Sequence record: OR352935.1
Length of the DNA: 43,102 bases
Reading direction: 5' to 3' (one strand)
DNA from: Escherichia phage AV104
Shown: positions 1-43,102 of the stretch, piece after piece
How positions within the stretch are numbered: the first letter of the stretch is position 1
How the letters are laid out: each line of letters opens with the position of its first letter
The notes under the pieces: generated by a model
What the model was told of the DNA's origin: nothing
What the model saw: the letters and a program-made list of their open reading frames with translations, nothing else
Database searches by the model: none
Made by a program: the position numbers and the translations under genes

Positions 1-1236
1 ATGGATATACCACTGACGGAGCCTCAACAGGACTTTGTATTCAGTACAAAAACACATCCGGCTATTGTCGCAGGACTGGGGGCGGGTAAGTCCCGCGCGG
101 CAACGATGCGCCTGTTGTATCTTATGTTGCGCGAGCGCGGGATAAACACCCTGTACACCATGCCTACGTATGACCTGTTGAAGCTGCGCGCCATCCCTGG
201 TGTGGTCGATGACCTGAATATGATGGGGCTTAAGTATGACCTCAACAAATCGGAATACAGTATCCACGTTAAGGGGTACGGTACTATGTTTTTCAGATCA
301 TACGACAACCCGAACCGTCTAATCGCTTTTGAAGTAGCTCATTCTGTCGCGGATGAACTTGATGTTCTTACTAAAGAACAGGCATCTCTGGTGTGGCGTA
401 AGATTTCGGAGCGTACCCGGCAACCATGTAGGGGTGGGAACAGTATTGCCGCCGTGACTACACCTGACCAGGGATTCTCTGGATTTGTGTATGACTATTG
501 GGTTACTAACGCCGATAGTTCTACGGAACTGATTAAGGCGTCTACGTTGTCTAACCCCTATTTACCTGATGGCTACGTCGAACAGATACGCAGGAACTAC
601 GACGCGGCTTTGGCCGATATGTATATCAACGGTGAATTTGTCAGTTTGACGGCCAATAAGGTGTATCACTATTTCAAACGAAGCACACATGACTCCACCC
701 GCACCTTGCAGAACGGAGACGCTCTGCACATAGGGTTGGACTTTAATATCGGTGGCTGTTGCGCCACCGTGAGCGTTATCGAAGACGGCAACCCGACGGT
801 TGTTGATGAGTTTGTCAGCCATAATACCGACGACTTCGTCAATAATGTCAGGATACGGTATCCGGGCCATACGGTTACGGTTTACCCTGACGCCTCTGGT
901 CGCTCAGGCCACACTAACGCATCGTTATCTGACATAGGTATCATCGAAAAGGCCGGCTTGCGTGTTAACGCTCCAAGTAAGAACCCATTCGTTAAAGACA
1001 GGATAAACGCGGTTAACGCTCTTTTGTCACATAGCCGTTTGAGGGTTAACACTTCAAAATGCCCTAAATTAACGCAGTCACTGGAGACGCAGGGGTATAA
1101 CGATAATGGCGAACCGGAGAAGTTTAAAACTCACCCAGCTATCGACGACTGGAACGACAGTTTAGGTTATTGTATGCATAGGTTGTTCCCTGTTGTCCGC
1201 CCTGTTATCAATACACCAGTTCGTTTCGCACTTTAA
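1..1236 (+). CDS. terminase large subunit
   Basis: 411 aa; N-terminal Walker A GLGAGKS, DELDV Walker B-like, C-terminal Asp-rich nuclease-like region (HIGLDFN); immediately follows the putative terS across the window junction and precedes portal. Confidence 0.85.
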   Translation: MDIPLTEPQQDFVFSTKTHPAIVAGLGAGKSRAATMRLLYLMLRERGINTLYTMPTYDLLKLRAIPGVVDDLNMMGLKYDLNKSEYSIHVKGYGTMFFRSYDNPNRLIAFEVAHSVADELDVLTKEQASLVWRKISERTRQPCRGGNSIAAVTTPDQGFSGFVYDYWVTNADSSTELIKASTLSNPYLPDGYVEQIRRNYDAALADMYINGEFVSLTANKVYHYFKRSTHDSTRTLQNGDALHIGLDFNIGGCCATVSVIEDGNPTVVDEFVSHNTDDFVNNVRIRYPGHTVTVYPDASGRSGHTNASLSDIGIIEKAGLRVNAPSKNPFVKDRINAVNALLSHSRLRVNTSKCPKLTQSLETQGYNDNGEPEKFKTHPAIDDWNDSLGYCMHRLFPVVRPVINTPVRFAL

Positions 1237-1248
1237 GAGGATTATTCA

Positions 1249-2730
1249 ATGTTAACTATGAACGGTCAGAATCAGGGTGTTAAGACAAAACACCGGGAAT
1301 GGCTGCATCACTTCGATAAATGGCAGAAGGTACGCCACGCGCTGGAGGGTGACCTTATCCGTTACTTGCGTAACGTCGGGAAGAACGAGCCTGAACCGAC
1401 CTACGCAGCACAGCGCCAGGAAGAATACGAGAACGGCGCTATCTGTTACAACTTCACTAAACGCACCCTGGCGGGGATGGTCGGCAGTGTCATGCGCAAA
1501 GACCCTGAACAGATTATCCCGCCGGAACTTGAGTACCTGTTACGTAATGCCGACGGTTCCGGTGTCGGGCTGTGGCAGCACGCGCAGGATACGCTTATGG
1601 AAATTGACTCAGTAGGTCGTGGTGGGCTGCTGGTGGATGCGCCGGAGACAGCCGCAGCAACGGCAGCCGAACAGAACGCTGGGTTATTAAACCCGGTCAT
1701 TGCATTCTATACTGCAGAGAATATCATCAACTGGCGACTCACTCGCGTGGGTTCTGTTAATCGCGTTACGATGGTAGTGTTGCGCGAGGTATGGGAATAC
1801 TCGGAACATGGGGCCGAGTTTGAAACAAAGTTTGGTGAGCAATACCGAGTGCTAGACTTGATTGATGGACGCTACCGCCAGCGCATTTACCGCTTCGACG
1901 CCGAAGGCGGCGCTCAGGGCGACGTAAAAGTAATATTCCCGGAACTCGGCGGACAGTTGCGCGGAAAAATCCCGTTCACGTTCATTGGAGCAAGCAACAA
2001 CGATGCCACCATCGACGACGCGCCTTTACTGCCGTTGGCCGAGCTTAATATCGGACATTTCCGCAACAGTGCAGACAATGAGGAATCCAGCTTCGTTGTC
2101 GGCCAGCCCACTCTGTTCATTGCTCCGGGTGAGAACATGAGCATGGAACAGTGGGCAGAAGCAAACCCACACGGTGTGCGCATGGGGTCGCGTTCAGGCC
2201 ATAACATCGGCTACGGCGGCAACGCGTTTCTGGTCCAGGCGGGGGAGAATAACCTGGCTAAACAGAACATGCTGGACAAAGAGAATCAGGCAATCCAGAT
2301 TGGTGCGCAGCTTATCACCCCGACGCAGCAAATCACCGCTGAATCCGCCCGCCTGCAACGCGGCGCCGACACGTCCGTAATGGCTACTATCGCGCGTAAC
2401 GTAAGCATGGCATATACCGAAGCGTTGCGCTGGGTAGCCGCTATGCTGGGCCTGCGTGAAGGCACGGAGATTGAGTTTAAGCTAAACATGGAATTCTTCC
2501 TGCAACCAATGACCGCTCAGGACCGCGCGCAGTGGATGGCGGATATTAACGCCGGACTGTTACCTGCTACCGCTTACTATGCCGCGCTGCGCAAGGCGGG
2601 CGTAACGGACTGGACCGACGAGGATATTCAGAACGCTATCGAGGATGCGCCGCTGCCGTTAGGCGCGGTTACCCGGGTGCAGGGGGAGATTCCGCAGTCT
2701 GCGCAACAACAGGACACCACTCAGCAGTAA
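1249..2730 (+). CDS. portal protein
   Basis: 493 aa ORF directly after terL with RBS; size and position typical of portal; no motif-level proof. Confidence 0.7.
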   Translation: MLTMNGQNQGVKTKHREWLHHFDKWQKVRHALEGDLIRYLRNVGKNEPEPTYAAQRQEEYENGAICYNFTKRTLAGMVGSVMRKDPEQIIPPELEYLLRNADGSGVGLWQHAQDTLMEIDSVGRGGLLVDAPETAAATAAEQNAGLLNPVIAFYTAENIINWRLTRVGSVNRVTMVVLREVWEYSEHGAEFETKFGEQYRVLDLIDGRYRQRIYRFDAEGGAQGDVKVIFPELGGQLRGKIPFTFIGASNNDATIDDAPLLPLAELNIGHFRNSADNEESSFVVGQPTLFIAPGENMSMEQWAEANPHGVRMGSRSGHNIGYGGNAFLVQAGENNLAKQNMLDKENQAIQIGAQLITPTQQITAESARLQRGADTSVMATIARNVSMAYTEALRWVAAMLGLREGTEIEFKLNMEFFLQPMTAQDRAQWMADINAGLLPATAYYAALRKAGVTDWTDEDIQNAIEDAPLPLGAVTRVQGEIPQSAQQQDTTQQ

Positions 2731-2766
2731 GTTCACATATAGCCCCGAAAGGGGCTTTCTTATAGT

Positions 2767-3843
2767 ATGCTATTAACTTTAACGCCACAGGGTTTATCTA
2801 TGAGCTTACTGACATCACTAATCAGCCACCAGATTTGGCTGCAACGCAACGCATCTGGCGAAGTGAAAGACCTCGCACCGTTCATTCAGGAGATGCGGGA
2901 TGAAATCAAACGGCAGGTGCTGTTGTTCGGCGACGACGGGAGAAGCACCGCGCGTCTCAATAAACTGTTACGCGACTTAGAAGAAGCACTGACAGGGCTA
3001 GCCGGAGACTGGCAAACAAAGCTGACCGAAGACCTTAAGGAACTGGCAGCGTATGAGGCTGAGTGGAATGTGAAAACACTCACGGCTAACGTCAACGCTG
3101 AATTTGTTACGCCTACCGCCGAACAGGTGTGGGCCGCTGCCGAGTTTCAGCCCTTATCATTAAGTGACAAGCCCGTTGATTTCGCCAAGCTGATGGATGG
3201 CTGGGGTGAAACGGAAGTCGCGCGCCTGGTAACCGGCGTTAAGATGGGCTTTGTCCAAGGCCAGACGACACGGCAGATTGTTAAGAATGTTGTTGGCGCT
3301 GGTGGGCTGGCGGACATCTCCGAGCGTAACGCAGCTACGGTAATCCGCACCGCGCTGTCGCACGTGTCCAACGAAGCACGTAACGAGACGTACCGTCAGA
3401 ACGACGACATCATCGAGAAGTACGAGTGGGTGTCAACGCTGGACAGCCGTACCAGTACGATTTGCAGAGCCAGAGACGGGATGACGTGGGAAATTGGTAA
3501 AGGGCCGATGCCCCCAGCCCATCCGAACTGCCGGTCGTGCACGGCTCCGGTAATCAGTTCCGAGTTCGACTTCCTGGATAAGGGCGCAAAACGAGCGGCT
3601 AAAGGAGCGGACGGCGGTACTCAGGTAAGCACGGACACCACCTATTACGAGTTCCTGGAACAGCAACCGGCATGGTTTCAGGATGAAGCACTCGGCCCGG
3701 TTCGCGGTAAGATTTTCCGCAACAGCGGTATATCGCCGGAAGAGTTTCGCGTAATATCTGTAGATGGTTTCGGGAATCCGCTCACGCTTAAGCAGATGGC
3801 GGAACTCGATAAACGTGTTGCTGATTATCTGAAAGGGGATTAA
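2767..3843 (+). CDS. head morphogenesis protein (Mu F-like / SPP1 gp7-like)
   Basis: 358 aa; conserved HPNCRSC motif (PAHPNCRSCTAPV) typical of the Mu F family; position after portal; start could be the in-frame ATG at 2800. Confidence 0.7.
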   Translation: MLLTLTPQGLSMSLLTSLISHQIWLQRNASGEVKDLAPFIQEMRDEIKRQVLLFGDDGRSTARLNKLLRDLEEALTGLAGDWQTKLTEDLKELAAYEAEWNVKTLTANVNAEFVTPTAEQVWAAAEFQPLSLSDKPVDFAKLMDGWGETEVARLVTGVKMGFVQGQTTRQIVKNVVGAGGLADISERNAATVIRTALSHVSNEARNETYRQNDDIIEKYEWVSTLDSRTSTICRARDGMTWEIGKGPMPPAHPNCRSCTAPVISSEFDFLDKGAKRAAKGADGGTQVSTDTTYYEFLEQQPAWFQDEALGPVRGKIFRNSGISPEEFRVISVDGFGNPLTLKQMAELDKRVADYLKGD

Positions 3844-4304
3844 TGATGGGCTTTTTCAAAGTAACTGATGTACCTTCACGTCGCGTAGTCCAGTACGCCC
3901 GCGTGTCTGGCTCTGGCGAGAACGTGACCTACGTTGAGGATGAAAGTGTACTGGGTGAACCCGTAGACGAGATGCCATATGCGGATAAAACCGGTATCGC
4001 GCTGACGGCGGCAGGTATGCTCTATGAGATTCCGTATCTGGCAGATGCTGGCGACGTGTATTTCTCGGTACAACCGCGGGACACGGAACTGGCTGACGGC
4101 AGCGCAGCTATCACTGTCGAAGTTAAAGCGGGTAAAGCGCCATATACGCTGACCTGGTACAAAGACGGGAAGGAAGTGGTAAACGCCCCGGAAGAGGCTT
4201 TGTCCCTGACGGTTAACGCGACCGGCGAATACTTCGTTAAAGTTACTGATGCCGATGGTGTAGAGGCGGTGAGTAAAGCGGCGAAGGTTACTAAGCCAGA
4301 ATGA
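3843..4304 (+). CDS. hypothetical protein with C-terminal Ig-like domain (possible decoration protein)
   Basis: 153 aa; ATGA-type overlap with upstream stop; C-terminal TLTWYKDGKEV...GEYFVKVTDADG resembles Ig-like (I-set) fold signature. Confidence 0.45.
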   Translation: MMGFFKVTDVPSRRVVQYARVSGSGENVTYVEDESVLGEPVDEMPYADKTGIALTAAGMLYEIPYLADAGDVYFSVQPRDTELADGSAAITVEVKAGKAPYTLTWYKDGKEVVNAPEEALSLTVNATGEYFVKVTDADGVEAVSKAAKVTKPE

Positions 4305-4308
4305 TAAG

Positions 4309-4336
4309 AGGCCCCATAATGGGGCCTTAGATTTTT
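4309..4336. terminator. bidirectional hairpin terminator between convergent genes
   Basis: AGGCCCC-ATAAT-GGGGCCT stem-loop followed by TAGATTTTT. Confidence 0.55.
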
Positions 4337-4641
4337 CCTATTAGATTTTTAATTCTGTCGCGTTCTATTCTTTTCCCTTCTTCTACTCCCTCATTGAAGT
4401 ATCTTTCTACATCATCCTTATTGACCTTACGAACTGCTGCGCCCTCTTTATATAGCTCTTGATTGTCGCGCAATACCTTAATCTTAGCGATTATTTCATT
4501 AAAAGGTGCGTCAGCACGTATTTTGAGCATAGACCTTACCTGTTCTACGAACCATGCAAAATTAGGCTTTTTTGATAATTTCTCTCTTAAAACAGCGTTC
4601 TCTTGTTCCGCTTTTGTGGCGCGAGCACGATAATCAATCAT
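4327..4641 (-). CDS. hypothetical protein (reverse-strand accessory gene)
   Basis: 104 aa, Lys/Glu-rich; its own promoter motif lies at 4681-4710; opposite orientation to flanking structural genes. Confidence 0.5.
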   Translation of the reverse strand: MIDYRARATKAEQENAVLREKLSKKPNFAWFVEQVRSMLKIRADAPFNEIIAKIKVLRDNQELYKEGAAVRKVNKDDVERYFNEGVEEGKRIERDRIKNLIGKI

Positions 4642-4680
4642 TTTAGCAAACCTCTATCTTCATTAAACAGCACCAATAAC

Positions 4681-4710
4681 TGAATAGTACCCTATTATAT
4701 CGGGGCATGT
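4681..4710 (-). promoter_or_regulatory. promoter/operator motif (TGAATAGTACCCTATTATA) for gene 4327-4641
   Basis: minus-strand reading gives TATAATAGGGTACTATTCA, the same motif found in front of the early genes. Confidence 0.4.
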
Positions 4711-4778
4711 AAACTATTTATTTACGTATTCCAGTTATTCCCCTCAATTGTAAATGTTGGAATAAACTATTCGAATAG

Positions 4779-4807
4779 TTGACTTTTCACTGAAAATATG
4801 CTAAGCT
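4779..4807 (+). promoter_or_regulatory. sigma70-like promoter (TTGACT-17 bp-TAAGCT with extended TG), copy 1
   Basis: TTGACT at 4779-4784, 17 bp spacer, TGcTAAGCT; near-identical to 35881-35909; preceded by perfect palindrome ACTATTCGAATAGT (4766-4779). Confidence 0.5.
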
Positions 4808-4814
4808 CCACCTG

Positions 4815-4925
4815 AGCTTGTGAAGTATGAACAAGCGACCGCGGCGCGGGCAGGTAACGGAGCGGGACGTAAGTCCTGAGTGTAGTTACGCTGACGCGTT
4901 CGGAAGGGCCATACTCTATTGCTTG
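4815..4925 (+). ncRNA. candidate structured RNA element, copy 1 (paralogue of 35917-36026)
   Basis: about 110 nt conserved between two loci with shared blocks (GCGACCGCGG, GAGTGTAGTT, TTCGGAAGGGCC) and differing but complementary hairpin arms; no ORF longer than 9 codons; downstream terminator at 4988-5016. Confidence 0.3.
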
Positions 4926-4987
4926 TGTAAAAAGTAACTGGTTTACTGAGATTACGCCGTTTCTATGTTTAAATGATAAGGCCTAGC

Positions 4988-5016
4988 GCCCCGCTTTATG
5001 GCGGGGCTTTACTTAT
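4988..5016 (+). terminator. rho-independent terminator
   Basis: GCCCCGC-TTTATG-GCGGGGC stem followed by TTTACTT, just upstream of the spanin RBS. Confidence 0.5.
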
Positions 5017-5031
5017 CGAGAAAGGAGAAAC

Positions 5032-5418
5032 ATGAATCTTAAAGCAACTGTCGTAGCAGGAGCATGTTTCATCATCCTGTTATACACGCACGGCTACTAT
5101 CAATACCGCAGCGGCTGGAACGGAGGCAGGGCTAATCTAGTTTCGCAGCAACAGCAGAAAGCACAGGCTGAGTTAGCGAAGAAAACACAACGGCAGCAGC
5201 AGGACGAATCAAAGGCCGCCGCCGCTGACAACGAAGGCAAGACGAAATCAGAGGTGATTACCCGTGAAGTCGTTAAGTACATTAAAACGCCTGGCCGCAG
5301 CGTGTGCACTTTCGACGATGCTCGCGTCCTGCTCAAGTCCCGCGCCGTCGCAAACGCCAATTCCATCCCCGGATACGACGATGATGCAGCCGCCATGCAA
5401 ACTGGCCGCGCCAAGTAG
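5032..5418 (+). CDS. i-spanin (Rz-like)
   Basis: 128 aa; N-terminal transmembrane segment (VVAGACFIILLY) then Gln/Ala/Lys-rich coiled-coil region; overlapping out-of-frame lipoprotein ORF. Confidence 0.6.
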   Translation: MNLKATVVAGACFIILLYTHGYYQYRSGWNGGRANLVSQQQQKAQAELAKKTQRQQQDESKAAAADNEGKTKSEVITREVVKYIKTPGRSVCTFDDARVLLKSRAVANANSIPGYDDDAAAMQTGRAK

Positions 5419-5527
5419 CGATGCCGATGAGGATTTAGCCATTGACGTTCAGAACACAGAATGTGTACGGCAACTGCGTCTGAAAGTGTTCATGTTGCAG
5501 GATTACGTGAGGAATATTCTGGAATAG
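5264..5527 (+). CDS. o-spanin (Rz1-like outer-membrane lipoprotein), overlapped arrangement
   Basis: GTG start with GAGGTGA SD; signal peptide ending in lipobox LASC; Pro-rich mature region; starts inside the i-spanin gene in another frame and extends beyond it. Confidence 0.6.
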   Translation: MKSLSTLKRLAAACALSTMLASCSSPAPSQTPIPSPDTTMMQPPCKLAAPSSDADEDLAIDVQNTECVRQLRLKVFMLQDYVRNILE

Positions 5528-5609
5528 TTGCCTTGCATGTTGGAATAATTTATTCTTGACATGTAAATCCGGGTGGCCCGGATTCCAACGTCCAGGGGAC
5601 ATACCGACT

Positions 5610-6311
5610 ATGAATCATTTTTTACGTTATCCGTTCCAGGAAGAAGCTGGGGCAGAAGATAAAGCGGGTGGCGGTGACGCACCGAAAATGTTCACCGCTG
5701 AAGAAGTTCAGGCGCTGATTGAGAAAGAGGTTGCCGGGCTTAAGGCCAATCAGGAAGCATTGCTCGCGGAGAAGAAAGAAGCCGCTCGCAAAGCAAAAGA
5801 GGCCGAAGAAGAACGGCAGCGCGCGCACCAGGAGGCGTTAAAAGCCGCCGGTAAGATGGACGAGTTCGAAAAAACGATTCGTAGCCAGTATGACCCGGTG
5901 TTAGCCGAGAAAGATGGTCGCATCTCCAAAATGGCAGAGCGCATCCTCGGCAGCGAACGTAAAGCGGTGTTAGGCTCTTTCGCGGGCGACTTTATTACCC
6001 CGGAAGCAGTAGACATTCTTGCTCCGTTCGTTAAGACTGAGTTCGAAGGCGATGACGTGGTTACTAAGTTTGTTGGTGCGGATGGCAACGTAATCACGAC
6101 TGACCCGGAACAGTTCCGCAAATACCTGCGTGAACACAAAGCATTTTCGCATTTGATTAAAGCAAATGCAGCTTCCGGCGGCGGGGCTTCCGGTAGCAAA
6201 GGCGGCGGGGCCGCACCAGCGTTTAAAGACATGAGTGAAGCGGAGCGTTTAGCTCTGTATAAATCGAACCCTGCCGAATTTGAACGGCAACTTAAAGCCC
6301 TGAGGAAATAA
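5610..6311 (+). CDS. scaffolding protein
   Basis: Glu/Ala/Lys-rich coiled-coil protein immediately upstream of the major capsid gene; ATG at 5610 preferred over the track start 5556, which lies inside a hairpin. Confidence 0.6.
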   Translation: MNHFLRYPFQEEAGAEDKAGGGDAPKMFTAEEVQALIEKEVAGLKANQEALLAEKKEAARKAKEAEEERQRAHQEALKAAGKMDEFEKTIRSQYDPVLAEKDGRISKMAERILGSERKAVLGSFAGDFITPEAVDILAPFVKTEFEGDDVVTKFVGADGNVITTDPEQFRKYLREHKAFSHLIKANAASGGGASGSKGGGAAPAFKDMSEAERLALYKSNPAEFERQLKALRK

Positions 6312-6313
6312 TA

Positions 6314-7363
6314 ATGGCAATTACCACTATCGGCGATATCGTAACTGGCAACATCCCGGTCCTGGCGTCTTATATGACCGAGGACCCGGTAGAAAAAACC
6401 GCGTTCTTTCAGTCAGGTATTTTGACCCCGACTCCGTACGCTGCCGAGATTGCTCGCGGCCCGTCCAACGTCGCTAACATTCCTTTCTGGAAAGCGATTG
6501 ATACCTCTATCGAGCCTAACTACTCGAACGACGTATACCAGGACATCGCCACCCCGCGTAACGTGCAGACCGGTGAGATGATGGCCCGCGTTGCATACCT
6601 GAACGAAGGTTTCGGTCAGGCGGACCTGACTGTCGAACTGACCAGCCAGAACCCGCTGCAATCTGTGGCTTCTCGCCTGGATAACTTCTGGCAGCGCCAG
6701 GCACAACGCCGTCTTATTGCTACCGCGCTCGGTCTGTACAATGACAACGTAGCCGCTACCGACGCATACCACGAGCAGAACGACATGGTAATCGACGTGT
6801 CCTCTACTCTGGGCTTCGACGCGGGCGCGTTCATCGACGCTACCCAGACTATGGGTGATGCGCTGATGGGTAACGGCGGTGAAGTGCTGGGTGCTATCGC
6901 GATGCACAGCTTCGTATATGCGCAGGCCCGTAAGCAGCAGCTTATTGACTTCATCAAAGACGCTGACAACGACACCATGTTTGCCACCTACCAGGGCTAC
7001 CGCGTGATTGTTGACGACAGCATGACTGTAGTTGGTACTGGCCCGACCCGTAAGTTCATCTCCATCATCTTCGGCAACGGCGCTATCGGTTACGGTGAAG
7101 GCAATCCGGTCAAACCACTGCACTACGAGTATGAAGCGTCTCGTGGTAACGGCGGCGGCGTAGAAACCCTGTGGACCCGTAAGACCTGGTTGATGCACCC
7201 GCTGGGTTACAGCTTCACCAGCGCGGTAATCACTGGCAACGGCACCGAGACTATCGCCCGCTCTGCTTCATGGCAGGACCTGGCGAACGCCTCCAACTGG
7301 AACCGTGTGGTTGACCGTAAGCATGTACCGATTGCCTTCCTGGTAACTGGTGTCGGGGCTTAA
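6314..7363 (+). CDS. major capsid protein
   Basis: 349 aa ORF directly after scaffold, followed by a strong terminator; position and size. Confidence 0.75.
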   Translation: MAITTIGDIVTGNIPVLASYMTEDPVEKTAFFQSGILTPTPYAAEIARGPSNVANIPFWKAIDTSIEPNYSNDVYQDIATPRNVQTGEMMARVAYLNEGFGQADLTVELTSQNPLQSVASRLDNFWQRQAQRRLIATALGLYNDNVAATDAYHEQNDMVIDVSSTLGFDAGAFIDATQTMGDALMGNGGEVLGAIAMHSFVYAQARKQQLIDFIKDADNDTMFATYQGYRVIVDDSMTVVGTGPTRKFISIIFGNGAIGYGEGNPVKPLHYEYEASRGNGGGVETLWTRKTWLMHPLGYSFTSAVITGNGTETIARSASWQDLANASNWNRVVDRKHVPIAFLVTGVGA

Positions 7364-7378
7364 GGTTAAGCTATAATC

Positions 7379-7405
7379 GAGAGGGACTTCGGTCCCTCTT
7401 TTCAT
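7379..7405 (+). terminator. rho-independent terminator after capsid gene
   Basis: GAGAGGGAC-TTCG-GTCCCTC stem followed by TTTTCATTT. Confidence 0.65.
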
Positions 7406-7424
7406 TTACTAAGAGGATTCCTCA

Positions 7425-7766
7425 ATGGCAGACGTATTGAAACGACGCATCACCGGCGTCTCCGCTGACGCCCCGGGCGCTAAGATTGACATGGCGACTA
7501 TTTCTCCTGCGTCTTTCTCTTCCGCGCTGGCGGCTACTACCGCAGTGACCACAGGTGAAACTATGACGCTGACCGTAACCGTAGCTGGCGGTCTGGAGCC
7601 GTATTCTTACCAGTGGTATAAGAATAACAACGCTATCGCCGGGGCTAACGCGGCTACCTACGCTAAAGCGTCAACCACTACCGCTGATTCTGGTACGTAT
7701 AAAGTGGTTGTTCACGATGTGTATGGTAATATTATCTCCAGCAGCACTGTAGCAACTGTGTCTTAA
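7425..7766 (+). CDS. Ig-like domain protein (possible capsid decoration)
   Basis: 113 aa; YSYQWYKNN...GTYKVVVHD is Ig-like; follows the capsid gene. Confidence 0.5.
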   Translation: MADVLKRRITGVSADAPGAKIDMATISPASFSSALAATTAVTTGETMTLTVTVAGGLEPYSYQWYKNNNAIAGANAATYAKASTTTADSGTYKVVVHDVYGNIISSSTVATVS

Positions 7767-7802
7767 TACAACGGCCCTTCGGGGCCGTAATAAGGAAAGG
7801 TC

Positions 7803-7982
7803 ATGGCAGATAATTATGTAATCCGCGAAAAGTACACCCACGTTGATGTTGTTGACGGTCAGGTGATGCCCGTTCGCGGTGTTGTAGAACCGGATGAGCT
7901 TGTGGCAACGCAACCAGATAACGAAGAAGCGCACAACAACGGCGGTGGTACTAAACGTCGTCGCCGTAAGTCAGAGGAATAA
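7803..7982 (+). CDS. small basic hypothetical protein (59 aa, below ORF-track cutoff)
   Basis: ATG at 7803 with AAGGAAAGG RBS; C-terminal GGGTKRRRRKSEE; fills an otherwise empty gap. Confidence 0.35.
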   Translation: MADNYVIREKYTHVDVVDGQVMPVRGVVEPDELVATQPDNEEAHNNGGGTKRRRRKSEE

Positions 7983-7985
7983 TTT

Positions 7986-8498
7986 ATGCCTCTAATCGTG
8001 GAAACGGGTGAAATCGTCCCTAATGCTGACAGTTACGTTAGTCTGGCTGACGCCCGCGCGTTAGCGGCTAATTATGGCCTGGAGTTGCCCGCGGATGATA
8101 CCGCCGCAGAGGTGGCCTTGCGTAATGGTGCAACGTATGTTGGGTTAGCAGAACCCCAGATGTGCGGTCGTCGTGTATCTGCCGAACAGTCACTGGCATA
8201 TCCTCGCACTGGTGTAACGTTGAATGGTTTCCCAGTAGCTAACAATGTCATTCCGAAACAGGTAATTCTTGCGCAGGTAATCTCTGCCGTTACGTATGGT
8301 GAGGGTACTGAGGTGCGGGCCAACTCCGATGGGCGTTCCGTGCAGACTGAGCGCGTAGAAGGCGCGGTGACAGTGACATACTTCAACAACGGCAGCAGTG
8401 GCGCTACAACCGCGATTACCGCTGCGGATGACGCCTTACGCCCGTTACTGTGCGGCGGTCTTAACAATGGCTTCTCGTTTAATGTGCGCCGGGGGTAA
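7986..8498 (+). CDS. head-tail connector / adaptor protein (putative)
   Basis: 170 aa; position between head and tail genes; assignment by synteny only. Confidence 0.4.
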   Translation: MPLIVETGEIVPNADSYVSLADARALAANYGLELPADDTAAEVALRNGATYVGLAEPQMCGRRVSAEQSLAYPRTGVTLNGFPVANNVIPKQVILAQVISAVTYGEGTEVRANSDGRSVQTERVEGAVTVTYFNNGSSGATTAITAADDALRPLLCGGLNNGFSFNVRRG

Positions 8499-8500
8499 AA

Positions 8501-9115
8501 ATGGCGAAGACTAAAACAGAGATGTTTACTCTTATCGGTGCAAATCTCCCCGATAATACCACTGGACTTATTACCCCCGCAGCGTTGCGCGAGGTAATGA
8601 CACAGATGGCTGACTCGCCTATCTATGCCACTCCGGGGGTTAAAGAGGTTGAAGTTCTCCGTGCCGCGTCGACAGTAGCACAAGCACCATCCGCAGTGGA
8701 CACAGCATTGCAAATAACTTTCGGTGCTGCCCAGGGAAGCGCGTCTAACCCGGTAATGATTAATGCTGCAGGGCTGGTTACATTCAACGCCGCGGGTAAC
8801 TACGCCGTTCGCATCAAGTTACAGGCGGGGCGTACGGGTGCTAGTGGGACATCAATCCTTTTATCACGCATTCTTCTTAACGGCGCTCAGTACGGCTCAC
8901 CCGCGGCCACGAAACTGGTAAGCGCGGATATTACAATCCCGATTGAATCCCGCGTCGTTATTAACCCCACCGCAGGCCAGACGTTTGCCGTTCAGATTAT
9001 GCGGGATAGCGCCGGAAGCAACTACGGTGGCGTATACCCGCAAGCGGCTACTGTAACCGCATGGGGTACAGCACCATCCGCATTACTGGTTATCTCGAGA
9101 CTGGAGGCAGCGTAA
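8501..9115 (+). CDS. hypothetical structural protein
   Basis: 204 aa, Ala/Thr/Gly-rich; within the neck gene block. Confidence 0.4.
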   Translation: MAKTKTEMFTLIGANLPDNTTGLITPAALREVMTQMADSPIYATPGVKEVEVLRAASTVAQAPSAVDTALQITFGAAQGSASNPVMINAAGLVTFNAAGNYAVRIKLQAGRTGASGTSILLSRILLNGAQYGSPAATKLVSADITIPIESRVVINPTAGQTFAVQIMRDSAGSNYGGVYPQAATVTAWGTAPSALLVISRLEAA

Positions 9116-9474
9116 TGAGCACCGCTTTCAGTAAACGTATGCAAGGCGTTGGTACACGCCTTCTAACCAAATTCGGTAGCACGGTATCTCTGATTCGCGC
9201 TGGCTCGAAAGTGTGGGATGAAGTTCTCGGTGAGTACGTCTGGTCTGCGGATGAAGTGTTGCCGTTGAAAGCGGTTCCGGTTCCGGTAAACGCGGGGCTG
9301 GTTAACGGTACGACGATTCGGGCCGGCGACATGATTGTTAAAGCGGATTGTAGTGTCGTACCGAAGATGGAAGACAAGGTACAATTCAGCGGCGAGCAAT
9401 GGTCTGTCGTAGCTATCGAGAAGAAGATGGTTAACGATGATGTCGTGGCCTACTTTATCCAGGTGAGAAAATGA
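9115..9474 (+). CDS. head-tail joining / head closure protein (putative)
   Basis: ATG at 9115 overlaps the upstream stop (TAATG) with GGAGG RBS; synteny. Confidence 0.4.
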   Translation: MSTAFSKRMQGVGTRLLTKFGSTVSLIRAGSKVWDEVLGEYVWSADEVLPLKAVPVPVNAGLVNGTTIRAGDMIVKADCSVVPKMEDKVQFSGEQWSVVAIEKKMVNDDVVAYFIQVRK

Positions 9475-9866
9475 GTTTCGCGCTCGATGTCTCTAAGTTC
9501 GTGGAAAAGGCGAAGAAGAACCCCGAGAAGGTGATGCGTCAGGTGTCTATCAAGTTGTTTTCCGCTATTATAAAGGCGAGTCCGGTAGATACTGGCCGCT
9601 TTCGTATGAACTGGATGGCGTCTGGCGGTACTCCTGCTTCCGGGGTTACAGATGCTACCGATAAATCAGGGAACACCGCAACCGGAAACGCTACAAGTTT
9701 CGTACTGAAAGCCGCCGACTGGCGCGAGTTCACGCTGACAAATAATCTACCGTATGCGCAACGGCTGGAGTATGGTTGGTCGCAGCAAGCGCCACAAGGA
9801 TTTGTCCGGGTGAATGTGTCTCGCTTTCAGCAACTCATTAACGAAGAAGCCAATAAGGTGAAATGA
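9471..9866 (+). CDS. neck / tail completion protein (putative)
   Basis: 131 aa, ATGA coupling to the upstream gene; synteny. Confidence 0.4.
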   Translation: MSFALDVSKFVEKAKKNPEKVMRQVSIKLFSAIIKASPVDTGRFRMNWMASGGTPASGVTDATDKSGNTATGNATSFVLKAADWREFTLTNNLPYAQRLEYGWSQQAPQGFVRVNVSRFQQLINEEANKVK

Positions 9867-10279
9867 TGGGCTACTTTGAGGACTTAACCAAAGCGTTTGA
9901 CGTGCCGCTGGTAGCCTTTGGAACCACAAACGGCATCAAGGTTGCGCTTGAAAATATCGACGCGCCGACGTCAACAGATACGCCGTATCTGGCAAGTTAC
10001 ATGTTACTTGCGGACACCGAGCAGGCGGATTTGTTCTTCACGGAACAACGCTCTGGTATTTATCAGGTTGACATTAACTACGCATCGGTGAAAGGTAGCG
10101 CGCCAATCAATAAAATGGCAGACTTACTTAACACGGCGTTTAAAGCAGGTAAGTCATTTTCACGTAACGACATCTGCGCCGAGGTTCAATCGGTTAGCCT
10201 GGGGCCGCTGATTGTAGAAAACGGATGGGCCAAACGGCCATTGTCAATTAACTTTATCGCATTCACCAAGAGGCTGTGA
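9863..10279 (+). CDS. tail terminator protein (putative)
   Basis: 138 aa, ATGA coupling; directly upstream of the putative major tail protein. Confidence 0.4.
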   Translation: MMGYFEDLTKAFDVPLVAFGTTNGIKVALENIDAPTSTDTPYLASYMLLADTEQADLFFTEQRSGIYQVDINYASVKGSAPINKMADLLNTAFKAGKSFSRNDICAEVQSVSLGPLIVENGWAKRPLSINFIAFTKRL

Positions 10280-10281
10280 AT

Positions 10282-11448
10282 ATGGCTACAACTCCTTTTA
10301 AGGGCGCGAATACCGCGCAATTCTATGTGGCGGAAGTGACCCCGGGCGTAACACCAAGTAACCCGGTCTGGTCGCCGTTGCGAAACACCGGCGGCGTTCC
10401 TGCAGTAACCCGCGACGCGCTGACCTCCAACGAACTGGACGGCAGCCGTGAAACCACATCCATCCGCACCGGTAACAAGCAGGTTAGTGGTGAGTACGCA
10501 ATCGAACTTAGCTCCCGTAGCCAGGATGATTTCCTTGCGGGTGCTATGACTTCTACGTGGCAGGATGGGGTAGAGATTACGGGCGCCGAAATTACGGTCG
10601 CCCCAGCAGGTAAAACATTCACCCGCGCTGCCGGTAGCTTCATTACTGACGGTGTAGAAGTTGGCGACCTGATTGCGTTCACCGACTTAACCGGCGACAA
10701 CGCAAAACCGTTTATTGTGACCGCGGTCGATGCGCTCGTAGTAACTGGCGCAGGTATTCAGCACACGCTGACGGCAGAGACTGTAACCACCGACGCTAAA
10801 ACTGGCGACAAGCTGGAAACCGGTAACGCGTGTAAGACGTTCTCCATCCTGACGTGGTTCAAAGGACAGTGCGGGAACCCTGACGCGTACATGTTGACCA
10901 AAGGCGTGGAAATCTCCGGTTTCACCATTGAACAGGCCGTAAACGCGATGGTGACAGGCAGCTTCCCGTTCATCGGTCTAAGTCAGGAAATTCTTTCCGG
11001 CCCGCCGACAGGTTCCGACTTCTCTCAGGTCACATTCACTGACGAGCCGTTCTCGTCTGTAGATGTGTCGGTGTTCGATGGGTCCACGCCGTTGCGTTGC
11101 GATACTCTGACCATCACCAACGACAACGGTGCTTCCGCGCAGTTCGAACTCGGCAACAGTAGCGTTGCGTTCGTGGAACGTGGTCGCGCGGCGAATACCT
11201 TCTCCATCTCCGGCAAGCTGTACGACATGGCGATGATTCAGAAGTTTATCAACGAGCAGCAGGTAGAGATTAACTCTATTCTGGCGGGGGTAAACGGGGT
11301 TATGTCTTTCAGCCTGAAACGCGCAGAGCTTACGGCGGTTACGCCAGAAATATCAGGCCCAGAATCAATTACGCAAAGCATAGAAGGACAGTCCACAGGC
11401 AATCAATATCAATCTTCTATTGTTATCCAGCGCATCACCTACGCATAA
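10282..11448 (+). CDS. major tail protein (putative)
   Basis: about 388 aa Thr/Gly/Val-rich protein after the neck genes, followed by a strong terminator; ATG at 10282 with AAGAGG RBS. Confidence 0.55.
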   Translation: MATTPFKGANTAQFYVAEVTPGVTPSNPVWSPLRNTGGVPAVTRDALTSNELDGSRETTSIRTGNKQVSGEYAIELSSRSQDDFLAGAMTSTWQDGVEITGAEITVAPAGKTFTRAAGSFITDGVEVGDLIAFTDLTGDNAKPFIVTAVDALVVTGAGIQHTLTAETVTTDAKTGDKLETGNACKTFSILTWFKGQCGNPDAYMLTKGVEISGFTIEQAVNAMVTGSFPFIGLSQEILSGPPTGSDFSQVTFTDEPFSSVDVSVFDGSTPLRCDTLTITNDNGASAQFELGNSSVAFVERGRAANTFSISGKLYDMAMIQKFINEQQVEINSILAGVNGVMSFSLKRAELTAVTPEISGPESITQSIEGQSTGNQYQSSIVIQRITYA

Positions 11449-11452
11449 AACT

Positions 11453-11478
11453 AAGGCCCCTTTCGGGGCCTTTTTCTT
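11453..11478. terminator. bidirectional rho-independent terminator
   Basis: AAGGCCCC-TTTC-GGGGCCTT flanked by A-tract upstream and T-tract downstream. Confidence 0.65.
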
Positions 11479-11708
11479 TACTCATCAATGTTACTCCTGT
11501 ATTCCCGTAACTTCTCCAGACTTTCAATTGCTTCCGCCAAGTCGGTTCCGGTGTCCTTGTGCCCGCGAAGGCCCATACACAATAATTTCTTCAATGCGTG
11601 CTGTAACGCCGGGTCGCGGATGTCGAAAGCGCGGAGCACATCATAAACGTCTACAGTCATAGTGCTGCCGTGGATGTTTGTCATTGTGCGGTTGTATTTT
11701 GAAGTCAT
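11478..11708 (-). CDS. hypothetical protein
   Basis: 76 aa ORF, last gene of the reverse-strand island. Confidence 0.45.
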   Translation of the reverse strand: MTSKYNRTMTNIHGSTMTVDVYDVLRAFDIRDPALQHALKKLLCMGLRGHKDTGTDLAEAIESLEKLREYRSNIDE

Positions 11709-11721
11709 AAATCACTTTCCC

Positions 11722-12192
11722 CTACTCATGGTTTTCATGGAAACCGTATTTACTCTCCGCGGCTTTACGCGCGGCAACCGCTAGACCAAAATCGTCGTAA
11801 AGCCCTAAATGTACTTGTTTGTAGTTAACTTTTATAAACGCGCGCCACTTACCCGCGGCTTTGTGGAAACTTACACCTGTAGCCCCGGATTTATTTATCT
11901 TTCGCATAGTTTTATTTTTACTGTTCCCTGTATTGTCGGTGGCGCGTAGATTTTCTATTCTATTGTCTAGCCTGTTATGGTTTATGTGGTCTATTTGAGT
12001 TTTCCTGTCTAAGTTGCATTTATTATAAAGACACCATGCTATGCGGTGGACATACACTGTTTTACCACCCATACCGCAGCACAGATAGCCTCTTACACCA
12101 ACCGTACCAACCTCAGCGCCAGTAGATATCCTGGTCACCTGCCCCGTCTCAGGGCAGTATTTAAATTGTTTTGAAACATCAATATATCTCAT
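11722..12192 (-). CDS. HNH homing endonuclease with AP2 DNA-binding domain
   Basis: 156 aa; HNH_3-type motif (VHRIAW ... IDHINHNRLDNRIENLR) followed by AP2-like GVSFHK..GKWRAFI...LGLYDD. Confidence 0.7.
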   Translation of the reverse strand: MRYIDVSKQFKYCPETGQVTRISTGAEVGTVGVRGYLCCGMGGKTVYVHRIAWCLYNKCNLDRKTQIDHINHNRLDNRIENLRATDNTGNSKNKTMRKINKSGATGVSFHKAAGKWRAFIKVNYKQVHLGLYDDFGLAVAARKAAESKYGFHENHE

Positions 12193-13319
12193 CTTAGCAT
12201 CTCCGGTGAGATTGAAAGCCTACCTACTTCCCCGAACTCTGAACTATAGGTTATGACGTTAGCGGACCTCTTAGACATCCACCCGCCGCGAGAAGCATAT
12301 GCATCTTTCGCCGCGAGAGTGCGATGCTGCTCCACTACCATATTCCTACTTTCTACAATCTTTTGGTGGTGGAGATGCCCGACATGCGCATAACTGTACT
12401 CGCTTTCGCCAAATGCTTTTCTGAACTTAGCGATCATAATGGGTTCTACCACCTCAAACCGGCATTTATGTCCGTGTGTAAAGAACAGCGTCGTTTTGCC
12501 GTGTTGCACCATCTTATAAACATCCGGCGACGTATCGACGAACACACGAGGCTCGTTGTCGTACAGCGTACTGAACATCTCAGCCAACCAAATCATTCCG
12601 CTTTCGTCGTGGTTCCCTTGCACGATAAGCAAGCGAACATTTTTGTGTTTAACCAGCGCCATATCAACAACACGGCGGACCATACGAATCATGTAGCGTA
12701 CCAGTTTCTGGTAGCGAGTGTCTGCGTCCAACACATGGCGAGACTCAGGGGTGACGGCATCCAGACTATCGAAGTGCGCAAAATCCCCCAGAAGGTTAAT
12801 AACTCCTGTTCCCGCATCTGGCGCTTTCTGAAACGCCGCGTCGAACCAACGAGAGAACAGATCTTCCGCAATCTTCATATCCCAGTCGTCGCCGCTCTCG
12901 TCGGCCCAGGCCAGCATACCGAGATGAAAATCAGATACCGTGTAAAGATTGAGTAGCTTGTCGTCACGTTTGGCGCGAACGGCTTTAACAGGAGCAACGG
13001 GGGTAATCTCCGACTTCATCCCTTCGATTACGGCTTTCATCAACTCTACCTGACGTTCGGCGTCGGTATCAGTCTTAACCCATTGCAACTTAGTGTTGCC
13101 GAACTCGTCCACTAGTGACGATGTTCCTTTAATCTTGTAGCCGTCAGGAACAAGGTGGCTGACGTCGCGCCCGTGGCCTACGCCTTTCTTAGCCAGCTTC
13201 GCTTTACGGATGCGAATAACGCGGTCTGAGATGCCATATTTACGGGCGATGTCGATATTCTTCATACCGGCGTTCAATTCTTCCTGCAACTGTTCGTCGG
13301 TTATTTTCTTCCGGGCCAT
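12189..13319 (-). CDS. calcineurin-like metallophosphoesterase with N-terminal HTH
   Basis: 376 aa; phosphoesterase motifs D-x-H (SDFHLG), GD..D (GDFAHFD), GNHD, THGH, GHLHH; N-terminal HTH-like segment (IDIARKYGISDRVIRIRK). Confidence 0.7.
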   Translation of the reverse strand: MARKKITDEQLQEELNAGMKNIDIARKYGISDRVIRIRKAKLAKKGVGHGRDVSHLVPDGYKIKGTSSLVDEFGNTKLQWVKTDTDAERQVELMKAVIEGMKSEITPVAPVKAVRAKRDDKLLNLYTVSDFHLGMLAWADESGDDWDMKIAEDLFSRWFDAAFQKAPDAGTGVINLLGDFAHFDSLDAVTPESRHVLDADTRYQKLVRYMIRMVRRVVDMALVKHKNVRLLIVQGNHDESGMIWLAEMFSTLYDNEPRVFVDTSPDVYKMVQHGKTTLFFTHGHKCRFEVVEPIMIAKFRKAFGESEYSYAHVGHLHHQKIVESRNMVVEQHRTLAAKDAYASRGGWMSKRSANVITYSSEFGEVGRLSISPEMLR

Positions 13320-13383
13320 GCTTATTCCTCGTGCTTAGGATTTGTCCTATTTAACCACAGTGGATTCCTTTAAATAAAGGCAA

Positions 13384-13710
13384 CTATTTACTTTCTGCGC
13401 CTATCGCCCACCCTGTCATTACCATTTGCAGACGGGTGGCTGTCAGTAGGCTATAGAAAGCATCTCCGTTTTTCTCTACCGAACGTATCACTGTGTAGGT
13501 TACGGCCTGCGGGGGTAGGCCCGATTTACCAACCTCCACGGCGGCCTCACACTCGCGAACTGTAGAGTCCTTGAACGCCTTTACAATAGTAGGGTCGGCT
13601 TTCTCGAGCACACCAGAAGTCATAAGAACAGATTCACTAAATACCTGTTCGCACGGAGACCCAAAAGTAGCAAAAGACATAAAACCCAGAGCTAGTACTA
13701 ATTTACGCAT
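13384..13710 (-). CDS. small secreted protein (signal peptide)
   Basis: 108 aa; N-terminal MRKLVLALGFMSFATFG hydrophobic signal sequence; first gene of the reverse-strand island. Confidence 0.5.
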   Translation of the reverse strand: MRKLVLALGFMSFATFGSPCEQVFSESVLMTSGVLEKADPTIVKAFKDSTVRECEAAVEVGKSGLPPQAVTYTVIRSVEKNGDAFYSLLTATRLQMVMTGWAIGAESK

Positions 13711-13735
13711 AATTATTTCCTCAGTAAGTTACATG

Positions 13736-13768
13736 TGAATAGTACCCTATTATATTGGGGTGTGCAAG
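13736..13768 (-). promoter_or_regulatory. promoter of reverse island (TTGCAC-17-TACTAT containing TATAATAGGG motif)
   Basis: minus-strand reads CTTGCACACCCCAATATAATAGGGTACTATTCA, almost identical to the promoters at 36190 and 37632. Confidence 0.45.
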
Positions 13769-13874
13769 TAGTGTGCTAGAATAAGTTTGCGCCTAGTGTC
13801 GCACACGAAAAGCGGGTGGTTCCCGCCTGGCGCATTAACCATAACCAGTAACCTCTTAACCAAAGGACTAAAGA

Positions 13875-14291
13875 ATGAAACTTTCTGATTTCTATTTTGC
13901 CGACCGTCACGCCGCCGGTACTAAAATGCCTATCCTTCTGCCGAGCGGAAAAGACTCTGGCGAATGGCTGCAGGTCATTGGCCCCGATTGCGATGCGGGC
14001 GTTCGAGCAGGACGCGCCTACACAACGGCAATTCGACGCCTTACGGAAGAACTCGCGCCATTAGATAAAGAGTGCGAGGCATTGAATAACTGGGCGCGAT
14101 ATAACGATGAGAAGGGCTGGCGTGTGATGGACCTGAACAAGCAGCTTGCCGTGGAAATCGTCACCGGTTGGTCATTCGATGAGCCGTTCAGCAAAGAGGC
14201 GCTGGCTAACCTGTTCGACCAGTACAGTGGGCTGGCGGAGGCTGTAGTTAAGCACCACACCGATAGCCGCGAGAAACTCTCGGAAAAGTAA
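13875..14291 (+). CDS. tail assembly chaperone (gpG-like)
   Basis: 138 aa ORF directly upstream of the tape measure gene; -1 frame stays open past its stop. Confidence 0.55.
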   Translation: MKLSDFYFADRHAAGTKMPILLPSGKDSGEWLQVIGPDCDAGVRAGRAYTTAIRRLTEELAPLDKECEALNNWARYNDEKGWRVMDLNKQLAVEIVTGWSFDEPFSKEALANLFDQYSGLAEAVVKHHTDSREKLSEK

Positions 14292-14653
14292 AAGCGCTGT
14301 ATGAATTTGCGCAATGGTGCTTTGTCGACCGCCACAAACGTAAGCAATTCGACGACATCGCGGCGGGCCACCAGGCGGCTTTGATTGCAATGGGCGTGAT
14401 TAAAGAACCGCAGATGAAAGAAGCGACGGGGCCGGAATGCCCCGTTTCTCTTATCGACGTGTTCGAGAAATACCGTGCCATTAAATTCCTACAGCGCGAA
14501 ACAGATGATACTATCGTTATAATCCCGCGCGATGCGCTCAAATGGCAAGATTTGGTAGCGTTTCGTGATGTCGCCGGTTACGGCATAAGTTTGTTCGAAG
14601 CCGAGGTTATCATGGGCTTAGACGGAATATTTGAGGGCAGAGAAGATGGCTGA
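14282..14653 (+). CDS. tail assembly chaperone frameshift extension (gpT-like segment)
   Basis: -1 frame open from 14267 to 14653, overlapping the G stop; putative slip site GAA-AAG-TAA at 14283-14291. Confidence 0.4.
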   Translation, partial: GKVKALYEFAQWCFVDRHKRKQFDDIAAGHQAALIAMGVIKEPQMKEATGPECPVSLIDVFEKYRAIKFLQRETDDTIVIIPRDALKWQDLVAFRDVAGYGISLFEAEVIMGLDGIFEGREDG

Positions 14654-16955
14654 TACGGCTTCCCTAATTGCCAGAGTAAAAACAGAAGGCGCTGATGTAG
14701 CCGCTAAACAGCTTGACGCTATGGCGGCATCCGCAGACCGTGCGGACACATCCGTAAACAAACTAACGCCGGATGTTAATAAAGTAAACTCCGCTACGTC
14801 TAAAGCGGCTTCTGACGGTTTCGCTAAATTCCGTAACGCCGCCGGGCAGGTAGGCTTCCAGGTGCAGGACATGGTCGTCCAGTTGCAGTCCGGCACGTCT
14901 GCATTCGTAGCAATCGGGCAACAAGGCTCTCAGCTTGCGGGTGCTTTCGGCCCTGGTGGCGCGGTGCTTGGGGCTGTAATTGCTCTCGCATCAGCAATTG
15001 GCGGTGTCCTGTATAAATCACTAACGGAGGCCGAAGGTAGCTCAAAAGACCTCGAGGCCGCGCAAAAGCAGTTAAAAGACACCTTCCAACAAACGGCATC
15101 CGGCTCTCTCGAACTGACAGACGGCCTTATCCAGCTTACCCAAATAAGCCGAGAAGCGGCGGAGACTCAACTTGCTTTGGCTAAGGCTAACGCGGACCTT
15201 ATCGCACAGCAAACAGCTAAAGCTGTTCGTGAGGACGCAGAATCATGGGAGACATGGAAGGCATCCACAGCATCAGCTATCAGCCAGTACGATGCATTGG
15301 TCTCTAAAGGTGCGGATGTAGGCGACACGTTAGAAAAACTCGGTGGCACTTACGAGGGTAACATCGTAGGCGTCAACATGCTGGCGCAGAATATCGCAGA
15401 GCTTAGCAGTAAGTTTGGGGTTAACCGTGACCAGGCGCTGGAGATGATAGCGGCGCAGAGTGCGTTTAACAAAGAGCCAACCGCCGAGAATGCCCGTCGC
15501 ATCGCCGATGTGTTTACCGACTGGCTCGGTAATACAAAACAGTTGAACCCGGAACTTATCCGCCTGACCGACAATGCCAACAAGAACGCCACGGCACTGG
15601 AGAACGCGGAGAAGTCCGCAAACGCGGCGGCGGAGGCCCAAAAGAATCTTGGTCGTAACGTCAACTCAACAACGCAGAGATTCCAGGAACAGAACGAAGC
15701 TATCGTCAAAAACCAGCAAATCGCTATCTTAAGTGACCGCGAGCGTATCCGTGCGCAAGCTGAACTGGATAAGCAGGCGTTCGCTAAACGTGAAGCTGTC
15801 ACCAAAGAACAGATCGCCGCGTATAATGCTGCGCGTGACACGGAAGCACAACAAGACATCGCTCGCATCGACGCTACCGAAAAAGCGAAGGCCGACCGCG
15901 AGGCCAAATCGAACGAGAAACGGCTGGCGGCACAAGCCAAACGCGAAGAAACGGCGGCTGAACGACAGAAAAAAGCGGCGGAAGATTTCCTGGCTACTGT
16001 CGACCGCACAACCGGAGATGAGATTTCGCGCATTACCGCTGCGGAAGAGCAGAAACTGGCAAAACTGGAAGAGTTTAACAGAGCTGGGACTATAAGCCAG
16101 CAGCAATACGAAAACGCCAGGACGCAGATTATGCTCTCGGCCGAACAGGCCCGCCAGGAAGAACTCGCCAAGCGAGAGAAAGAACGACAGGAGAAGAACC
16201 AGAAAGGCGAAGACTTCATGGCTCAGATTATGGGCCAAAACGCCGCTGAGCTTGAGCTTCTGGAGATTCAGGAGCAACAAAAACTGGACGTTGCTGACAG
16301 GTATCGCGAACAGAATCTGATTAACGAAGAACAGTACCAGGCCGCGGTTAATGCTATAAATGACCAGTACGCGTTAAAACGTGCTAACGCAACGGGTAAC
16401 GCTTTTGGCATGATGGCGGATAATATTAAATCGTCGCTTGGCGAAGCGTCTACTGCGTACAAAGCTTTCGCTATTGCGCAGGCCACTATTGCCACATACA
16501 CCTCCGCTATAGAGGCTTATAAATCTGCATCGGCTATCCCTATTGTTGGATGGGTGCTCGGGCCTGTAGCCGCCGCCGCCGCCGTAGCCGCGGGGCTCGC
16601 AAACATTGGCAAAATTCGTTCGGCCCGTGAGCAGGGCGGTAACTTAGCTGCAGGTCAGTTATCTACTATCGCGGAACGTAACAAGCCAGAAGTTATTATG
16701 CCTGCAGGGGCGTCACGCGTCCGTACCGCAGAACAGATGCGCCAGATTATGGGCGAGAACGGCAACAAGTCAGGCGGTGACAGCGTTACAATCGTCAACA
16801 ACACCACCGGACGTGTTGATTCCGCCGTTACAGAGCGTGACGACGAAGGGCGGTTACGTGTTATCATCAGCGAAACAGTATCGGCGGCGTTACAAGACAG
16901 CAACAGTGCAATCTCTAAGTCACGCCGTGCTACACGAAACCAGCCGGGGTATTAA
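14646..16955 (+). CDS. tail tape measure protein
   Basis: about 770 aa, Ala/Gln/Glu/Lys-rich coiled-coil with hydrophobic segments near the C-terminus; downstream of G/T chaperones; ATG at 14646 with GAGG RBS. Confidence 0.8.
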   Translation: MADTASLIARVKTEGADVAAKQLDAMAASADRADTSVNKLTPDVNKVNSATSKAASDGFAKFRNAAGQVGFQVQDMVVQLQSGTSAFVAIGQQGSQLAGAFGPGGAVLGAVIALASAIGGVLYKSLTEAEGSSKDLEAAQKQLKDTFQQTASGSLELTDGLIQLTQISREAAETQLALAKANADLIAQQTAKAVREDAESWETWKASTASAISQYDALVSKGADVGDTLEKLGGTYEGNIVGVNMLAQNIAELSSKFGVNRDQALEMIAAQSAFNKEPTAENARRIADVFTDWLGNTKQLNPELIRLTDNANKNATALENAEKSANAAAEAQKNLGRNVNSTTQRFQEQNEAIVKNQQIAILSDRERIRAQAELDKQAFAKREAVTKEQIAAYNAARDTEAQQDIARIDATEKAKADREAKSNEKRLAAQAKREETAAERQKKAAEDFLATVDRTTGDEISRITAAEEQKLAKLEEFNRAGTISQQQYENARTQIMLSAEQARQEELAKREKERQEKNQKGEDFMAQIMGQNAAELELLEIQEQQKLDVADRYREQNLINEEQYQAAVNAINDQYALKRANATGNAFGMMADNIKSSLGEASTAYKAFAIAQATIATYTSAIEAYKSASAIPIVGWVLGPVAAAAAVAAGLANIGKIRSAREQGGNLAAGQLSTIAERNKPEVIMPAGASRVRTAEQMRQIMGENGNKSGGDSVTIVNNTTGRVDSAVTERDDEGRLRVIISETVSAALQDSNSAISKSRRATRNQPGY

Positions 16956-16958
16956 CCA

Positions 16959-18344
16959 ATGAGTGATTTGAGATTCCCTATGTCCCTTCGACCTATAGTG
17001 TCGAAGGGGTACTCCCAAACGCGAGGAAGTAATATCTGGCGTACAGAAGTTCAGGGCGGTGTGCCTCGTCAGGGGCGTGATACATACTTTGAGCCGGTGC
17101 CGATTAGCGTTACCCTGGTTGTGTCGTCACTAGGCCGCCAGGCTTTCTATAGCTTTCTGAATAACATAGACGGCGGGGCGTCTTCGTTCATCATGCCTCA
17201 CGATACCGGTTTAGGTATCGAGGACCACCATGTACTCATCACATCGACGATTAGTGACAGCACCGACGACGGCAAGAACTGGGTAATCACGTTCACTGCT
17301 ACGGCAGAGAGAACAGCGATTCAGGAAGATACATGCTTTACGAAGAATCTGCCAGATTTGTTCGGTTGCTACGGCGATTATTTAGGTAGTTTTCTGAAAA
17401 TATACGCGAACTATCAGACGACGTTCCCACGCATCTGGAGCAATGAAGGGCCCGCCGGATACCCGCCGATTAACCTTCTGGCGTCGACTCTTGATAGCCG
17501 CATTGTGTACGACGGGCCACAGGTTTATTACATCAACCGAAACGGTAATCTTGTGCAGTCCGCCGTAAATGAATGGCCCCTTACGTTTATTGATGGGGTT
17601 GCTGTCGGACGTGTTCCCCCTGAAGCCGCATCTGAAAACATAATAATTGAATCTTCAGACATTACCGATGCATCGTGGACCAAGCAGAGGACAACATCCA
17701 GTTACGACGGGAGCTTGGCTTCATCTTTCGCTATTACCCCAAATGAGGACACAGGGGTACACACAGTTAGCCAGACCGTTTCCGCACAGATTTTAGAAGG
17801 TGAAAAATACACATTCAGTGTATTTTTTAAGGCGAATGGGTATGATTTCGCCAGACTCCGCGCGGCAAATCAGGACACTACGCACATCTCTTCCGCGATA
17901 GTAGACCTTACATCCGGGGCCATTGTAGCTGGCGAAGCATACTCCACAATAACATCTATAGGAGGCGGATGGTATCGGGCTACTGAAACAGTAACTGGTC
18001 CGTCGGGTGGGTTCAGTGGCTTAAATCTGGCGGTATGGGTTTACCAAACAGCGACCGTATCATCGTTTGCTGGCGATGGTGTAAGCGGCATCATCGTGTC
18101 CTCACCTCAAATAGAAAAAGGCGAGTTCTCCACATCGCCAATAGTAACCGATGCGTCACCGGTAGCAAGACCTATGGCATCGGCAAAAGTAATCATGAAC
18201 GGCGCAACAAGCATCGACATTACCTACTCTGACGGCTCCATGGTGAACGTTCCGGCGGTTGGAGATTACGCTACCATCCCCCAAGCGGATTCTGCGTGGG
18301 GTAGTAAATATATCACTCGTATTGATTTTAATGTGGACGGTTAA
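16959..18344 (+). CDS. minor tail protein (gpM-like N-terminus with C-terminal extension)
   Basis: 461 aa; position right after tape measure; much longer than a typical gpM. Confidence 0.45.
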   Translation: MSDLRFPMSLRPIVSKGYSQTRGSNIWRTEVQGGVPRQGRDTYFEPVPISVTLVVSSLGRQAFYSFLNNIDGGASSFIMPHDTGLGIEDHHVLITSTISDSTDDGKNWVITFTATAERTAIQEDTCFTKNLPDLFGCYGDYLGSFLKIYANYQTTFPRIWSNEGPAGYPPINLLASTLDSRIVYDGPQVYYINRNGNLVQSAVNEWPLTFIDGVAVGRVPPEAASENIIIESSDITDASWTKQRTTSSYDGSLASSFAITPNEDTGVHTVSQTVSAQILEGEKYTFSVFFKANGYDFARLRAANQDTTHISSAIVDLTSGAIVAGEAYSTITSIGGGWYRATETVTGPSGGFSGLNLAVWVYQTATVSSFAGDGVSGIIVSSPQIEKGEFSTSPIVTDASPVARPMASAKVIMNGATSIDITYSDGSMVNVPAVGDYATIPQADSAWGSKYITRIDFNVDG

Positions 18345-18347
18345 CTT

Positions 18348-18863
18348 ATGAGCCAGGAATCAGTAGAAGCAGCCTATCGCCGTAAGCTGGCCTCAAACCC
18401 AGACGGCGAGATGGATTACATCACATTGCAAATCAGCCACCCGTTGCTGTCGAAGACGTATTATCTTGTGCGCGGAACTTCCGACCTGACGGCGACGTTA
18501 GAGACAGGAGAAGTCGTAACGTTTGAGGCTACCCCTATGGAGGCTAAAGGGGCCGCCAACAATAACGACATGGACCAGCGGGCGTCGTTCGCATTACCTG
18601 ATATTGGCAACCAGTTAGACGATGAGATGGACAGGATACCGCCCGATAATACCGTGCTACCTAAATTCATATTCCGCCGTTTTGTTAGTACTGATTTGTC
18701 TTCTCCGGCTGATGGGCCAGTTGTATACGAGTTGCAGTCGATAAACCAGGAAAAGGGGATATTCACAGCTGACGTCGGCGTCCCTATGTTGAACCAAAGA
18801 GCCACCGGTGAACTAATGACCCCTTCGGTAATCCCATTGTTACGTGGTGTTTTGTCTACATGA
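18348..18863 (+). CDS. minor tail protein (gpL-like)
   Basis: 171 aa; synteny between M-like and K-like genes. Confidence 0.45.
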   Translation: MSQESVEAAYRRKLASNPDGEMDYITLQISHPLLSKTYYLVRGTSDLTATLETGEVVTFEATPMEAKGAANNNDMDQRASFALPDIGNQLDDEMDRIPPDNTVLPKFIFRRFVSTDLSSPADGPVVYELQSINQEKGIFTADVGVPMLNQRATGELMTPSVIPLLRGVLST

Positions 18864-19225
18864 ATATTAATTCTTATACTGGGTTACCGTACGATTTTCG
18901 CCGTCGTAATTGCTGGCACCACGTGCGTAACGTTCGTACCGACGCTGGCCTTTTTACGCCAGAGTTTAACGTCGCTTCACCAACACAGATTAACGACGCC
19001 TTCGAAGAAGGCCATAAAGACACTAAAGGCCTCGTACGCGTAGAAACTCCGCAAAACTTCGATGCCGTTCTGATGGCAACACGGCACAGAAACCGTGTAA
19101 TCTGGCACGCTGGAGTATACTATGACGGTATGGTAAGCCATTGCGAGCTGGCGAGTCGCCAGGTACGGTTAGACCGACTGGAAGACTTGCGCGAAACTTA
19201 TGCGGAGATAGAATTTTGGCGCTGA
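18860..19225 (+). CDS. tail assembly protein (gpK-like, NlpC/P60-type Cys-His)
   Basis: 121 aa; conserved Cys/His (RRNCWHHVRNV ... VIWHAGVYYDGMVSHCE); ATGA coupling. Confidence 0.45.
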   Translation: MNINSYTGLPYDFRRRNCWHHVRNVRTDAGLFTPEFNVASPTQINDAFEEGHKDTKGLVRVETPQNFDAVLMATRHRNRVIWHAGVYYDGMVSHCELASRQVRLDRLEDLRETYAEIEFWR

Positions 19226-21768
19226 TATTACATTACACCCGTAACGAAGACGGTACTTTTGACCGCAAACGGTATAACGTACCTCCGATGGAATACGTCG
19301 TTGCTAACATCCCAGACGGGGTACCTGTGCGTATTTACCGCGGCGAGATTGGTGATGATACAGACGTAACGGAAAACTTCGAAGCGCTGAAAGAAGATGA
19401 CGTTTTCCATATCATAGAGGGCGCTGGCGGCGGTGGTGGTTTTCTTGGTAAACTCCTGGACCCTTTGGGTGTGCTTAAATTTGTTACCAAGTTGATTTCT
19501 CCGTCGCAGAAAACGCCTAAAACGAGTTTAGCGAACCAGCAGGCGGAGTCTCCCAACAACAGCCTGACTGACCGAAACAATAAACCGCGGCCGTATGAAC
19601 GGTCGTATGATATTTGCGGCAGGGTCCAGACTATCCCTAATGACCTCATGACTACGTATAAGGTCTTCAATGACGCAGGTGTGGTAGTTGAATACGGCTA
19701 CTATGACGCCGGTCGCGGGTATCTTGATATTAAAGCCGAAGACATCACAGACGGCGATACTAAAGTACAGGAGATTACCGGAACTTCTGTAGCGGTATAC
19801 GCCCCTTTTACGTCCCCTAACAATACAAATACGCCTCAGCTTCTGGTAGGGGATCCTATTAATCAAAATCTATACATAACTATTGCCTCGAACGAGGTAG
19901 ATGGGGCCGTTCTTAAAGCGCAGAACGACATCAGGGTTAATCCCAGTGATACCGGTGAGATTTCATTGCAGGGGGCAACTGGTGTCGTCCGCGATAACAC
20001 TGGCGACTCTGCTTTCTCTGAGATTTTATCAGTTGGGGACATAGCTGTTTTTAACCTTATTCTGGTAAAAGACGTGGCTAACGTCAGTGGTAGCTATACT
20101 GTTACATACGTAGATGACTTTGAGGTAAGAGTAGCCGCCGGAGGGATGTTGTCAGAATGGCAAAAATTGCCATCGGGATTCACTCCTTTAACGCAAGGTA
20201 CCGAAGCATGGATTTCACCGTCGAACACTTACGATAAGTCGTTAACGGACTGGACTACTTTAAACCGCCTGGAAGTTGAACGCGTAGTAGCCAACATTGC
20301 GGCTGCTAATGGTATGTATAAAGACAACGGCAGTAAATTGCGCACGTCGGTAACTGTGGAGCTTCAGTATCAACTCCTTGATGAAACTGGCGTGCCGTAC
20401 GGTGATGTTTACTCAAAACAGGCCGTTATATCAGGTCGTTCTGCGGATTACACAGGTGTTACTATTTACGCCGACTTGCCCATGCGGTCGAAAGTTAGGG
20501 TACGTGCCCGCCGCGTCACTGACCTGGACCTCAGTTTTGAGGGAACCGTGGTAGACGAGGTTTCCTACATCAATCTTTATGGGCAGGTACGCGACACTAC
20601 ACCACATTACGGCAACCGTACTACCGTGCACTCCGCACGTAAGCAGACGCCGCGGGCAGCGGAGATTAAGCAACCACAGTTACGTATGGTCGCCACAGAG
20701 ATGGTGTACAAATACCTCGGCAACGGCACATTCGACACGGTTATGACGCCGAATACTCAGGCGATTCAGTCCTTAATCCGTCTCGCCCGCGACCCGGTAG
20801 TAGGTAATCTCAACCTAACAACATCCAATATGGACAAGTTGTTAGCTACTCAAACTGAGATAGAAAACTATTTCGGTAGCGCAGAGGCAGGCCAATTCTG
20901 CTACACTTTTGACGATTATAAAATGACCATGCAGGATATCATCAGCACAATAGCTGATGCTATTTTCTGCACTCCATATCGTAAAGGGCAGGACATATTG
21001 CTGGACTTCGAGCGCCCGCGGATTGGCCCGGAAATGGTGTTCACACATCGCAGCAAGACTACAGCTACGGAGAAGTGGACCCGAACGTTCAACGACGCTC
21101 AGGTATACGATAGTCTTAAGTTCTCCTACATCGACCCCGATACCAACGTCAAAGAGACAATCAGCATCCCAGCCGAAGGTGGTGTCAATACTGAAACGTA
21201 TGACTCCAAAGGTATACGTAATTATCGTCAGGCGTACTGGGCGGCGTACCGTCGGTACCAGAAGAACCTGTTGAAGAAAGTCACGGTGTCCTTTACGGCG
21301 ACAGAAGAAGGAGTTTTTGTGCTGCCGGGTCGCGCAATAAGCGTCGTTAAGGGTTCACGCGTAGCGCCTCAAGACGGCTATGTTGTTGCCGTTAATGGTC
21401 TTACTCTGACGTTATCACAACCGGTTACTTTTACCCCCGGAGACGACCACTCATTGATTCTTAAGAAGCGTGACGGTGGTGTTCAGAGCGTTGCAGTGGT
21501 TCCTGGAAGTCATGACCGTGAAGTGATTATGTTATCCGCGCCGCAGGAGGCAATTTACACAGGGAATAGCGCACTAAAAACTGAGTTTTCATTCGGCAAC
21601 GAAGCAAGGCATAATGCTCAGATGATTCTTGTTTCTACAGTTGACCCCGGAGATGACAGAACAGTTAAGATTACCGGGATTAACTATGAAGCAGATTTCT
21701 ATAAATACGACGGCGTCGCGCCTTTCGGCAGCGGTTTCTCCGGCGGATTCAGCAACGGTTTTAGTTAA
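19216..21768 (+). CDS. central tail fiber / host specificity protein (gpJ-like) with N-terminal gpI-like segment
   Basis: long ORF; N-terminal region with Gly run (GAGGGGGFLGKLLDP) resembles tail assembly protein I, continuous with about 750 aa J-like body; start uncertain (probable TTG near 19216). Confidence 0.55.
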   Translation: MALILHYTRNEDGTFDRKRYNVPPMEYVVANIPDGVPVRIYRGEIGDDTDVTENFEALKEDDVFHIIEGAGGGGGFLGKLLDPLGVLKFVTKLISPSQKTPKTSLANQQAESPNNSLTDRNNKPRPYERSYDICGRVQTIPNDLMTTYKVFNDAGVVVEYGYYDAGRGYLDIKAEDITDGDTKVQEITGTSVAVYAPFTSPNNTNTPQLLVGDPINQNLYITIASNEVDGAVLKAQNDIRVNPSDTGEISLQGATGVVRDNTGDSAFSEILSVGDIAVFNLILVKDVANVSGSYTVTYVDDFEVRVAAGGMLSEWQKLPSGFTPLTQGTEAWISPSNTYDKSLTDWTTLNRLEVERVVANIAAANGMYKDNGSKLRTSVTVELQYQLLDETGVPYGDVYSKQAVISGRSADYTGVTIYADLPMRSKVRVRARRVTDLDLSFEGTVVDEVSYINLYGQVRDTTPHYGNRTTVHSARKQTPRAAEIKQPQLRMVATEMVYKYLGNGTFDTVMTPNTQAIQSLIRLARDPVVGNLNLTTSNMDKLLATQTEIENYFGSAEAGQFCYTFDDYKMTMQDIISTIADAIFCTPYRKGQDILLDFERPRIGPEMVFTHRSKTTATEKWTRTFNDAQVYDSLKFSYIDPDTNVKETISIPAEGGVNTETYDSKGIRNYRQAYWAAYRRYQKNLLKKVTVSFTATEEGVFVLPGRAISVVKGSRVAPQDGYVVAVNGLTLTLSQPVTFTPGDDHSLILKKRDGGVQSVAVVPGSHDREVIMLSAPQEAIYTGNSALKTEFSFGNEARHNAQMILVSTVDPGDDRTVKITGINYEADFYKYDGVAPFGSGFSGGFSNGFS

Positions 21769-21780
21769 AGAGGACTCTAT

Positions 21781-23253
21781 ATGTCAAGCGGATGCGGTGA
21801 CGTTTTAAGCCTGGCGGATTTACAAACCGCCAAGAAACACCAGATTTTCGAAGCAGAGGTTATCACGGGCAAATCCGGCGGCGTTGCTGGCGGCGCTGAT
21901 ATTGATTACGCGACCAACCAGGTAACCGGGCAGACGCAGAAGACGCTCCCTGCCGTGTTGCGTGACGTGGGCTTTTCTCCGGTGTCGTGGGATTTCTCCA
22001 CAGGCGGCACGTTAACTGTTGACGACCGTGACAAAGTTGTCTATGACCCCGTAAGTAAAACGTGGTATTCGTACGCGGGTACGTTGCCTGTTGTGGTTCC
22101 TGCATCCTTTAACCCGGTTGGTAACGCTAACTGGAAGCCGCAGACTGACCCTGACTTACGTTCGGATTTAGAAACAATGTGGGCAGACGGCAGTTTCCCG
22201 GAAGCCGTTAGATATAAATACGGACTGCCAACTGTCGTTGACGGCGCGGTATACAGAACTGTTCAGGATAAGTTGGATGATTTTGTAAACGTTCGAGATT
22301 TCGGGGCTGTTGGTGATGGCTCTACCGACGACTCCGTAGCTTTCCAGAAGGCCATAAATACTGGACGTGCCGTAATGGTCCCTGCGGGGATTTACCGTAT
22401 ACAGAACGTAAGTGCCCCGAAGGTAGTGCTGTTTGCCGAAGTTCCTGGTTCAGTAGAAATACAGCCCGTGAACCCGGCTAGCACGGACCCTAGCGCGTGC
22501 CTTTACATCCGTGGTACATCCGAATCCGCCCTTTCGGGTCAAAACTATATCAGCGGAATTACATTCTCTTCCCCATTCGCAGCAGAAGGGGAAACCCCAT
22601 TCCTTTTGTTTTGTGAGTTCATTGAATACAGTACTTTCGAAAACCTTCTCTTCTACCGGGGGACATTCCGCCTATACAACCAACGGTATGTAAACTTTTA
22701 TAACTCGCGATTGTACAACGCTCTGCTGTACGTAGACCAGAACAAATCGGGGATTGATGCAGCGGTAGGGTTGCATATCGACAGGCTGTTCGCGGCATAT
22801 ACTAGCAAAGTAGAAATTAGAAACTGCACAGACACTCGCATCACCAATACCTATATTACTAACCCTGATTTAGCTTTATTGGTCGAGTTCGATACTGACT
22901 TCTTCAACTCCGGGGGTAGTAAGCCTTTTTGTGGTGTTTTAAAAACATCTAATATCATTGTTGAAGGGAGGTCTGTATTACGCTGCCTGGCTTTGAGTAC
23001 GATTACAGGATCCTGGTTTGGTGCTTTTTCTGGCACTGGTGTTAAGTTTGAAGATTGCTACGGATTAACATTCACAGGTAGTACCAGCCATTACTGTAAC
23101 GGTGGTTCTGCTATGGAACTAAACCGTGTCTATGATAGTTCTTTCGTCTCATCATCTTTCACCAATGCTTCTAATGATGGGGTAACAATGGATAACTGTA
23201 CTAACATTCAGTTTGTTGGCTGCAATGTCGGAACATTTGAACTTTACGAATAG
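21781..23253 (+). CDS. tailspike / tail fiber with pectate-lyase-like beta-helix
   Basis: 490 aa; VNVRDFGAVGDGSTDDSVAFQKAINTG matches the signature of right-handed beta-helix depolymerases. Confidence 0.7.
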   Translation: MSSGCGDVLSLADLQTAKKHQIFEAEVITGKSGGVAGGADIDYATNQVTGQTQKTLPAVLRDVGFSPVSWDFSTGGTLTVDDRDKVVYDPVSKTWYSYAGTLPVVVPASFNPVGNANWKPQTDPDLRSDLETMWADGSFPEAVRYKYGLPTVVDGAVYRTVQDKLDDFVNVRDFGAVGDGSTDDSVAFQKAINTGRAVMVPAGIYRIQNVSAPKVVLFAEVPGSVEIQPVNPASTDPSACLYIRGTSESALSGQNYISGITFSSPFAAEGETPFLLFCEFIEYSTFENLLFYRGTFRLYNQRYVNFYNSRLYNALLYVDQNKSGIDAAVGLHIDRLFAAYTSKVEIRNCTDTRITNTYITNPDLALLVEFDTDFFNSGGSKPFCGVLKTSNIIVEGRSVLRCLALSTITGSWFGAFSGTGVKFEDCYGLTFTGSTSHYCNGGSAMELNRVYDSSFVSSSFTNASNDGVTMDNCTNIQFVGCNVGTFELYE

Positions 23254-23263
23254 GACTAAGTAT

Positions 23264-23581
23264 ATGGCTACTATCATTCAAACCAACGGTATCAACATTG
23301 GCTCTAACTGCACGGGTGTTACTATCGTTTCCTGCAGTTTTAAAGGGAATAGTAACGGCGCTGTCGTAGGGTCGGGATGGAATAACGGGGACGGGGTAAA
23401 AGTAAGGACGCTGGCATGTATCGGTGTTGGAGATACGCCAGCGATTTCAAGGGGTACTACAGCGCAACGCCCTTCAGCACCTGTAAGTGGTCAGCAGTAT
23501 TACGATGCGTCCCTGGGGATTCCTATCTGGTGGAACTCAGTTAGTGGCACATGGAAAAACGCAGCAGGTGCTGACGTATAA
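23264..23581 (+). CDS. tail fiber C-terminal module (separate ORF or split continuation of tailspike)
   Basis: 105 aa in a different frame 11 nt after the tailspike stop; beta-helix-like repeats (NCTGVTIVSCSF) and a C-terminal GQQYYDASLGIPIWWN motif reminiscent of tail fiber C-termini. Confidence 0.45.
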   Translation: MATIIQTNGINIGSNCTGVTIVSCSFKGNSNGAVVGSGWNNGDGVKVRTLACIGVGDTPAISRGTTAQRPSAPVSGQQYYDASLGIPIWWNSVSGTWKNAAGADV

Positions 23582-23586
23582 AACTA

Positions 23587-23610
23587 AGGCCCCGAAAGGG
23601 GCCTTTTCTC
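23587..23610. terminator. bidirectional rho-independent terminator
   Basis: AAGGCCCC-GAAA-GGGGCCTT followed by TTCTC; ends both the structural operon and the reverse-strand replication operon. Confidence 0.65.
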
Positions 23611-23747
23611 TACTCGTCTGATAACTTCTCCAGAATAAACGCCAGTTGCGCATTGGCGGCGTCTCTCTGTTGCCGTAGTCTTAGGACTTCCTCTTCGAGT
23701 TCCTTGATACGTTTCTGTAAAGCTGGGATTGGGGCTACGATGTTCAT
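23610..23747 (-). CDS. small coiled-coil protein (45 aa, below cutoff)
   Basis: ATG overlaps upstream stop (ATGA); sequence MNIVAPIPALQKRIKELEEEVLRLRQQRDAANAQL. Confidence 0.3.
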   Translation of the reverse strand: MNIVAPIPALQKRIKELEEEVLRLRQQRDAANAQLAFILEKLSDE

Positions 23748-23929
23748 TTCTTACCATCACTTTTCTTGAAGCTACGTTTTATATCTGGCAGCGTGTAGCA
23801 TCTCGACTTCTCATATTTCCCGTCAGAGCTTACCAAAACAAAGCTGTTGCCGTCGTTTGATATGTACTCAATGGTGAAAGTATTGAACGAATGTACGCTG
23901 TATATTTCATCGCCAACATTAAGTTTCAT
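23744..23929 (-). CDS. hypothetical protein
   Basis: 61 aa ORF coupled to helicase gene. Confidence 0.45.
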   Translation of the reverse strand: MKLNVGDEIYSVHSFNTFTIEYISNDGNSFVLVSSDGKYEKSRCYTLPDIKRSFKKSDGKK

Positions 23930-25383
23930 TTCTTACCTCGTCTCTTCATGTAATTAAGCAACTCTTCCTGTACTGATTTCTTCTCGTCTGTACGCGCGGA
24001 AACAACCTCATCCAGCGTGTCTTTAGCGACGATGTGGTAGAGGAACACCGGGCGCTCGTGCCCCGCCTGCTTCTGTCGCACCGGGCCTATGCGCTCAACA
24101 ACCTGCAAATAGTGCTCAAGGTTCCAGCCTTGCGAAATAAACGCCAGATGATGGCCGCCGTCCTGTAAATTGAGGCCGTGTCCGGCTGACGCGGGATGAA
24201 CGCATAAAATCTCGATTTCACCACGGTTCCACGCTTCCATCTGCTTATTACCCTTAGCACCTTTGGCGAACGCCTGCGCCTGCGGAAAACGTTTCAGGAT
24301 GCGCTCCAGTTCATGCTTGAACTGATAGGCCACCAGTAACGGCGCACCCTGCAACTCTTCCACAATCGACTCAAGCGCGTCCAGTTTCGTGTCGTGCACT
24401 TTCTCCCAGTCTTTGGTTGCTTCCCCGTCTGGCCCCGATACATACACGGCACCGGATGCAATCTGGAGGCACTTCGATGTCTTCGCTGCCGCGTTAGCGG
24501 CCTCAACTTCCCCGCTCTCGAGTTCCGCAAATAACTTTTCCTCCATATCGATGTACGCCTGACGCGCCTTCTTCGGCAGGTCGATTTCAACCGGAACAAT
24601 AATCGGCGCTTCACACCCGAACCACTCAGCGGCGTCAATCGTGAGGCTTATGTCTTTCATCTTCTGGTGAATTTCATTATCCGCGCCCGGGCGTGCGTGG
24701 TACTCTCGCGCCATAGCCGATTTGCCTTTCTGTACCGAGTTAAACCAGCGGTCGGTGAACGCTGTGTATGAAGAACCGAGGCGCTCACCCGCATCTATAA
24801 ACCAGTTCTGCCCCCACAAGTCTTTGAGGCCGTTTGGTGAGGGTGTGCCTGTAAGGTTAATGAAACGCTTAACCTTTCCGAATGCCACCTTACTGAGCGC
24901 CTTTGCTCGCTTGCTTCCACCAGAACGGCTACGGAATGATTTCAGCTTCGTGCTTTCATCTGCGACGATAACGGTAAAAGGCCAGTCGTCTTTGCCGTAG
25001 TAGTCAATCAGCCACTCGATAACTTCGTAGTTCGTACACACTACGTTAGCATCGGACTCAAGCGCCGCGATGCGGCGCTTCTCCGAACCCGTTGCATCGA
25101 CGACACGCAGACACGGGAATCGCCATTTCTCTTGTTCTGCGGGCCATGTGCCGGACGCAACGCGCAGCGGGGCGAGGATTAACACGCGGTCGTCATCATT
25201 AAGCCGACCATTACGTAACAGTCGGTTTAACGCCCACAGTACGCTGCCGGTCTTCCCGGCGCCCATGCTTGCCCATATGTTACAGCGATTGTGCTGCAAC
25301 ATGAACGAGGTCATGAGCTTCTGGTACTCGCGCCTTTGAAACTTAGACATGATTGGCCTCATGAACTGCTTTTGCGAAACCAC
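23926..25383 (-). CDS. SF2 (SNF2/DEAD-like) ATP-dependent helicase
   Basis: 485 aa; Walker A SMGAGKTG, DExx box VIVADESTKL, C-terminal helicase motifs. Confidence 0.8.
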   Translation of the reverse strand: MVSQKQFMRPIMSKFQRREYQKLMTSFMLQHNRCNIWASMGAGKTGSVLWALNRLLRNGRLNDDDRVLILAPLRVASGTWPAEQEKWRFPCLRVVDATGSEKRRIAALESDANVVCTNYEVIEWLIDYYGKDDWPFTVIVADESTKLKSFRSRSGGSKRAKALSKVAFGKVKRFINLTGTPSPNGLKDLWGQNWFIDAGERLGSSYTAFTDRWFNSVQKGKSAMAREYHARPGADNEIHQKMKDISLTIDAAEWFGCEAPIIVPVEIDLPKKARQAYIDMEEKLFAELESGEVEAANAAAKTSKCLQIASGAVYVSGPDGEATKDWEKVHDTKLDALESIVEELQGAPLLVAYQFKHELERILKRFPQAQAFAKGAKGNKQMEAWNRGEIEILCVHPASAGHGLNLQDGGHHLAFISQGWNLEHYLQVVERIGPVRQKQAGHERPVFLYHIVAKDTLDEVVSARTDEKKSVQEELLNYMKRRGKK

Positions 25384-26026
25384 GCGGGGTAAGGCTGCGT
25401 ATTGTTTTTGTCCTCACCGATTTACCGCCTAATTTATTGTGTTGGTCGGAGTACCCATCAACCACGGCGACACATGATTTAACGGGCATCACAAAACCGT
25501 TACCCGCCCAAATACATGTCTTCTTAGGGTACGCGTCCCGCGGTTTTATGTATTCGGGGAACATTGGGTGCGTGTCGTCTTCGGGTAAATAGCCGCCGTA
25601 TTCGTACGGATTGAACGAATAGTCAGGCTTGCGCCATAAAGACGAAAGAACGCTAACCGGGTTCTCAATCATATAAGGTACGTTGTACTTTTTAGCCAGA
25701 CGCGCAGCCACTTTGCATGTAATCACGGCCTCTACCTGAAAAGTTGGATTCTTCTTCCGCTTCGTTTCGAAATGCGCTGCGCCGCTAACAGCTAAATCTG
25801 TGCACGGAGGGAACGCAAAAATAATATCCGGCGCAACCTCGAAGTCGAATTTATTGTCAATCCACGCGTTTATATAGTGGATGTTCTCGTGTTCAACTTT
25901 TGCGCCCAATCGCGCGTAGTCGCCGTGGTCGGCACCGTCGTAGTTGAAACAATAGCAAGTATGGCCCGCTTCCGCCCACGGTTGGGCCATGAGGCCCGAA
26001 CCGTCGAACAATGACCAGATAATCAT
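25343..26026 (-). CDS. compact C5-cytosine methyltransferase-like protein
   Basis: 227 aa; motif I LFDGSG, motif IV FPPCTD, ENP (motif VI-like), C-terminal RSLTPRGFAKA (motif IX/X-like); no room for a large target-recognition domain. Confidence 0.5.
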   Translation of the reverse strand: MIIWSLFDGSGLMAQPWAEAGHTCYCFNYDGADHGDYARLGAKVEHENIHYINAWIDNKFDFEVAPDIIFAFPPCTDLAVSGAAHFETKRKKNPTFQVEAVITCKVAARLAKKYNVPYMIENPVSVLSSLWRKPDYSFNPYEYGGYLPEDDTHPMFPEYIKPRDAYPKKTCIWAGNGFVMPVKSCVAVVDGYSDQHNKLGGKSVRTKTIRSLTPRGFAKAVHEANHV

Positions 26027-26214
26027 TTCGCCACCAGAACTAACTCTTTACGCCCGAACGCCGTAACGTTACCGGTTACGTCTTCGATAACCAGTTTACC
26101 GTTCGACTCTACGTACACCGTATCAACGGCAACAGGGCGACGGGTCTTAACATTGAAAATCATGTCGCCCGGTACGATGTCACGTGCTGGTTTGCGGTCG
26201 TATTCGTGTTTCAT
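26023..26214 (-). CDS. hypothetical protein
   Basis: 63 aa ORF in operon. Confidence 0.4.
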   Translation of the reverse strand: MKHEYDRKPARDIVPGDMIFNVKTRRPVAVDTVYVESNGKLVIEDVTGNVTAFGRKELVLVAK

Positions 26215-26253
26215 TTCTCAATTCCTTATAGTTAAGGCCCCGAAGGGCCTGTA

Positions 26254-26508
26254 TTAGTTAGATAATTCGGCTTGAACTTGCTTAATAAGTTCTCCAGCCG
26301 TTGTGAAGTCTACGGACAGCCGTTTAGCTACGTCTTCCGCAAGCACTTTGCGGCCAACCGACCCGAAACCCAGGATACGGTTTACTTCCGAAACCTTCAT
26401 ATACCATGAGTAATTAACTGATGCCCCTGTGTACTTACAGATTCGAACAGATGAATCGATTGAACCCATAATCATGGTGTTTACTGACAGTTGAAGTTCG
26501 ATAGCCAT
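26254..26508 (-). CDS. hypothetical protein
   Basis: 84 aa ORF in operon. Confidence 0.4.
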   Translation of the reverse strand: MAIELQLSVNTMIMGSIDSSVRICKYTGASVNYSWYMKVSEVNRILGFGSVGRKVLAEDVAKRLSVDFTTAGELIKQVQAELSN

Positions 26509-26509
26509 T

Positions 26510-26824
26510 TTATAATTCCTTATATTGTTGGGGTATGTGCTTACTATAATAGTCTGCTATTAGGGTGTCAATCTGTTTTATCGAACCAACGACAAAAACA
26601 TTCGCGCCACGTTTACGCATCCGCTCGTGCTCGCGTAACTGGTGTGGGTCTGGCTTCGTGCTTTCATCTTTCTTAACCTCAACGAACCAGATGATGCCGC
26701 CGGGGAGGATTACCAACAGGTCGGGCGCTCCGTTTCGGCCCTCATACACTATCTTACGAACGAGGCCCCCCAGGGCCTCGAATCGGTCTTTCGCGTATTT
26801 CTGTACGCGGCCCTCTTTAGTCAT
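26510..26824 (-). CDS. VRR-NUC domain nuclease
   Basis: PD-(D/E)XK-like motif (GAPDLLVILPGGIIWFVEVKK ... HQLREHE); ATG at 26824 coupled to upstream tiny ORF (track start 26839 is TTG). Confidence 0.7.
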   Translation of the reverse strand: MTKEGRVQKYAKDRFEALGGLVRKIVYEGRNGAPDLLVILPGGIIWFVEVKKDESTKPDPHQLREHERMRKRGANVFVVGSIKQIDTLIADYYSKHIPQQYKEL

Positions 26825-26973
26825 GGGCGTAGAACCCAAGTAAGGAAAGCCCCTCCTAGAACGGCAACACCGACAAACTTAAAGAACAGGCCATAACAGA
26901 ACATCGTGGCTATTCCCGCCCCGAGTAACAGTGCAAGCATGGTTACTATTGTCCAAAATACAAACATTGTCAT
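26821..26973 (-). CDS. tiny membrane protein (50 aa)
   Basis: hydrophobic MTMFVFWTIVTMLALLLGAGIATMFCYGLFFKFVGVAVLGGAFLTWVL; ATGA overlaps on both sides. Confidence 0.35.
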   Translation of the reverse strand: MTMFVFWTIVTMLALLLGAGIATMFCYGLFFKFVGVAVLGGAFLTWVLRP

Positions 26974-27059
26974 AATACGCACCCCTCACGTTTCGTGTGC
27001 TCAATCCCGCAGCGCGGACAGATTCGACAGTCTTCTTCATAGAACCAGTAGATTTTCAT
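26970..27059 (-). CDS. tiny Cys-rich peptide (29 aa)
   Basis: MKIYWFYEEDCRICPRCGIEHTKREGCVL with four Cys; ATGA overlaps on both sides. Confidence 0.3.
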   Translation of the reverse strand: MKIYWFYEEDCRICPRCGIEHTKREGCVL

Positions 27060-27187
27060 TCCAGCACCCACAGATAAATTGCGATGAACATACCTAATAC
27101 GGCTACAATCATGCCGTATTGGCCCTCGTGACAGTAGACACCGGCGGCAAATCCCGCCAGTACTGCGATAATCAGTTTACTTAGCAT
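27056..27187 (-). CDS. tiny membrane protein (43 aa)
   Basis: MLSKLIIAVLAGFAAGVYCHEGQYGMIVAVLGMFIAIYLWVLE; ATG lies four codons before the polymerase stop. Confidence 0.35.
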   Translation of the reverse strand: MLSKLIIAVLAGFAAGVYCHEGQYGMIVAVLGMFIAIYLWVLE

Positions 27188-29450
27188 AACGGTACACCTC
27201 TTCCCCAGCCCATGTTAACGGGAACCCTTCGGCCCACTCAGGTAATGAGCATAGCAGGTCACCCATCTCTTTAACCGTGTACTCTGGCGTGTCTGGCGTT
27301 TCGGCAACACATTCGTCATGTACGTGGAGTACAATTGGGTAGCCCGCCGCCTCGACCGTCAGGAGTCCGTTAACCAGTAAATCACGGCACAACGCCTGGA
27401 TGATGTTTTCACACAATTTTCCGCCGTGGGTGTACAAAGTTGTCCACTGGCGGGTGGTCTGATTTTCACCCTGATACTTAATGCGGACGTTAGTAGTAAC
27501 GCGCCCATCCTCGTCAGTCTCTTTAGTGACGCTTAAGCCTATGCCAGGGTAGGACATGATGCGCCCAGACGGCAGTTCCACGCACAACCACCAACCCGGA
27601 ACCGGATTACCGTGGTTGTCTTTTTCTTTGGTACGCCAGATGCGGATGGCTCTGTCGCCGTTAAGGCGTACTCGGGCCCCCGCCCAAAACTCTCGTCCCG
27701 GATTTCTGATGGCGGCTATCACCGAATCCTTAAGGTCATTCCAGAATTTCACTGTTTCCGGATGGGCTTCCCGCCACATGCGCTTAATGGCGTCACAGGT
27801 GCGCCAGACTTCTTTAGGCAGCACATAAGAGGCCCGTTCATCTTTTTTACCAGGCTTTGGCGGGCGTTTAGCCTCCTGAATTCTGGCCCATTCGTAGCCA
27901 CGGGCGGTAGCCGCCCAAATGTGGTCGGGGAACGTGCCCCGCATTGTCTCTGTCATTTTAAAGAGGTCCAGCCCGTAAGTTTTAGCCATAGTCATAAAAG
28001 CCCCTACGCCCCCCTCGTAGCCGAGGCCGAGTTCGCAACATTTCCCGACCTGACGTAGGTCCTTACGGGTGGCTTTTAGTTCTACGGGGTCCATGCCAAA
28101 CATCTTGCCCGCGGTGGCGCAATAAATATCAATCCCTGCGCGGAAGGTCTCAAGCGCGGATGTCTCCCCCGCGGTCCAGGCCAACCCGCGCCCTTCTACG
28201 TTTGAGTAGTCGGCAACGAGCAACTTATTACCCTTTTCAGGGATGATGCAACTGCGAACAGTCGAGGCTGTCAGCTTGGATACGTCGAAACGACGGTGCG
28301 CCCGACCCTTTAGCAGCAGATTGATGCCGAACGATAGGGGGTTGAGACGACGGTTCCAGTCTTCGTCGGACTCCCACGGCTGGCGTACAAGTTTCTTCTC
28401 CTCGTTAGTCGGGTCATCATGATAGTACCCGCGCGACAGGTTCTGCGGCTGGAACCCTTTACCCGCAAATCGTAAAGTGCGCTTTGCCCCACCGTACTGG
28501 ATGCAACCGCGGCGGCGGCCGTCTTTGGACCGTCCTAGCAGGAGCGGTTTGTATTTTGTCGACGCCGTGGAGGCCGCGCCGAGGCGCATCTCAATGATTG
28601 TGCGCGCATCGTCAGGTAAGTCGTCGTCCTCTAGCAAACCTTCGAGCGTTGCTTTCTGCGCATTATAGATATTGTAGGCCGGTGCCAGCTCCCGAAGGAT
28701 TGGCAGGAAGTCTTTACCCGTTAGCTTCCCGCCAAATTTAGCCCTGGCCTCGTTTTTTAGCTCTTGCTTGTGGCGTTCAACTGCTGCTACCGCCGCCTCA
28801 GCAAGAGCCGCATCAACAAAGAAGCCTCGGTCGTTGATTAACTGGTCAAGTTCAAGTACACGGTCCTCGAAATCGGAGTTACCCCAACGTGGCAGCTTAT
28901 GGAAGACTTCACGCATCGCTGTGATGTCGCTCACGGCGTACTTGATGAACAGCGCCCATTCGTCCGGGTGCGTTTCGGCGGTGTAGCGGCGGATTTTATA
29001 GTTCTTCGGGGTTGGTTTGGAGAAACGCTGAATCAGAGCCTTGCCACGTTTATCTTTCGCGTTGTCGGCGGATACGCCCAGCACTTCGCATAATGCGTCA
29101 AGTGAACCCGGCAGCGCGTGGCGAAACGCCCAAATCATAGTGTCAATGGTGTTGCTGACCGGAATATCGAAGCCCCAGCAGTTCTTCATGATGAGCCTAT
29201 CGAAAAGTCCACCGTTATGCCACACCATCTTAATGCGACTGTTTGGCTTCACCAGACGGCGTAACGCGCGGTGTAAATCTCCCGGCATGTCGCTGCCGTC
29301 AGTGCAGTCCCATACCTGAACAGGCTCGTCATCAAAAGCATAGGTGCAGATGAGCACTTCGGTAGTCGGGTGTTCGGCGTAAGCATAGGAGCCGACTTTC
29401 TTCAAATCGGCTTCGGAGAAGGTTTCAAAGTCCAGGTATAAGTAGCTCAT
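27177..29450 (-). CDS. family A DNA polymerase with 3'-5' exonuclease domain
   Basis: 757 aa; ExoI YLDFETFS; motif A DYSNVEGRGLAW; motif B RQVGKCCELGLGYEGG; motif C VLHVHDECV. Confidence 0.9.
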   Translation of the reverse strand: MSYLYLDFETFSEADLKKVGSYAYAEHPTTEVLICTYAFDDEPVQVWDCTDGSDMPGDLHRALRRLVKPNSRIKMVWHNGGLFDRLIMKNCWGFDIPVSNTIDTMIWAFRHALPGSLDALCEVLGVSADNAKDKRGKALIQRFSKPTPKNYKIRRYTAETHPDEWALFIKYAVSDITAMREVFHKLPRWGNSDFEDRVLELDQLINDRGFFVDAALAEAAVAAVERHKQELKNEARAKFGGKLTGKDFLPILRELAPAYNIYNAQKATLEGLLEDDDLPDDARTIIEMRLGAASTASTKYKPLLLGRSKDGRRRGCIQYGGAKRTLRFAGKGFQPQNLSRGYYHDDPTNEEKKLVRQPWESDEDWNRRLNPLSFGINLLLKGRAHRRFDVSKLTASTVRSCIIPEKGNKLLVADYSNVEGRGLAWTAGETSALETFRAGIDIYCATAGKMFGMDPVELKATRKDLRQVGKCCELGLGYEGGVGAFMTMAKTYGLDLFKMTETMRGTFPDHIWAATARGYEWARIQEAKRPPKPGKKDERASYVLPKEVWRTCDAIKRMWREAHPETVKFWNDLKDSVIAAIRNPGREFWAGARVRLNGDRAIRIWRTKEKDNHGNPVPGWWLCVELPSGRIMSYPGIGLSVTKETDEDGRVTTNVRIKYQGENQTTRQWTTLYTHGGKLCENIIQALCRDLLVNGLLTVEAAGYPIVLHVHDECVAETPDTPEYTVKEMGDLLCSLPEWAEGFPLTWAGEEVYRYAK

Positions 29451-29605
29451 TTCTTTTTCCTTAAATCCAGTGCCTTAGTTTCGCTGAGTCTTATTTTCAT
29501 ACAATCACGGCAAATCCACACATGCCTGTACCCGGCACGGTACTCGTCCGCGTACCACGGAAGTGGCTTCATATATCGGTATACGTGCTTACAGAAAAAC
29601 ATCAT
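29447..29605 (-). CDS. small Cys/His-rich protein (52 aa)
   Basis: MMFFCKHVYRYMKPLPWYADEYRAGYRHVWICRDCMKIRLSETKALDLRKKK; stop overlaps the polymerase ATG (ATGA). Confidence 0.35.
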   Translation of the reverse strand: MMFFCKHVYRYMKPLPWYADEYRAGYRHVWICRDCMKIRLSETKALDLRKKK

Positions 29606-29610
29606 TTTCG

Positions 29611-29642
29611 ACCCTTAGTAAAAAGGCCCAATAAAGGGCCTT
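29611..29642 (-). terminator. hairpin / terminator after DUF2815-like gene
   Basis: AAGGCCC-AATAA-AGGGCCTT with T-tract on the minus strand. Confidence 0.45.
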
Positions 29643-29661
29643 AATTAAACAGATTCAGATA

Positions 29662-30294
29662 TTAACCACGGCGACGACGTTCGCGGCGCGGTGCTTCATC
29701 TTCTTCGTCGTCTTCCAGGTCGTCGGTGCTCGCTACTACACTGGAGCCGCCGAAGCGTTTACCTTCGCCCATATACTTGATGCCGAGGATGGTAGCGCAC
29801 AGGTTTTTCCAATCTTTGTGCCACCATAATTCTACAGATACGTTTGCGATACATCCGCTATATACCTGCTCGCCTTCTATTTCTTTCCCGTCGATGTTGA
29901 AATCAGGCTCGGTTTGTTTTTCACCTTTAGCCGATGTCATAATCACCGGTTGGCGGTTGTTTGTAGCGCGGAAATACAGACCTTCTTCAAAATCCTCAAT
30001 CGGATTATCTCGCATTGCCAGGTCACGGACGCAGCATTTGTCTGCGTGGTGGTCTACACCGTAGTTGGCCTTCATCCATTTCTCGGCAGCAGCGGCCCCG
30101 ATTGCATCTGTTACAACTTCCAACGCGGTGTCGTAAAGCGCATCAATTTGAGGATGGTCAGGCTGCATAAGAACAGTAACCTGATACTTACCCTTAATCA
30201 GTTTACCGGTTTTCTTGTCCTCAGAGTCGGCGGCACGTTCAAATACGTTAACCCAGGCAGTGTTTACTTTACGCAGATTCAGTTTAATACCCAT
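29662..30294 (-). CDS. phage replication-associated protein (DUF2815-like, possible ssDNA-binding)
   Basis: 210 aa; acidic and Arg-rich C-terminal tail (DDLEDDEEDEAPRRERRRRG); sits between polymerase and Cas4-like nuclease; family assigned from memory only. Confidence 0.4.
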   Translation of the reverse strand: MGIKLNLRKVNTAWVNVFERAADSEDKKTGKLIKGKYQVTVLMQPDHPQIDALYDTALEVVTDAIGAAAAEKWMKANYGVDHHADKCCVRDLAMRDNPIEDFEEGLYFRATNNRQPVIMTSAKGEKQTEPDFNIDGKEIEGEQVYSGCIANVSVELWWHKDWKNLCATILGIKYMGEGKRFGGSSVVASTDDLEDDEEDEAPRRERRRRG

Positions 30295-30349
30295 CGTGAT
30301 TTCTCGCTTTTAAGTTTACTCCGGGAGCTGCCCGGCCAGTGATTAGAAC

Positions 30350-30368
30350 TATAATAGCTAACTATTCA
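30350..30368. promoter_or_regulatory. promoter/operator motif TATAATAGCTAACTATTCA
   Basis: same quasi-palindromic motif as at the early promoters; lies upstream of gene 29662-30294 (minus). Confidence 0.35.
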
Positions 30369-30595
30369 GAAGTCAAATAAAATTTTGCAATAGTGAGTAT
30401 GTTCTCGAAGTCACGCATGTTAGCAGGTTCAAATTCATCCTCTATAGGTTCGTATCGCATCATCGTACCGTTCAGGAACGTGAACGATTCCGAATGTAGA
30501 TAGCCGTTCCAGCGCCATACCATCACAAAATCTTTATCAGTCGGCATTTCATTTACTTGAATCATTCCAAATCCTCCTCTGTTACTTGATTCCAC
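30362..30595 (-). CDS. hypothetical protein
   Basis: 77 aa ORF. Confidence 0.4.
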   Translation of the reverse strand: MESSNRGGFGMIQVNEMPTDKDFVMVWRWNGYLHSESFTFLNGTMMRYEPIEDEFEPANMRDFENILTIAKFYLTSE

Positions 30596-31818
30596 TCAGG
30601 CCGTTTGTCGTCTGCCGTTGCTACGCATGGCGCGCCTGGCTTACGTGTAATGAAGTCTTTCAGTTCTTCTTCCGGTATTACTTTAACCGCTTCGGTTGGC
30701 GTCATGAGCACTTCTTTAGTCAGCTTGCCGCTGTAGAGTTCTGTTACTTTCTCCGCGTCTTTCCACGTACGATTGCCCATCTTACCTTCAACCAGTTTGT
30801 ACCCCGGCACTTTCTTACCGGAATGCAACGCGGCGGCCATCGCTTTCTCAACCTTGTCGATGTGCTGGCGCAATAGCGGCAACTTCTCATACTCAGCTAC
30901 GAGTTGCTCAGGGGTCAGTTCCAGTGCAAAGTCGTCTTCCAGTTCTTCCGCCAGTGCAGAGTTAACGGTTTTTGTACGCGCGGCGCACTGTTCAGAGAAC
31001 CGGCACCACTGACACCCATCTACCGACGGTCTGAAGTCCGACGCTTTCAGGTTCTTCTTTCCACGGAAATAGGCGTCAAGCGCTAACAATGCACGTTTCT
31101 GCGCGAACTTAGCGAACAGTTCCAGACCTTCAACCGAGATGTCCCACTCGGACGCACCGCCAGCATACGGCTGGAAGATAACAAGACGAACAACTGTGAT
31201 GTTATAACGTCTCCTGAGTCGGCGATAAACACCGAGAGCGTAAAGCATAAGCTGCTTGTTTTCTTTCGCTTCGACACGATGCCGTCCCGTTTTAAGGTCG
31301 CCAATAATGAGCATGTGCTCGTCAGTGTTTGCCAGTTCCTGAACGGCAACAAGGTCGGCGGTGCCGAACGTCTCAATGCCTTCGTAGCCCGGATGCAATA
31401 CCTCAGTAAGATTGACGCGCATTTCCAGCTTGGCGTAAGTCGCTACATCGATAATCGCTTTGCAGTAATCGGTGTACTTGCGCACCTGCTCAATCATATC
31501 CGTCGTAATCAGTACCGCACCTTTCATCGGGCTTATTAGCGCCTTAATCTGGCCTTTACCTTCATCCAGCACGTAAGCACCGACTTCACGCTCTAATGGC
31601 AACGCAGTACCGCGTATATAGGCGTTGAGATGTACCTCAGCTATGGTGTGACACGCGGTCCCTATAACGGCGGATTTACCCGAAGTGTTAGGAATATCTT
31701 TTTCACAGGCCAGTGACGCCGCGCATGACAGCCACTTTTTCGCCCCAGACGGCGACAGTAAGGCGTGCACATCGTTATTGCCACCGCGTTCCTTTAAAAT
31801 CATACCCTGCTCTCCCAC
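30562..31818 (-). CDS. Cas4-like / RecB-family PD-(D/E)XK exonuclease (DUF2800-like)
   Basis: 418 aa; nuclease core (GTADLVA ... IIGDLKTG) and C-terminal Cys cluster CQWCRFSEQC typical of Fe-S Cas4/AddB nucleases. Confidence 0.7.
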   Translation of the reverse strand: MGEQGMILKERGGNNDVHALLSPSGAKKWLSCAASLACEKDIPNTSGKSAVIGTACHTIAEVHLNAYIRGTALPLEREVGAYVLDEGKGQIKALISPMKGAVLITTDMIEQVRKYTDYCKAIIDVATYAKLEMRVNLTEVLHPGYEGIETFGTADLVAVQELANTDEHMLIIGDLKTGRHRVEAKENKQLMLYALGVYRRLRRRYNITVVRLVIFQPYAGGASEWDISVEGLELFAKFAQKRALLALDAYFRGKKNLKASDFRPSVDGCQWCRFSEQCAARTKTVNSALAEELEDDFALELTPEQLVAEYEKLPLLRQHIDKVEKAMAAALHSGKKVPGYKLVEGKMGNRTWKDAEKVTELYSGKLTKEVLMTPTEAVKVIPEEELKDFITRKPGAPCVATADDKRPEWNQVTEEDLE

Positions 31819-32072
31819 TGGTCAATTAAATGTCGTGTCTTATGTTCGCAGTGCATAGCCCACCCATACATCGACTCGAAGACATAAAAGTCAGGTTTGG
31901 CAAATGTCGTGTGCTTAATCTGCGACACGTGACGGCCTATATCTTTAGGCCGCGGTACTTTGCCTAAGTACGCCATCTCTTTCATCTGGTGCGCACCGGA
32001 CGGTGCACGCAACAGCCATAGCGCCTCTGTGTTATCCCGCCTGTCTACAGCGCGGTAGAGTTGGTAAATCAT
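31800..32072 (-). CDS. hypothetical protein
   Basis: 90 aa ORF. Confidence 0.4.
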   Translation of the reverse strand: MIYQLYRAVDRRDNTEALWLLRAPSGAHQMKEMAYLGKVPRPKDIGRHVSQIKHTTFAKPDFYVFESMYGWAMHCEHKTRHLIDQWESRV

Positions 32073-32115
32073 AATTCCGACCCTCAGTTAAAGCGGCCCG
32101 AAGGCCGCGATATAG

Positions 32116-32616
32116 TTATTCTTCTTCGAAATACTTGTTCTTGATTGCTGTCAGGCGTTCCAGGTATTCCGCCAGGTCTTCGTCTTTAATCGCAGCAATC
32201 TTCATTTTCTTACCGGTGAACTCTTCCAGCAGTTCATCAGAATCATCACACGCGGCATCGCTTGGGCCTTCGTTAATCGCATCGTCGATAGCCTGAATCT
32301 GGTCACGCAGAGACTGGTAGTCGACTTCTTGTTTCTCTTCTTCCGGTTCTGGCGTATGTTCCTCTACTTTAGCTTTACGAGGTTTGCGTTTCGGCTTCTC
32401 GTCTTCTGCCGGTTTAGTGTCAACGACGTCTTCACCTTCGACCGGGATTTCTTTTGTTTCTTCTTTGGCGCACTCGGCTACCGCTTCTTTGGTATACACT
32501 ACCTTCTCTACTTCCAGCGGCTCGGCAGCCTGAACAACTTGTTTCGCACTGTTCGCAGCAATCAGTTCATGTGCAACTACGAAACGTTCCAGTAATACTA
32601 AGAATTTCTCTAACAT
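32116..32616 (-). CDS. acidic hypothetical protein, first gene of leftward operon
   Basis: 166 aa, strongly Glu/Asp-rich with a central Lys/Pro basic patch; directly downstream of the divergent early promoter region. Confidence 0.5.
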   Translation of the reverse strand: MLEKFLVLLERFVVAHELIAANSAKQVVQAAEPLEVEKVVYTKEAVAECAKEETKEIPVEGEDVVDTKPAEDEKPKRKPRKAKVEEHTPEPEEEKQEVDYQSLRDQIQAIDDAINEGPSDAACDDSDELLEEFTGKKMKIAAIKDEDLAEYLERLTAIKNKYFEEE

Positions 32617-32648
32617 TATTTATTCTCCTCTCGTTTGGTATGGGTAAC

Positions 32649-32667
32649 TATAATAGCTAACTATTCA
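32649..32667. promoter_or_regulatory. promoter/operator motif TATAATAGCTAACTATTCA in divergent control region
   Basis: quasi-palindrome; on the minus strand followed by leader AAACGAGAGGAG and the ATG of gene 32616. Confidence 0.45.
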
Positions 32668-32694
32668 TTATGTCAATGGGCTTTTCTAAAATAA

Positions 32695-32716
32695 TTAATA
32701 TGGTACTATTCACATA
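32695..32716 (+). promoter_or_regulatory. promoter-like motif (TTAATATGGTACTATTCA) upstream of HTH gene
   Basis: degenerate copy of the early motif 25 nt upstream of the RBS of gene 32741. Confidence 0.35.
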
Positions 32717-32740
32717 TCAACTGACTAAGGAGTAACTGAC

Positions 32741-32956
32741 ATGCAACCATCTGAACTAGGCATCCGTGTAGAACAACGCCGCAAAGAACTAGGCATCTCT
32801 CAGCGCCGTCTGGCGGTTTTGGCTGGCGTTTCCCAGGGCGCGATTAACCAGCTAGCACTTGGAGTAACTCAGGACGTCCGCCCGGCGACGCTGTTTAAAC
32901 TGGCAGAAGTGCTGCAAGTAGACGCCAAGTGGCTGGCGTTTGGTGAAGGGGCTTAA
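32741..32956 (+). CDS. XRE-family HTH transcriptional regulator (Cro-like)
   Basis: 71 aa; LGISQRRLAVLAGVSQGAINQL helix-turn-helix signature. Confidence 0.8.
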   Translation: MQPSELGIRVEQRRKELGISQRRLAVLAGVSQGAINQLALGVTQDVRPATLFKLAEVLQVDAKWLAFGEGA

Positions 32957-32970
32957 CGCCCCTTTCTTTT
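32946..32970 (+). terminator. rho-independent terminator
   Basis: AAGGGGC-TTAAC-GCCCCTT followed by TCTTTTT. Confidence 0.55.
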
Positions 32971-32973
32971 TAC

Positions 32974-35259
32974 CTATTCCAAATCCTCCTCTGTCACTGT
33001 CAGCAGATCATTCGGTTCATATATTGTCTTAGGAATCTTGTTGTCCGTTATCCTGGTGTTCAGCCTGTAGCGGCCAGGGATTATCTGATTGTTTTCGTCG
33101 GTTCCCGGCACAAGATACCCAGCCTCAACCATTTTCTTAATCTTCCCGCGTTCTATGGCTTCTTTGGAGTTAAACGCCTTTGCGTTGGGGTCTGACTGTG
33201 CGAGCTTATTCGCTGCAGCTACCGTGATACCTTCGCTGCCGTTGTAGGTTCCTTCTGCCAGTTCAAACGCTGCCAGTATCGTGGCCTCTGAACTGTTGAC
33301 GGCGTTCTCTACGGTTTTACGTACGTTTTCTTTACCTTCCTTTGTCAGACCTTCTTCACGCTCTTTCTCCTCGTCAGTCTTAAACGGCTCGAAGCCCCAC
33401 GGCATCAGTACAAGTGCCTTATGTGGTTCCGGCAGGTCGAGGTTTACGATTGTGCCGTATTCCTCTGTGTTACCGAGGAACTCAACCGCGCGGTATTCTT
33501 TCGGCGGCGGGGCTTCACGGAACTGTACGGACTCCAGAACCATACCGACAGTTTTCTGTTGGGGGCCGTGCTTAAATTTAGAGTGGTATACGTTTATCTG
33601 ACGGTCGGTAGCACGTTCGATTGTCAGTTCCACGTCGACACCCGCATACAGCGCCCCACTGCCACGGGCTTTCTTTCCGCCTTTCGGCGTATGGTGGACA
33701 ACGCCCACCGCGGCTTTAGTTGCGTCGCGTACTTTTTTAAGGATAGCGATGACTTTACCCATACCGATTGCTGTTGATGAACTATTCTCATCGAACTTAT
33801 CAATCGTCAGTGCCAGCGTCTGGTTGAGGGTATCAAACGCAATCATGCCGATTGGTTCTTCTCCTGCGGTTTCACGCATCATACGGATTAGCGCCGTAAG
33901 TTTTTTATCCTCTCGCATGCCGAGTATTTCTGTCATATCGATGACGTGTACATAATCTTTACCTTCCACGCCGTATTTAGCCGCGAGCGCGTCGATACGT
34001 GTACGTGTGGCTGCGCCACCCTCACCGTCAACATAGAAATGGTGACAACGCTGGGTGTCCGCCCCCGCAAACCGGTACCCGGCGGCGCTGAGGTACATCA
34101 TCCCCAGCGTATAGAAAGATTTGTACGTGCCAGATTCCCCGACAATATCCCAGATGCAATCAGAAGGCATGTACCCTTCTACGACGAAATCAGCCTTTAC
34201 CGGTTCCAGTAACTCGTCCTCCTCTGAGCCATCATCGTCTTCCAGGTCGTCGAGGCTGCATGAGACAGATTCACGCGCGCCCCAGCCGATAGCCTCGGCC
34301 ACTTCACTGAACGGCAACCCGGTCGCATCACACGCGTATTTCCACACCTCTTTCGGTGACATGCCTTCGGTTGCCGTAATGTCGGTGTCGTGAATCATGG
34401 TTACGTTCGGCGCTTCGTAGCCCTCGCGCGGGAAGCACAGCAGGAAGTCATCCGGGCGCGGCGTCGGGTCACTGTAGTTCTCCGCGTGTTCTGGTGTGGC
34501 GGGCATCTTAAGGCCGCGCGGCGTCATGATGCCACCGTACTCAAACGCCAGTGCTTCAAACGCATCCGTAAACGCGGTGCGTAGTTCTTCCGGTATCTGG
34601 TAATCCGATGCACTGCTAACGTCAACGGCTGGTACACCTTCCAGTAACTCTTCCGGGTCAATCAGGTCGTTACGGCGCGACCAGATAACGGTAGAGCCAA
34701 CCGGCGGCAGGTACATCGGTTGCGACAGAGTGAACCCGCTGCGGTCAGCGCCCATACCTTTGAAGAAGTGCTCCAGCAATCCGTGACGAACGCGGATGAT
34801 GTCACCACCTTCAACCGGACGCCCCAGCGGCATGACGACGCGAAAGCGCGGGGACTCATCGGCATGTGATGCTGTGGTGTAGAGGCACATCGCCTGGCGG
34901 CTGCGTTTAACCAGTTGCACCGCTTCCTGATACTCTTCCGTCGTTGCGCTGTCGAAGTCCAGATACGCCAGTGACGATTTGCTTACAGACGCGTCACAGC
35001 GATAGAAGAAGCCTTTACGCGCTTGCTTAAAGTCACCGGTTTCCGGGTCTTTTACGGTGCTGTGCGTCGAGTCGCACGCGGCAGTGATATAGCCCGGTGC
35101 GGTCTTCGGATTAATTCCGTCTCGAACGGCATCGAGCGGCTGGAGTAGCTCTTTCAGGTCGCCCAGTGTCGCCGTGTGTGTTGTTCTGACGTTTATATCC
35201 TTTTTCTCCGCCCGCGCGTTGCGACGTGACCACGAGTAGGATAAAATTACATCGGACAT
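32974..35259 (-). CDS. DNA primase/helicase (RecA-like ATPase domain)
   Basis: 761 aa; Walker A-like GESGTYKS with downstream acidic motifs; large N-terminal domain; position in the replication operon. Confidence 0.6.
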   Translation of the reverse strand: MSDVILSYSWSRRNARAEKKDINVRTTHTATLGDLKELLQPLDAVRDGINPKTAPGYITAACDSTHSTVKDPETGDFKQARKGFFYRCDASVSKSSLAYLDFDSATTEEYQEAVQLVKRSRQAMCLYTTASHADESPRFRVVMPLGRPVEGGDIIRVRHGLLEHFFKGMGADRSGFTLSQPMYLPPVGSTVIWSRRNDLIDPEELLEGVPAVDVSSASDYQIPEELRTAFTDAFEALAFEYGGIMTPRGLKMPATPEHAENYSDPTPRPDDFLLCFPREGYEAPNVTMIHDTDITATEGMSPKEVWKYACDATGLPFSEVAEAIGWGARESVSCSLDDLEDDDGSEEDELLEPVKADFVVEGYMPSDCIWDIVGESGTYKSFYTLGMMYLSAAGYRFAGADTQRCHHFYVDGEGGAATRTRIDALAAKYGVEGKDYVHVIDMTEILGMREDKKLTALIRMMRETAGEEPIGMIAFDTLNQTLALTIDKFDENSSSTAIGMGKVIAILKKVRDATKAAVGVVHHTPKGGKKARGSGALYAGVDVELTIERATDRQINVYHSKFKHGPQQKTVGMVLESVQFREAPPPKEYRAVEFLGNTEEYGTIVNLDLPEPHKALVLMPWGFEPFKTDEEKEREEGLTKEGKENVRKTVENAVNSSEATILAAFELAEGTYNGSEGITVAAANKLAQSDPNAKAFNSKEAIERGKIKKMVEAGYLVPGTDENNQIIPGRYRLNTRITDNKIPKTIYEPNDLLTVTEEDLE

Positions 35260-35317
35260 GTTGTATTTCCTTCAGCAAGTAATTTGGCCTCGGCGTTCAC
35301 CGCGTCGGGGCTTTCTT

Positions 35318-35608
35318 TTATCTATTAGCCAGACATTCCATCAAATGCGCGTACTTACGATAATAATCTACGACAATCTCATCACCGAAATACTGATAAA
35401 CGTACGCTAAGTGGTCAGAGACATCGATGGAAGCCGACATTGTGCTGAGTCTTCGGAGACTAATCAACTGTAATTCTTCTGTAACGCAAAACGGTGAATA
35501 AGAGTCCAGCTTACAAGAAACGTTAAAGCACAACGCATATTCGCCTTGCACTAAATAAACCATATAAGCACTGTCATTTTCTTTATCGTGGAAAATTACA
35601 CCTTTCAT
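35318..35608 (-). CDS. hypothetical protein
   Basis: 96 aa ORF. Confidence 0.4.
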   Translation of the reverse strand: MKGVIFHDKENDSAYMVYLVQGEYALCFNVSCKLDSYSPFCVTEELQLISLRRLSTMSASIDVSDHLAYVYQYFGDEIVVDYYRKYAHLMECLANR

Positions 35609-35775
35609 TTCACGTTCTCCTTAATCCACGCCTCAACTTTATTACGGTCAAATGTACCAGGTAAACGGCGACCCATTACTTTAACGCTGCAATCAGGAAA
35701 CTTTCCACTCTTAATCCAGTTATTGATTGTCTGGCGGGTGACTCCGATTAATTCTGCAACTTCATTGATAGTCAT
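35605..35775 (-). CDS. AlpA/Xis-like HTH DNA-binding protein
   Basis: MTINEVAELIGVTRQTINNWIKSGKFP matches the AlpA-type HTH pattern; ATG at 35775 with AGGAG RBS (track start further upstream is less likely). Confidence 0.6.
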   Translation of the reverse strand: MTINEVAELIGVTRQTINNWIKSGKFPDCSVKVMGRRLPGTFDRNKVEAWIKENVK

Positions 35776-35815
35776 TTCGCGCTCTCCTGTGTAAGATGTA
35801 TCGAAGTATAAGGCG

Positions 35816-35855
35816 GTAACTTTGTAAAAGCAACCAAAACTGAACACAAAGTTAC
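35816..35855. repeat. 10-bp perfect inverted repeat GTAACTTTGT / ACAAAGTTAC separated by 20 bp
   Basis: read directly; lies between divergent promoters (AlpA-like operon leftward, RNA element rightward). Confidence 0.6.
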
Positions 35856-35880
35856 TAAGATACAAAAGATGCTACTGGTA

Positions 35881-35909
35881 TTGACTTTTACTTAAAAATA
35901 TGCTAAGCT
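35881..35909 (+). promoter_or_regulatory. sigma70-like promoter (TTGACT-17 bp-TAAGCT with extended TG), copy 2
   Basis: near-identical to 4779-4807. Confidence 0.5.
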
Positions 35910-35916
35910 TCACTGA

Positions 35917-36026
35917 GCTTGTGAGATATCGCAAGCGACCGCGGAGCGGCAGGGAACGCAACGCGTGCCATTAGGCACTTGAGTGTAGTTCCGCTGGCGC
36001 TTTCGGAAGGGCCAAAGTCTATTGTT
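35917..36026 (+). ncRNA. candidate structured RNA element, copy 2
   Basis: paralogue of 4815-4925 with compensatory hairpin (GUGCC-AUUA-GGCAC here versus GGGAC-GUAA-GUCCU in copy 1); followed by a large hairpin at 36091-36150. Confidence 0.3.
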
Positions 36027-36090
36027 AATCCCGCCTAAATACCCAAGTCACTGATAATTAAAAGTTTCTATAGTTGCCGTAAGCAAGGTG

Positions 36091-36150
36091 GAGAGTACTT
36101 CACTCCGCTGGGGTGGGCTAACGCCCACCCACTGCGTTGCGTACTCTTTT
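36091..36150 (+). terminator. complex hairpin / possible terminator
   Basis: GGGTGGGC-TAAC-GCCCACCC inner stem, outer GAGAGTAC/GTACTCTT pairing, then TTTT. Confidence 0.35.
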
Positions 36151-36189
36151 AAGAAACGAAAGAATCACAACGGCAACGTAACTTTTCTC

Positions 36190-36218
36190 TTGCACACCCC
36201 AACATAATAGGATACTAT
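36190..36218 (+). promoter_or_regulatory. early promoter (TTGCAC-17-TACTAT, spacer contains CATAATAGG)
   Basis: conserved with 37632-37660 and minus-strand 13736-13768; followed by conserved leader TTATCGAAACGAGA..GAGGAG. Confidence 0.45.
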
Positions 36219-36252
36219 TCACTTATCGAAACGAGACAGAGGAGTGAGGGTT

Positions 36253-36447
36253 ATGTTTAAACGTGGTCAGTTGGCTAAAACGAAGCGAGGCGAACAGTAC
36301 GTAATAGTGTTGCAGGACGAGAACGAGTATGACGAGGATAAGCTGGTTGACGTATGGGGTCTGGTAAGAAAGAAACCCGGGTTCGCCTTACGCGATAATC
36401 TGAAACTCATCGGCAACAATTTTAAATTCAAAGGGGATAACACGTGA
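36253..36447 (+). CDS. hypothetical early protein
   Basis: ORF with GGAG RBS; first gene after the early promoter. Confidence 0.45.
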   Translation: MFKRGQLAKTKRGEQYVIVLQDENEYDEDKLVDVWGLVRKKPGFALRDNLKLIGNNFKFKGDNT

Positions 36448-36701
36448 TGGAAGAACTAATTTGTATTGAATCCAGCCAGGATGTGCAGGATTGGTTTGTT
36501 AAAGGTAACAGATATTCGTCCGGAGTATATTCCGACGGCCGTCGATATGTTTTAGACGAAGACGGTGATGAATGGGATTTAAATGACGATGTAAGAGAAA
36601 CTTTAACCGTTAGCAGGGTCAATGCTGTTTCTGCCTCATTCACAACGGCATCGAATCATGATGCTCGTGCCGACGACTCTGAGGGAGGTTGCCGTGAATA
36701 A
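36444..36701 (+). CDS. acidic hypothetical early protein
   Basis: 85 aa, Asp/Glu-rich; ATGA coupling. Confidence 0.45.
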   Translation: MMEELICIESSQDVQDWFVKGNRYSSGVYSDGRRYVLDEDGDEWDLNDDVRETLTVSRVNAVSASFTTASNHDARADDSEGGCRE

Positions 36702-36749
36702 TTACCCGTTTATTTTAATAGTCAGCGCCGTTTATGTGGTGCATGCGTT

Positions 36750-36983
36750 ATGGGGGCTGGTATGAGAAAACACATAATAAAGGTAGACCATCTGGACGGA
36801 GTTAAATTGCCGACGAATAAAGTAGAAACGTGGTGTGGGGCCACTCCATCGTACGGTGAATGGCTGTTCCAGGATGCTCAACACGCCTTAATTGCTGTAG
36901 AAAACGGATTCAGGCAAGAGCCTTGCGCACAGTGTTTATCCGCTATCGCCCAGATCGCAACTCAGGCGTTAAGTGAGGACTAA
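36750..36983 (+). CDS. hypothetical protein
   Basis: 77 aa ORF. Confidence 0.4.
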   Translation: MGAGMRKHIIKVDHLDGVKLPTNKVETWCGATPSYGEWLFQDAQHALIAVENGFRQEPCAQCLSAIAQIATQALSED

Positions 36984-36986
36984 GTT

Positions 36987-37130
36987 ATGAGAGAAGCATT
37001 CGAACGGTGGGCCGTCGTCGAGGGTCTGCCGGTTAACAAGGGTTCGAAGAAAGAGTACCTGAACGTTAAGACGCGTCTCGCGTGGCGGGCGTGGAAAGCT
37101 GGTGTGTTGTTTATCGCGAATCGGAGGTGA
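36987..37130 (+). CDS. small hypothetical protein (47 aa)
   Basis: ATG at 36987; fills gap; Trp/Arg-rich. Confidence 0.3.
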   Translation: MREAFERWAVVEGLPVNKGSKKEYLNVKTRLAWRAWKAGVLFIANRR

Positions 37131-37133
37131 TTT

Positions 37134-37319
37134 ATGGGTGAGTGGATTAAGTGTAGTGAGCGGATGCCTGAGCCTTATGAATACGTTCTTGTAACTGATT
37201 GTTTTGTTGGCTGTGAGGTTATGCGTGTTAATTCAGATGGCTACTGGGGGCCTGCAAAGAGTTTATATCACGGTGATATAACGCACTGGATGCCGTTACC
37301 TGAGCCGCCGGAGGTGTGA
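37134..37319 (+). CDS. hypothetical protein
   Basis: 61 aa ORF with GGAGG RBS. Confidence 0.45.
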   Translation: MGEWIKCSERMPEPYEYVLVTDCFVGCEVMRVNSDGYWGPAKSLYHGDITHWMPLPEPPEV

Positions 37320-37352
37320 TGTTCAATAGTTTGGGATTTTACTGAGTGACTT

Positions 37353-37406
37353 ACGCTGCTACACAGCAGCGTACAACTTTAGATTAGTGTCGTCAAAAAG
37401 CGACAC
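37353..37406 (+). promoter_or_regulatory. pair of intergenic hairpins
   Basis: ACGCTGCT-ACAC-AGCAGCGT (37353-37372) and GTGTCG-TCAAAAAG-CGACAC (37387-37406). Confidence 0.35.
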
Positions 37407-37453
37407 TTCCACCAAACGAAACAATAGGAGCGACTATTGCAGGAGACGCAACA

Positions 37454-37624
37454 ATGAAACTGAATGACATCGTAACCTGGACTGGTAGAAACGGAGAAAA
37501 GCGATTCGGGCTTATTGTTGCGCCAGACGGCAACAAGTACCGTGTTATGCGATGGCGTCAGTGGGCACGACGCCCGAGGTACTACTGGATCCGTGGCGAA
37601 CGATTATCTTTAAAACACCAATAA
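37454..37624 (+). CDS. small basic hypothetical protein (56 aa)
   Basis: ATG with AGGAG RBS; Arg/Trp-rich. Confidence 0.4.
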   Translation: MKLNDIVTWTGRNGEKRFGLIVAPDGNKYRVMRWRQWARRPRYYWIRGERLSLKHQ

Positions 37625-37631
37625 AATTTAC

Positions 37632-37660
37632 TTGCACACACAGATATAATAGACTACTAT
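37632..37660 (+). promoter_or_regulatory. early promoter (TTGCAC-17-TACTAT, spacer contains TATAATAG)
   Basis: same architecture and leader (GTTATCGAAACGAGAGGAG) as 36190-36243. Confidence 0.45.
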
Positions 37661-37691
37661 TCAGTTATCGAAACGAGAGGAGAGAGAGAAG

Positions 37692-37829
37692 ATGGGCTGG
37701 TACGGTAGCTGGGCATTAGGTGAACTGGTAGACGCTTACGAAATAATGGGTAGCACTTCGGTATGCGACGGTGACACTAAATCGCTGCTAGTCGGGGTCG
37801 ATGAGAAAAGGGGTGAAGACGATGAATAA
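37692..37829 (+). CDS. small hypothetical protein (45 aa)
   Basis: ATG 8 nt after GAGAGAGA RBS-like leader. Confidence 0.3.
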   Translation: MGWYGSWALGELVDAYEIMGSTSVCDGDTKSLLVGVDEKRGEDDE

Positions 37830-37977
37830 TTTCGTGGTGCAAGCAATGTACGCTGAGGAAATGGCAAAAAGTATGTTAGAGCAAACATTACATTTCGCTA
37901 AGCTGCAAGGGTTCGACGTACAGACAGTAGGCGACGAAATAGTATTGACCGAGAAGTCGGAGAACGGCGATGAGTAA
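37822..37977 (+). CDS. small hypothetical protein (51 aa)
   Basis: overlapping start inside the previous stop region. Confidence 0.3.
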   Translation: MNNFVVQAMYAEEMAKSMLEQTLHFAKLQGFDVQTVGDEIVLTEKSENGDE

Positions 37978-38335
37978 CAATGACGCAGTAATCGAGTTCC
38001 TGTTTAACCAACTACAGCAGCAGCTAACGAACAACCCATACAAGCAACAGTGCGAAGACCTGGCGCATGAGGTGCAGTCACTTAAGAATCAGTTACGCGA
38101 TATGTCGGAGCTGGTGGATGCGCTACTGGGGACGATAACGTTAATGAACGGGAAATCTAGTTGCCGTAAAGAAGACGCGCAGGAATGCTACCATAACTGG
38201 CGATTCGTCGGGGGTAAGTCGCCCGCCGTATGTATTAATTGCGGTGTGACTAAAGCCGAGGAATGTAAGCACGATTGGTACTTTTACGATAAAGGCGCCT
38301 CGATGATGTGCAAGAAATGTGGGCTGAAGAAATGA
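37970..38335 (+). CDS. zinc-ribbon protein, paralogue A (coiled-coil N-terminus, two C-x-H-x-W...C-x2-C-G units)
   Basis: ECYHNWRFVGGKSPAVCINCGVTK and ECKHDWYFYDKGASMMCKKCGLKK. Confidence 0.5.
   Translation: MSNNDAVIEFLFNQLQQQLTNNPYKQQCEDLAHEVQSLKNQLRDMSELVDALLGTITLMNGKSSCRKEDAQECYHNWRFVGGKSPAVCINCGVTKAEECKHDWYFYDKGASMMCKKCGLKK
38160..38187 (+). repeat. direct DNA repeat shared by zinc-ribbon paralogues A and B (GTTGCCGTAAAGAAGACGC..A.GAATG)
   Basis: second copy at 38809-38836; both encode SGCRKEDAQEC. Confidence 0.6.
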
Positions 38336-38535
38336 CCAGCATCCTCTTTATCTGGGTACTGTCCGCAGGCCAGATGCAACTGGCGGCAGCAGAAACGTTT
38401 TATTCGATGGAGGCGTGCCAGTCAGCGGCACGCGCCGCAGAGAACGCGCACTTCCTGTTTCAGGGCGACAAGCCCAACGATTCAGAGGTACGCGCTATCT
38501 GCTCACCCAAGCGACTTGGTAAACAGGAGAAGTGA
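38332..38535 (+). CDS. small protein with N-terminal hydrophobic segment
   Basis: ATG overlaps upstream stop; MTSILFIWVLSAGQMQLAAA signal-like N-terminus. Confidence 0.35.
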   Translation: MTSILFIWVLSAGQMQLAAAETFYSMEACQSAARAAENAHFLFQGDKPNDSEVRAICSPKRLGKQEK

Positions 38536-38909
38536 TTATGGTACAGAGATATAACGCTTCATATAACGACTATTATGAAAACGATGCCGGTGAGTTTGTA
38601 AGTTATGAAGACTATGTGAAACTCGAAGCAGATTTTAAGGCGTACAAAGCCTCTGCTTACATGGTTGCAGAGCAGTATGCGGGGGTAATTAAGGAACTCG
38701 AAGCCGAGTTACAGAAATACAAAGACCAGTTCCCGGATTACGTCGAGTGCGCGAACTGTAGGTCAGTTACACATGTGGAAGGAGTTGAAGACGCTATGGG
38801 GCAATCCGGTTGCCGTAAAGAAGACGCCCAAGAATGTGAACACGTGTGGAATAGGTACATTGTACACCCTCACAGAAAGATATGTTTAGTATGCGGGGTG
38901 AAGGAATGA
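38532..38909 (+). CDS. zinc-ribbon protein, paralogue B
   Basis: CANCRSV...SGCRKEDAQECEHVWNRYIVHPHRKICLVCGVKE. Confidence 0.5.
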   Translation: MIMVQRYNASYNDYYENDAGEFVSYEDYVKLEADFKAYKASAYMVAEQYAGVIKELEAELQKYKDQFPDYVECANCRSVTHVEGVEDAMGQSGCRKEDAQECEHVWNRYIVHPHRKICLVCGVKE

Positions 38910-39199
38910 CACTTGCAACTGACATCCTGAAACGAAGCGGCATTGCGCCGCTGTCACCGAGAGCTAAAACACAGATATACAAGCGCCGAGGTAACGCGCT
39001 GTACCCCGAGATTCAGGCCAGACGCAAAGCTGTCCGCGCCTGTGGATTCCAGAACGGGAAGGCCGTGAATCTCGGTGAGTTTAAAACACAGGAACGCGCA
39101 GCTATCGCTAATCGGCTATTTAATTACTGGAAATCGCTGGGGTACGATGATATTCCGACGAAACCGCAGAGACGGCAATACATCTGGAGACACAAATAA
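38906..39199 (+). CDS. AP2-like DNA-binding protein (putative)
   Basis: NGKAVNLGEFKTQERAAIANRLFNYW resembles an AP2-type strand-helix core; ATGA coupling. Confidence 0.35.
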   Translation: MTLATDILKRSGIAPLSPRAKTQIYKRRGNALYPEIQARRKAVRACGFQNGKAVNLGEFKTQERAAIANRLFNYWKSLGYDDIPTKPQRRQYIWRHK

Positions 39200-39229
39200 A
39201 CCGTTATTAGGATAATTCCTACCCGTGGT

Positions 39230-39269
39230 ATCCTCCAGTTACTGCATACTTAATACGCACCTGGAGGAT
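39230..39269 (+). promoter_or_regulatory. hairpin sequestering the holin Shine-Dalgarno
   Basis: perfect 9-bp stem ATCCTCCAG / CTGGAGGAT with 22-nt loop; the 3' arm contains the GGAGGA SD located 6 nt before the TTG start at 39275. Confidence 0.45.
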
Positions 39270-39274
39270 TCATC

Positions 39275-39583
39275 TTGGATAAATTTACTGAAACAGTGAC
39301 GGGCTGGCTTCTCGCTGCCGCACTCGCCGGAGGGGTCATCGGACTACGACAACATAAGTCCGTTATTTCTGGCCCTATCGACGGCTTCTGCTTCATCGCT
39401 ACTGGTTTCGCCTGCGCCGTATTTGGCGCCCCTCTTGCAGCTCAATGGTTCGGTATCACGGGCGACCGTGAAATCGCTGGCCTGGGCTTTATCATCGCTA
39501 TTCTCTGGATGCCTATTTATTCCCGTCTCTCCGGTATTGTTGCCGGAGAATACATCTCACGTCGAGGAGGCCCGGATGAATGA
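39275..39583 (+). CDS. holin-like membrane protein
   Basis: 102 aa with about three hydrophobic helices; TTG start; directly upstream of a second membrane protein and the endolysin. Confidence 0.55.
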   Translation: MDKFTETVTGWLLAAALAGGVIGLRQHKSVISGPIDGFCFIATGFACAVFGAPLAAQWFGITGDREIAGLGFIIAILWMPIYSRLSGIVAGEYISRRGGPDE

Positions 39584-39848
39584 GTTATTCTGGTTCGCCG
39601 TAATGTTGGCGATGGGCGCTTCGTCCCTGTTCAACGTGTATAATGAATGTGTTGACGACGGGCTATTCGGTCGGGTGCTCTATATCCTGACTGCTATCGT
39701 CTGCGCTGCCGGATGCATCCACCTGTTACATGGCAGCATGTCGCCAACGCTGCCTGAGACATTAATCACATTAGTCGCGCTGCGCCAGATTCGTCAGGCG
39801 TGGCTGTCATACGGAGGGCATAAGCGTGTCTCGAAACATTTCAGATAA
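39576..39848 (+). CDS. second lysis-cassette membrane protein (holin/antiholin-like)
   Basis: 90 aa, two hydrophobic helices; ATG overlaps the holin stop (ATGAATGA). Confidence 0.45.
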   Translation: MNELFWFAVMLAMGASSLFNVYNECVDDGLFGRVLYILTAIVCAAGCIHLLHGSMSPTLPETLITLVALRQIRQAWLSYGGHKRVSKHFR

Positions 39849-40311
39849 TGGATTGCATTTTACCGCCGCGTTCGAGGGATTCCGTGGAACTGCGTATCGT
39901 GCTACGCCGAACGAGAAGTACCTTACCATAGGCTACGGCCACTACGGGCCGGACGTAACACCAGGTAAGACCATCACACCAGGACAGGGCTTGCTGTTAC
40001 TGAATCGCGATATGGCTAAGGCTGTAGCTGCGGTTGATGCAGCGGCACACCATTCATTAACACAGGCGCAGTTCGATGCAGTGTGTGACCTGGTGTATAA
40101 CGCGGGCGCCGGCGTGATTGCGTCTACTACGGGCACGGGTAAGGCTCTGCGTTACGGTGATATTCCGACGCTGCGGGCTAAGCTGGCGCTGTTCATCAAC
40201 CAGAACGGCAAACCGTTACTCGGCCTGCGTCGCCGTACCGCAGGCCGCCTGGCGCTGTTCGATGGTAAGCCGTGGCAAGAGGCTGAGGCTATCGGGAGGG
40301 CTGTTAAATGA
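39826..40311 (+). CDS. endolysin (phage lysozyme, GH24-like)
   Basis: 161 aa; N-terminal FEGFRGTAYRATPNEKYLTIGYGHY matches the lysozyme catalytic region pattern. Confidence 0.75.
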   Translation: MSRNISDNGLHFTAAFEGFRGTAYRATPNEKYLTIGYGHYGPDVTPGKTITPGQGLLLLNRDMAKAVAAVDAAAHHSLTQAQFDAVCDLVYNAGAGVIASTTGTGKALRYGDIPTLRAKLALFINQNGKPLLGLRRRTAGRLALFDGKPWQEAEAIGRAVK

Positions 40312-40438
40312 TGGACGAATATGAAGGCGTTTAGTAAACTTATCCCTACGCTGTTTGTGCTTGCATACTAAGCCCCGGTAAACCCGAAGCAGCAGCCCAA
40401 GCGGTGGAGACTGCGTAGGGTTCAGAGGCTTATGGCCG

Positions 40439-40470
40439 AAACCCGGACCGCGAATCCGGGTTTTATTTTA
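40439..40470 (+). terminator. rho-independent terminator
   Basis: ACCCGGA-CCGCGAA-TCCGGGT followed by TTTTATTTT. Confidence 0.6.
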
Positions 40471-40542
40471 CCAATTGACACCTAAGACTAATCCGACGAT
40501 ACTTAAATCACCTCCTGTTCCATCCCTCTGCTCTCCAGTTTT

Positions 40543-40576
40543 ATCCCGGCCCTGACCCAGCCGGGATTTTTTTTTA
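40543..40576 (+). terminator. rho-independent terminator
   Basis: ATCCCGGC-loop-GCCGGGAT followed by TTTTTTTTT. Confidence 0.65.
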
Positions 40577-40597
40577 TCTGTTTTCCACAATGACTAG

Positions 40598-40626
40598 TTG
40601 ACTATTACCATCGACCCTATTATATT
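40598..40626 (+). promoter_or_regulatory. sigma70-like promoter TTGACT-17-TATATT
   Basis: canonical spacing; spacer contains CCCTATTATA motif; followed by leader ...CGACAACGAGAACGGAG and ATG at 40660. Confidence 0.5.
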
Positions 40627-40659
40627 TACTCCATCGACAACGAGAACGGAGTATAGAAG

Positions 40660-40809
40660 ATGAAAATCACAGATATCGAAGCATTCAAAGACGCACAACT
40701 GATGGCACGTATCGCCGTTAGTAACCTTAGTAGCAGTATCCCCGCTGACGCGTTCTGGTTCGCAGCGATGCAGACCCTGAAAGCAGCTTATGCAGGAGAG
40801 AAGAAATGA
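40660..40809 (+). CDS. small hypothetical protein (49 aa)
   Basis: first ORF after promoter 40598; ends GEKK with GGAGAGAAGAAATGA junction. Confidence 0.35.
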   Translation: MKITDIEAFKDAQLMARIAVSNLSSSIPADAFWFAAMQTLKAAYAGEKK

Positions 40810-40961
40810 GCGAACAAGGTCAGGTAAGCCAACCGTTACGAGTAGGCCGTAAAGTCAGTCACACCCCGTTCCCTACACGCGAGGAACTGATGAAACGTAA
40901 CAGTTTCCCTGGGCCGGACAAGAACAAGTATCTCAATCGCATGTGGGGAGAGAAGAAATGA
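40806..40961 (+). CDS. small hypothetical protein (51 aa)
   Basis: ATGA coupling; also ends GEKK with the same junction sequence. Confidence 0.35.
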   Translation: MSEQGQVSQPLRVGRKVSHTPFPTREELMKRNSFPGPDKNKYLNRMWGEKK

Positions 40962-41194
40962 CTGACCGTGAATACGAAAAGATGATGGTAGAGGCTGTTA
41001 ACGGCGGCATAGACATCAGCCACGTGATGCACGTCCTGAATACTAAAATCGCTGTAGCGGAGCAAATGGTTGAGTCGCTTTATGAGACGCGCCGTGAACT
41101 GATTAACCGCTTCAACCTGAACAAACCTGCTCCTACTAACGACGATTTTGATGGCGATTACAGAAATGGTGATTTTTATGAGGGAGCAGAATAA
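40958..41194 (+). CDS. hypothetical protein
   Basis: ATG at 40958 coupled to the previous stop. Confidence 0.4.
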   Translation: MTDREYEKMMVEAVNGGIDISHVMHVLNTKIAVAEQMVESLYETRRELINRFNLNKPAPTNDDFDGDYRNGDFYEGAE

Positions 41195-41433
41195 TGCCTA
41201 AAATCACAATCGCATCACTCGAGCGTCGTATTCTGGTGCTTGAGTCAGAGAAACAGACGTTAGGCGGGCAACTGTCAATTAATGGTGAGTTTCAACTGGA
41301 GGCGTTTAAGTTGTTGCTTGATAAGTTGAAAGCGGACGAAAAGCCTTGCGAGCACGATTACTACCTACATGTGGTTGGTGGATTACATCGGGCCACGTGC
41401 ATCAAATGCGGTAAAGCGTATGGAGTCGCCTAA
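41194..41433 (+). CDS. zinc-ribbon protein, paralogue C
   Basis: coiled-coil N-terminus then CEHDYYLHVVGGLHRATCIKCGKAYG. Confidence 0.45.
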   Translation: MPKITIASLERRILVLESEKQTLGGQLSINGEFQLEAFKLLLDKLKADEKPCEHDYYLHVVGGLHRATCIKCGKAYGVA

Positions 41434-41602
41434 GCCGGTAGTTATTGAGGGCGTCCTGTGGAAACCTTACTCGGTTAACCACATCGACGCCGACGGGAAG
41501 AAGTTCAGCTTCTACATTTTTGCAATTAGCCGGGAGCACGCCGCTTGTGTGGTAGACGATATACGAGAAACGGCGTGGCTTGGTGATGAGATAGTGGGGT
41601 GA
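41420..41602 (+). CDS. hypothetical protein
   Basis: internal ATG of track ORF 41369-41602 with better spacing to the upstream gene. Confidence 0.35.
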   Translation: MESPKPVVIEGVLWKPYSVNHIDADGKKFSFYIFAISREHAACVVDDIRETAWLGDEIVG

Positions 41603-41674
41603 GAGTATGGGACTCGAGGTGGATATCAGTCTCTTAATCGGGTTGTTGGTTGGCTTTCTGTGGGGTAAATATTA

Positions 41675-41845
41675 ATGTTCAGTGACATTAACGCGGCAAT
41701 CGAAGAGGCAATCTGGCGCCGCTACAATGGCGAGCAACAGCGGCACTTCTGCCTGGTGCAACGGGGTAACATGATTGCCGTAGTACAGGACCGCGATAAC
41801 AAGTATACGAATGCGATGTGGACAACGAGGAATTTCTTAGGATGA
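41675..41845 (+). CDS. small hypothetical protein (56 aa)
   Basis: ATG at 41675; fills gap. Confidence 0.3.
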   Translation: MFSDINAAIEEAIWRRYNGEQQRHFCLVQRGNMIAVVQDRDNKYTNAMWTTRNFLG

Positions 41846-42078
41846 TTACCAGCATTCCGAATCTGATTAAAGAATTTGGCACGATGGCGGAGACATGCCG
41901 TCAAACAGGCATCAACGAAATGACGATTGCGAAGTACAGTAAAGACGTTAACTGTGAGCGCCATGTAATTTATAACAACCGGCTGATGACGCACGTTAAG
42001 ACAAGCCCGGTGTTATTCACGCGCCGTGGTATCACTAAAACAGAGCAACGTATTGCTAAAGAGGAGAGTGGGGAATGA
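41842..42078 (+). CDS. hypothetical protein
   Basis: ATGA coupling. Confidence 0.4.
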   Translation: MITSIPNLIKEFGTMAETCRQTGINEMTIAKYSKDVNCERHVIYNNRLMTHVKTSPVLFTRRGITKTEQRIAKEESGE

Positions 42079-42371
42079 GTGAGATGAAACCTTGCAGATG
42101 TTGTGGCATTAAACAAAGCCCGGTTGATGAAAAGAACGCTGAATACGAAACACTCGTCAGCTTAGTGCTTCAATGTGGTGATGAGAAGCAATTATTGACT
42201 CTTATCGACATTATGCGGTCCAAGATAACAACCTGTGTATCGTCGTCTGACCCTAACAAACTGCCGTACCCTGATAAAGAGTTGTGGCACGTACGAATCA
42301 TGGCTGATGCTGTTATGATTTTGCAGGATAAGTTATTAACCCGTAGTATGCGAAAGGAGGGCGGGGAATGA
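42075..42371 (+). CDS. Cys-rich hypothetical protein
   Basis: 98 aa; N-terminal CRCCGIK cluster. Confidence 0.45.
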   Translation: MSEMKPCRCCGIKQSPVDEKNAEYETLVSLVLQCGDEKQLLTLIDIMRSKITTCVSSSDPNKLPYPDKELWHVRIMADAVMILQDKLLTRSMRKEGGE

Positions 42372-42473
42372 GACTACTAATCATCCCCAACGCATGGGCT
42401 ATCGCCGTAGCTAACGACCATTACGGCGGCGATGGTAAAAGAGCACCACGACACGGCCTATATAACTGATACA

Positions 42474-42496
42474 AGCCCTCTACGGAGGGCTTTTCT
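42474..42496 (+). terminator. rho-independent terminator
   Basis: AGCCCTC-TACG-GAGGGCT followed by TTTCTG. Confidence 0.6.
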
Positions 42497-42590
42497 GTAC
42501 ATCCCGCCCAATCCCCTTATATAATCCCTTTAGACGCGTAGGGCGCGTCTGGTGCGCTCTGATGGTCAGACGCATATGCAAGGGGATTCT

Positions 42591-43102
42591 ATGAAGCTGA
42601 AACTCAAGCAGCCATCGCCAGAGGTGGTGCAAGCCGCGCATGAAGAGGCTGTTAGTGCCAACCGTCGCCGTAAACGGCCGCGCGGCAAACAGAGCCTTTA
42701 CCAGTCATCCCGTAATTCTGCGGCATTGTGGGACCCGGACTATTGTGACGAACTGATTCGTTTCTTTGACCGCAACTCGTGGGAACTTGTGCCCACGTCC
42801 AAGGGTGATGAACGTCCTCTTATTCAGGATAAGCCCCCGTCACTGGCTCGCTTCGCCTTACACATCGGCGTTACTATCCCGATTATTAAGCTGTGGCTGC
42901 GCGAGATTCCCGCATTTGCAGAAGCCTGGGAGACCGCCCAGGCACTGGAAGAGGCATACTTCACTGAGACGGGAGCGGCTGGCATCTCCGCTACGTTTGC
43001 CGCTGCGAAACTGGGGCTGAATAAGAAAGAAGAATCGACTGGCGAGGGTTCGGAACCTATCGAGATTCGTTTCGTTAAGGCCGTTAAACCAGGGGGAGAG
43101 TA
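42591..43102 (+). CDS. terminase small subunit (3' end truncated by window edge; stop completed by base 1 if circular)
   Basis: ORF open to the window end (not in ORF track because it has no in-window stop); gene immediately precedes terL across the junction; last two bases TA plus the A of terL ATG form TAA. Confidence 0.55.
   Translation, partial: MKLKLKQPSPEVVQAAHEEAVSANRRRKRPRGKQSLYQSSRNSAALWDPDYCDELIRFFDRNSWELVPTSKGDERPLIQDKPPSLARFALHIGVTIPIIKLWLREIPAFAEAWETAQALEEAYFTETGAAGISATFAAAKLGLNKKEESTGEGSEPIEIRFVKAVKPGGE

Follow-up and report, generated by a model that had tools for sequence, protein, structure and literature searches.

The window analysed here, 43,102 nt in length, is the complete genome of a Kagunavirus (Guernseyvirinae), a virulent coliphage, in which a promoter of the form TTGACT-17-TGnTAAGCT and the ~115 nt 3' of it occur twice, aligning at 4779-4925 (copy 1) and at 35881-36028 (copy 2). 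A sequence-only reading had proposed such a paralogous cassette, and alignment and a repeat finder both place the two copies as it claimed; the repeat finder returns a block on the promoter side (4779-4811 / 35881-35913, 85% identity) and one on the 3' side (4877-4921 / 35980-36024, 89% identity), and the shared blocks quoted in that reading are found in the sequence. Copy 1 stands at the head of the late structural (head-and-tail) operon, with its Rz-like spanin, scaffold and capsid genes, and 3' of the terminator closing the packaging/head operon (4308-4328 here, with the counterpart in phage Jersey at 7187-7207). Copy 2 precedes a rightward operon of 11 kb that holds early, lysis and packaging genes. 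The leftward ORFs adjoining each copy encode unrelated products, a 104-aa protein of unknown function and an AlpA/excisionase-like helix-turn-helix protein, and their paralogy was thus rejected.

Both promoters have the elements of an extended -10 sigma-70 promoter, namely the -35 hexamer, 17-bp spacing, TGn and a -10 hexamer with A2 and T6. On the + strand, these are TTGACT (4779-4784), TG (4799-4800) and TAAGCT (4802-4807) in copy 1 (4779-4807), and TTGACT (35881-35886), TG (35901-35902) and TAAGCT (35904-35909) in copy 2 (35881-35909). The cassette promoter is predicted to fire, and transcription of copy 1 would start at G4814 or A4815. The promoter proposed earlier goes unflagged in a simple promoter scan, since TAAGCT agrees with TATAAT at only 3/6 positions, but its -35 hexamer, 17-bp spacing and extended -10 TG are kept in all promoter variants; the base following TG varies (TGC, TGA or TGG in Kagunavirus, TGT or TGC in Jersey-type phages, TGA in type 3). 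From 4328 to 5032, no promoter candidate other than the cassette promoter was found. Two operator-like palindromes adjoin the -35 hexamer of copy 1 (4760-4779), GAATA-AAC-TATTC at 4760-4772 and the abutting arms ACTATTC and GAATAGT at 4766-4779, with centres at ~-48 and -41.5 relative to the predicted start at 4814; copy 2 carries neither. A pattern search gave 6 matches where 1.2 were expected, and a GAATA-N3-TATTC palindrome also lies 5' of the homologous promoter in phage Jersey and at Cornellvirus-type loci. A -10-like hexamer just past the start, a lead towards a sigma-dependent pause, reads GAGCUU in Kagunavirus and appears as a second TACGCU in Jersey; it is absent from type 3.

Each copy folded alone gives the same architecture (z = -2.3 for copy 1 and -3.9 for copy 2), a shared RNA of ~95 nt made up of a 5'-terminal hairpin (P1), a junction of 1-2 nt, an irregular 65-nt stem-loop (P2) and a tail, AAGGGCC...UAUUG. 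In copy 1, on the + strand, P1 (4816-4836) pairs GCUUGU (4816-4821) with ACAAGC (4831-4836) across a 9-nt loop, and folding and pair counts define a junction GA (4837-4838) that leads into P2 (4839-4903). The basal part of P2 comprises CCG/CGG, a bulged C4842, GGCGC.G/CGCGUU with two G-U pairs and an internal loop; its middle part comprises CAG/CUG, GUAAC/GUUAC and an asymmetric loop of GGAG (4859-4862) opposite AGUGUA (4879-4884); and its apical hairpin (4863-4878) is CGGGAC-GUAA-GUCCUG. The single-stranded tail (4904-4925) contains AAGGGCC (4904-4910) and UAUUG (4917-4921). The copy 2 RNA (35917-36028, + strand) repeats this succession of P1 (35917-35936, GCUUGUGA-GAUA-UCGCAAGC), junction GA, P2 (35939-36006), AAGGGCC and UAUUG, and differs from copy 1 by C-G to A-U and U-A to G-C changes and by an exchanged apical helix. 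The hairpins pointed out in the sequence-only reading, GGGAC-GUAA-GUCCU (4864-4877) and GUGCC-AUUA-GGCAC (35965-35978), both form part of this fold. GCUUGUG occurs at 4816 and again at 4922, and Jersey has GCUUUCAG twice; the 3' arm of P1 pairs well with the downstream repeat of its 5' arm only in copy 1 of Kagunavirus, and copy 2 lacks this pairing.

Among unpaired bases, conservation is highest at the P1/P2 junction, at the base of P2 and in the tail. A4838 in the junction and C4842, G4859, A4861, A4879, G4880 and G4882 in P2 are invariant, as are A4905, G4906, G4907, U4917, A4918, U4920 and G4921 of the tail across the Kagunavirus and Jersey types; in type 3, the tail reads AAGGGYC in most leaders and GAGAGGC in Hafnia phage TS33. 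The distance between the predicted 5' end and P1 is 0-3 nt in each of three genus-level types (~3 nt in copy 1), and P1 has 97.5% of its cells paired, with a U-A to U-G change within Kagunavirus and an entirely different helix sequence in Jersey-type phages. Outside Kagunavirus the assignment of P1 is less certain, because its 5' arm overlaps the expected start site in the Jersey type and type 3. Two further pairings were considered and rejected: a switch between tail and terminator through AGGGCC/GGCCU, which appears in the minimum-energy fold, is peculiar to the AV104 genome (other Kagunaviruses have AAGGACUAG), and a pseudoknot between GAGU (4878-4881) and ACUC (4913-4916) would involve position 4914, which varies freely and uncompensated.

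That an RNA structure rather than a protein is conserved here had been proposed from the two copies. In related phages the pairing is kept: over 22 distinct sequences, 96.4% of pair cells hold standard pairs, compared with 80.2% in shuffles (a level reached by 0/500 of them), and 16/29 pairs have changed on both sides, with compensatory changes both within and between genera. Slid-partner controls leave 30-41% of cells paired, and an alignment not fitted to the model still has 5 pairs changed on both sides. The conserved G-U pairs, which read as A-C mismatches on the opposite strand, fix the RNA on the + strand, and the covariance models match this strand only, one of them (R1) scoring copy 2 at 91 bits (E ~1e-21). 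A protein-coding role was rejected, since a 36-codon ATG ORF in copy 1 (4827-4937) is not kept in copy 2, where an ORF of 24 codons has a different start, and since the core, 63-69 nt long among relatives, changes length in frame-shifting steps that are not multiples of three; the earlier statement that no ORF is present is thus not strictly correct, but neither ORF is conserved. The element is confirmed as a structured non-coding RNA, with pairing kept, strand specificity and coding constraint absent, and the 'hypothetical protein' that many records annotate across it is probably an artefact.

Homologues occur across Kagunavirus (180 phage records) and Jerseyvirus (268), lying 5' of the Rz-like spanin, scaffold and capsid genes, and probably also at the equivalent place in Cornellvirus-like phages. 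Roughly 460-500 deposited genomes of Kagunavirus, Jerseyvirus and their relatives carry the element; pathogenic E. coli and Salmonella were the targets against which many of these phages were isolated. Searching the divergent loci with a profile built on sequence alone gave no match; types 3 and 4 were spotted by eye and through a weak covariance search run without filters. The RNA is >95% conserved within each type, and its loops and bulges differ between genus-level types. Copy 1 is the ancestral copy, and copy 2 is a recent transplant, present in ~42/180 Kagunavirus records, which stands in place of the promoter and ~230 nt of leader seen in phage K1G and lacks the upstream operator. Core variants have moved between both positions (the core is the same in L054 and L005, but its surroundings differ), and the module of promoter and RNA is portable. 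An origin in the host was rejected: none of 5,426 complete E. coli genomes contains a match to the cassette.

The sequence-only reading also noted a terminator at 4988-5016, and copy 1 is indeed followed by a terminator-like site (4988-5007); copy 2 lacks a canonical one. The hairpin at 4988-5016 on the + strand, GCCCCGC-UUUAU-GGCGGGGC followed by UUUACUUAU, has 8 pairs, 7 of them G-C, and a direct, though interrupted, U-tract, as an intrinsic terminator would; its stem is conserved, with one compensatory variant (GCCCUGC...GCAGGGC), and it ends 15 nt 5' of the start codon of the Rz-like spanin (5032), the first gene of the structural operon. The Jersey type and type 3 have an equivalent hairpin without a good U-tract, and the leader terminator is thus not a constant partner of the RNA. 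A transcript from the 4779 promoter would have to pass terminator-like sites at 4988, 7379 (7379-7400) and 11453 (11453-11472). Intrinsic terminators within the operon are kept in different genera, for instance the post-capsid one (7379-7400 here, 9859-9876 in Jersey). In the leader of copy 2, a long composite hairpin at 36091-36148 on the + strand (GAGAGUAC...GUACUCUU, with an inner GGGUGGGC-UAAC-GCCCACCC, then UUAAG) has a 3' arm that runs into UUUU, and was unflagged by the terminator scan; it is a piece of the ancestral early leader, and phage K1G, with no copy 2, has it too. Directly 5' of the first early gene (36244) lies a second-class promoter-like site (36190-36218, + strand, TTGCAC-17-TACTAT; repeat families D4 and D11), so copy 2 need not be the sole promoter of the rightward operon.

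We propose, tentatively and with a probability of about 35%, that the leader RNA enables the host RNA polymerase to transcribe past the terminator at 4988-5016 and past later ones, in a placement like that of the put elements of phage HK022 but not as a homologue of put. The cassette would join an extended -10 sigma-70 promoter to a structured leader RNA whose target, in cis, is the transcribing polymerase. P1 and P2 would fold as they emerge from the exit channel, in the first ~90 nt, and recognition would be via the invariant junction, the P2 base, the internal loop rich in purines and the AAGGG of the tail. The folded RNA may then remain on the elongation complex, by itself or together with host factors, and confer resistance to pausing and termination, so that the complex would pass 4988-5016, 7379-7400 and 11453-11472 and the scaffold, capsid and tail genes would be expressed. 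In the ~1/4 of Kagunaviruses in which the core promoter and RNA were copied 5' of the rightward operon, the same property would be conferred on the 11-kb unit. The position of the 5' end, the contact with polymerase and antitermination itself we infer, and the Kagunavirus RNA-seq paper reports at gene level only.

Several observations count towards this antiterminator leader: the RNA always lies directly 3' of the promoter; its position is conserved, with the cassette the sole promoter candidate between 4328 and 5032; three terminator-like sites lie on the path of the transcript; the module is portable; and a PHROGs scan of 20 small ORFs gave no antiterminator-annotated family. The invariant unpaired bases at the junction, the base of P2 and the tail count in the same direction, when compared with put, in which the beta' zinc-binding domain binds where the two stems bifurcate (PMC9378689). 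Counting against it, no canonical + strand terminator was found in the rightward operon past copy 2, from 36 to 43 kb, and the conservation of terminators within the late operon suggests that these remain functional, which sits uneasily with a polymerase fully resistant to termination; the poor U-tracts of the Jersey-type and type 3 hairpins, the differences in loops and bulges between types and the failure of a put covariance model to find the element count against it as well. As to whether the locus yields a discrete RNA of ~200 nt or a leader acting on polymerase, both of which had been put forward, we lean towards the leader, because, between 4308-4328 and 4988-5007, nothing else was found that could be a promoter of the scaffold and capsid genes.

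The same argument bears on a trans-acting sRNA of ~200 nt from copy 1 (4814 to ~5012) and ~235 nt from copy 2 (35916 to ~36150), abundant and acting as a decoy against host defence or as a regulator of a host or phage target. Taken together, a promoter, a structured domain and a terminator hairpin do make up the anatomy of an sRNA gene, and two copies would raise its dose; read-through must nevertheless be substantial if the genes past copy 1 have no other promoter candidate, the 3' hairpin is a poor terminator in the Jersey type, in type 3 and in copy 2, and the segment between core and 3' hairpin is unrelated between the two copies, all of which leaves this explanation very unlikely. An effect on mRNA stability or processing is unlikely too, but has more in its favour. 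P1 would shield the late mRNA from 5'-end-dependent decay, and P2, with ~23 bp, would be an RNase III-type site or a protective structure. A 5'-terminal stem-loop geometry stabilises E. coli mRNAs such as ompA, and P1, at 0-3 nt from the predicted 5' end, has it; P2 may resemble phage RNase III sites such as T7 R1.1 in its length and asymmetric internal loop; and the conserved terminators within the operon are compatible with such a role. A stabilising hairpin, on the other hand, needs no specific sequence, whereas the junction, the bulged C, the loop purines, AAGGG and UAUUG are invariant across genera. Furthermore, RNase III cleavage right at the 5' end would strip off the protective triphosphate together with P1, and processing gives no reason for the fixed-distance coupling to the promoter.

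The same invariant unpaired purines are typical of protein-recognition sites, and thus speak for a factor-dependent switch in the style of N/nut or Q/PR', in which the promoter would be constitutive and most transcripts would stop at 4988-5016 (~200 nt), until a phage protein made earlier binds leader and polymerase, allows read-through and so times the late genes. The terminator lies ~175 nt past the predicted start and just 5' of the first late gene, which matches lambda PR', where the 6S RNA and the terminator tR' lie between the late promoter and the late genes. The high conservation of the RNA within each type, together with loops and bulges that differ between types, is what co-evolution with a phage partner would produce, and since the host polymerases of the different phage types are nearly identical, a phage-encoded partner fits these differences better. 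Against this, no antiterminator, of the Q family or otherwise, is annotated among the PHROG families matched by the 20 small ORFs (most match families of unknown function, three match none), neither leader has a boxA, and the Jersey-type and type 3 leaders have no good terminator; the timing could equally stem from the operator palindromes at the promoter, and copy 2 lies 5' of early genes, where dependence on a phage protein is less sensible. We regard such a switch as decidedly unlikely. An element acting as DNA, be it a protein-binding inverted repeat, a single-strand initiation signal or a replication origin, is hardly credible: P1 is indeed a DNA inverted repeat spanning the start site, and the cumulative GC skew has its minimum near copy 2, but the conserved G-U pairs and strand-specific models described above point to RNA, the fixed linkage with a promoter speaks for a transcript, and copy 2 is absent from most relatives. 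A replication origin was rejected in particular, as the GC skew tracks gene orientation and makes no turn at copy 1.

A bolder form of the antiterminator proposal, possible but doubtful, is that the leader represents a second, independent class of processive antiterminator made of RNA only (or of RNA and a host factor), unrelated to put, that drives the late operons of Guernseyvirinae and is portable. If this were true, put-like control of the host polymerase would have evolved more than once, and beyond a few lambdoid phages. An unrelated RNA in a put-like placement would offer a new and compact way of shielding synthetic operons from terminators, an RNA-polymerase interface new to structural work, and a handle on how late genes are run in phages without a recognisable polymerase, sigma factor or antiterminator. 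Even if its function proved modest, mRNA stabilisation for example, the element defines a covariation-supported RNA family that is absent from Rfam.

Comparison with Rfam 15 gave no family at gathering score anywhere in the whole 43,102-nt stretch, and nothing relevant around either copy at E up to 10; the likeness to families such as the processive antiterminator EAR and phage-associated motifs lies in being a cis-regulatory leader RNA supported by covariation. Rfam holds no put model, and the HK022 region likewise gives no match. A put covariance model (R3) was built from 7 put homologues, with the invariant blocks CGAACGGCGCG, UAAACCAUGCGUCGG and GGCGGGYUCAGG..GA.CGGCAAU and stems I and II. 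As positive controls, putL scores 99 bits and putR 38 bits (E ~1e-8) with this model; run without filters, it gives no match at 4812-4925, at 35913-36028 or at the Jersey-type and type 3/4 loci, and its best matches in the whole stretch have E >= 0.07 and lie away from both copies. Conversely, the PL-PR region of HK022 yields no meaningful match to the covariance models of the new RNA. Homology to put is thus ruled out, and the analogy rests on placement and rough architecture. A weak local similarity to the core of put stem II, at a score reached by 1/500 shuffles for copy 2, 49 for copy 1 and 290 for Jersey, involves positions that are not structurally equivalent, and the Jersey type lacks it.

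The put/nut analogy of the sequence-only reading is therefore retained for placement after a promoter but not at sequence level, where, in addition to put, boxA is lacking (GCUCUUUAACAA / CGCUCUUA, + strand, <=3 mismatches, none at 4808-5031 or 35910-36243, with a genome-wide count equal to chance); nor is the placement that of an early operon, as copy 1 heads the late structural one. With lambda N/nut and rrn antitermination the element would share a promoter-proximal RNA signal that reprogrammes the polymerase over a whole operon, the signalling being predicted here, but boxB is a hairpin of 15 nt compared with an irregular stem of 65 nt, and no N-like protein was identified among the ORFs scanned. 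The layout of lambda PR', 6S and tR' is reproduced, with a putative strong promoter (4779-4807), an untranslated leader of ~175-200 nt, a terminator (4988-5016) and late genes from 5032, whose expression would require read-through. The lambda Q system needs no conserved RNA fold, Q reading promoter DNA and a sigma-dependent paused complex, whereas the new element conserves an RNA fold. Elements of the ompA and T7 R1.1 types offer parallels for the hairpin at the extreme 5' end and for the duplex of about two helical turns with an asymmetric internal loop; the invariant single-stranded bases, the tail and the fixed coupling to a promoter set the new element apart from them.

Put itself offers a parallel in placement. 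HK022 putL and putR are cis-acting antiterminator RNAs that need no protein factor; they suppress termination through the beta' zinc-binding domain, and rpoC mutations block this. To our knowledge, no other phage RNA has been shown to reprogramme bacterial RNA polymerase unaided by a dedicated protein, and we know of put only from a small group of lambdoid phages. As in HK022, there are two paralogues per genome, each 3' of a promoter that heads a long operon, and a dedicated phage protein is not evident. The first helix begins at ~+3, as putL does (PMC9378689), and two adjacent stem-loops are separated by 1-2 unpaired bases, one of them a long irregular stem with conserved non-canonical regions; this is a likeness of architecture alone and is insufficient for membership. 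Unlike put (~72 nt), the new RNA spans ~95-110 nt and has an extra apical hairpin on its second stem and a conserved 3' tail, and whereas put serves the early operons of temperate lambdoid phages, the new RNA belongs to the virulent Guernseyvirinae, in which its ancestral copy heads the late operon.

The promoter-plus-RNA cassette that a sequence-only reading had reported twice in this genome is indeed present in two copies. Copy 1 (4779–4925) aligns with copy 2 (35881–36028) through the promoter TTGACT-17-TGcTAAGCT and about 115 nt that follow, with high identity in blocks, small indels between them and unrelated flanks. Each copy folds alone into the same shape (z = −2.3 for copy 1 and −3.9 for copy 2), which in copy 1 comprises, on the + strand, a 5′-terminal hairpin, P1 (4816–4836, GCUUGU...ACAAGC), a junction of two bases, P2 (4839–4903), which is a long stem-loop of irregular shape, and a single-stranded tail, AAGGGCC, 3′ of P2. 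The shared blocks are broken, as had been proposed, by changes that preserve pairing: from copy 1 to copy 2, one C-G pair turns into A-U and one U-A pair into G-C, and the apical helix is swapped in its entirety. The terminator expected after copy 1 is seen as a terminator-like hairpin at 4988–5007 with the tail UUUACUUAU. No canonical terminator was found after copy 2, whose leader carries a long composite hairpin (36091–36148, + strand) and, between this and the first gene, a separate promoter-like site, TTGCAC-17-TACTAT (36190–36218, + strand). The statement that no ORF is present stands in part: copy 1 has a 36-codon ORF, which copy 2 does not keep.

The pattern is that of a conserved RNA structure rather than a protein, as compensatory changes, G-U pairs and variation in core length all indicate. 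A covariance model built from Kagunavirus copy 1 sequences picks up copy 2, its divergent forms and the Jersey types, and every one of these hits is on the + strand. In an alignment of 22 distinct sequences, which was fitted to the model and hence favours structure, standard pairs fill 96.4% of pair cells against 80.2% after shuffling (0 of 500 shuffles reach the observed value), and 16 of the 29 pairs have changes on both sides; sliding the partners by 1–3 columns reduces pairing to 30–41%. An unfitted MAFFT alignment of Kagunavirus sequences only still has 5 pairs with changes on both sides. Three pair positions are mostly G-U and would read as A-C mismatches on the opposite strand; the functional strand is thus fixed, which speaks against a site in duplex DNA. 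Core lengths of 63, 64, 65, 66, 67 and 69 nt among relatives exclude a coding constraint. Because indels break the frame and the pairs covary, the small hypothetical protein annotated over the element in many GenBank records (e.g. Jersey gp08, L038:7265-7456) is probably spurious. The Kagunavirus and Jersey types share fourteen unpaired bases that never change: A4838 in the junction, the bulged C4842, the loop bases G4859, A4861, A4879, G4880 and G4882, A4905–G4907 in the tail, and U4917, A4918, U4920 and G4921 3′ of it. The apical loop of P2 is free to vary. P1 lies wholly downstream of the predicted start in Kagunavirus; in the Jersey type and in the Cornellvirus-like type 3 the position 7 nt past the −10 hexamer falls within its 5′ arm, and the transcribed P1 of these two types may be only 3–5 bp (GCU/AGC, GUUC/GAAC). 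We conclude that the late operon of Guernseyvirinae carries, at its 5′ end, a conserved family of structured and strand-specific RNAs, which is present twice in the window.

By blastn, the window groups with complete genomes of Kagunavirus (Guernseyvirinae), virulent E. coli siphoviruses of about 43 kb. Copy 1 has more than 90% identity in 179 of 180 matching phage-database records, mostly E. coli and Salmonella Kagunavirus-like phages, and copy 2 as query finds 222 places in the same number of records, so that about 42 records hold two copies. A covariance search of whole genomes gives one copy each in K1G and Jersey, which have another promoter and leader at the copy 2 position. Variants, gathered by an IMG/VR promoter scan and a scan for loci around capsid-protein relatives, are numerous and include divergent copy 2 forms in Golestan and at loci L005 and L033; one core type occurs in copy 1 context in L054 and in copy 2 context in another phage, L005, which demonstrates exchange between the two positions. 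In the Salmonella phage Jersey, the copy 1 position is occupied by a diverged homologue, with the promoter TTGACT-17-TGtTACGCT, an unrelated P1 sequence, a P2 with the same CCG-C-GG..GCG base opening onto a 12-bp helix with an apical hairpin of its own, and the Kagunavirus tail, UUCGGAAGGGUC...UAUUGCUU; this type is found in 268 records. Type 3 (Cornellvirus FSL SP-031, Enterobacter phage phiEap-2, Hafnia phage TS33) is a probable member of the family. Its promoter is TGGACT-17-TGaTAACCT (−35 TTTACT in TS33), and in its RNA P1 is short, CCGC/GCGG closes P2, and the tail is AAGGGYC in most members; a broader model matches phiEap-2 at the expected place (E = 0.016, filter-free search of 75 kb), and single-sequence folds are unconvincing. 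Type 4 (Shemara, TS6, SE1, Pantoea phage AH01 and similar Guernseyvirinae; L106, L107, L108, L109 and L091) has another, strongly structured leader in the corresponding position ahead of the spanin gene, very stable in TS6 (L108:505-640, z = −5.65) and folding no better than shuffles in AH01. Only a sub-motif, a hairpin followed by UUGAGU, is common to it and the Kagunavirus RNA. This leader could be distantly related or could stand in functionally for that RNA, and we do not claim it for the family.

Several further occurrences were noted. An unannotated Jersey-type element sits between ORFs p21 and p11.5 in a fragment of Salmonella phage MB78 (X87092.1/L110 837-981). None of 5,426 complete E. 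coli genomes contains the cassette; its only match in the plasmid collection, with two matching places, is CP088689.1 (44,086 bp), which is non-mobilizable, comes from a human blood E. coli isolate, is as large as a Kagunavirus genome and probably represents a phage entered among the plasmids. An AT-rich viral IMG/VR contig of 6.7 kb without a phage-database match, 3300047554_000310 (L007:4318-4462, − strand), has the identical 29-bp promoter pattern, TTGACTTTT-N5-AAAATATGCTAAGCT, before a leader that is unrelated to the cassette RNA and also starts with a hairpin. Downstream of the divergent Golestan copy 2, a run of CACT repeats, CTCACTCACTCACTCACTCACTCACTC (L001:37803-37832), takes the place of the long hairpin in the window. 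The P1 5′-arm sequence recurs just after the tail in copy 1 (GCUUGUG at 4816–4822 and 4922–4928), as does GCUUUCAG in Jersey (L038:7311-7318 and about 7395-7402), and fainter traces of the repeat are seen in L033 and type 3; copy 2 is without it.

The gene map, taken from the annotated relatives Golestan, K1G and Jersey, has leftward replication genes and two rightward (+ strand) blocks. One runs from about 36.2 kb over the window end to 4.3 kb (small early ORFs, holins, endolysin, terminase, portal and head genes) and is closed by a strong + strand terminator (4308–4328; Jersey 7187–7207); the other opens at 5032 with an Rz-like spanin, after which come scaffold, major capsid, neck and tail genes. 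The ancestral, copy 1 position is constant, between the packaging/head-block terminator and the spanin, scaffold and capsid genes. We found no promoter candidate in 4328–5032 other than the cassette's; if there is none, the structural genes with the highest expression would depend on the promoter predicted at 4779 and on passing the 4988–5016 hairpin. Within their operon, a strong intrinsic + strand terminator after the major capsid gene (7379–7400; Jersey L038:9859-9876) is conserved between genera, presumably setting the ratio of capsid mRNA to downstream-gene mRNA, and another lies at 11453–11472 (+ strand). The 7379–7400 terminator bears on whether the operon's polymerase truly resists termination.

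Perfect palindromes at 4760–4779 (GAATA-AAC-TATTC, overlapping ACTATTC|GAATAGT) abut the −35 of the copy 1 promoter. GAATA-N3-TATTC also lies 5–6 bp upstream of the homologous −35 in Jersey-type (L038:7256-7268) and Cornellvirus-type phages (L083, L104, L081, upstream of TGGACT), and copy 2 is without it; it has the look of an operator through which a dimeric regulator would control the late promoter. A further occurrence of this palindrome (GAATAATTTATTC) separates the o-spanin gene from the scaffold gene (5543–5585; equivalent place in Jersey, L038:8012-8024), where it adjoins a hairpin, AAUCCGGG-UGGC-CCGGAUU, and a TTGACA that matches the consensus. The site, which lacks a good −10 hexamer downstream, may be a regulated promoter inside the operon or may form an RNA structure. 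A second promoter-like family, TTGCAC/TTGACA-17/18-TAYWRT with conserved ...ATAATAG...ACTATTCA, heads early and replication operons on both strands (26543–26571, 30347–30376, 32646–32718, 36189–36236 and 37631–37678; − strand, 4681–4712 and 13736–13767) and has the half-site ACTATTC in common with the late-promoter palindrome.

How the RNA acts we infer from three features. The order at copy 1, of predicted promoter, structured RNA from the 5′ end, terminator and long operon, is by analogy the anatomy of a processive antitermination leader; the invariant bases cluster at the junction; and copy 2, in which only core promoter and RNA were copied, the upstream palindromes were left behind, and the insert took the place of the promoter that K1G has there and of about 230 nt of its leader, supports a self-contained module. 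Together these lead us to rank first, at a tentative probability of about 0.35, a cis-acting effect of the leader RNA on elongating polymerase. Against antitermination, the operon-internal terminators are conserved across genera, which suggests that they still attenuate, the 3′ hairpin of the leader is a poor terminator outside Kagunavirus, and no obvious terminator is seen in the 7 kb of rightward operon that follow copy 2. The RNA might instead stabilise the mRNA or be cut by RNase III, an unlikelier role; a 5′-terminal hairpin is exactly what stabilises E. coli mRNAs, and P2 has the dimensions of an RNase III site. Somewhat more doubtful is that read-through requires a phage protein, with the 4988 terminator serving as a timing switch. 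A discrete RNA, one of the options of the sequence-only reading, here taken as trans-acting, seems improbable, and a DNA-level element, at odds with the fixed strand, is very hard to credit.

The RNA family is absent from Rfam 15 and from the literature searched, in which the sole Kagunavirus RNA-seq paper gives gene-level profiles only. Rfam 15 also has no model for put, the antiterminator RNAs of HK022, as HK022 itself gives no match. We located putL in HK022 via a primer published with a cryo-EM study and aligned it with six further put homologues; the resulting covariance model scores putL at 99 bits and putR at 38 bits, and matches neither cassette copy, nor a Jersey-type sequence, nor types 3 and 4. 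Conversely, the HK022 PL-PR region yields no meaningful hit to models of the new RNA. A local likeness, GAGCGCGGCG.GG..CAGG..GAACG.CAA, links copy 2 with the invariant core of stem II in put. Of 500 shuffles, 1 reaches the score in the case of copy 2, compared with 49 in that of copy 1 and 290 in that of Jersey; the bases that match do not sit at equivalent places in the two structures, and we treat this as a curiosity. Neither leader has a boxA, and none of 20 small ORFs matches an antiterminator-annotated PHROG family. On these tests the RNA falls outside the put, nut and Q systems, and what stands of the analogy drawn earlier is a likeness to put in placement and gross architecture. In put, the β′ zinc-binding domain binds at the bifurcation of the stems (PMC9378689), which the clustering of invariant unpaired bases at the two-stem junction of the new RNA recalls.

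Follow-up and report, generated by a model that had tools for sequence, protein, structure and literature searches.

The overlapped i-spanin and o-spanin genes of Escherichia phage AV104 are probably expressed from a message that starts at the promoter of a conserved structured RNA and passes a hairpin located just ahead of the i-spanin gene. Judging from the sequence of the phage and its relatives, we put the probability of such a start and passage at roughly 0.6. The DNA analysed (record OR352935.1; 43,102 nucleotides, hereafter the window) is a complete genome of Kagunavirus (Guernseyvirinae, Jersey-like siphophages) opened at the start of TerL. The ATG of TerL is base 1 and the TerS ORF crosses the end of the window, so the 'junction' of the map is a mere cut point of a circular map. 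In a megablast search with region 4300-6400, which matched 455 phage records, the best relative was Kagunavirus LM08P1 (97.8% identity across the full query), followed by LM08P2, hz69 and the BASEL phages Bas71-76. The gene order is the same as in Bas76 and in the Jerseyvirus Shelanagig.

The features of the spanin region are as follows.

4308-4328, bidirectional: intrinsic terminator closing the terminase-portal-head morphogenesis-Hoc-like operon
4327-4641, minus strand: variable small gene (104 aa, no assigned function), convergent with the head operon
4760-4772: palindrome GAATAaacTATTC, a candidate operator, 6 nt upstream of the -35 of the RNA promoter
4779-4807, plus strand: candidate promoter of the RNA and leader (TTGACT, 17-nt spacer, TG at 4799-4800, TAAGCT at 4802-4807)
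4814-4926, plus strand: conserved structured RNA core (P1 hairpin, long three-part P2 helix, invariant single-stranded GAAGGGCC)
4974-5018, plus strand: extended interrupted hairpin with a GC-rich tip at 4988-5007, then UUUACUUAU; putative leaky terminator
5022-5027, plus strand: Shine-Dalgarno sequence AAGGAG of the i-spanin gene, read from the sequence
5032-5418, plus strand: i-spanin gene of the Jersey family (128 aa; from ORF, PHROG match and hydropathy)
5264-5527, plus strand: o-spanin gene (87 aa; GTG start, lipobox LASC, Cys23, Cys45, Cys67)
5516-5609, plus strand: near-invariant non-coding block before the scaffold gene (repeats, palindrome, candidate promoter, hairpin)

Candidate promoter of the spanin module

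In a lenient promoter scan, TTGACT-17-TGcTAAGCT (4779-4807) ranked first among the plus-strand candidates in 4329-5612. Only 3 of the 6 positions in its -10 hexamer, TAAGCT, agree with the consensus, and the hexamer depends on the TG extension. The promoter is identical in a second copy of the RNA elsewhere in the genome and is kept as TAGACT-17-TGtTACGCT in Jerseyvirus; the predicted start of its transcript is at about 4814. Between the hairpin 4988-5007 and the ATG of the i-spanin gene there are 24 nt, the Shine-Dalgarno sequence included, so that no promoter fits between the two. As far as can be read from the sequence, the only good plus-strand promoter before the spanin ATG would be that of the RNA. 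With this promoter upstream and the scaffold control region downstream, the spanins are the only protein genes between these two, an arrangement that the readthrough proposal requires.

In the scheme that we propose, transcription would begin at 4779-4807, a promoter of the sigma-70 extended -10 type, and the transcript would lead with the conserved structured RNA, in effect a 5' leader of about 200 nt for the spanin message. The hairpin 4988-5007 would stop or process part of the transcripts; the spanins would be translated from the fraction that continues past it, and the strong Shine-Dalgarno sequence would give enough spanin. Spanins act only once the cell wall has been degraded, as established for lambda, so early or constitutive synthesis would be harmless. 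The sequences show the identity and architecture of the genes, how the signals are laid out, and that RNA and hairpin are conserved and covary; the activity of the promoter, the readthrough fraction and the timing of spanin transcription are what we infer. Nothing relevant was found in the searched literature on transcriptome or small-RNA work with Guernseyvirinae, Jerseyvirus or Kagunavirus.

A conserved structured RNA upstream of the spanin genes

The RNA core at 4814-4926 scored 146.6 bits with a covariance model (R1). By scanning IMG/VR for the invariant CGCNTTCGGAAGGGCC, we obtained 74 DNA stretches, and 49 loci carry the RNA element; together with the two copies of the window, these loci gave 30 distinct sequences. 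Five variants could be told apart (Kagunavirus copy 1, copy 2, one variant form of each, and copy 1 of Jerseyvirus), and all of them have a common fold, with a short P1 hairpin, a long three-part P2 and the single-stranded GAAGGGCC. At one pair of the basal stem, 9 sequences have U-A, 8 have C-G and 2 have A-U. The covariance model built from copy-1 sequences scored copy 2 at 84 bits and the Jerseyvirus element at 42 bits. In alignment A7, which was fitted to the model, 93% of the cells were paired (28-43% in slid controls), 16 of the 29 pairs were changed on both sides, and the covariation score was 0.34, compared with at most 0.05 in slid controls. On this covariation, the element is a real structured RNA.

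The same region contains a 36-aa ORF (4827-4937) that is given as hypothetical in Bas76 and Shelanagig. We rejected it as a leader peptide: indels or stops break its frame in variants A', L012, L016 and B, and the pairing is kept. Over the whole window, Rfam 15 gave no match at gathering thresholds. At permissive E-values, the best Rfam hit in 4700-5100 was wcaG, which at 18.6 bits against a cut-off of 42 bits is not credible. No tRNA or tmRNA was found. Antisense targets of GAAGGGCC in the phage genome were at the level of chance (15 observed, 10.5 expected).

The RNA region is 95-99% identical in 180 records and is thus conserved better than the spanin protein, for which most records show 60-80% identity. 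Among the Kagunavirus-type and Jerseyvirus-type loci, all those long enough to show it have the spanin genes directly after the RNA. In TS6, the covariance-model search returned a weak match of similar shape (6.1 bits, E 0.15).

The hairpin between the RNA and the i-spanin gene

The stem at 4988-5007 has 8 bp, 7 of them G-C pairs, with a free energy of -17.9 kcal/mol. Its tail, UUUACUUAU, is the weakest U-tract among the plus-strand terminators of the genome, the others having UUUUCAUUU, UUUUUCUUU, UUUUAUUUU and U9. At the corresponding place Jerseyvirus has UUAGCGUAU and TS6 has UGUUACGAG; the U-tract does not appear to be conserved. In all three lineages the stem caps an interrupted helix of some 17 bp, and the supposed tail is the lower strand of that helix. 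The lower helix is formed by GAUAAG/CUUAUC in the window and by UAUACG/CGUAUA plus UUAA/UUAG in Jerseyvirus, and both Jerseyvirus and TS6 have an equivalent long hairpin of different sequence. Compensatory changes were seen in the hairpin at two loci, from C-G to U-A in L006 and from G-C to A-U in the Jerseyvirus locus L062. By the measure of these sequence changes, selection acts on the hairpin. Shelanagig's annotation by CPT, the Center for Phage Technology, has no terminator at the hairpin site.

A weak U-tract, apparently unconserved, combined with an extended helix of about 17 bp points to a leaky terminator, or to a processing or stability element of the leader, rather than to a firm stop. 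Three readings suit the sequence: a leaky terminator whose flanks are complementary, a processing site of the RNase III type, or a stem that stabilises the RNA. The preliminary description, made from the letters of the window alone, had placed the spanin pair directly downstream of RNA copy 1 and its terminator, and had suggested that the spanins may depend on readthrough of that terminator, their expression being coupled to the RNA element. The arrangement is as described, with the promoter, the RNA and, 24 nt ahead of the ATG, the hairpin all in place. As to readthrough, the terminator at 4308-4328, the convergent gene behind it and the RNA promoter as the sole good one all speak for a message that comes through the RNA, but 'terminator readthrough' says too much for a hairpin that has the poorest U-tract, one apparently not conserved in relatives, and is the tip of a helix of about 17 bp. 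A coupling of spanin expression to the RNA element is plausible on these sequence features.

The second copy and possible functions of the RNA

The second copy of the RNA lies in another part of the genome.

35881-36150, plus strand: promoter and RNA copy 2 (core 35915-36029; compound terminator at about 36090-36150)

It is followed by a downstream promoter of its own, TTGCAC-17-TACTAT, for the genes from 36254. In a covariance-model search (early region of Bas76 included), copy 2 was not detected in Bas76 or Shelanagig, and only about 42 of the 180 records have a second place for the RNA. Since copy 2 is absent from many relatives, copy 1, which adjoins the spanins, is the constant copy. Copy 2 has no spanins behind it, and this shows a separate role for the RNA. 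Its compound terminator is stronger than the copy-1 hairpin; that the copy with no need of readthrough has the much better terminator favours a copy-1 hairpin tuned to leak, as far as the two sequences can tell.

It is possible, with a rather low probability, that the RNA does more than lead the message and is an active cis-regulator, either a put-like antiterminator or a ligand- or protein-sensing attenuator. Such a role would refine the leader view: how much transcription enters the spanins, and perhaps the scaffold and capsid genes further on, would be under control and not simply a matter of leakage. The promoter-proximal position of the RNA, its two stem-loop domains, its strong covariation and its invariant single-stranded nucleotides would suit this role, as would the hairpin or terminator 3' of both copies, the several further plus-strand terminators within the late region and the better conservation of this non-coding RNA than of the spanin protein. 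However, we found no alternative antiterminator pairing that competes with the hairpin, copy 2 is missing from many relatives and has an independent promoter downstream of it, and neither an Rfam family match nor an experimental hint points to regulation. We would only tentatively consider the RNA a new class of phage cis-regulatory leader (antiterminator, attenuator or processing signal) that sets the timing and amount of spanin and possibly scaffold and capsid transcription, with a duplicate that, in some genomes, would control the early-right operon that ends in holin and endolysin.

Less probable still is that the RNA is an independent trans-acting sRNA that ends efficiently at the hairpin, the spanin message starting at a weak internal promoter candidate (4942-4969) with the hairpin as its 5' stabilising stem. 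TTTACT-16-TATGTT at this place would put the transcript start at about 4976, the foot of the extended helix, and a candidate promoter followed by a 5' hairpin is also the pattern at the scaffold gene; copy 2, for its part, resembles a free-standing sRNA gene with a good terminator. Yet this candidate matches the consensus at only 8 of 12 positions and lacks a TG extension. Its -35 and spacing are not conserved in Jerseyvirus, and locus L058 has TGTGTT, in which the key A of the -10 is lost.

Upstream boundary and scaffold control block

The terminator at 4308-4328 consists of a GC-rich stem of 9 bp (folded stretch, -17.1 kcal/mol) and, behind it, AGAUUUUU; an equivalent terminator is found 3' of the decoration gene in Shelanagig. 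It is predicted from its sequence to insulate the spanin module from upstream plus-strand transcription. The minus-strand gene at 4327-4641 has a candidate promoter, TTTACA-18-TACTAT, at 4684-4713; Bas76 has a different gene, of 204 nt, in its place, and most relatives share the megablast query only from about 4677 on.

Expression of the spanins mainly from the upstream packaging and head operon, as part of one long late transcript running through the 4308-4328 terminator, appears quite improbable. All genes from 36.2 kb across the junction to 11.4 kb are on one strand, and attenuating terminators are common within late operons; but the stem and U-run of this terminator are good, a convergent gene that has a promoter of its own comes next, and the way from the terminator to the spanins includes a conserved strong promoter. 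Transcription may to some extent read through the terminator at 4308.

The palindrome at 4760-4772 is of the form GAATA-N3-TATTC, a motif that the genomes of the window, Bas76, Shelanagig and TS6 each contain exactly twice. The 12-mer ATGTTGGAATAA does not by itself stand out statistically as a repeat, and its inner palindrome is the meaningful part. On the other side of the spanin genes, the block before the scaffold gene contains GGAATA repeats (5511, 5521 and 5542), the palindrome GAATAattTATTC (5543-5555), a hairpin (5565-5584) and a candidate extended -10 promoter, TGGAAT-18-TGgAATAAT (5520-5549). The 95 nt preceding the scaffold ATG are almost invariant across Kagunavirus, Shelanagig and TS6, and in TS6 the block remains with the scaffold gene though an extra gene parts it from the spanins. 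A TTGACA at 5556 was dropped as the -35 of a scaffold promoter because no -10 follows it; TGGAAT-18-TGgAATAAT is the better fit to the conserved block.

The spanin genes and proteins

The two ORFs are almost certainly spanins of the Jersey family. The i-spanin matched PHROG 2536 ('Rz-like spanin') with an E-value of 2e-55. Its residues 3-17 (LKATVVAGACFIILL) form the best 15-aa hydropathy window (mean 2.3), a single N-terminal helix; the rest of the protein is polar and charged, with one periplasmic Cys. The o-spanin ORF, in the +1 frame, overlaps the 3' end of the i-spanin gene by 155 nt (5264-5418), and its GTG start is preceded by the Shine-Dalgarno sequence GAGGTG (5251-5256). It matched two profiles of Rz-like spanins, PHROG 5672 (E 4e-30) and PHROG 1267 (E 8e-18). 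Its N-terminus, MKSLSTLKRLAAACALSTMLAS-C23-SS, is a standard lipoprotein signal with the lipobox L-A-S-C; the residue at +2 is Ser and not Asp, as expected for sorting to the outer membrane. The protein has eight prolines and the periplasmic residues Cys45 and Cys67. From family membership, the i-spanin in the inner membrane and the o-spanin, as an outer-membrane lipoprotein, would fuse both membranes once the cell wall has been broken down by holin and endolysin.

The GenBank records of many relatives give the o-spanin as a 47-aa fragment that lacks the lipobox.

A tblastn search found i-spanin homologues in 506 records. One of them is in a lambdoid Klebsiella prophage, in which a homologue with 38% identity lies directly after holin and lysozyme, downstream of Q; the lipoprotein ORF that it overlaps has the lipobox LCSC and 45% identity to the o-spanin of the window. 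The same gene pair thus fills the canonical Rz/Rz1 slot elsewhere.

That the two ORFs are relics or proteins with another role, rather than working spanins, is very improbable: they lie outside the lysis cassette and, to our knowledge, no Jersey-family spanin has been genetically tested, but both ORFs, with their signal sequences, cysteines and overlap, persist across more than 500 phage records at identities as low as 38%, homologues also occur in canonical lysis cassettes, and the genome has no other spanin candidate.

Position of the pair relative to the lysis cassette

The lysis genes and the end of their transcription unit are located near the right end of the map.

39275-40311, plus strand: lysis cassette (holin 39275-39583, second holin or antiholin 39576-39848, endolysin 39826-40311)
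40441-40470, plus strand: intrinsic terminator closing the transcription unit of the lysis cassette

The endolysin matched Pfam Phage_lysozyme with an E-value of 1.5e-26. The start of the i-spanin gene is 7,822 nt downstream of the endolysin stop, on the same strand and counted across the map junction, and the pair is positioned between a head-decoration gene and the scaffold gene. In Guernseyvirinae it forms a small module there, with the strong terminator as its upstream border and the conserved control region of the scaffold gene as its downstream border. It does not lie beside the holin and endolysin genes, a placement that is usual for spanins without defining them. These results bear out what the preliminary description had read from the sequence: an overlapped i-spanin/o-spanin pair (here with PHROG matches, membrane helix, lipobox and the 155-nt overlap at the ORF coordinates given there), set between head genes as in the Shelanagig annotation, about 8 kb from a holin-endolysin cassette at 39.3-40.3 kb, in which we found two holins and a lysozyme-family endolysin.

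Another spanin next to the endolysin had been named there as one finding that would count against the claim. We looked for one by a six-frame scan of the genome for lipobox ORFs and by inspecting the flank of the endolysin gene. No second lipobox ORF with a ribosome-binding site was found in the genome besides the ORF at 5264; the other matches of the scan were inside the membrane helix of a holin or in unlikely antisense ORFs. Directly 3' of the endolysin gene there are only a 7-codon ORF, the terminator and, past it, two promoters, TTGACA-17-GATACT (40475-40503) and TTGACT-17-TATATT (40598-40626). With no candidate from either search, a second spanin near the endolysin was ruled out.

The identity of the spanins, their overlap, their position among head genes and their distance from the lysis cassette were already known for this phage group from published work. 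The 'Jersey' family of overlapped two-component spanins was defined by Kongari et al. 2018 (PMC6139136), with Jersey, SETP3, K1G, K1H, K1ind1-3 and others listed as members, a 155-bp overlap and constant o-spanin Cys residues at 45 and 67. The pair of the window has the same protein families, overlap, Cys45/Cys67, i-spanin length and genome position; nothing material differs, and the pair is a member. The separation of spanins from holin and endolysin is in print in the genome announcement of Kagunavirus Schulenberg, a phage 98% identical to the window in the upstream RNA region. Likewise, the Golestan paper gives the spanins as ORF7-8 and the holins and endolysin as ORF66-68. In Shelanagig, the CPT annotation has two genes named i-spanin and o-spanin, flanked by the capsid decoration gene and the scaffold gene.

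Significance

In itself the finding carries little weight: a spanin location apart from the lysis cassette is on record for this very genus, and the family is a curated one. It has some value for annotation: the start of the o-spanin is the GTG at 5264 rather than that of a 47-aa fragment, and the 36-aa 'hypothetical protein' upstream is an RNA and not a gene. The more interesting by-product is that the spanin message appears to begin with an undescribed, strongly covarying RNA that is conserved better than the proteins around it. If this RNA controls readthrough, it would offer an experimentally easy case of RNA-based control of lysis genes in a phage with no known late regulator. Two parts deserve a separate look, namely this leader RNA and the pair of palindromic sites on either side of the spanin module.

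Comparison with known systems

The pair is of the same kind as Rz/Rz1 of lambda, a type II inner-membrane protein and an outer-membrane lipoprotein encoded by shared DNA and acting last in lysis. Rz1 is fully embedded in Rz, whereas the genes of the window only overlap, and the lambda pair ends the S-R-Rz/Rz1 cassette, whereas that of the window belongs to a different transcription unit, 7.8 kb past the endolysin. Sequence similarity to lambda Rz was not detectable, and Pfam gave only a sub-threshold match to DUF2514. The spanins of T4, pseT.3/pseT.2, are likewise unlinked from holin and endolysin; lysis genes of T4-like phages are unclustered, according to Kongari et al. 2018 (PMC6139136). 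T4 and the window differ in protein families, genome type and regulation, the latter by late promoters in T4.

For the leader, the closest parallels are the lambda late leader and the put sites of HK022. In lambda, the promoter PR' is followed by the 6S RNA of about 194 nt, the terminator tR' and then S, R, Rz and Rz1, and the Q protein is required for passing the strong tR'. Both in lambda and in the window, a sigma-70 promoter is followed by a leader RNA of about 200 nt that ends in a hairpin, and then by lysis genes. The window differs in the weak U-tract of its hairpin and in having a covarying structured RNA as the leader; at the level of annotation, neither Bas76 nor Shelanagig has a Q-family antiterminator. 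In HK022, putL and putR are two copies per genome, each just 3' of a promoter and upstream of terminators, with stem-loops that show compensatory changes. The window RNA departs from them in that its copy 2 is dispensable in many relatives; what it shares with put is the layout alone, namely two copies, a promoter-proximal position, covarying stem-loops and terminators downstream.

A structured RNA in two copies

The window carries two copies of a structured RNA, the first upstream of the spanin genes, and the same promoter precedes both copies.

4814-4926, structured RNA core, copy 1 (full element about 4779-5018)
35915-36029, structured RNA core, copy 2 (full element about 35881-36150)

The RNA folds into a short-range hairpin (P1) and a helix in three parts (P2), and it also carries the invariant GAAGGGCC. 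When Kagunavirus and Jerseyvirus variants were compared, compensatory changes were found at 16 of its 29 pairs, and Rfam contained no match for it. The element is a previously undescribed RNA family, of which many relatives lack copy 2. A 36-aa open reading frame (4827-4937), annotated in relatives as a hypothetical protein (Bas76_0007, Shelanagig gp07), was rejected as a protein gene: it lies inside the RNA, and its reading frame is not conserved.

Back to back with the promoter of copy 2 stands a leftward promoter, and the pair is predicted to form a divergent early control region.

35777-35880, minus strand, promoter TTGCTT-17-TATACT serving an HTH gene and the replication operon

The spanin module and its flanks

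The true start of the o-spanin gene is GTG 5264. In many GenBank relatives (for example Bas76_0009), the region corresponding to 5264-5383 is affected by annotation of the protein as a 47-aa fragment starting from Met41, with neither signal peptide nor lipobox; PHROG 5672, with 47 positions, mirrors this truncation.

A palindrome, GAATA-N3-TATTC, occurs exactly twice in each of four genomes, against a chance expectation of about 0.1.

Window, 4760-4772 and 5543-5555
Bas76, a relative, 5215 and 5998
Shelanagig, a Jerseyvirus, 5778 and 6534
TS6, a relative with an extra gene between spanins and scaffold block, 2852 and 3455

One site lies upstream of the RNA promoter and the other in the scaffold control block, with the spanin module between them. 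Because of this count and placement, the palindrome is suggested to be an operator bound by a phage regulator that acts as a dimer. The first of the two TS6 sites falls at the start codon of the separated-type o-spanin and adjoins AATAGTTGGAATAA; it looks as though the signal peptide had acquired regulatory DNA as part of its coding sequence.

The scaffold control block (5516-5609, 95 nt upstream of the scaffold gene) is nearly invariant across genera, whereas the spanin proteins of the same genera are only about 53-66% identical.

5511, 5521 and 5542, phased GGAATA repeats
within 5516-5609, candidate extended -10 promoter
within 5516-5609, hairpin CCGGGTGGCCCGG

A recurrent promoter and transcription of the lysis cassette

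Near-identical promoter regions sharing ATAATAGGnTACTATTCA and the -10 sequence TACTAT are found at four places and probably constitute one temporal class.

4676-4722, minus strand
13736-13760, minus strand
36197-36226, plus strand
37620-37668, plus strand

Such promoters stand upstream of a variable gene, of a minus-strand nuclease operon within the tail genes, and of a small-gene operon running toward the lysis cassette.

4327-4641, minus strand, small gene (PHROG 10768/16432), site variable among relatives

Alignment of most relatives to the window begins only at about 4677, and Bas76 has a different gene of 204 nt in place of 4327-4641; judged from these comparisons, this locus between head genes appears to be a place where morons insert.

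The lysis cassette is followed by its own terminator, a second terminator and two consensus-like promoters.

40441-40626, region after the lysis cassette (second terminator, 40543-40580; promoters, 40475 and 40598)

Because terminators and new promoters follow the cassette, the holin and endolysin genes are assigned, on predicted signals, to a transcription unit starting near 36.2 kb and not to the packaging/head unit.

Follow-up and report, generated by a model that had tools for sequence, protein, structure and literature searches.

The four genes that run against the structural operon in the tail region of Escherichia phage AV104 can be read as the contents of a resident reverse-strand cargo slot of Kagunavirus and Jerseyvirus phages, assembled in three layers with separate histories; we give this explanation as a whole a probability of roughly 0.55. 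The layout of the island is ordinary for this phage group, and it is not a new counter-defence cargo. The window, by which we mean the entire 43,102-nt stretch that was analysed (sequence record OR352935.1), belongs to the genus Kagunavirus (Guernseyvirinae), and the four minus-strand genes at 11478-13710 lie between its tail-tube gene and its tail chaperones. The features discussed below are the following.

10276..11448, plus strand: tail tube protein gene, left flank of the slot (Pfam Phage_tube_2, PF18906, E 1e-35)
11453..11472, both strands: two-way intrinsic-terminator-like hairpin, AAGGCCCC-TTTC-GGGGCCTT (8 pairs, 6 of them GC)
11478..11708, minus strand: p76, 76 aa (ORF confirmed, phrog_2452)
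11709..12192, minus strand: putative homing-endonuclease insertion of ~484 bp (absent in Bas75)
11722-12192, minus strand: HNH ORF, 156 aa (Pfam HNH_3, phrog_99)
12189..13319, minus strand: HTH-metallophosphoesterase (MPE), 376 aa (motifs and predicted model)
12193..12450, minus strand: co-conversion tract at the 3' end of the MPE gene (window compared with Salmonella phage S100)
13384..13710, minus strand: p108, 108 aa, first gene of the island (ORF confirmed)
13740..13768, minus strand: candidate sigma-70 promoter of the island, TTGCAC (13768-13763)-N17-TACTAT (13745-13740) (conservation in EnJE6)
13786..13850, plus strand: int-alpA-like structured RNA motif (Rfam RF02996)
13875..14653, plus strand: tail assembly chaperone genes, right flank of the slot (Pfam PF08748, PF23812)

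An earlier note on this DNA had described four genes transcribed against the structural operon, and all four ORFs were recovered between the tube and chaperone genes identified by Pfam. Each ORF matches a phage protein family in PHROGs, and the same genes are annotated in relatives such as K1H, where the island is already present. The GC content of the island (0.48-0.49) is slightly lower than that of its flanks (0.52-0.53), and the sign of the GC skew is reversed within it, as expected from minus-strand coding. The tube gene is held by 494 phage records at an identity of at least 60%, and among the relatives sampled through this gene the tube/chaperone junction was either empty or occupied by small membrane proteins, an Imm-family gene alone, a p108-like (lipo)protein alone, a Rha-Ant gene, or the full module. 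The junction is a hot spot for reverse-strand cargo, in agreement with the moron-like position that had been proposed. The variability of the island against its relatives is nevertheless uneven: the first slot is exchangeable and the HNH gene is sporadic, whereas the MPE is present in all 32 Kagunavirus loci, which were sampled through the tube gene without reference to the MPE.

The tube gene and the island share the terminator hairpin, which was detected on both strands with a good T-run on the plus strand (TTTTCTTT) and a weaker one on the minus strand (AGTTTTAT); a bidirectional terminator had been placed here (11453-11478). Over the whole region, six terminator-like sites were found compared to 4.0 +/- 2.1 expected, which is no enrichment. 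The promoter proposed at 13736-13768 fared less evenly. The candidate matches the consensus at only 7 of 12 positions and was missed by the promoter scans, but both hexamers are kept in the Salmonella Jerseyvirus EnJE6 (TTGCAT-N17-TATTAT) despite the divergence of the spacer, which makes it plausible that this element drives the island. Another candidate from the consensus scan, TTCACA-N16-AATAAT (13739-13712), was rejected, as its -10 element falls after the ribosome-binding site and ahead of the start codon, and a perfect TATAAT at ~13752 is not conserved in EnJE6.

An int-alpA-like RNA motif is located just upstream of the chaperone gene, outside the coding cargo of the island. Its full-length match to RF02996 scores 35.8 bits (E 5.9e-5), which equals the gathering score exactly and went unreported in the whole-window gathering run. 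The motif is supported by covariation on 15 distinct sequences, with 80.4% of cells paired compared to 33-52% when the partners are slid, 11 pairs that change on both sides, and a covariation score of 0.403 compared to 0.146 in shuffles (reached by 0 of 500).

The MPE comprises an N-terminal HTH (residues 8-44, nt ~13298-13188), a beta-hairpin plus helix (residues 61-102), and the metallophosphoesterase core (residues 119-376, nt ~12965-12192). The HTH forms a three-helix unit in the predicted model; the GerE match of the protein is sub-threshold, and its homologues carry precomputed HTH_8, HTH_30, and Sigma70_r4_2 matches. The core was inspected for the motifs with which binuclear metallophosphoesterases bind two metals (DxH / GDxx(D/H) / GNH(D/E) / H / GHxH), and all of them are intact (D130xH132, G178D179xxH182, G235N236H237, H282, and G314H315xH317). 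No change in the five motifs is seen among 11 sequences with identities as low as 22% or in a 123-sequence alignment, and the invariance of the catalytic residues across very distant homologues argues for a working enzyme, whose two-metal active site is complete as predicted from these motifs. The Pfam scores are 25.8 bits for Metallophos_2 (cut-off 27) and 19.5 for Metallophos (cut-off 21.5), and single-sequence and profile searches of the PDB gave no significant match. The protein has the four-layer alpha/beta sandwich fold of the binuclear metallophosphoesterase (calcineurin-like) superfamily, and the folds nearest to it are those of the DNA nucleases PolD DP1, SbcD, and Mre11. Motifs, model, and homologues together sustain the initial description of a 376-aa calcineurin-like phosphoesterase with an N-terminal HTH.

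The MPE is nonetheless distinct from these nucleases. Mre11/SbcD share a similar nuclease core with it, and PolD DP1 has a similar PDE-domain fold, but the identity to them is just 11-17%. The C-terminal capping domain of Mre11/SbcD is absent from the model and their cognate coiled-coil ATPase, Rad50/SbcC, has no counterpart with the MPE, which carries the N-terminal HTH and the beta-hairpin in place of this cap and partners. As for the catalytic subunit of PolD, DP2, the phage annotation lists a single 'DNA polymerase' gene and no DP2-like gene. A further likeness is to the MPE of Pseudomonas putida (PDB 6nvo), which is a stand-alone metallophosphoesterase nuclease. It is a Mn-dependent ssDNA endonuclease whose gene lies beside those for a helicase and a ligase in a repair cluster, and one nr annotator has named P0107, a close homologue, after it. 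Targeted literature searches found no experimental work on the HTH-MPE enzyme, and the term 'phosphoesterase' is absent from the BASEL paper on Kagunavirus phages, which was covered by a keyword search.

Full-length homologues of the MPE, HTH included, were found in ~2,037 phage records from several families, with groups that include T1-like, Dhillonvirus, Klebsiella, Vibrio, and N4-like phages; the homologue from a Campylobacter phage keeps the enzyme core and lacks the HTH. At all loci that were selected through the MPE and have tube and chaperone flanks, the MPE occupies this slot. The record counts in Salmonella phages agree for the tube (359), MPE (373), and p76 (371) genes, and at loci of distant relatives with a tube identity of 66-79% no MPE is found in the slot, which was the part of these loci examined. 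The homologues are usually surrounded by replication and nucleotide-metabolism genes, such as those for a helicase, VRR-NUC, and Dam in Drexlerviridae; thymidylate synthase and dCMP deaminase in an N4-like phage; and a sliding clamp, PhoH, Thy1, and a helicase in marine phages. Kinase or ligase neighbours are seen in Erwinia phage S2, which has genes for a 5'-3' exonuclease, an endonuclease, PNK, and a ligase, and in Thermus phage Lalka8, where the neighbouring genes encode an RNA ligase and proteins resembling HAD nucleotidases and dNMP kinases. This distribution, together with its constant presence in the sampled Kagunavirus loci, contradicts the view of the phosphoesterase as a variable moron cargo.

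In K1H and ~16 IMG/VR loci, the MPE gene is followed by genes for a HAD-PNKP and a P-loop protein. The MPE gene is joined to the next gene by 4-nt ATGA overlaps, and in relatives this arrangement indicates translational coupling to a polynucleotide kinase/phosphatase that is split, in some cases accompanied by a ligase. Genes for PNK, a ligase, or Rad50/SbcC were not found in the AV104 genome, and thus the end-repair pathway is incomplete in this phage; likewise, the fully annotated relative Bas75 has no gene for a long coiled-coil ATPase. We consider a DNA-bound end-processing nuclease more likely than a signal-degrading enzyme. The HTH would hold the MPE on DNA, and the enzyme would cut or trim nucleic-acid ends that are blocked, damaged, or hairpinned, an activity that may serve phage DNA replication, recombination, or repair. 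In relatives that possess a split polynucleotide kinase/3'-phosphatase and a ligase, the MPE would act upstream of both, while in AV104 its coupled partner would be p76 instead of a kinase or ligase.

The counter-defence reading that builds on the earlier note, in which the MPE would break down an immune signal made of nucleotides (cyclic mono-, di-, or oligonucleotides) and the secreted protein would act as another host-takeover factor, finds no specific pointer in these data. The nearest folds are DNA nucleases, the coupled neighbours are PNK and ligase genes rather than anti-defence genes, nearly every homologue has a fused DNA-binding HTH, and the enzyme is fixed in the genus and placed among replication and nucleotide-metabolism genes in other families, all of which makes signal degradation distinctly improbable. 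The same neighbours could instead indicate RNA repair, with the MPE as a 2',3'-cyclic phosphodiesterase or 3'-phosphatase that heals tRNA or mRNA after cleavage by toxins or anticodon nucleases of the host and, in phages that have them, cooperates with PNK and ligase in the manner of Clostridium thermocellum Pnkp. In K1H-type Kagunaviruses and in Erwinia phage S2, the genes behind the MPE encode a HAD-PNKP phosphatase and a P-loop protein, an RNA ligase is encoded near it in Thermus phage Lalka8, and 2',3'-cyclic phosphodiesterase activity has been described for the metallophosphoesterase domain of CthPnkp (PMC2190708). The combination of MPE, HAD-PNKP, and P-loop genes in relatives, with or without a ligase, recalls the healing-and-sealing systems of T4 Pnkp and C. 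thermocellum Pnkp (PMC3592404, PMC2190708). It differs from those systems in that none of these partner genes occurs in the AV104 window and in that the MPE domain has nucleases, not phosphatases of the PPP type, as its nearer relatives in fold. The RNA-repair reading is unlikely.

Another possibility is that the MPE is a true double-strand-break nuclease of the SbcD/Mre11 type, part of the replication machinery and paired with a Rad50/SbcC-type ATPase. SbcD and Mre11 are within the top three fold matches, PHROGs and many annotators apply the label 'DNA repair exonuclease', and the motif II histidine (GDxxH182) is conserved, a feature that resembles Mre11. On the other hand, the alignment covers just 185-192 residues, all from the nuclease core, with an identity of 13-17%, the model has no separate C-terminal capping domain, the annotation of Bas75 contains no long coiled-coil ATPase, and the P-loop protein encoded next to the MPE in K1H is of the kinase type, with 184 aa, and not SbcC, so we regard this assignment as very unlikely. 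The earlier note had itself set such a conserved repair nuclease with a cognate partner against its proposal; the conservation of the enzyme and the Mre11/SbcD-like fold are indeed observed, but a Rad50/SbcC-type partner is missing from the genome. There is a weak match of residues 3-36 of the MPE to phrog_836 'late transcriptional activator' (E 9e-4) and to HTHs of the GerE/FixJ type, which would suit a protein acting mainly as a transcription regulator, e.g., one that activates late genes and whose phosphoesterase domain is a sensor or degenerate module. Such a function is hard to credit for a protein whose catalytic residues are all invariant in very distant homologues and whose Campylobacter phage homologue has the enzyme core but not the HTH.

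The end-processing nuclease that we favour is followed in AV104 by the HNH gene and p76. The 76-aa protein matches phrog_2452 (E 2.5e-36). It represents one widespread phage domain with the consensus VDVYDVLxAF..PAxQHAxKKLLCxGxRGHKD..DLxEA, which occurs in 773 phage records and 3,606 representative clusters, either standalone or at the N- or C-terminus of 70-330-aa proteins. In the Kagunavirus loci, p76 and the HAD-PNKP and P-loop gene pair are mutually exclusive. Searches with p76 gave no Pfam or PDB match, and searches of Pfam, PHROGs, and PDB with the proteins bearing its domain returned nothing informative; a possible likeness to DUF3310/SaV-like proteins found no confirmation in Pfam. Because its match is confined to the C-terminal third of two PHROG profiles, p76 was considered as a C-terminal remnant of the K1H 'ATP-binding protein', but this was rejected: BLASTP found no similarity between them, the domain is widespread and autonomous, and the 'ATPase' member of the PHROG lacks a P-loop.

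The HNH gene has a separate history. The protein matches HNH_3 (PF13392) with 38.7 bits (cut-off 24.8, E 7.9e-10) and phrog_99 with E 7e-55, whereas its AP2 match (PF00847) of 18.4 bits falls below the cut-off of 33.3 (E 0.0027). The first codon of the ORF and the stop codon of the MPE gene overlap (ATGA). In Bas75 the 484-bp insert is cleanly absent, and there the MPE stop and the p76 start overlap. At a nucleotide identity of at least 95%, the HNH gene was found in just 38 records, spread over Escherichia and Salmonella phages. Between the window and Salmonella phage S100, nucleotide identity reaches 96.4% for the HNH gene and 94.5% for the adjacent 200 nt of the MPE gene, compared to 77.9% for the remaining MPE gene and 79.7% for p76. 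The MPE gene of Vibrio phage K147 is followed by a homologous HNH gene, and MPE genes in marine contigs are followed by other HNH genes. The gene shares with free-standing HNH_3-AP2 homing endonucleases of phages the HNH_3 domain, a sporadic distribution, a precise intergenic insertion, an identity above that of its flanks, and co-conversion; it differs in that the AP2 domain is below the Pfam cut-off. By these features, the HNH gene behaves as a genuine homing element, and of the HNH-AP2 homing endonuclease announced earlier the AP2 part scores below the cut-off. The free-standing HNH_3(-AP2) gene sits exactly at the junction of the MPE and p76 genes and has recently passed from one to the other of the Escherichia and Salmonella phage groups, taking along ~250 bp of the MPE 3' end; its cleavage site may lie in or near this end.

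The first slot of the island holds either p108 or a protein of the T4 Imm superinfection-immunity family (PF14373), with Imm in most relatives. As read from the sequence, p108 has a conserved N-terminus with MRK, a 13-residue hydrophobic core, and an SFA/TFG cleavage-like site, as well as the invariant cysteines C20 and C54, and a distant p108-like protein bears a lipobox. The signal peptide assigned earlier is in line with these features and stays a prediction; p108 would be putatively Sec-exported to the periplasm. Its predicted model, of moderate confidence, is an all-alpha orphan, and p108 looks like a soluble helical protein of the periplasm, unlike the T4 Imm family, whose members are small membrane proteins. 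The two occupy the same promoter-proximal slot and are both envelope-targeted (by prediction for p108), but p108 has neither sequence nor fold similarity to Imm: no relationship between them was seen with Pfam, NCBIfam, or tblastn, and p108 has no homology to any known exclusion protein. Since an Imm-family gene sits in the same slot of most relatives, superinfection exclusion, also suggested earlier for the secreted protein, is a fair guess: p108 probably blocks rival phages, the support for which is positional, and would act at the envelope.

The slot-1 gene is linked to the chaperone allele, as all 10 p108 loci carry the window-type allele and all 23 Imm loci the other type, while in the same sample the slot downstream of the MPE assorts freely relative to the chaperone and tape-measure N-terminal alleles. 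Two further readings are possible, which we hold rather doubtful. Slot 1 could be a superinfection-exclusion specificity cassette, in which p108 and Imm are interchangeable exclusion genes, each tied to its own allele of the chaperone and the tape-measure N-terminus; if this were true, p108 would represent a new periplasmic exclusion family that acts on the cognate tape-measure type. The HTH-MPE, in turn, could be the nuclease arm of a modular pathway of MPE, split PNK, and ligase that repairs nucleic-acid breaks and counters host nucleases, with p76 as an alternative partner.

The island is a standard and already annotated feature of Kagunavirus and Jerseyvirus phages, and in this respect its description changes little. 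The HTH-MPE is among the more widespread uncharacterised phage enzymes (~2,000 sequenced phages), and as genes for polynucleotide kinase/phosphatase and ligase recur in linkage with it, the definition of its substrate would annotate many genomes. The HNH gene is evidence that genes have recently been exchanged between phages of Escherichia and Salmonella. The alternation of p108 with Imm and its linkage to tape-measure alleles point to a candidate new superinfection-exclusion protein, open to direct testing, in phages that serve therapy and engineering.

The earlier note described four reverse-strand genes within the tail block, and this arrangement was confirmed: each ORF falls into a phage protein family, with the tail tube gene (10276-11448, +) on one side and the tail assembly chaperones (13875-14653, +) on the other. 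The 4.8-kb stretch around the island matched 413 phage records, the best being Escherichia phage 590B, a Guernseyvirinae member of the genus Kagunavirus (93.6% identity). Annotations of 590B, Bas75, and K1H already list the same genes, four or five on the reverse strand; in Bas75, a fully annotated relative, the replication genes lie ~11 kb from the island and share its strand. The components are of known kinds and nothing in the island is categorically new; the families of the HTH-metallophosphoesterase (MPE), the 76-aa protein (p76), and the putatively secreted 108-aa protein (p108) are uncharacterized.

Features of the island and its borders
11453-11472, both strands: hairpin called as a terminator
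11478-11708, -: p76
11722-12192, -: HNH homing gene
12189-13319, -: MPE, 376 aa
13320-13383: 64-bp p108/MPE spacer
13384-13710, -: p108
13768-13740, -: candidate promoter TTGCAC-N17-TACTAT
13786-13850, +: int-alpA-like RNA element (Rfam RF02996), conserved three-helix element

The bidirectional terminator proposed at one end of the island is supported by calls on both strands. The promoter claimed at the other end is a plausible sequence-based candidate: both hexamers are retained in Salmonella phage EnJE6, where the spacer between them has diverged, but the match to the consensus is weak and two scans missed it. In the p108/MPE spacer, an AT-rich inverted repeat (CCTTTATTTAAAGG) and a TGnTTAAAT-like element were read by eye; the spacer may act as an internal promoter, so that MPE would still be expressed after exchange of the first gene.

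To ask whether the island is accessory, IMG/VR contigs were surveyed twice, via the MPE gene (80 loci) and via the tube gene (60 loci), the latter avoiding MPE-selection bias. All MPE-selected loci with both tube and chaperone flanks carry the MPE gene in the slot between them, as do 32/32 tube-selected Kagunavirus loci covering the slot (tube ≥87% identical). More distant tube-selected relatives (tube 66-79%) have no MPE gene there; their junction is empty or holds two small membrane ORFs, an Imm homolog only, a p108-like protein with small ORFs (one version with a VIGC lipobox), or a Rha-Ant gene. Given these differing contents, the tube/chaperone junction is a cargo hot spot; only Kagunavirus and Jerseyvirus have the MPE module there as a fixture. 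In these two genera, slot 1, next to the promoter, holds an Imm_superinfect gene (PF14373) in most loci and p108 in a minority, and is occasionally empty; slot 2, after the MPE gene, holds p76 or a HAD-PNKP and P-loop pair, never both together. All four combinations of slots 1 and 2 were seen. The HNH genes of the module are of at least three kinds, placed before or after p76, and a Rha-Ant gene lies at its far end in some phages. The view of the island as variable accessory cargo holds for the junction and both slots but not for the MPE gene itself.

Two MPE alleles (~85-95% vs ~55-60% identity to the window) were observed in otherwise near-identical backbones (L071/L102, L076-L080, and L009, which is EnJE6); in L071, the tube is 97%, p76 99%, and MPE only 60% identical to the window. 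The MPE gene is swapped between backbones yet always kept.

The HNH gene is absent in Bas75, where the MPE stop overlaps the p76 start, and the window carries a 484-bp insert exactly at this overlap. At ≥95% identity the HNH gene was found in only 38 records, from Escherichia and Salmonella phages alike. Compared with Salmonella phage S100, the window is 96.4% identical in HNH and 94.5% in the 200 nt of MPE next to it, vs 77.9% over the rest of MPE and 79.7% in p76, a pattern that reads as classic homing with one-sided co-conversion. In Vibrio phage K147 the MPE gene is followed by a homologous HNH (36% identity, E 3e-18), and in marine contigs by other HNH genes; the conserved MPE gene therefore appears to have served repeatedly as a homing target. 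As for p76, the possibility of a gene remnant was rejected, as it is a single highly conserved, widespread domain of ~65 residues. The domain was detected in 773 phage records and in 3,606 representative clusters, both as a standalone protein and attached to either end of proteins that are otherwise unknown; one fusion, in an Aeromonas phage, is with a BRCT domain. It has no relative in Pfam or PDB.

The MPE is an intact, HTH-fused enzyme of nuclease-like fold; its gene is fixed across the genus, with translation coupled to that of the following gene. The Pfam matches of the protein are just below threshold, and the metal-binding motifs D130xH132, GD179xxH182, GNH237, H282, and GH315xH317 are all kept in an alignment of 11 homologs down to 22% identity. 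The AlphaFold model (pLDDT 82.6, built on 123 sequences) begins with a three-helix HTH (residues 8-44), continues through a beta-hairpin and a helix (61-102), and ends in the enzyme core (119-376). Neither sequence nor profile searches gave significant matches in PDB; a viral structure library places MPE within a large phage clan labeled 'DNA polymerase II small subunit' or 'calcineurin-like' that has no characterized member. Full-length homologs occur in 2,037 phage records, and their neighbors vary by lineage.

Genes near the MPE gene in other phages
Dhillonvirus: lysis genes upstream, terminase downstream
T1-like phage herni: helicase, VRR-NUC, Dam
N4-like roseophage: dCMP deaminase, thymidylate synthase
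Marine phages: PhoH, sliding clamp, Thy1, helicase, methylase
Erwinia phage S2: 5'-3' exonuclease, endonuclease, then HAD-PNKP, P-loop protein, DNA ligase
Thermus phage Lalka8: HAD nucleotidase-like protein, dNMP-kinase-like protein, RNA ligase
K1H: HAD-PNKP phosphatase (PF25109, E 7e-20) and P-loop protein, stop/start codons overlapping

We infer that MPE would bind DNA and process nucleic-acid ends for phage DNA metabolism, and that it may feed PNK and ligase in phages having both; the window itself contains no PNK, ligase, or Imm genes. Degradation of a nucleotide signal, as suggested in the earlier note, is less well supported than such end processing, as are RNA end healing and a role as a regulator. 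The same applies to membership in a strict SbcCD-type complex, against which stands the Bas75 annotation with no Rad50/SbcC-like gene.

Just outside the island, between its promoter and the chaperone start, the int-alpA-like element matched RF02996 over its full length at 35.8 bits, equal to the gathering score, and was not reported by the whole-window gathering run. Diverse relatives have it upstream of the chaperone gene, even at loci lacking the island; in L144/L145 it is flanked immediately by the tube gene on one side and the chaperone gene on the other. Covariation covers the whole outer stem (80% of cells paired vs 33-52% in slid controls), the covariation score was reached by 0/500 shuffles, and G-U pairs favor the + strand. 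The element may be a leader at the restart of the late tail operon, and a connection with the phage's AlpA/Xis-like regulator would be hypothetical. Bas75_0025 (L002 4567-4659), a 30-aa 'hypothetical protein' corresponding to window ~13750-13842 (-), appears to overlap this motif, as placed by coordinate offset from aligned regions rather than by direct mapping, and is probably a spurious gene call.

p108 is an orphan limited to Guernseyvirinae (98 phage records; 22 clusters among 5.8 billion proteins), with a conserved predicted signal peptide and two invariant cysteines. Its model is helical, of moderate confidence, and gave no meaningful match in a structural search; the sole functional clue is its position, where it replaces an Imm-family gene. 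A distant p108-like protein in locus L134 (8098-8466, -; 122 aa, 37% identity) has the lipobox AVIGC, and the family may therefore be lipid-anchored in some phages; instead of the MPE gene, four more small reverse-strand ORFs come after it.

Across the sampled Kagunavirus loci (window 13384-15530, loci L097-L156), the slot-1 gene type is in complete linkage with the allele carried by both chaperone ORFs and by the tape-measure N-terminus (first 300 residues). Slot 2, after the MPE gene, assorts independently. Among these loci, which are not phylogenetically independent, 10/10 with p108 have the window-type allele (98-100% identity in these regions) and 23/23 with Imm have the other (chaperones 46-56% identical to the window, tape-measure N-terminus unalignable). 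Simple physical linkage across the 164-bp spacer may account for this. Tape-measure proteins can serve as targets for injection-blocking proteins, and the linkage would also fit a cassette pairing an exclusion gene with its cognate tape measure.

What the first reader, a model, noticed from the sequence alone, without database searches (positions are those of the whole stretch)
14267..14300. Candidate -1 programmed frameshift joining tail chaperone G to T
The -1 frame is open from 14267 through 14653, overlapping the last codons of the G gene. The only plausible slip site is GAA-AAG immediately before the TAA stop (14283-14291), where a Lys tRNA on AAG could re-pair with AAA. The site is not a canonical X-XXY-YYZ heptamer, so the mechanism is uncertain although the G/GT arrangement is conserved in position.
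Basis: partly seen in the sequence, partly recalled or inferred. Interest (0 to 1): 0.4.

Follow-up and report, generated by a model that had tools for sequence, protein, structure and literature searches.

The report
Tail chaperone G/GT −1 frameshift site
This is a real but already annotated programmed −1 ribosomal frameshift that fuses two tail-assembly chaperone reading frames of a Kagunavirus E. coli phage, using a minimal A_AAG slip site placed directly against the stop codon instead of the textbook seven-base slippery sequence.

Summary
G (13875-14291) ends GAA AAG TAA, and the −1 frame is open from 14267 to 14653.

The window is a Kagunavirus (Guernseyvirinae), about 97% identical to phages Bas76 and BUCT789. 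The predicted 259-aa fusion (…LSEK|VKAL…) is letter-for-letter the K1H protein ADA82316.1/YP_009168853.1, already deposited as a joined CDS. The frameshift is therefore already known as an annotation.

Comparative evidence for it is strong:
- All 86 distinct related G–T loci keep A_AAG, and 85 have TAA or TAG directly after it. The codon before it varies (GAA, GCA, GTA, TCA, AAA, CAA).
- In two relatives the frames overlap by only 7 nt, which pins the shift to GCA_AAG.
- Codon periodicity switches from frame 0 to frame −1 at this point.
- Some relatives have no ATG, GTG or TTG before codon 108 of the 121-codon T part, so T cannot be started independently there.

No conserved downstream RNA structure or upstream Shine-Dalgarno-like stimulator was found.

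Three features remain unexplained: an invariant GCGYTG 5 nt downstream of the slip site, a strong TAG bias, and no TGA at all.

Most likely mechanism: the single tRNA-Lys slips from AAG to AAA, probably while the ribosome waits at the stop codon. No experiment has tested this.

The parts
10276..11448 (+). Tail tube (major tail) protein gene, upstream neighbour of the chaperone genes
   Evidence: Pfam PF18906 Phage_tube_2, E 1e-35; phrog_290
13875..14291 (+). Gene G: tail assembly chaperone, 138 aa, the zero-frame product
   Evidence: ORF list; Pfam PF08748 Phage_TAC_4 at 35.9 bits against a cutoff of 21.1; phrog_15027 positions 1-138
14285..14288 (+). A_AAG shift site. tRNA-Lys re-pairs from AAG (14286-88) to AAA (14285-87). 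It sits inside the non-canonical heptamer G_GAA_AAG (14282-14288)
   Evidence: Invariant in 86 of 86 distinct relatives while the 5' codon varies. GAA and AAG show 0 observed synonymous differences against 122 and 218 expected. The 7-nt overlap in L052/L054 pins the shift to this point
14289..14291 (+). G stop codon TAA, directly 3' of the shift codon. Probable pause element
   Evidence: TAA or TAG directly follows AAG in 85 of 86 relatives. Among 34 non-redundant relatives: TAG 27, TAA 7, TGA 0. Bas76 genome-wide: TAA 38, TGA 38, TAG 8
14294..14299 (+). Conserved hexamer GCGCTG (GCGYTG in relatives), 5 nt 3' of AAG. Candidate 3' context element, role unknown
   Evidence: The Ala141 codon is GCG in every relative: 0 observed against 351 expected synonymous pair differences. 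Leu142 is CTG or TTG only. No conserved pairing partner
14288..14653 (+). T segment, read in the -1 frame after the slip: 121 codons plus TGA, first codon GTA at 14288-90. The open -1 frame begins at 14267
   Evidence: Translation; Pfam PF23812 Phage_TAC_18 at 64.5 bits against a cutoff of 27; phrog_15027 positions 137-259. Codon-position entropy 0.65/0.64/1.34 in the -1 frame between the G stop and TTG 14381
14646..16955 (+). Tape measure protein gene. Its ATG overlaps the end of T (ATGGCTGA)
   Evidence: phrog_1538, E 1.6e-189. Synonymous suppression at the last two T codons

Best explanation
Most ribosomes translating G stop at TAA 14289-91 and release the 138-aa chaperone G. A small fraction slip back one base when the single host tRNA-Lys, paired to AAG (14286-88), re-pairs to AAA (14285-87). 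These ribosomes then read GTA AAA GCG CTG and onward in the -1 frame to TGA 14651-53. The product is a 259-aa GT fusion (…REKLSEK-VKALYEF…).

By analogy with lambda gpG/gpGT, the G part binds the tape measure protein. The T part recruits the tail tube protein, so a fixed low GT:G ratio is set by translation itself.

The signal is minimal: an A_AAG tetramer with no RNA structure and no Shine-Dalgarno-like stimulator. I infer that the slip happens mainly with tRNA-Lys in the P site while the adjacent TAA/TAG waits for a release factor. The invariant GCGYTG 5 nt downstream would then contribute as sequence context.

Shown here: the anatomy, the conservation, the frame switch of purifying selection and the lack of independent starts. 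Inferred: the slip itself, the ribosomal site of the slip, its efficiency, and the roles of the stop codon and of GCGYTG.
For: 1. The fusion with junction SEK|VKAL is identical to K1H ADA82316.1/YP_009168853.1, and joined CDSs are annotated in K1H, K1G and fFiEco02.
2. G hits Phage_TAC_4 and the -1 ORF hits Phage_TAC_18. The two together tile the 259-position profile phrog_15027.
3. A_AAG is present in 86 of 86 distinct loci and a stop follows directly in 85. The 5' codon is GAA, GCA, GTA, TCA, AAA or CAA.
4. L052 and L054 have a -1 frame TAA immediately before CGC AAA GTA, which leaves only GCA_AAG as the place to shift.
5. The T part from the first codon after the G stop is conserved at 48-59% identity with full coverage in 490 phage records. 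Third-position entropy is twice that of positions 1 and 2 in the -1 frame.
6. No start codon is conserved in position across relatives. In L047 and L056 the first is at codon 108, in L046 at codon 94, and in L006 and L051 at codon 57.
7. Synonymous change is suppressed in only two places of the 259 codons: residues 137-142 and the overlap with the tape measure gene start.
8. A_AAG is the most shift-prone tetramer in E. coli. E. coli decodes AAA and AAG with one tRNA-Lys (PMC4066793; PMC5009743).
9. The window encodes no tRNA.
Against: There is no experimental detection of GT for this phage group in the literature I could search.

In reporter assays, tetramers without a stimulator are barely above background: 0.147% against 0.112%. 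A_AAG reached 5.6% only with the IS3 pseudoknot (PMC4066793). No structure is found here: RNAalifold gives -0.23 kcal/mol with 0 compensatory pairs, and the window fold has z = +1.07. Efficiency may therefore be very low unless the stop codon and the 3' context compensate.

The review states that a slow A site matters more for +1 than for -1 shifting.

The absence of TGA is not explained by a simple slow-termination model. The position of the stop could also be conserved simply to end G correctly.
Confidence: 0.9

Rival explanations
1. This is a sub-variant of the same frameshift. Classical two-tRNA slippage on the heptamer G_GAA_AAG, with tRNA-Glu in the P site (GAA to GGA) and tRNA-Lys in the A site (AAG to AAA). 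The stop codon plays no part.
For: GAA is the commonest 5' codon, in 22 of 34 non-redundant relatives. GAA to GGA keeps two Watson-Crick pairs plus a G-U pair. NNA_AAG hexamer sites that depend on wobble properties of the P-site tRNA are described (PMC5009743). The distant relative Vibrio phage R31B has A_AAG sites that are not next to a stop.
Against: The 5' codon is GCA, GTA, TCA or CAA in many relatives, and those cannot re-pair in the -1 frame. The stop is directly adjacent in 85 of 86 loci and is strongly biased to TAG. By contrast, tail-chaperone slip sites lie on average 26-36 nt from the stop in other phage sets (PMC10885494).
Confidence: 0.3
2. T is a separate protein started on its own: at TTG 14381 or ATG 14390 as gene callers predict, at CTG 14297 as annotated in Bas76, or by termination-reinitiation after the G stop. 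No frameshift occurs.
For: Many records annotate T as a separate CDS. 87-aa and 119-aa versions exist in protein databases. Jerseyvirus-type relatives have TTG at the position of CTG 14297, with AGGA upstream.
Against: The 30 codons upstream of TTG 14381 are conserved as protein. The codon at 14297 is CTG, not a canonical start, in about 67 of 86 relatives. L047 and L056 have no ATG, GTG or TTG before codon 108 of 121. This model does not explain why A_AAG is invariant at synonymous sites. No Shine-Dalgarno-like 4-mer is conserved.
Confidence: 0.04
3. The frame change is made in the mRNA by RNA polymerase slippage on the A run (GAAAAG), not by the ribosome.
For: Both routes would give the same protein sequence. 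Transcriptional slippage is used in some bacterial and phage genes (PMC5009743).
Against: The run is only 4 A here, and 3 A in the GCA, GTA and TCA relatives. From general knowledge, productive slippage needs much longer homopolymer runs. The G after the A run and the adjacent stop are invariant, which an RNA polymerase slippage model does not require.
Confidence: 0.02

Closest known systems
Escherichia phage K1H ORF19A/ORF19B (ADA82315.1/ADA82316.1; RefSeq YP_009168854.1/YP_009168853.1), and the equivalent joined CDSs of K1G and fFiEco02
   Same: Same genes, about 95% nucleotide identity. The predicted GT protein is 100% identical, including the junction.
   Different: None in sequence. Those records give only a joined CDS, with no stated mechanism or experimental support. 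Other close relatives (Bas76, BUCT789, hz69) annotate T as a separate ORF or as a hypothetical protein.
Phage lambda gpG/gpGT -1 frameshift at G_GGA_AAG, the conserved tail chaperone frameshift of dsDNA tailed phages (Levin 1993 and Xu 2004, 2013, 2014, as summarised in PMC5009743)
   Same: Two ORFs lie before the tape measure gene and the second is in the -1 frame. The A-site codon AAG re-pairs to AAA. No stimulatory structure is needed. A low-abundance fusion links the tape measure and tube proteins.
   Different: The heptamer here is G_GAA_AAG, one base away from lambda's, so the P-site tRNA cannot re-pair cognately. The P-site codon is not conserved in the family. The shift codon abuts the stop. 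I did not compare these proteins with lambda G/T directly; they fall in Pfam Phage_TAC_4 and Phage_TAC_18. The tube gene and G are separated by 2.4 kb of opposite-strand genes.
A_AAG tetramer / NNA_AAG hexamer -1 shift sites: IS3, IS1222 (G_CGA_AAG), Bacillus subtilis cdd (A_CGA_AAG)
   Same: Single tRNA-Lys slippage from AAG to AAA, with a 5' codon that cannot re-pair well (PMC5009743; PMC4066793).
   Different: IS3 and IS1222 use a downstream pseudoknot, and tetramers are near background without one. Here no structure and no SD-like element is conserved. Instead there is an adjacent stop codon and an invariant GCGYTG.
Pea enation mosaic virus -1 site G_GAU_UUU_UGG_UAG, where a stop codon near the -1 shift site matters
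   Same: A stop codon close to the 3' side of a -1 shift site is needed for efficiency, independent of RNA structure (PMC5009743).
   Different: That is a eukaryotic virus with a heptamer site, and the stop lies one codon further downstream. Any stop codon works there, whereas TGA is never used here.

Membership tests
Tailed-phage G/GT tail assembly chaperone frameshift (Xu-Hendrix-Duda type) | Two ORFs located between the major tail/tube gene and the tape measure gene | tested here: met
   Tube gene 10276-11448, G 13875-14291, T frame to 14653, tape measure gene 14646-16955. A 2.4-kb opposite-strand module lies between the tube gene and G.
Tailed-phage G/GT tail assembly chaperone frameshift (Xu-Hendrix-Duda type) | The second ORF overlaps the 3' end of the first in the -1 frame and has no conserved start of its own | tested here: met
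   -1 frame open from 14267. The overlap is 7-205 nt in relatives. First start codons vary in position, and in L047 and L056 none occurs before codon 108.
Tailed-phage G/GT tail assembly chaperone frameshift (Xu-Hendrix-Duda type) | Canonical X_XXY_YYZ slippery heptamer in the overlap | tested here: not met
   G_GAA_AAG in the window. Only L036 and L040 have A_AAA_AAG. The Shashou authors also noted 'no canonical slippery sequence' (PMC6776780). A re-pairing site does exist as the tetramer A_AAG.
Tailed-phage G/GT tail assembly chaperone frameshift (Xu-Hendrix-Duda type) | Both parts belong to tail assembly chaperone protein families | tested here: met
   PF08748 Phage_TAC_4 (35.9 bits, cutoff 21.1) and PF23812 Phage_TAC_18 (64.5 bits, cutoff 27). 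phrog_15027 is covered over positions 1-259. No relative with a solved structure was found by sequence.
Tailed-phage G/GT tail assembly chaperone frameshift (Xu-Hendrix-Duda type) | Fusion protein is made at a low percentage of G and is required for tail assembly | not testable with these tools
   No experimental report was found for Guernseyvirinae.
Z_ZZN tetramer / NNA_AAG hexamer -1 frameshift sites | Zero-frame A_AAG that allows cognate re-pairing of tRNA-Lys to AAA | tested here: met
   14285-14288; invariant in 86 of 86 relatives; synonymous alternatives (GAG, AAA) are never used.
Z_ZZN tetramer / NNA_AAG hexamer -1 frameshift sites | Host decodes AAA and AAG with a single tRNA-Lys (UUU), and the phage supplies no tRNA-Lys (CUU) | tested here: met
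   No tRNA genes in the window. The single tRNA-Lys of E. coli is established knowledge (PMC5009743). The identity of the host is inferred from relatives.
Z_ZZN tetramer / NNA_AAG hexamer -1 frameshift sites | Flanking stimulator: a downstream hairpin or pseudoknot, or an upstream SD-like sequence | tested here: not met
   RNAalifold consensus of 3 pairs at -0.23 kcal/mol. Window 14292-14380 folds with z = +1.07. An SD-like 4-mer is present in only 4 of 34 relatives. No Rfam frameshift element was found.
dnaX-type signal (A_AAA_AAG + upstream SD + downstream hairpin) | A_AAA_AAG heptamer with both stimulators | tested here: not met
   The heptamer is absent from the window, and neither stimulator is present.

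The most novel reading that the evidence does not exclude
The selected unit would be a compact, structure-free '-1 shifty stop' cassette, A_AAG-UAR-NN-GCGYUG. In it, tRNA-Lys slips in the P site while an RF1-readable stop codon (UAG or UAA, never UGA) occupies the A site. The invariant GCGYUG in the mRNA entry channel would act as a sequence-specific stimulator. That would be a type of bacterial -1 frameshift signal not described so far, one that canonical-heptamer search tools miss.
Probability: 0.25. Interest if true: 0.5.

Novelty: already known. Interest (0 to 1): 0.3.

Why it matters
**Annotation.** The same locus is annotated three different ways in near-identical genomes: as a joined frameshift CDS, as a separate 'tail assembly chaperone' that starts at a CTG, or as a hypothetical protein of 87-119 aa. 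At least one genome paper reported no canonical slippery sequence between the two genes. The comparative evidence here settles the gene model as G plus GT joined at AAG 14286-88.

**Recoding biology.** This is a large natural series of 86 distinct sequences in which an A_AAG tetramer abuts a stop codon with no RNA structure. The series also shows a stop-codon bias and a conserved 3' hexamer, neither of which is explained. That makes it a convenient system for asking what stimulates -1 slippage at minimal sites. The general phenomenon is textbook, and a specialist would not be surprised that it exists here.

Tried and rejected
- **Downstream stimulatory structure.** RNAalifold on 27 diverse relatives from -30 to +110 found only a 3-pair GCG/YGC 'stem' with an 11-nt loop, no compensatory change, at -0.23 kcal/mol. 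The window 14292-14380 folds worse than its shuffles, z = +1.07. The GC-rich hairpin at 14425-14446 lies 137 nt from the slip site, which is too far to act on it.
- **Upstream Shine-Dalgarno-like stimulator.** A 4-mer core is present 5-22 nt upstream in only 4 of 34 relatives.
- **Rfam.** No frameshift element was found. The only hit is int-alpA, upstream of G.
- **Other slip sites in the 22-nt overlap.** G_AAA, A_CTC, C_TCG and G_GAA do not allow cognate re-pairing, and the 7-nt overlap in L052 and L054 excludes them.
- **A partner for GCGCTG.** By eye, the only candidate I could find downstream was the G-U-rich TGGTGC at 14314-14319, and it is not conserved in the alignment.
- **Solved-structure relatives.** Sequence search found nothing below E = 0.07.
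- **Literature.** I searched for experimental GT detection in Jerseyvirinae, Guernseyvirinae and Kagunavirus and found none. The Anany 2015 paper (PMID 25663216) is not held.
- **Excluded loci.** SS3e (L007) and GE_vB_HIL (L094) have broken G frames, apparently from sequence errors, and were left out.

Full report
**1. What is at the coordinates.** The window reads …CTC TCG GAA AAG TAA AAG CGC TG… across 14277-14299. G runs from 13875 to 14291 (138 aa), with GAA at 14283-85, AAG at 14286-88 and TAA at 14289-91. The −1 frame has stops at 14249-51 and 14264-66. It is then open for 128 codons, from 14267 to the TGA at 14651-53. Its first canonical start codons are TTG 14381 and ATG 14390. The tape measure gene starts at ATG 14646 and overlaps the end of this frame. 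Every statement of fact in the finding is therefore correct.

**2. What the genome is.** The region is 97% identical to Escherichia phages Bas76 and BUCT789 and 95% identical to K1H. All are Kagunavirus, subfamily Guernseyvirinae.
- G hits Pfam Phage_TAC_4.
- The −1 ORF hits Phage_TAC_18.
- The 390-aa ORF at 10276-11448 is a tail tube protein.
- The 769-aa ORF is a tape measure protein.
- One PHROG profile of 259 positions (phrog_15027) is matched by G over positions 1-138 and by the −1 ORF over 137-259. The profile was therefore built from fused proteins with exactly this junction.

**3. Already annotated.** K1H, K1G and fFiEco02 carry joined CDSs; the labels are 'ORF19B' in K1H, 'ORF22B' in K1G and 'frameshift product' in fFiEco02. 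I built the fusion by reading G through AAG and continuing with GTA at 14288. An exact-sequence look-up returned ADA82316.1 / YP_009168853.1 / UniRef100_D2XJD7, 'tail assembly chaperone [Escherichia phage K1H]'. The frameshift, at this very junction, is thus already in the public record as a prediction.

Other records treat it differently:
- Bas76 annotates T as a separate CDS that starts at the CTG equivalent to 14297.
- SETP3, Ent1, phiEap-2, SP-031 and Tsm2 use various other starts.
- The Shashou paper states that there is 'no canonical slippery sequence' (PMC6776780).
- I found no experimental demonstration of GT for this phage group.

**4. Comparative test of the frameshift.** I collected 13 annotated relatives and 80 IMG/VR loci, which gave 86 distinct G–T DNA sequences.

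*(a) The slip site.* Every sequence has A_AAG at the end of G, and 85 have TAA or TAG immediately after it. The exception, L037, reads A_AAG_TTA_TAG. The preceding codon is GAA, GCA, GTA, TCA, AAA or CAA. Only its final A is fixed, so the conserved unit is the tetramer and not the heptamer. Two sequences (L036, L040) happen to have the canonical A_AAA_AAG.

*(b) The overlap.* The −1/0 overlap ranges from 7 to 205 nt. In L052 and L054 a −1 frame TAA sits directly before CGC AAA GTA. There the shift can only happen on GCA_AAG.

*(c) Conservation of T as protein.* The T part, starting at the first codon after the G stop, aligns over its full length at 48-59% identity in 490 phage records. In a 27-sequence nucleotide alignment, positional entropy in the 30 codons between the G stop and TTG 14381 is 0.65/0.64/1.34 in the −1 frame. 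Upstream of the site the highest entropy falls on zero-frame third positions. Purifying selection therefore changes frame at A_AAG.

*(d) No independent start.* No start codon is conserved in position across relatives. The codon at 14297 is CTG in most relatives and TTG in 17. The first ATG, GTG or TTG is at codon 57 in L006 and L051, at codon 94 in L046, and at codon 108 of 121 in L047 and L056. The T regions of these phages are intact and conserved. Independent initiation cannot make T in those phages.

*(e) Synonymous sites.* I ran a synonymous-site analysis on 35 sequences that share less than 92% identity. Across all 259 codons, synonymous change is strongly suppressed in only two places. 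One is residues 137-142, where observed/expected falls to 0.09. The other is the last two codons, which overlap the tape measure start.

| Codon | Observed synonymous pair differences | Expected | Note |
|---|---|---|---|
| GAA (Glu137) | 0 | 122 | never GAG |
| AAG (Lys138) | 0 | 218 | never AAA |
| GCG (Ala141) | 0 | 351 | invariant |
| Leu142 | 124 | 420 | only CTG or TTG |

**5. Stimulators.** No conserved RNA structure follows the site. RNAalifold finds three pairs, no compensatory changes and −0.23 kcal/mol. The window's own 89 nt downstream fold worse than their shuffles, z = +1.07. An SD-like 4-mer lies 5-22 nt upstream in only 4 of 34 non-redundant relatives. Rfam has no frameshift element here.

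Three sequence-level features are conserved instead:
- **The adjacent stop codon.** Among 34 non-redundant relatives it is TAG 27, TAA 7 and TGA 0. Bas76 genes overall use TAA 38, TGA 38 and TAG 8, and the −1 frame Val codon would tolerate GTG.
- **The base after the stop.** It is A in 21, C in 12, T in 1 and never G.
- **The invariant GCGYTG, 5 nt after AAG.** It keeps its distance from A_AAG in L037, where the stop is displaced.

For comparison, tail-chaperone slip sites lie on average 26 nt (SEA-PHAGES set) or 36 nt (Xu et al. set) from the zero-frame stop (PMC10885494). Direct abutment in 85 of 86 sequences is therefore unusual.

**6. Mechanism.** Established knowledge covers the first part.
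- A_AAG is the most shift-prone Z_ZZN tetramer in E. coli.
- E. coli has one tRNA-Lys for both AAA and AAG.
- NNA_AAG sites are used by IS1222, and one occurs incidentally in B. subtilis cdd (PMC5009743; PMC4066793).

The window encodes no tRNA that could alter this.

The best-supported mechanism is therefore single-tRNA slippage of tRNA-Lys from AAG to AAA. It yields …LSEK-VKAL….

Which ribosomal site it slips in is an inference. I favour P-site slippage with the stop codon in the A site, at roughly 55%. The reasons are that the 5' codon is free to vary, the stop is directly adjacent, and the stop is biased to TAG, which is read by RF1 only. The alternative is A-site slippage with a tolerant P-site tRNA, as in the hexamer model. 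It remains plausible at roughly 30-35%. GAA dominates, and the review notes that slow A sites matter less for −1 shifting than for +1.

A caveat on efficiency: tetramers without a stimulator were near background in reporters, at 0.147% against 0.112%. Either a very low GT level suffices, or the stop and GCGYTG act as stimulators.

The function of GT is taken from lambda and was not tested here. In lambda, G binds the tape measure protein, T binds the tube protein, and the GT:G ratio is about 1:30 (PMC5009743).

**7. Rivals.**
- Independent initiation or reinitiation of T is contradicted by points 4c-e.
- Transcriptional slippage is unlikely on a run of 3-4 A.
- A decaying, non-functional T is excluded by its conservation.

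**8. Verdict.** The site belongs to a described class of −1 shift sites. It is not new, because the identical fusion protein is already deposited. The remaining points of interest are modest: a structure-free A_AAG-stop cassette conserved across a whole phage subfamily, with an unexplained TAG bias, avoidance of TGA, and a conserved 3' hexamer. There is also a practical correction for the many records that annotate T as a separate ORF.

Noticed in passing
window 13786-13850 (+), in the intergenic region upstream of G (conserved block about 13735-13897): Rfam RF02996 (int-alpA RNA) matches at exactly its gathering score: 35.8 bits, E 1.9e-5. It did not appear in the whole-window gathering scan. 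Weaker hits lie at the same place upstream of G in Shashou, K1G and L087. A 7-sequence alignment gives a multi-stem fold with compensatory changes in one hairpin. The same segment is 94-96% identical in Kagunaviruses whose G and T proteins are only about 50% identical to the window's. Bas76 annotates a 30-aa minus-strand ORF over it. The function is unknown.
   Followed up: partly
window 11722-12192 (-): A 156-aa ORF with HNH_3 (E 7.8e-10) and a weak AP2 domain, which looks like a homing endonuclease. It is absent from the same position in Bas76, where the 76-aa ORF directly abuts the metallophosphoesterase gene.
   Followed up: partly
window 11478-13710 (-): A 2.4-kb block of opposite-strand genes separates the tail tube gene from G. 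It holds a 76-aa ORF, the HNH ORF, a 376-aa metallophosphoesterase annotated as 'DNA repair exonuclease', and a 108-aa ORF with a signal-peptide-like N-terminus. The chaperone genes therefore do not sit directly after the tube gene, and probably need their own promoter in 13711-13874.
   Followed up: no
window 14425-14446 (+): A GC-rich 8-bp hairpin (GACGGGGCCGGAATGCCCCGTT) followed by a T-rich stretch, inside the T frame. It encodes the conserved GPECP motif. It is terminator-like by pattern only, and too far (137 nt) from the slip site to stimulate the frameshift.
   Followed up: no
window 14646-14653; relatives, same position: The T stop and the tape measure start overlap as ATGGCTGA. The sequence is nearly invariant across relatives, and synonymous change is suppressed in the last two T codons. 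This is consistent with translational coupling of the tape measure gene to T-frame or G-frame ribosomes.
   Followed up: partly
L095 (Vibrio phage R31B, 1266-1308), L096 (Acinetobacter phage Bhz9), L097 (Pseudomonas phage PA_LZ02): These distant Phage_TAC_4 relatives (22-30% identity) also have a -1 ORF before the tape measure gene. R31B has two zero-frame A_AAG sites (GTA_AAG_CAA_AAG) right after the -1 frame opens, about 30 nt before the stop. Bhz9 has CAA_AAG twice. The GC-rich Pseudomonas phage has no A_AAG in the 45 nt before its G stop (its 73-nt overlap was not read in full). A_AAG use may extend beyond Guernseyvirinae, but without stop adjacency.
   Followed up: partly
L036 and L040 (IMG/VR contigs 3300027985_000054 and _000085): These two relatives carry the canonical dnaX-type heptamer A_AAA_AAG followed by TAG at the same position. 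The family evidently tolerates both canonical and minimal sites.
   Followed up: no
L007 (Salmonella phage SS3e, NC_006940.2) and L094 (GE_vB_HIL, MG969408.1): The G reading frame is broken in these records. In SS3e, G is annotated only from locus position 332 to 589, and GE_vB_HIL is flagged UNVERIFIED. These are probably sequencing errors rather than biology.
   Followed up: no
L098 (Bas76) 5282-5392: This is the only other annotated Bas76 gene that ends in A_AAG plus a stop (…GTA AAA AAG TAA, a full A_AAA_AAG heptamer). It is a 36-aa hypothetical ORF, and I did not check for a -1 extension.
   Followed up: no

What the first reader, a model, noticed from the sequence alone, without database searches (positions are those of the whole stretch)
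21781..23581. Tailspike split into a 490-aa beta-helix ORF and a 105-aa C-terminal ORF in another frame
The pectate-lyase-like tailspike ends at 23253; 11 nt later a second ORF in a different frame (23264-23581) continues with beta-helix-like repeats and a tail fiber-type C-terminal motif. The second frame is already open from 23213, overlapping the first by 41 nt. This could be two interacting proteins (depolymerase plus a distal tip or intramolecular-chaperone-like module), a programmed frameshift, or a sequencing or assembly indel.
Basis: partly seen in the sequence, partly recalled or inferred. Interest (0 to 1): 0.45.

Follow-up and report, generated by a model that had tools for sequence, protein, structure and literature searches.

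The report
Naturally split two-gene phage tailspike
The phage's host-recognition spike is encoded as two separate genes, a 490-aa enzyme body and a 105-aa end-cap; this arrangement is conserved across many unrelated phages, so it is an old gene split and not a frameshift or a sequencing error.

Summary
ORF1 (21781-23253, 490 aa) and ORF2 (23264-23581, 105 aa, +1 frame) lie 10 nt apart. Joined end to end, they align without a gap at the junction to the single-chain tailspike TSP3 of phage CBA120 (PDB 5W6F/6NW9, residues 193-627).

The split is not an indel or a programmed frameshift. The same break occurs in every close relative whose contig I fetched: ORF1 ends ...[FI]E[LIV]YE-stop and ORF2 starts M[AS][ST][IL]xQ. 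It is also present in relatives only 36-40% identical. These sit in Kagunavirus-like, P22-like, T7-like and epsilon15-like backbones. The spacer is 5-13 nt, all three stop codons occur, and ORF2 lies in frame 0, +1 or +2, in most cases behind a Shine-Dalgarno-like motif.

ORF2 is under purifying selection (dN/dS 0.07-0.24). The split sequences form one clade nested among fused relatives, which points to a single old fission.

The break maps to the middle of TSP3's solvent loop 522-533. ORF2 therefore supplies the last ~2 beta-helix turns, the linker and the D4 beta-prism cap. An (ORF1)3(ORF2)3 spike is the most likely product, but that is inferred, not shown.

The window is the viable isolate Escherichia phage AV104. 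This is a new variant of a known kind, of moderate interest.

The parts
21781..22290 (+). ORF1 residues 1-170: Kagunavirus-type N-terminal anchor (virion attachment) and neck
   Evidence: 89-97% nucleotide identity to the tailspike 5' ends of phages Henuyfy11N and BUCT789; identity collapses after about 22290. Matches Pfam Tail_spike_N and PHROG tailspike families at residues 1-160.
22291..23250 (+). ORF1 residues 171-490: right-handed beta-helix enzyme body, ending in the conserved C-terminal motif F-E-L-Y-E
   Evidence: Pfam Pect-lyase_RHGA_epim and Beta_helix. AF2 model with pLDDT mostly above 90 in this region. Best Foldseek match is CBA120 TSP3, E 1e-19. D351 and E395 align with the TSP3 catalytic residues D383 and D426. 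Low G+C (40-43%) from about 22600.
23251..23263 (+). Junction: ORF1 stop TAG (23251-23253), Shine-Dalgarno-like AGGA (23252-23255) overlapping the stop, and the 10-nt spacer (23254-23263)
   Evidence: Read directly from the sequence. Homologues have TGAGG, TAAGGG or TAAAGGAG at the same place, with spacers of 8-13 nt; L016 has only a weak GAG and a 5-nt spacer.
23264..23581 (+). ORF2, 105 aa plus stop: small distal subunit of the tailspike (GenBank WPK33106.1, annotated 'hypothetical protein')
   Evidence: Conserved as a 99-105 aa ORF directly after every split-clade ORF1 examined. dN/dS 0.07-0.24. Aligns to TSP3 residues 528-627.
23285..23413 (+). ORF2 residues 8-50: equivalent of the last ~2 turns of the beta-helix (TSP3 534-574)
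   Evidence: Alignment mapping. This is the most constrained part of ORF2, dN/dS 0.00-0.14. AF2 gives pLDDT below 50 over most of residues 1-58 when ORF2 is folded alone.
23414..23488 (+). ORF2 residues 51-75: equivalent of the D3-D4 linker (TSP3 575-597)
   Evidence: Alignment mapping. TSP3 domain limits come from PMC6517402.
23489..23578 (+). ORF2 residues 76-105: D4 module, a three-stranded antiparallel sheet that forms a trimeric beta-prism II cap in TSP3
   Evidence: AF2 pLDDT 86-93 with three strands. Foldseek superposes 45 residues on 5W6F at rmsd 0.9 A and 76% identity. P87, W90 and N91 are invariant; TSP3's prism core is lined with Pro, Trp and Asn residues, and I infer that P87, W89/W90 and N91 are those positions.
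23586..23605 (.). G+C-rich hairpin (AAGGCCCC-TTTC-GGGGCCTT) just after ORF2, between the convergent tail operon and the minus-strand replication genes; likely a terminator for both directions
   Evidence: The terminator scan called it on the minus strand. On the plus strand the sequence shows the hairpin followed by TTTTCTCT. No promoter- or terminator-like site lies at the junction itself (23207-23263) between the two ORFs.

Best explanation
This is a genuine, evolutionarily old gene fission of a CBA120-TSP3-type tailspike. ORF1 (490 aa) carries the Kagunavirus anchor and about 11.5 turns of the enzymatic beta-helix. ORF2 (105 aa) is translated separately from its own ATG, behind an AGGA that overlaps ORF1's stop codon, so the two are probably translationally coupled on one late transcript. 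ORF2 supplies the last ~2 helix turns, the linker and the D4 module. The chain break falls in the middle of a long solvent-exposed loop (TSP3 522-533) beside the inter-subunit active-site cleft, a place where a break should be tolerated. The most likely product is a hetero-hexameric spike, (ORF1)3(ORF2)3. In it, the ORF2 strands stack onto the open end of each ORF1 helix. The three D4 sheets form the beta-prism II cap, which in TSP3 straddles two neighbouring helices, and so clamp the trimer. Shown here: the two-gene layout, its conservation, purifying selection on ORF2, collinearity with TSP3 and the position of the break. Inferred: coupled translation, stable association of the two products, and the presence of ORF2 in the virion.
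For: 1) The same break point occurs in all fetched loci of the ten closest homologues (66-91% identity). It also occurs in the Enterobacter clade (the 36-40%-identical homologues P0019, P0020, P0023 and P0028 all end ...E[LI]YE) and in metagenomic relatives.
2) Frame offsets of 0, +1 and +2 all occur, spacers run from 5 to 13 nt, all three stop codons are used, and most spacers carry an SD-like motif.
3) ORF2 dN/dS is 0.07-0.24, and 0.00-0.14 for its helix-rung half.
4) ORF1+ORF2 concatenated align to TSP3 193-627 with no junction gap, E 3.4e-35. E490 and M1 correspond to TSP3 G527 and G528, inside loop 522-533, which the TSP3 paper describes as a long solvent-facing loop next to the active site.
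5) Folded alone, ORF2 is confident only in its D4 part and is below pLDDT 50 over most of residues 1-58. Both ORFs find TSP3 as their best structural match.
6) The 18 split sequences are monophyletic (84% bootstrap) inside fused relatives.
7) The cassette sits at the position of the only tailspike gene in P22-like prophages. The Enterobacter version occurs in more than 900 contigs. The window is phage AV104, a plaque-forming isolate.
8) In TSP3 the D4 sheet plane intersects two helices and its core is lined with Pro, Trp and Asn. P87, W90 and N91 are invariant in ORF2 and its relatives.
Against: There is no direct evidence that the two polypeptides associate or that ORF2 is in the virion. ORF2 diverges faster than the ORF1 helix between the Kagunavirus and P22-like versions (69% versus ~91% protein identity; nucleotide identity drops at the junction), so partners are not strictly co-inherited. 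Only two of TSP3's three catalytic acidic positions are acidic in ORF1 in my alignment, so the enzymatic mechanism may differ. One E. coli prophage carries ORF2 cut by foreign, apparently IS-like DNA, which shows that loss of ORF2 can persist at least in a resident prophage.
Confidence: 0.75

Rival explanations
1. ORF2 is a trans-acting assembly chaperone. It templates trimerisation of ORF1 through its D4 prism and helix rungs, then is released and is absent from the mature spike. This would be a stand-alone version of the C-terminal auto-chaperone domains of other tailspikes.
For: ORF2 sits where tail-fibre assembly genes usually sit, directly downstream of the receptor-binding gene. The abstract of PMC3357383 states that the trimeric C-terminal domains of the K1F and phi29 spikes have auto-chaperone activity, and its title ascribes a related function to the P22 C-terminal region. 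ORF2 is less tightly co-inherited with ORF1 than expected for an obligate structural partner.
Against: The homologous residues (TSP3 528-627) are an ordered, integral part of the mature crystal structure, including two turns of the helix core. Without ORF2, ORF1 would end in an uncapped beta-helix. ORF2 matches no Peptidase_S74 or Tfa-type family in Pfam, and no such family in PHROGs. The strongest constraint is on the helix-rung half. A PHROG family built on the D4 module is annotated 'virion structural protein'; that is an annotation only.
Confidence: 0.15
2. ORF1 alone is the working spike, and ORF2 is an independent accessory protein (for example a small lectin-like module) or a remnant being lost.
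For: All the candidate catalytic residues lie in ORF1. An E. coli prophage has ORF2 disrupted by foreign, apparently IS-like DNA. Many short stand-alone D4-module ORFs exist elsewhere.
Against: ORF2 has been retained next to ORF1 through divergence down to 36% identity and across at least four phage backbones, with dN/dS 0.07-0.24. Its N-terminal half is beta-helix sequence that AF2 does not fold confidently alone. The start of ORF2 and the end of ORF1 are the most conserved features of the junction.
Confidence: 0.06
3. A programmed +1 ribosomal frameshift (for example at CTT-T, 23240-23243) or stop-codon readthrough produces a fused 600-aa spike.
For: Frame 2 is open for about 69 nt upstream of the ORF1 stop, and a CTT T string lies in the overlap. 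The total length of 1801 nt is one base more than the 1800-nt single-ORF spike of Henuyfy11N.
Against: The frame relation is not conserved (0, +1, +2). Spacer length and sequence vary. L008 has ORF2 in the same frame behind two stop codons. L007 and L016 would need a different shift. The start Met and, in most cases, an SD-like motif are conserved instead. The 1801-versus-1800 match is a coincidence, because the central ~1,150 nt of the two genes are not homologous at the DNA level (26-57% identity with many indels).
Confidence: 0.02
4. A sequencing or assembly indel in this record breaks an otherwise intact gene.
For: A one-base excess over the 1800-nt gene of the closest phages.
Against: An identical junction sequence occurs in independent assemblies L011 (ENA) and L012 (Logan). 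The same 10-nt layout occurs in Salmonella and E. coli genome assemblies L003-L006, and the same split occurs in more than 900 Enterobacter contigs. The ORF1 and ORF2 clusters contain 15 and 12 members, many of them from contigs of ~43-44 kb.
Confidence: 0.01

Closest known systems
CBA120 tailspike protein 3 (TSP3, ORF212; PDB 5W6F, 6NW9)
   Same: Collinear homology from the start of the beta-helix to the last residue (about 30% identity overall; the last 22 residues are identical). It has the same domain order: helix D3, linker, D4 three-stranded sheet. It is the best sequence and fold match for both ORFs.
   Different: TSP3 is one 627-aa chain, whereas here the chain is broken at the equivalent of G527/G528. 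The N-terminal anchor differs (Kagunavirus type versus Kuttervirus D1-D2). Only two of its three catalytic acidic positions are acidic here. Substrate specificity is unknown.
Fused sister group: Enterobacter phage phiKDA1 gp61 and proteins P0011-P0018 (460-666 aa)
   Same: 37-43% identity over both ORFs. They are the nearest single-chain relatives, and some carry the same Kagunavirus anchor (P0012, P0016, P0018).
   Different: They run continuously through the break point (…GEGGIANDGPTQKRGINI…), with no stop, spacer or start.
Receptor-binding proteins split at the N-terminal side (adapter plus enzymatic protein, as described for K1-5, SP6, K1E, KP34 and CLB_P1)
   Same: A receptor-binding organ built from two gene products rather than one (described in PMC10408124).
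   Different: Those splits separate the anchor from the whole enzymatic domain at a domain boundary. Here the anchor stays fused, and the break lies inside the beta-helix, near its distal end.
C-terminal auto-chaperone or intramolecular chaperone domains (K1F endosialidase, phi29 gp12, P22 tailspike C-terminal region)
   Same: A trimeric C-terminal module that is important for registering and locking the three chains (PMC3357383 abstract). According to the TSP3 paper, P22's D4 also has beta-prism II architecture.
   Different: Those modules are made as part of the same chain and are either kept or cut off by autoproteolysis. ORF2 is translated separately and matches no Peptidase_S74 family.
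Distal tip or adhesin proteins and retained Tfa proteins (T2/S16 gp38; Mu and P2 fibre assembly proteins). Recalled from my own knowledge, not tested here.
   Same: A small protein encoded just downstream that ends up at the distal end of a trimeric fibre.
   Different: There is no sequence or fold relationship. Those proteins add a new domain, whereas ORF2 is the missing piece of the spike's own fold.

Membership tests
TSP3-type beta-helix tailspike (CBA120 ORF212 family) | Collinear sequence homology across helix D3, linker and D4 | tested here: met
   phmmer of ORF1(161-490)+ORF2 against the PDB: 5W6F/6NW9 residues 193-627, E 3.4e-35, one stretch, no gap at the junction.
TSP3-type beta-helix tailspike (CBA120 ORF212 family) | Right-handed parallel beta-helix fold of the enzyme body | tested here: met
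   AF2 model of ORF1 with helix pLDDT mostly above 90. Foldseek top hits are 6NW9 and 5W6F, E 1e-19. Pfam Beta_helix and Pect-lyase_RHGA_epim.
TSP3-type beta-helix tailspike (CBA120 ORF212 family) | C-terminal D4 three-stranded sheet with a Pro/Trp/Asn core (beta-prism II in the trimer) | tested here: met
   AF2 gives strands at 78-81, 86-91 and 96-98 with pLDDT about 90. Superposition on 5W6F has rmsd 0.9 A. P87, W90 and N91 are invariant; the core composition is from PMC6517402. Trimer formation itself was not tested.
TSP3-type beta-helix tailspike (CBA120 ORF212 family) | Single polypeptide per subunit | tested here: not met
   Stop, spacer and new start at the equivalent of G527/G528, conserved in 18 homologues.
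TSP3-type beta-helix tailspike (CBA120 ORF212 family) | Catalytic acidic residues E362, D383 and D426 | tested here: inconclusive
   D383 aligns to D351 and D426 to E395, both kept as acidic residues. E362 aligns to G330. The alignment is at only about 30% identity.
TSP3-type beta-helix tailspike (CBA120 ORF212 family) | Trimeric assembly and glycosidase activity on an O-antigen | not testable with these tools
   Needs a multimer prediction or biochemistry.
Programmed ribosomal frameshift or readthrough gene | Fixed frame relation and a conserved slippery or recoding site among homologues | tested here: not met
   Frame offsets 0, +1 and +2; spacers of 5-13 nt; three different stop codons; two in-frame stops in L008.
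Tail-fibre assembly or intramolecular chaperone proteins (Tfa, Peptidase_S74) | Match to the family profiles | tested here: not met
   ORF2 has no Pfam hit other than a sub-threshold DUF6287 (E 0.061). Its PHROG hits are phrog_20787 ('virion structural protein') and the C-terminus of the tailspike family phrog_7173.
Tail-fibre assembly or intramolecular chaperone proteins (Tfa, Peptidase_S74) | Gene directly downstream of the receptor-binding protein gene | tested here: met
   10-nt spacer in the window; 5-13 nt in homologues.
Adapter-plus-enzyme split receptor-binding proteins (K1-5/SP6/KP34 type) | The anchor is encoded separately from the enzymatic domain | tested here: not met
   The anchor (residues 1-170) and the helix are fused in ORF1.

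The most novel reading that the evidence does not exclude
A whole clade of tailspikes works as obligate two-subunit (A3B3) machines. A separately translated ~100-aa cap completes the beta-helix by strand complementation and clamps the trimer. The break also sits beside the active-site cleft and at a recombination junction. The free, conserved termini (…E-L-Y-E-COOH and Met-Ala-Thr-Ile…) could therefore shape substrate access, and the split could let phages swap enzyme bodies while keeping a compatible cap. Stand-alone D4-module proteins in other phages (phrog_20787) would then be the visible part of a wider trans-capping strategy for fibres and spikes.
Probability: 0.3. Interest if true: 0.6.

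Novelty: new variant of a known kind. Interest (0 to 1): 0.45.

Why it matters
**Annotation.** ORF2 is labelled 'hypothetical protein' in GenBank records of AV104, Salmonella, E. fergusonii and Enterobacter. Gene callers skip it in some assemblies with the identical sequence. It should be annotated as the distal subunit of the tailspike.

**Practice.** Anyone expressing this depolymerase recombinantly, or predicting host range from 'the' tailspike gene, would probably need both ORFs. ORF1 alone lacks the end of its helix and its trimer cap.

**Biology.** This is a natural, long-lived example of a beta-helix split in a surface loop. It has been moved as a two-gene cassette between siphovirus and podovirus backbones. 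That gives a ready-made permissive site and a test system for how C-terminal modules drive tailspike trimerisation, and for engineering chimeric spikes.

Tried and rejected
1) **One-base insertion.** ORF1-to-ORF2 spans 1801 nt and the spike gene of Henuyfy11N/BUCT789 spans 1800 nt, which suggested a single inserted base. I rejected this: only the first ~520 nt and the last ~130 nt are homologous, and the middle is 26-57% identical with many indels.

2) **DNA searches for the central part.** blastn in distant mode against 50,697 phage records found nothing. megablast against complete E. coli genomes found nothing.

3) **Protein searches against the phage records.** tblastn found only the fused phiKDA1 spike as a relative of the helix. 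No split-clade member was found in that collection, and AV104 did not appear among the hits either.

4) **Word-indexed protein search with ORF2.** It returned only four proteins, so I used the exhaustive representative search instead.

6) **Literature.** Searches for split tailspikes found only N-terminal adapter splits, a split T5-type distal tail protein, and an unrelated Pantoea phage ORF split. The AV104 and Henuyfy11N papers do not comment on the two-ORF spike.

7) **Slippery site.** A CTT-T string in the overlap was considered as a +1 site and rejected on the comparative evidence.

8) **Tree bootstrap.** The first bootstrap run timed out. I repeated it with a faster script.
Full report
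**1. The observation**

The ORF list and the sequence confirm the description.
- ORF1 runs from 21781 to 23253 (ATG start, 490 aa, stop TAG).
- ORF2 starts at ATG 23264 and ends at 23581 (105 aa), one frame ahead. The spacer between them is 10 nt.
- Frame 2 is open from about 23185 and contains a TTG at 23213.
- ORF1 matches Pfam Pect-lyase_RHGA_epim (E 1.6e-10), Beta_helix and Tail_spike_N. ORF2 has no significant Pfam hit.

**2. What the window is**

An exact-sequence look-up shows that both proteins come from Escherichia phage AV104. ORF1 is WPK33105.1, annotated 'tailspike'. ORF2 is WPK33106.1, annotated 'hypothetical protein'. The contig is 43,102 bp.

AV104 is a Kagunavirus isolated from wastewater on E. 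coli ESBL128 (PMC10844046). The phage is therefore viable with this arrangement.

The closest phages in the annotated collection are Henuyfy11N and BUCT789. Each has one 599-aa tailspike gene. That gene shares only the first ~170 codons and the last ~45 codons with the window. The central helix is unrelated at the DNA level. The 1801-versus-1800 nt length match is therefore a coincidence and not evidence of a one-base insertion.

**3. The split is conserved**

I searched 5.8 billion proteins with the helix of ORF1 joined to ORF2. The ten closest homologues (66-91% identity, 478-580 aa) all stopped at 75% of the query, which is where ORF1 stops. More distant proteins (27-40% identity, 464-687 aa) covered 100% of the query as a single chain.

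I fetched contigs for seven of the ten closest homologues. In every case a small ORF follows ORF1 directly:

| Loci | Backbone | ORF1 + ORF2 (aa) |
|---|---|---|
| L003/L004, L009/L010 | Salmonella P22-like prophages, at the canonical tailspike position | 478 or 480 + 105 |
| L008 | T7-like phage | 580 + 105 |
| L007 | epsilon15-like contig | 561 + 103 |
| L011, L012 | Kagunavirus-like genomes | 492 or 490 + 105 |
| L005/L006 | E. coli P22-like prophage | 480 + ORF2 cut at codon 47 |

Relatives that are only 36-40% identical have the same arrangement:
- The Enterobacter hormaechei prophage protein P0028 (564 aa, 941 contigs) is followed by a 99-aa ORF.
- The metagenomic protein P0019 (470 aa) is followed by a 102-aa ORF.

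The junctions share these features:
- ORF1 always ends [FI]-E-[LIV]-Y-E.
- ORF2 always begins M-[AS]-[ST]-[IL]-x-Q.
- The spacer is 5, 8, 10, 12 or 13 nt.
- The stop is TAG, TGA or TAA.
- ORF2 lies in frame +1, 0 or +2 relative to ORF1.
- In L008 it is in the same frame, behind two stop codons.
- An SD-like motif lies on or just after the stop in most cases (AGGA, GAGG, AAGGG, AAGGAG). The 5-nt spacer of L016 has only a weak GAG.

This pattern excludes a sequencing error and a conserved recoding event. It is the signature of two separately initiated, probably coupled genes. No promoter- or terminator-like site lies at the junction itself. A G+C-rich hairpin follows ORF2 at 23586-23605.

**4. 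ORF2 is a working gene**

- Pairwise dN/dS for ORF2 is 0.07-0.24, similar to 0.07-0.12 for the ORF1 helix.
- The first 50 codons are the most constrained, at 0.00-0.14.
- A neighbour-joining tree of the helix region puts all 18 split sequences in one clade (84% bootstrap). The clade is nested between the fused sister group (phiKDA1 gp61, P0011-P0018) and the fused TSP3 group.
- The simplest history is a single old fission that has been kept ever since.

**5. Where the break falls in the structure**

ORF1(161-490) plus ORF2 align to CBA120 TSP3 (PDB 5W6F/6NW9) residues 193-627 in one stretch, with no gap at the junction (E 3.4e-35).

The TSP3 paper (PMC6517402) gives these features:
- Beta-helix D3 spans residues 169-574.
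- A 23-residue linker follows.
- D4 spans residues 598-627. It is a three-stranded sheet, and three copies form a beta-prism II.
- The D4 sheet plane intersects two helices, and the prism core is lined with Pro, Trp and Asn residues.
- Loops 402-415 and 522-533 are long and solvent-facing. They touch across subunits next to the active-site cleft.

In my alignment:
- ORF1 E490 corresponds to TSP3 G527, and ORF2 M1 to G528. The break is in the middle of loop 522-533.
- ORF2 residues 8-50 correspond to the last ~2 helix turns.
- ORF2 residues 51-75 correspond to the linker.
- ORF2 residues 76-105 correspond to D4.

Supporting structure predictions:
- P87, W90 and N91 of ORF2 are invariant across relatives.
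- AF2 folds ORF1 into a confident helix. TSP3 is its best Foldseek match (E 1e-19).
- ORF2 alone is confident only from residue ~60 onward (pLDDT 86-93) and is below 50 over most of residues 1-58.
- ORF2's D4 part superposes on 5W6F at 0.9 A.

ORF1 D351 and E395 align with catalytic D383 and D426 of TSP3. E362 aligns with a glycine.

**6. Most likely mechanism**

This section is inferred, not shown.
- Both ORFs are made from one late transcript.
- ORF2 initiation is coupled to ORF1 termination.
- The ORF2 strands add the missing turns onto each ORF1 helix.
- The three D4 sheets form the distal prism that ties neighbouring chains together, giving an (ORF1)3(ORF2)3 spike.

The main rival is that ORF2 acts only during assembly and is then released. 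That idea fits the auto-chaperone literature. It fits less well with the fact that the homologous residues are an integral part of mature TSP3. Association and virion presence remain untested.

**7. Mosaicism**

Sliding-window identity shows patchwork relationships. Against the P22-like version (L003), the window reaches 90-98% in parts of the helix. Identity falls to 57-77% from the junction onward. The junction therefore also behaves as a recombination boundary. G+C drops to 40-43% across 22600-23350, which is consistent with an imported cassette.

**8. How widespread the cap module is**

The exhaustive representative search with ORF2 gave 334 hits at E <= 0.001.
- Full-length stand-alone matches are few (103 aa and 99 aa representatives).
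- The ~45-residue D4 module is common. It occurs at the C-termini of long tail proteins, repeated several times inside very large proteins, and in many 56-120 aa ORFs.
- PHROGs has a 67-position family for it, phrog_20787, labelled 'virion structural protein'.
- One such 74-aa ORF overlaps the end of a larger 'virion structural protein' gene.

**9. Comparison with what is known, and novelty**

The family is known: these are TSP3-type tailspikes. Splits between the anchor and the enzyme body are also known (K1-5/SP6/KP34 type).

I found no description of a conserved break inside the beta-helix with a separately translated distal cap. No split-clade member was found in the 50,697 annotated phage records.

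I rate it a new variant of a known kind. It has moderate interest and clear practical consequences for annotation and for expressing these enzymes.

Noticed in passing
L005:4454-4751 and L006:4454-4592 (E. coli P22-like prophage): ORF2 is cut after codon 46. Homology to the Salmonella version ends abruptly at ...AAAGCA|TGAAC..., and the following sequence encodes MSGKRYPEEFKIEAVKQVVDRGYSV..., which looks like the start of an IS3-family transposase gene (from memory, not tested). Both contigs end inside it.
   Followed up: partly
L003:4806-5963, L007:5009-6232, L009:4816-5973 (minus strand): In the P22-like and epsilon15-like loci an Acyl_transf_3 (PF01757) gene lies convergent, immediately downstream of ORF2. 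It is plausibly an O-antigen acetyltransferase for serotype conversion, placed next to the O-antigen-specific spike. The window has no such gene.
   Followed up: no
Proteins (e.g. P0132, 2209 aa, 8 stretches; P0192, 1635 aa, 9 stretches; P0142, 74 aa); L019:561-785: The ~45-residue D4 motif (RP..P..G..YYD..LG.PIWWN...W) is a widespread module. It is terminal in many tail proteins, tandemly repeated in very large proteins, and present in many 56-120 aa stand-alone ORFs (phrog_20787). In L019 a 74-aa example overlaps the stop of an upstream 'virion structural protein' gene by 4 nt.
   Followed up: partly
L004, L010, L014 versus L003, L009, L015: Gene calling is inconsistent. The ORF2 homologue is called in one assembly and omitted in another with the identical sequence. 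Where it has a name, it is 'hypothetical protein'.
   Followed up: yes
window 22600-23350: G+C falls to 40-43%, against 50-56% in the flanks. The dip coincides with the imported helix body and the start of ORF2.
   Followed up: partly
window 19141-21768: The upstream tail-tip (J-like) gene is listed mechanically as 875 aa from a TTG at 19141. Relatives annotate 826-aa and 850-aa versions of the same gene, so the true start in the window is probably further downstream.
   Followed up: no
window 23586-23605 and 23610-25383 (minus strand): A single hairpin separates the end of the tail operon from convergent minus-strand genes: two small ORFs of 45 and 61 aa, then an SNF2-type helicase at 23926-25383. 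It probably terminates transcription from both directions.
   Followed up: no
PDB 9D83/9D84 chain D ('Gp49', 410 aa), residues 370-408: A second solved protein ends in the same D4-like motif (SGTTAQRP...HFDTTLGKPIWFNG..W, E 3e-5). I did not look up what it is.
   Followed up: no
whole window: The window equals the 43,102-bp genome of Escherichia phage AV104 (OR352935). No hit in the 'phages' collection covered more than 45% of the 2.1-kb query around the spike, so AV104 seems not to be in that collection.
   Followed up: yes

Follow-up and report, generated by a model that had tools for sequence, protein, structure and literature searches.

Escherichia phage AV104 (record OR352935.1), of which a 43,102-nucleotide stretch is the window analysed here, encodes a protein that resembles a DNA cytosine-5 methyltransferase (C5-MTase) and leaves little room for a target-recognition domain (TRD); this raises the question of how so small an enzyme, if active, would choose the cytosines that it modifies. 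An earlier note on this DNA had offered two answers: broad specificity that protects the phage genome, or specificity lent by a partner. We weighed both against the motifs, fold, relatives and genomic surroundings of the protein.

Catalytic motifs and fold of a 227-residue protein

The gene and its two overlapping neighbours lie on the same strand:

25343..26026, minus strand: methyltransferase gene, 227 aa, predicted compact Dcm-like DNA (cytosine-5) methyltransferase, PHROG 757 (open reading frame, homology, AlphaFold)
26023..26214, minus strand: upstream 63-aa open reading frame, whose TGA stop overlaps the methyltransferase ATG as ATGA (open reading frame, hz69 annotation)
23926..25350, minus strand: downstream SNF2-type DNA helicase, ATG at 25350-25348 (open reading frame, hz69 start, SNF2-family NCBIfam matches)

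The window phage is a Kagunavirus-like E. coli phage (Guernseyvirinae), and the window protein, read from an ATG start to a TAA stop, is 100% identical to hz69 UTQ77382.1, which is annotated 'DNA cytosine methyltransferase'. It matches PHROG 757 over residues 1-226 (E 6.1e-86); a set of 5.8 billion proteins holds 7,105 homologs at E<=1e-3, nearly all of 209-260 aa, which reduce to 1,208 cluster representatives at 50% identity, and tblastn with the protein finds matches in 1,518 phage records. Homologs in such numbers exclude a chance open reading frame and, by sequence comparison, identify 25343..26026 as a genuine gene. The product is probably a very small DNA cytosine-5 methyltransferase, predicted to be active, from a family widespread in coliphages.

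The catalytic motifs I (FxGxG), IV (PC) and VI (ENV) of C5-methyltransferases are present as LFDGSG, FPPCTD and ENP, and these, together with the C-terminal motif, are read from the sequence where the earlier note had placed them:

25994..26011, minus strand: motif I, L6-F-D-G-S-G11, SAM-binding loop after strand beta1 (sequence; model)
25796..25813, minus strand: motif IV, F72-P-P-C75-T-D77, with the codon of the nucleophile Cys75 at 25802-25804 (conservation; alignment with K42 C82)
25658..25666, minus strand: motif VI, E121-N-P123, equivalent of ENV (conservation; aligns with K42 Dcm E128)
25502..25525, minus strand: motif VIII equivalent, K168-K169-T-C-I-W-A-G175, strand beta7 (conservation; model; alignment with K42 K175/K176)
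25352..25399, minus strand: condensed motif IX/X region, R210-S-L-T-P-R-G-F-A-K-A-V ... N225 (conservation; model helices)

In an alignment of 87 family members E121 and P123 never vary, and conservation is at least 90% at F72, P73, C75, T76, N122 and K168, as it is at R210, P214, G216 and A220 of the motif IX/X region; this region contains the C-terminal motif RSLTPRGFAKAV (aa 210-221) and is modelled as two helices (204-211 and 215-225). Motif I has the family consensus SLFDxTG, the first Gly of the window's LFDGSG not being conserved across the family, and is modelled as strand beta1 (residues 2-6), a loop and a helix (15-19). The QxRxR of motif VIII is absent, with P-K168-K169-T at the start of beta7 instead; in this region K168, T170 and W173 are conserved, residues 170-175 form a strand in the model, and K169 is invariant among 10 close homologs aligned.

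The sequence relation to canonical C5-MTases is weak, as judged from profile and database comparisons. The protein misses the gathering threshold of Pfam PF00145 (16.2 bits vs a cut-off of 22, the match being confined to residues 3-101), and 6 of the 87 family members match PF00145 at E<=0.01; searches of PDB sequences gave no significant match for either the single protein or the 87-sequence profile, NCBIfam gave no match to the window protein, and sequence comparison did not recover it as an orthologue of Dcm. The tie to solved C5-MTases is one of fold only. AlphaFold models the protein (pLDDT 94.5) as a C5-methyltransferase catalytic domain and nothing more, with DNMT3A/B its nearest relatives in fold, and both fold searches scored DNA MTases above RNA MTases. 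DNMT3A and DNMT3B differ from the window protein in sequence (12-18% identity); they are DNMT3L-assisted or homo-oligomeric, read CpG and carry regulatory PWWP/ADD domains.

The sub-threshold Pfam score and the non-canonical motif VIII are what one might expect if the protein were not a DNA 5-methylcytosine (5mC) enzyme at all, but a relic without activity, a Dnmt2-like m5C enzyme acting on RNA, or one transferring another group, such as carboxymethyl from Cx-SAM. Three observations speak against this: strong purifying selection maintains all the catalytic and SAM-binding positions in over 1,000 cluster representatives, the fold rankings favour DNA MTases, and the DNA product of a 57%-identical homolog, described below, matches a 5mC standard in LC-MS. 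We regard such a function as extremely improbable.

Characterised relatives of the phage Dcm-like family

The 57%-identical homolog is the KarlJaspers (Bas06) Dcm-like protein, which aligns with the window protein over its full length (E 5e-96) and whose gene is near-identical to the 711-bp gene of phage K42 (bioRxiv 10.1101/2023.08.16.553469). Retron Ec86/Eco1 is triggered by the K42 'Dcm-like' methyltransferase (Wang et al., bioRxiv 10.1101/2023.08.16.553469; Cell Rep 2024;43:114857): in each of the four Ec86 escaper phages the gene either was disrupted or carried a mutation 9 bp before its start codon, K42 Dcm expressed alone in E. coli MG1655 raised 5mC on msDNA as judged by LC-MS against a 5mC standard, and a C82A/E128A/K175A/K176A quadruple mutation inactivated it (bioRxiv 10.1101/2023.08.16.553469). 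In the same study retron activation needed the CCTGG of msDNA, changing its outer C to A abolished triggering, and K42 Dcm showed no toxicity in MG1655 growth assays without the retron, although 'the toxicity of Dcm itself' was cited for co-expression in BL21; the CCWGG specificity of K42 Dcm was taken over from host Dcm rather than mapped (bioRxiv 10.1101/2023.08.16.553469).

K42/KarlJaspers and window proteins belong to the same family (236 vs 227 aa) and are orphan phage genes of early/replication regions. All the residues of the inactivating mutant are present in the window protein: C82, E128, K175 and K176 align with C75, E121, K168 and K169. With its catalytic Pro-Cys and ENP in place, and a homolog shown by experiment to be a 5mC DNA methyltransferase, the earlier description of the protein as C5-methyltransferase-like is borne out. 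Because this 57%-identical relative makes 5-methylcytosine and triggers retron Ec86, the window gene is an ordinary one from a known family. It is an accessory methyltransferase, annotated before, in a coliphage genus that has been sampled well.

A second relative, gp52 of phage AAS23, is 54% identical to the window protein. HHpred matched this homolog to 3ME5 with 99.7% probability, and AAS23 DNA resists EcoRII, for which host Dcm is a conceivable source that the AAS23 paper does not address. E. coli Dcm/M.EcoRII (Shigella orthologue structure 3lx6/3me5) has the same chemistry and possibly the same CCWGG target.

A hypervariable segment at the position of the TRD

M.HhaI and M.HaeIII, with canonical GFPCQ and QxRxR and membership of restriction-modification pairs, are 327-330 aa long; the difference of ~100 residues from the window protein is mostly a TRD of ~80 aa between motifs VIII and IX. 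In the window protein the model shows no separate TRD there: residues 176-203, 28 aa with one 5-residue helix, occupy the position, so the earlier statement that a conventional TRD is missing holds. A scan of the longer family members (292-453 aa) recognised no fused DNA-binding domain beyond a single HNH insertion and a winged-helix-like match below threshold.

Comparison of near-identical genes singled out a segment that includes these residues:

25418..25567, minus strand: mosaic patch, aa 154-203, comprising the end of the beta6-beta7 insert and a ~28-aa putative mini-TRD, 176-203 (nucleotide and protein identity)

Against Salmonella phage UPWr_S5, nucleotide identity is ~90% in the gene and its flanks and falls to 50-67% in gene nucleotides 461-610 only; among 34 homologs the backbone is 89-96% identical to the window protein and the patch merely 26-37%. 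The patch comes in two alleles on otherwise ~90%-identical genes: GYSxQH marks type A, which the window carries as GYSDQH (PEYIKPRDAYP ... GYSDQHNKLGGKS), and NPGW marks type B, which K42, AAS23 and UPWr_S5 carry. Across the family the segment at the TRD position spans 22-41 aa and is hypervariable. From these alignments the TRD substitute looks like a short, hypervariable segment exchanged by recombination, a miniature TRD rather than none; since it lies within a ~150-bp segment that recombines between near-identical genes, it behaves like a specificity module. That the ~150-bp patch is an exchangeable mini target-recognition cassette, with types A and B directing methylation to different motifs, is a more tentative step, to which we give somewhat less than even odds.

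The K42/KarlJaspers protein thus differs from the window protein in patch aa 154-203 (NPGW vs GYSDQH), besides coming from Drexlerviridae rather than Guernseyvirinae and from another genomic neighbourhood, and because the patch alleles differ, neither its target motif nor its retron triggering is simply transferable. On the analysis as a whole the most likely target is a Dcm-like CCWGG, to which the type B relatives point and which is putative for type A: the experimental data are all from type B and the window protein is type A, so its own target motif is unproven. A search of the literature, including that on LIET2 and on Kagunavirus/Jerseyvirus, found no methylation data for the window protein or any type A allele. 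The KP27 'Dcm', considered as a type A relative with methylation data, was rejected as an unrelated canonical C5-MTase of 303 aa.

Site counts in the window bear on the breadth of the target. CCWGG is not avoided (89 observed vs 108.6 expected); CCGG, GGCC, GCGC and CGCG are likewise near expectation, and motif statistics do not separate CCWGG from these 4-bp sites. GATC and many 6-bp palindromes are avoided, among them C-containing ones: TGGCCA (0 vs 8.2 expected), CAGCTG (1 vs 10.7), AGGCCT (2 vs 12.7) and GGGCCC (2 vs 10.3). Such strong avoidance of C-containing 6-bp palindromes would be unexpected under global protection of cytosines, since it would then be pointless.

A broad or very relaxed specificity, in which most cytosines or those in a 1-2-bp context (CC, CpN) are modified as blanket protection, would nevertheless suit a protein with just ~28 residues at the TRD position whose closest solved folds, DNMT3A/B, read only 2 bp, and it would suit the toxicity cited for Dcm in BL21 (bioRxiv 10.1101/2023.08.16.553469). 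To the palindrome avoidance that opposes it can be added the harmlessness of the K42 homolog in MG1655 without the retron and the loss of triggering on the outer C-to-A change of CCTGG. McrBC requires RmC and so would miss a short motif of the YmC type, CmC for example; absent toxicity in K-12 therefore does not rule out a short motif. The patch also occurs as discrete conserved alleles (GYSxQH, NPGW) exchanged intact, which is typical of sequence-reading modules, and PMC11879396 puts the target specificity of the bacterial C5-MTases studied so far at >1000-fold. Avoidance, the CCTGG requirement, K42 Dcm's lack of toxicity without the retron and the EcoRII resistance of AAS23 DNA together tell against the broad-specificity modifier of the earlier note, which we consider unlikely.

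Genomic neighbourhood and biological role

The methyltransferase gene sits between a VRR-NUC nuclease/small-ORF block and the SNF2 helicase, downstream of DNA polymerase A. The start of the helicase gene and the end of the methyltransferase gene share 8 nt (ATGTCTAA), an arrangement that suggests translational coupling within the replication module.

Coupling to both neighbours would be expected if the compact core owed its specificity to the product of either one, the SNF2 helicase or the 63-aa protein. In Guernseyvirinae, Dhillonvirus-type phages, rV5 and Drexlerviridae, too, a helicase gene adjoins the methyltransferase gene or lies close by, and a BFVD fold search found the same compact fold within proteins of 1,397 aa (named 'Helicase/UvrB, N-terminal') and 1,126 aa (uncharacterised) from uncultured phages. 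The wider comparison points the other way. An all-against-all BLASTP comparison of the ORFs lying within +/-3 kb in 8 phage lineages found the methyltransferase alone to be common to them, and the helicases adjoining it are not mutually homologous at E<1e-4; no helicase adjoins the gene in JSE, tuntematon, the Vibrio phage or LIET2, and at least some close relatives appear to retain the helicase without the methyltransferase (one record, with 79% of the region aligned, has no methyltransferase feature). The small upstream ORFs are unrelated, the 63-aa ORF of the window being dissimilar to its counterpart before the KarlJaspers gene, and this ORF is operon context, not a conserved partner. Since only the methyltransferase is shared across the 8 lineages, and with plasmid-expressed K42 Dcm active alone, we reject the earlier suggestion of a partner, a dependence that would now be very surprising.

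We therefore favour, with a probability of about 0.8 for the proposal as a whole, a SAM-dependent DNA (cytosine-5) methyltransferase that belongs to PHROG 757, the phage 'Dcm-like' family, and acts without a partner: no neighbour is conserved across 8 lineages, and K42 Dcm acts alone. The enzyme would be expressed from the replication operon, its translation coupled to both neighbouring genes. Going by the conserved residues and the homolog, Cys75 would attack C6 of a flipped-out cytosine, Glu121 of ENP would protonate N3, Lys168/Lys169 would substitute for the motif VIII arginines, and the methyl donor SAM would be held by the LFDGSG loop, Asp30 and Asp57. Three elements would read the target: the ~28-aa loop-plus-helix that follows beta7, the conserved beta6-beta7 insert and the catalytic loop. 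The short TRD loop with which DNMT3A/B recognise CpG offers a close parallel. Newly replicated phage DNA would thus be marked at a short specific motif, presumably blunting restriction, at the cost that methylation may betray the phage to sensing defences such as retron Ec86/Eco1. In the BASEL study, possession of these methyltransferase genes bore no simple relation to resistance against the RM systems tested there.

The window itself is of little significance, as the family already has an experimentally characterised member. BL21 naturally carries retron Ec86/Eco1, which may sense phages with the gene, and this bears on the choice of propagation host and on host-range prediction. If the cassette proposal is true, these would be the smallest sequence-specific C5-methyltransferases, with specificity from ~30-50 residues, and a swap of cassettes between coliphages and Salmonella phages would change the methylation pattern without loss of the enzyme; such a swap could track new restriction enzymes or stop the triggering of methylation sensors of the retron Eco1 type. 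The family is a natural minimal C5-methyltransferase scaffold and, if a patch of 30-50 residues sets specificity, would offer a compact system in which to study and engineer DNA readout by cytosine methyltransferases.

Gene, motifs and predicted fold

The 227-codon ORF with an ATG start that occupies 25343..26026 on the minus strand is clearly a genuine gene, and the cytosine methyltransferase motifs picked out in the earlier note are all in place. Sequence methods barely link the protein to canonical C5-methyltransferases: Pfam PF00145 scored 16.2 bits against a 22-bit cut-off, covered only residues 3-101 and reached E<=0.01 in only 6 of 87 family members; an NCBIfam search of the protein gave no match, and a PDB sequence search gave nothing significant with either the protein or the family profile. 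PHROGs assigned it to phrog_757, 'DNA methyltransferase' (E 6e-86). An AlphaFold2 model based on the alignment of 87 sequences was very confident (mean pLDDT 94.5, pTM 0.91), with the element order of a class I methyltransferase. The best 50 Foldseek PDB matches were all catalytic domains of DNMT3A/B/C; 184 of the 227 residues therefore form a common catalytic core.

Elements of the 227-aa protein, by residue
Read from the sequence:
6-11, motif I, LFDGSG
72-77, FPPCTD, with Cys75
121-123, ENP
210-221, RSLTPRGFAKAV
From the AlphaFold2 model:
2-6, beta1 (motif I)
23-28, beta2
49-53, beta3
68-71, beta4, followed by the Pro-Cys
80-92 and 96-114, helices
118-123, beta5 (ENP)
136-138, beta6
170-175, beta7 (KKTCIW)
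204-211 and 215-225, helices (motifs IX and X)

The protein falls in a family of orphan, stand-alone phage DNA C5-cytosine methyltransferases that is already known, annotated and in part characterised. A search of 5.8 billion proteins gave 7,105 homologs at E<=1e-3; cluster representatives at 50% identity number 1,208, of which 110 score below 1e-30. Aligning 87 full-length members showed no variation at E121 or P123, and conservation of at least 90% at F72, P73, C75, T76, N122, K168, T170, R210, P214 and G216. Family lengths range from 209 to 260 aa, so small size is a family trait, not a truncation. One 348-aa member (P0237) contains an HNH endonuclease domain at residues 250-298 (PF13391), and its methyltransferase match falls into two separate stretches, which suggests a homing-endonuclease insertion or fusion. 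By tblastn the methyltransferase is found in 1,518 phage records, foremost from Escherichia, Klebsiella, Salmonella and Shigella phages, with a smaller share from Vibrio, Enterobacter, Cronobacter, Citrobacter and Arthrobacter phages. Thirty-seven records containing it are labelled Campylobacter phage; 20 records so labelled (host C. jejuni) match a T1-like coliphage region (L003:39000-42000) by megablast. For such records, mislabelling or contamination with coliphage sequence looks likelier than a genuine Campylobacter phage origin.

A mosaic patch at the target-recognition position

C5-methyltransferases place their target-recognition domain (TRD) between motif VIII (beta7) and motif IX. In our model this interval spans 28 residues, 176-203, with one short helix (194-198), bearing out for the predicted structure the earlier point that the room is too small for a conventional TRD; the protein has no such domain. 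The interval is the family's most variable and most indel-prone part, ranging from 22 to 41 aa with an insertion hot spot after residue 187, a pattern to be expected of a recognition element. The beta6-beta7 insert (139-169, 31 residues, P.EYGGYLP..D.HP..P..I..RDAY.KK) is long, largely coil and highly conserved across the family, with P140 and Y166 invariant and D164 at least 90% conserved.

The 120 closest homologs show two discrete alleles, spanning aa 157-167 plus 182-197; additional variants occur in other lineages, such as F(F/C)W(A/G)WK in Webervirus and Phapecoctavirus.

Alleles of the mosaic patch among the 120 closest homologs
Type A, 79/120: PEYIKPRDAYPKK ... GYSxQHxKLGGKS; the window, homologs P0001-P0003, JSE, rV5, a Vibrio phage, LIET2
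Type B, 37/120: PDVIPARDAYVKK ... DNPGWAKLGGKS; KarlJaspers/K42 and AAS23 among the carriers

Thirty-four homologs (P0004-P0037) share 89-96% identity with the window protein outside the patch and just 26-37% within it. Against Salmonella phage UPWr_S5, DNA identity is ~90% over the gene and both flanks and drops to 50-67% only at gene nt 461-610 (aa 154-203, window 25418-25567). The patch at aa 154-203 is a single contiguous recombination tract replacing exactly the expected TRD region, and it may serve as a specificity module.

Activity and target site

The closest characterised relative is the 'Dcm-like C5 cytosine methyltransferase' of KarlJaspers/Bas06 (236 aa; 57% full-length identity to the window protein, E 5e-96). 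Wang et al. (bioRxiv 10.1101/2023.08.16.553469; apparently later printed as Cell Rep 2024;43:114857) studied phage K42, which shares 95% genome identity with Bas06. In all four of their retron Ec86 escapers the 711-bp dcm, or the sequence immediately upstream, was mutated; K42 Dcm alone was toxic only with Ec86 present, and 5mC on msDNA rose by LC-MS with the wild-type enzyme and not with C82A/E128A/K175A/K176A (10.1101/2023.08.16.553469). The four mutated positions align with C75, E121, K168 and K169 of the window protein. Mutating CCTGG in the msDNA stem abolished defence, and 34 of the 35 Ec86-sensitive phages in that collection encode such a Dcm; CCWGG specificity of K42 Dcm was itself assumed from the host Dcm (10.1101/2023.08.16.553469).

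Pantoea phage AAS23 gp52, 54% identical to the window protein, resembles the Shigella Dcm structure by HHpred (99.7% probability), and AAS23 DNA resists EcoRII (PMC8004638). In the BASEL study, resistance to the restriction-modification systems tested did not follow in any simple way from carriage of these genes (PMC8594841). For Klebsiella phage KP36, a 2013 study reported EcoRII-resistant DNA, described no cytosine methyltransferase of the phage's own and attributed the resistance to the host's Dcm (PMC3620542). The compact family occurs in Webervirus phages related to KP36, such as Klebsiella phage Sushi (locus L006, 2989-3681); BLAST-level annotation of 2013 would have missed it.

Both the formation of 5mC on DNA and the triggering of retron Ec86 are demonstrated for a homolog alone. 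Because the window protein carries the type A allele and its characterised relatives type B, we put at about 0.8 the probability that it is an active DNA 5mC methyltransferase; CCWGG specificity we rate no better than even.

Genomic setting and alternative sources of specificity

The window belongs to an E. coli siphovirus of the Kagunavirus type (Guernseyvirinae). Over the 3.3 kb surrounding the gene, identity is 96.5% with Kagunavirus PDP21P8 and 96.2% with Escherichia phage hz69, whose counterpart, annotated 'DNA cytosine methyltransferase', matches the window protein at 100%. The gene is part of the replication operon, which runs from DNA polymerase A through small ORFs, the VRR-NUC nuclease, two more small ORFs and the methyltransferase to an SNF2 helicase.

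Features of the operon, window coordinates
26510-26839, minus strand, 109-aa VRR-NUC-type nuclease gene
26023-26026, ATGA, stop codon of the upstream 63-aa ORF overlapping the methyltransferase ATG
25343-25350, ATGTCTAA, SNF2 helicase ATG (at 25350) overlapping the methyltransferase stop by 8 nt

Methyltransferase translation would, from these overlaps, be coupled to both neighbours. The nuclease had no NCBIfam match and is variously annotated 'restriction endonuclease' or 'Holliday junction resolvase' in related records. The methyltransferase gene appears accessory; at least one close relative aligned over only 79% of the region, with no methyltransferase among its listed features, and Salmonella phages gave 332 DNA matches to the region versus only 109 protein matches.

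The suggestion that a partner protein supplies specificity did not hold up. Within +/-3 kb the methyltransferase was the only ORF family common to eight lineages (this window, KarlJaspers, JSE, rV5, Sushi, a Vibrio phage, tuntematon and LIET2), the small upstream ORFs are mutually unrelated, and the K42 enzyme functions alone (10.1101/2023.08.16.553469). Helicase genes of unrelated families adjoin or sit near the homologous gene in rV5, Dhillonvirus-type phages and Drexlerviridae. The compact fold also occurs within very large uncultured-phage proteins (BFVD A0A6J5SE15_1, 1397 aa, named 'Helicase/UvrB, N-terminal', and A0A6J5NPY6_2, 1126 aa, uncharacterised; TMq 0.66-0.68, 23-29% identity), of which at least the former may be a naturally occurring methyltransferase-helicase fusion that recalls DNMT5.

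GATC is extremely depleted across the whole window, 1-43102 (9 observed, 152 expected under a maximal-order Markov model, ratio 0.06), and CTAG is low as well (24 versus 69.8); no Dam-type methyltransferase is annotated in hz69, the nearest relative.

A short YmC-type motif, too, would escape McrBC. This, together with the near-expected counts of CCGG, GGCC, GCGC and CGCG in the window, keeps broad cytosine specificity in consideration, as an unlikely alternative. Most of what bears on it points, indirectly, the other way: without the retron the K42 enzyme is non-toxic in K-12 MG1655, and retron triggering depends on the outer C of CCTGG (10.1101/2023.08.16.553469). Strong avoidance of many C-containing 6-bp palindromes also persists in the window (TGGCCA 0 observed versus 8.2 expected, CAGCTG 1 versus 10.7, AGGCCT 2 versus 12.7, TCCGGA 2 versus 12.6, AAGCTT 2 versus 11.3, GGGCCC 2 versus 10.3); CCWGG is near expectation (89 versus 108.6). 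We therefore favour a site-specific type A enzyme, whose site may be CCWGG, and the analysis suggests that restriction avoidance acts alongside methylation in this phage.
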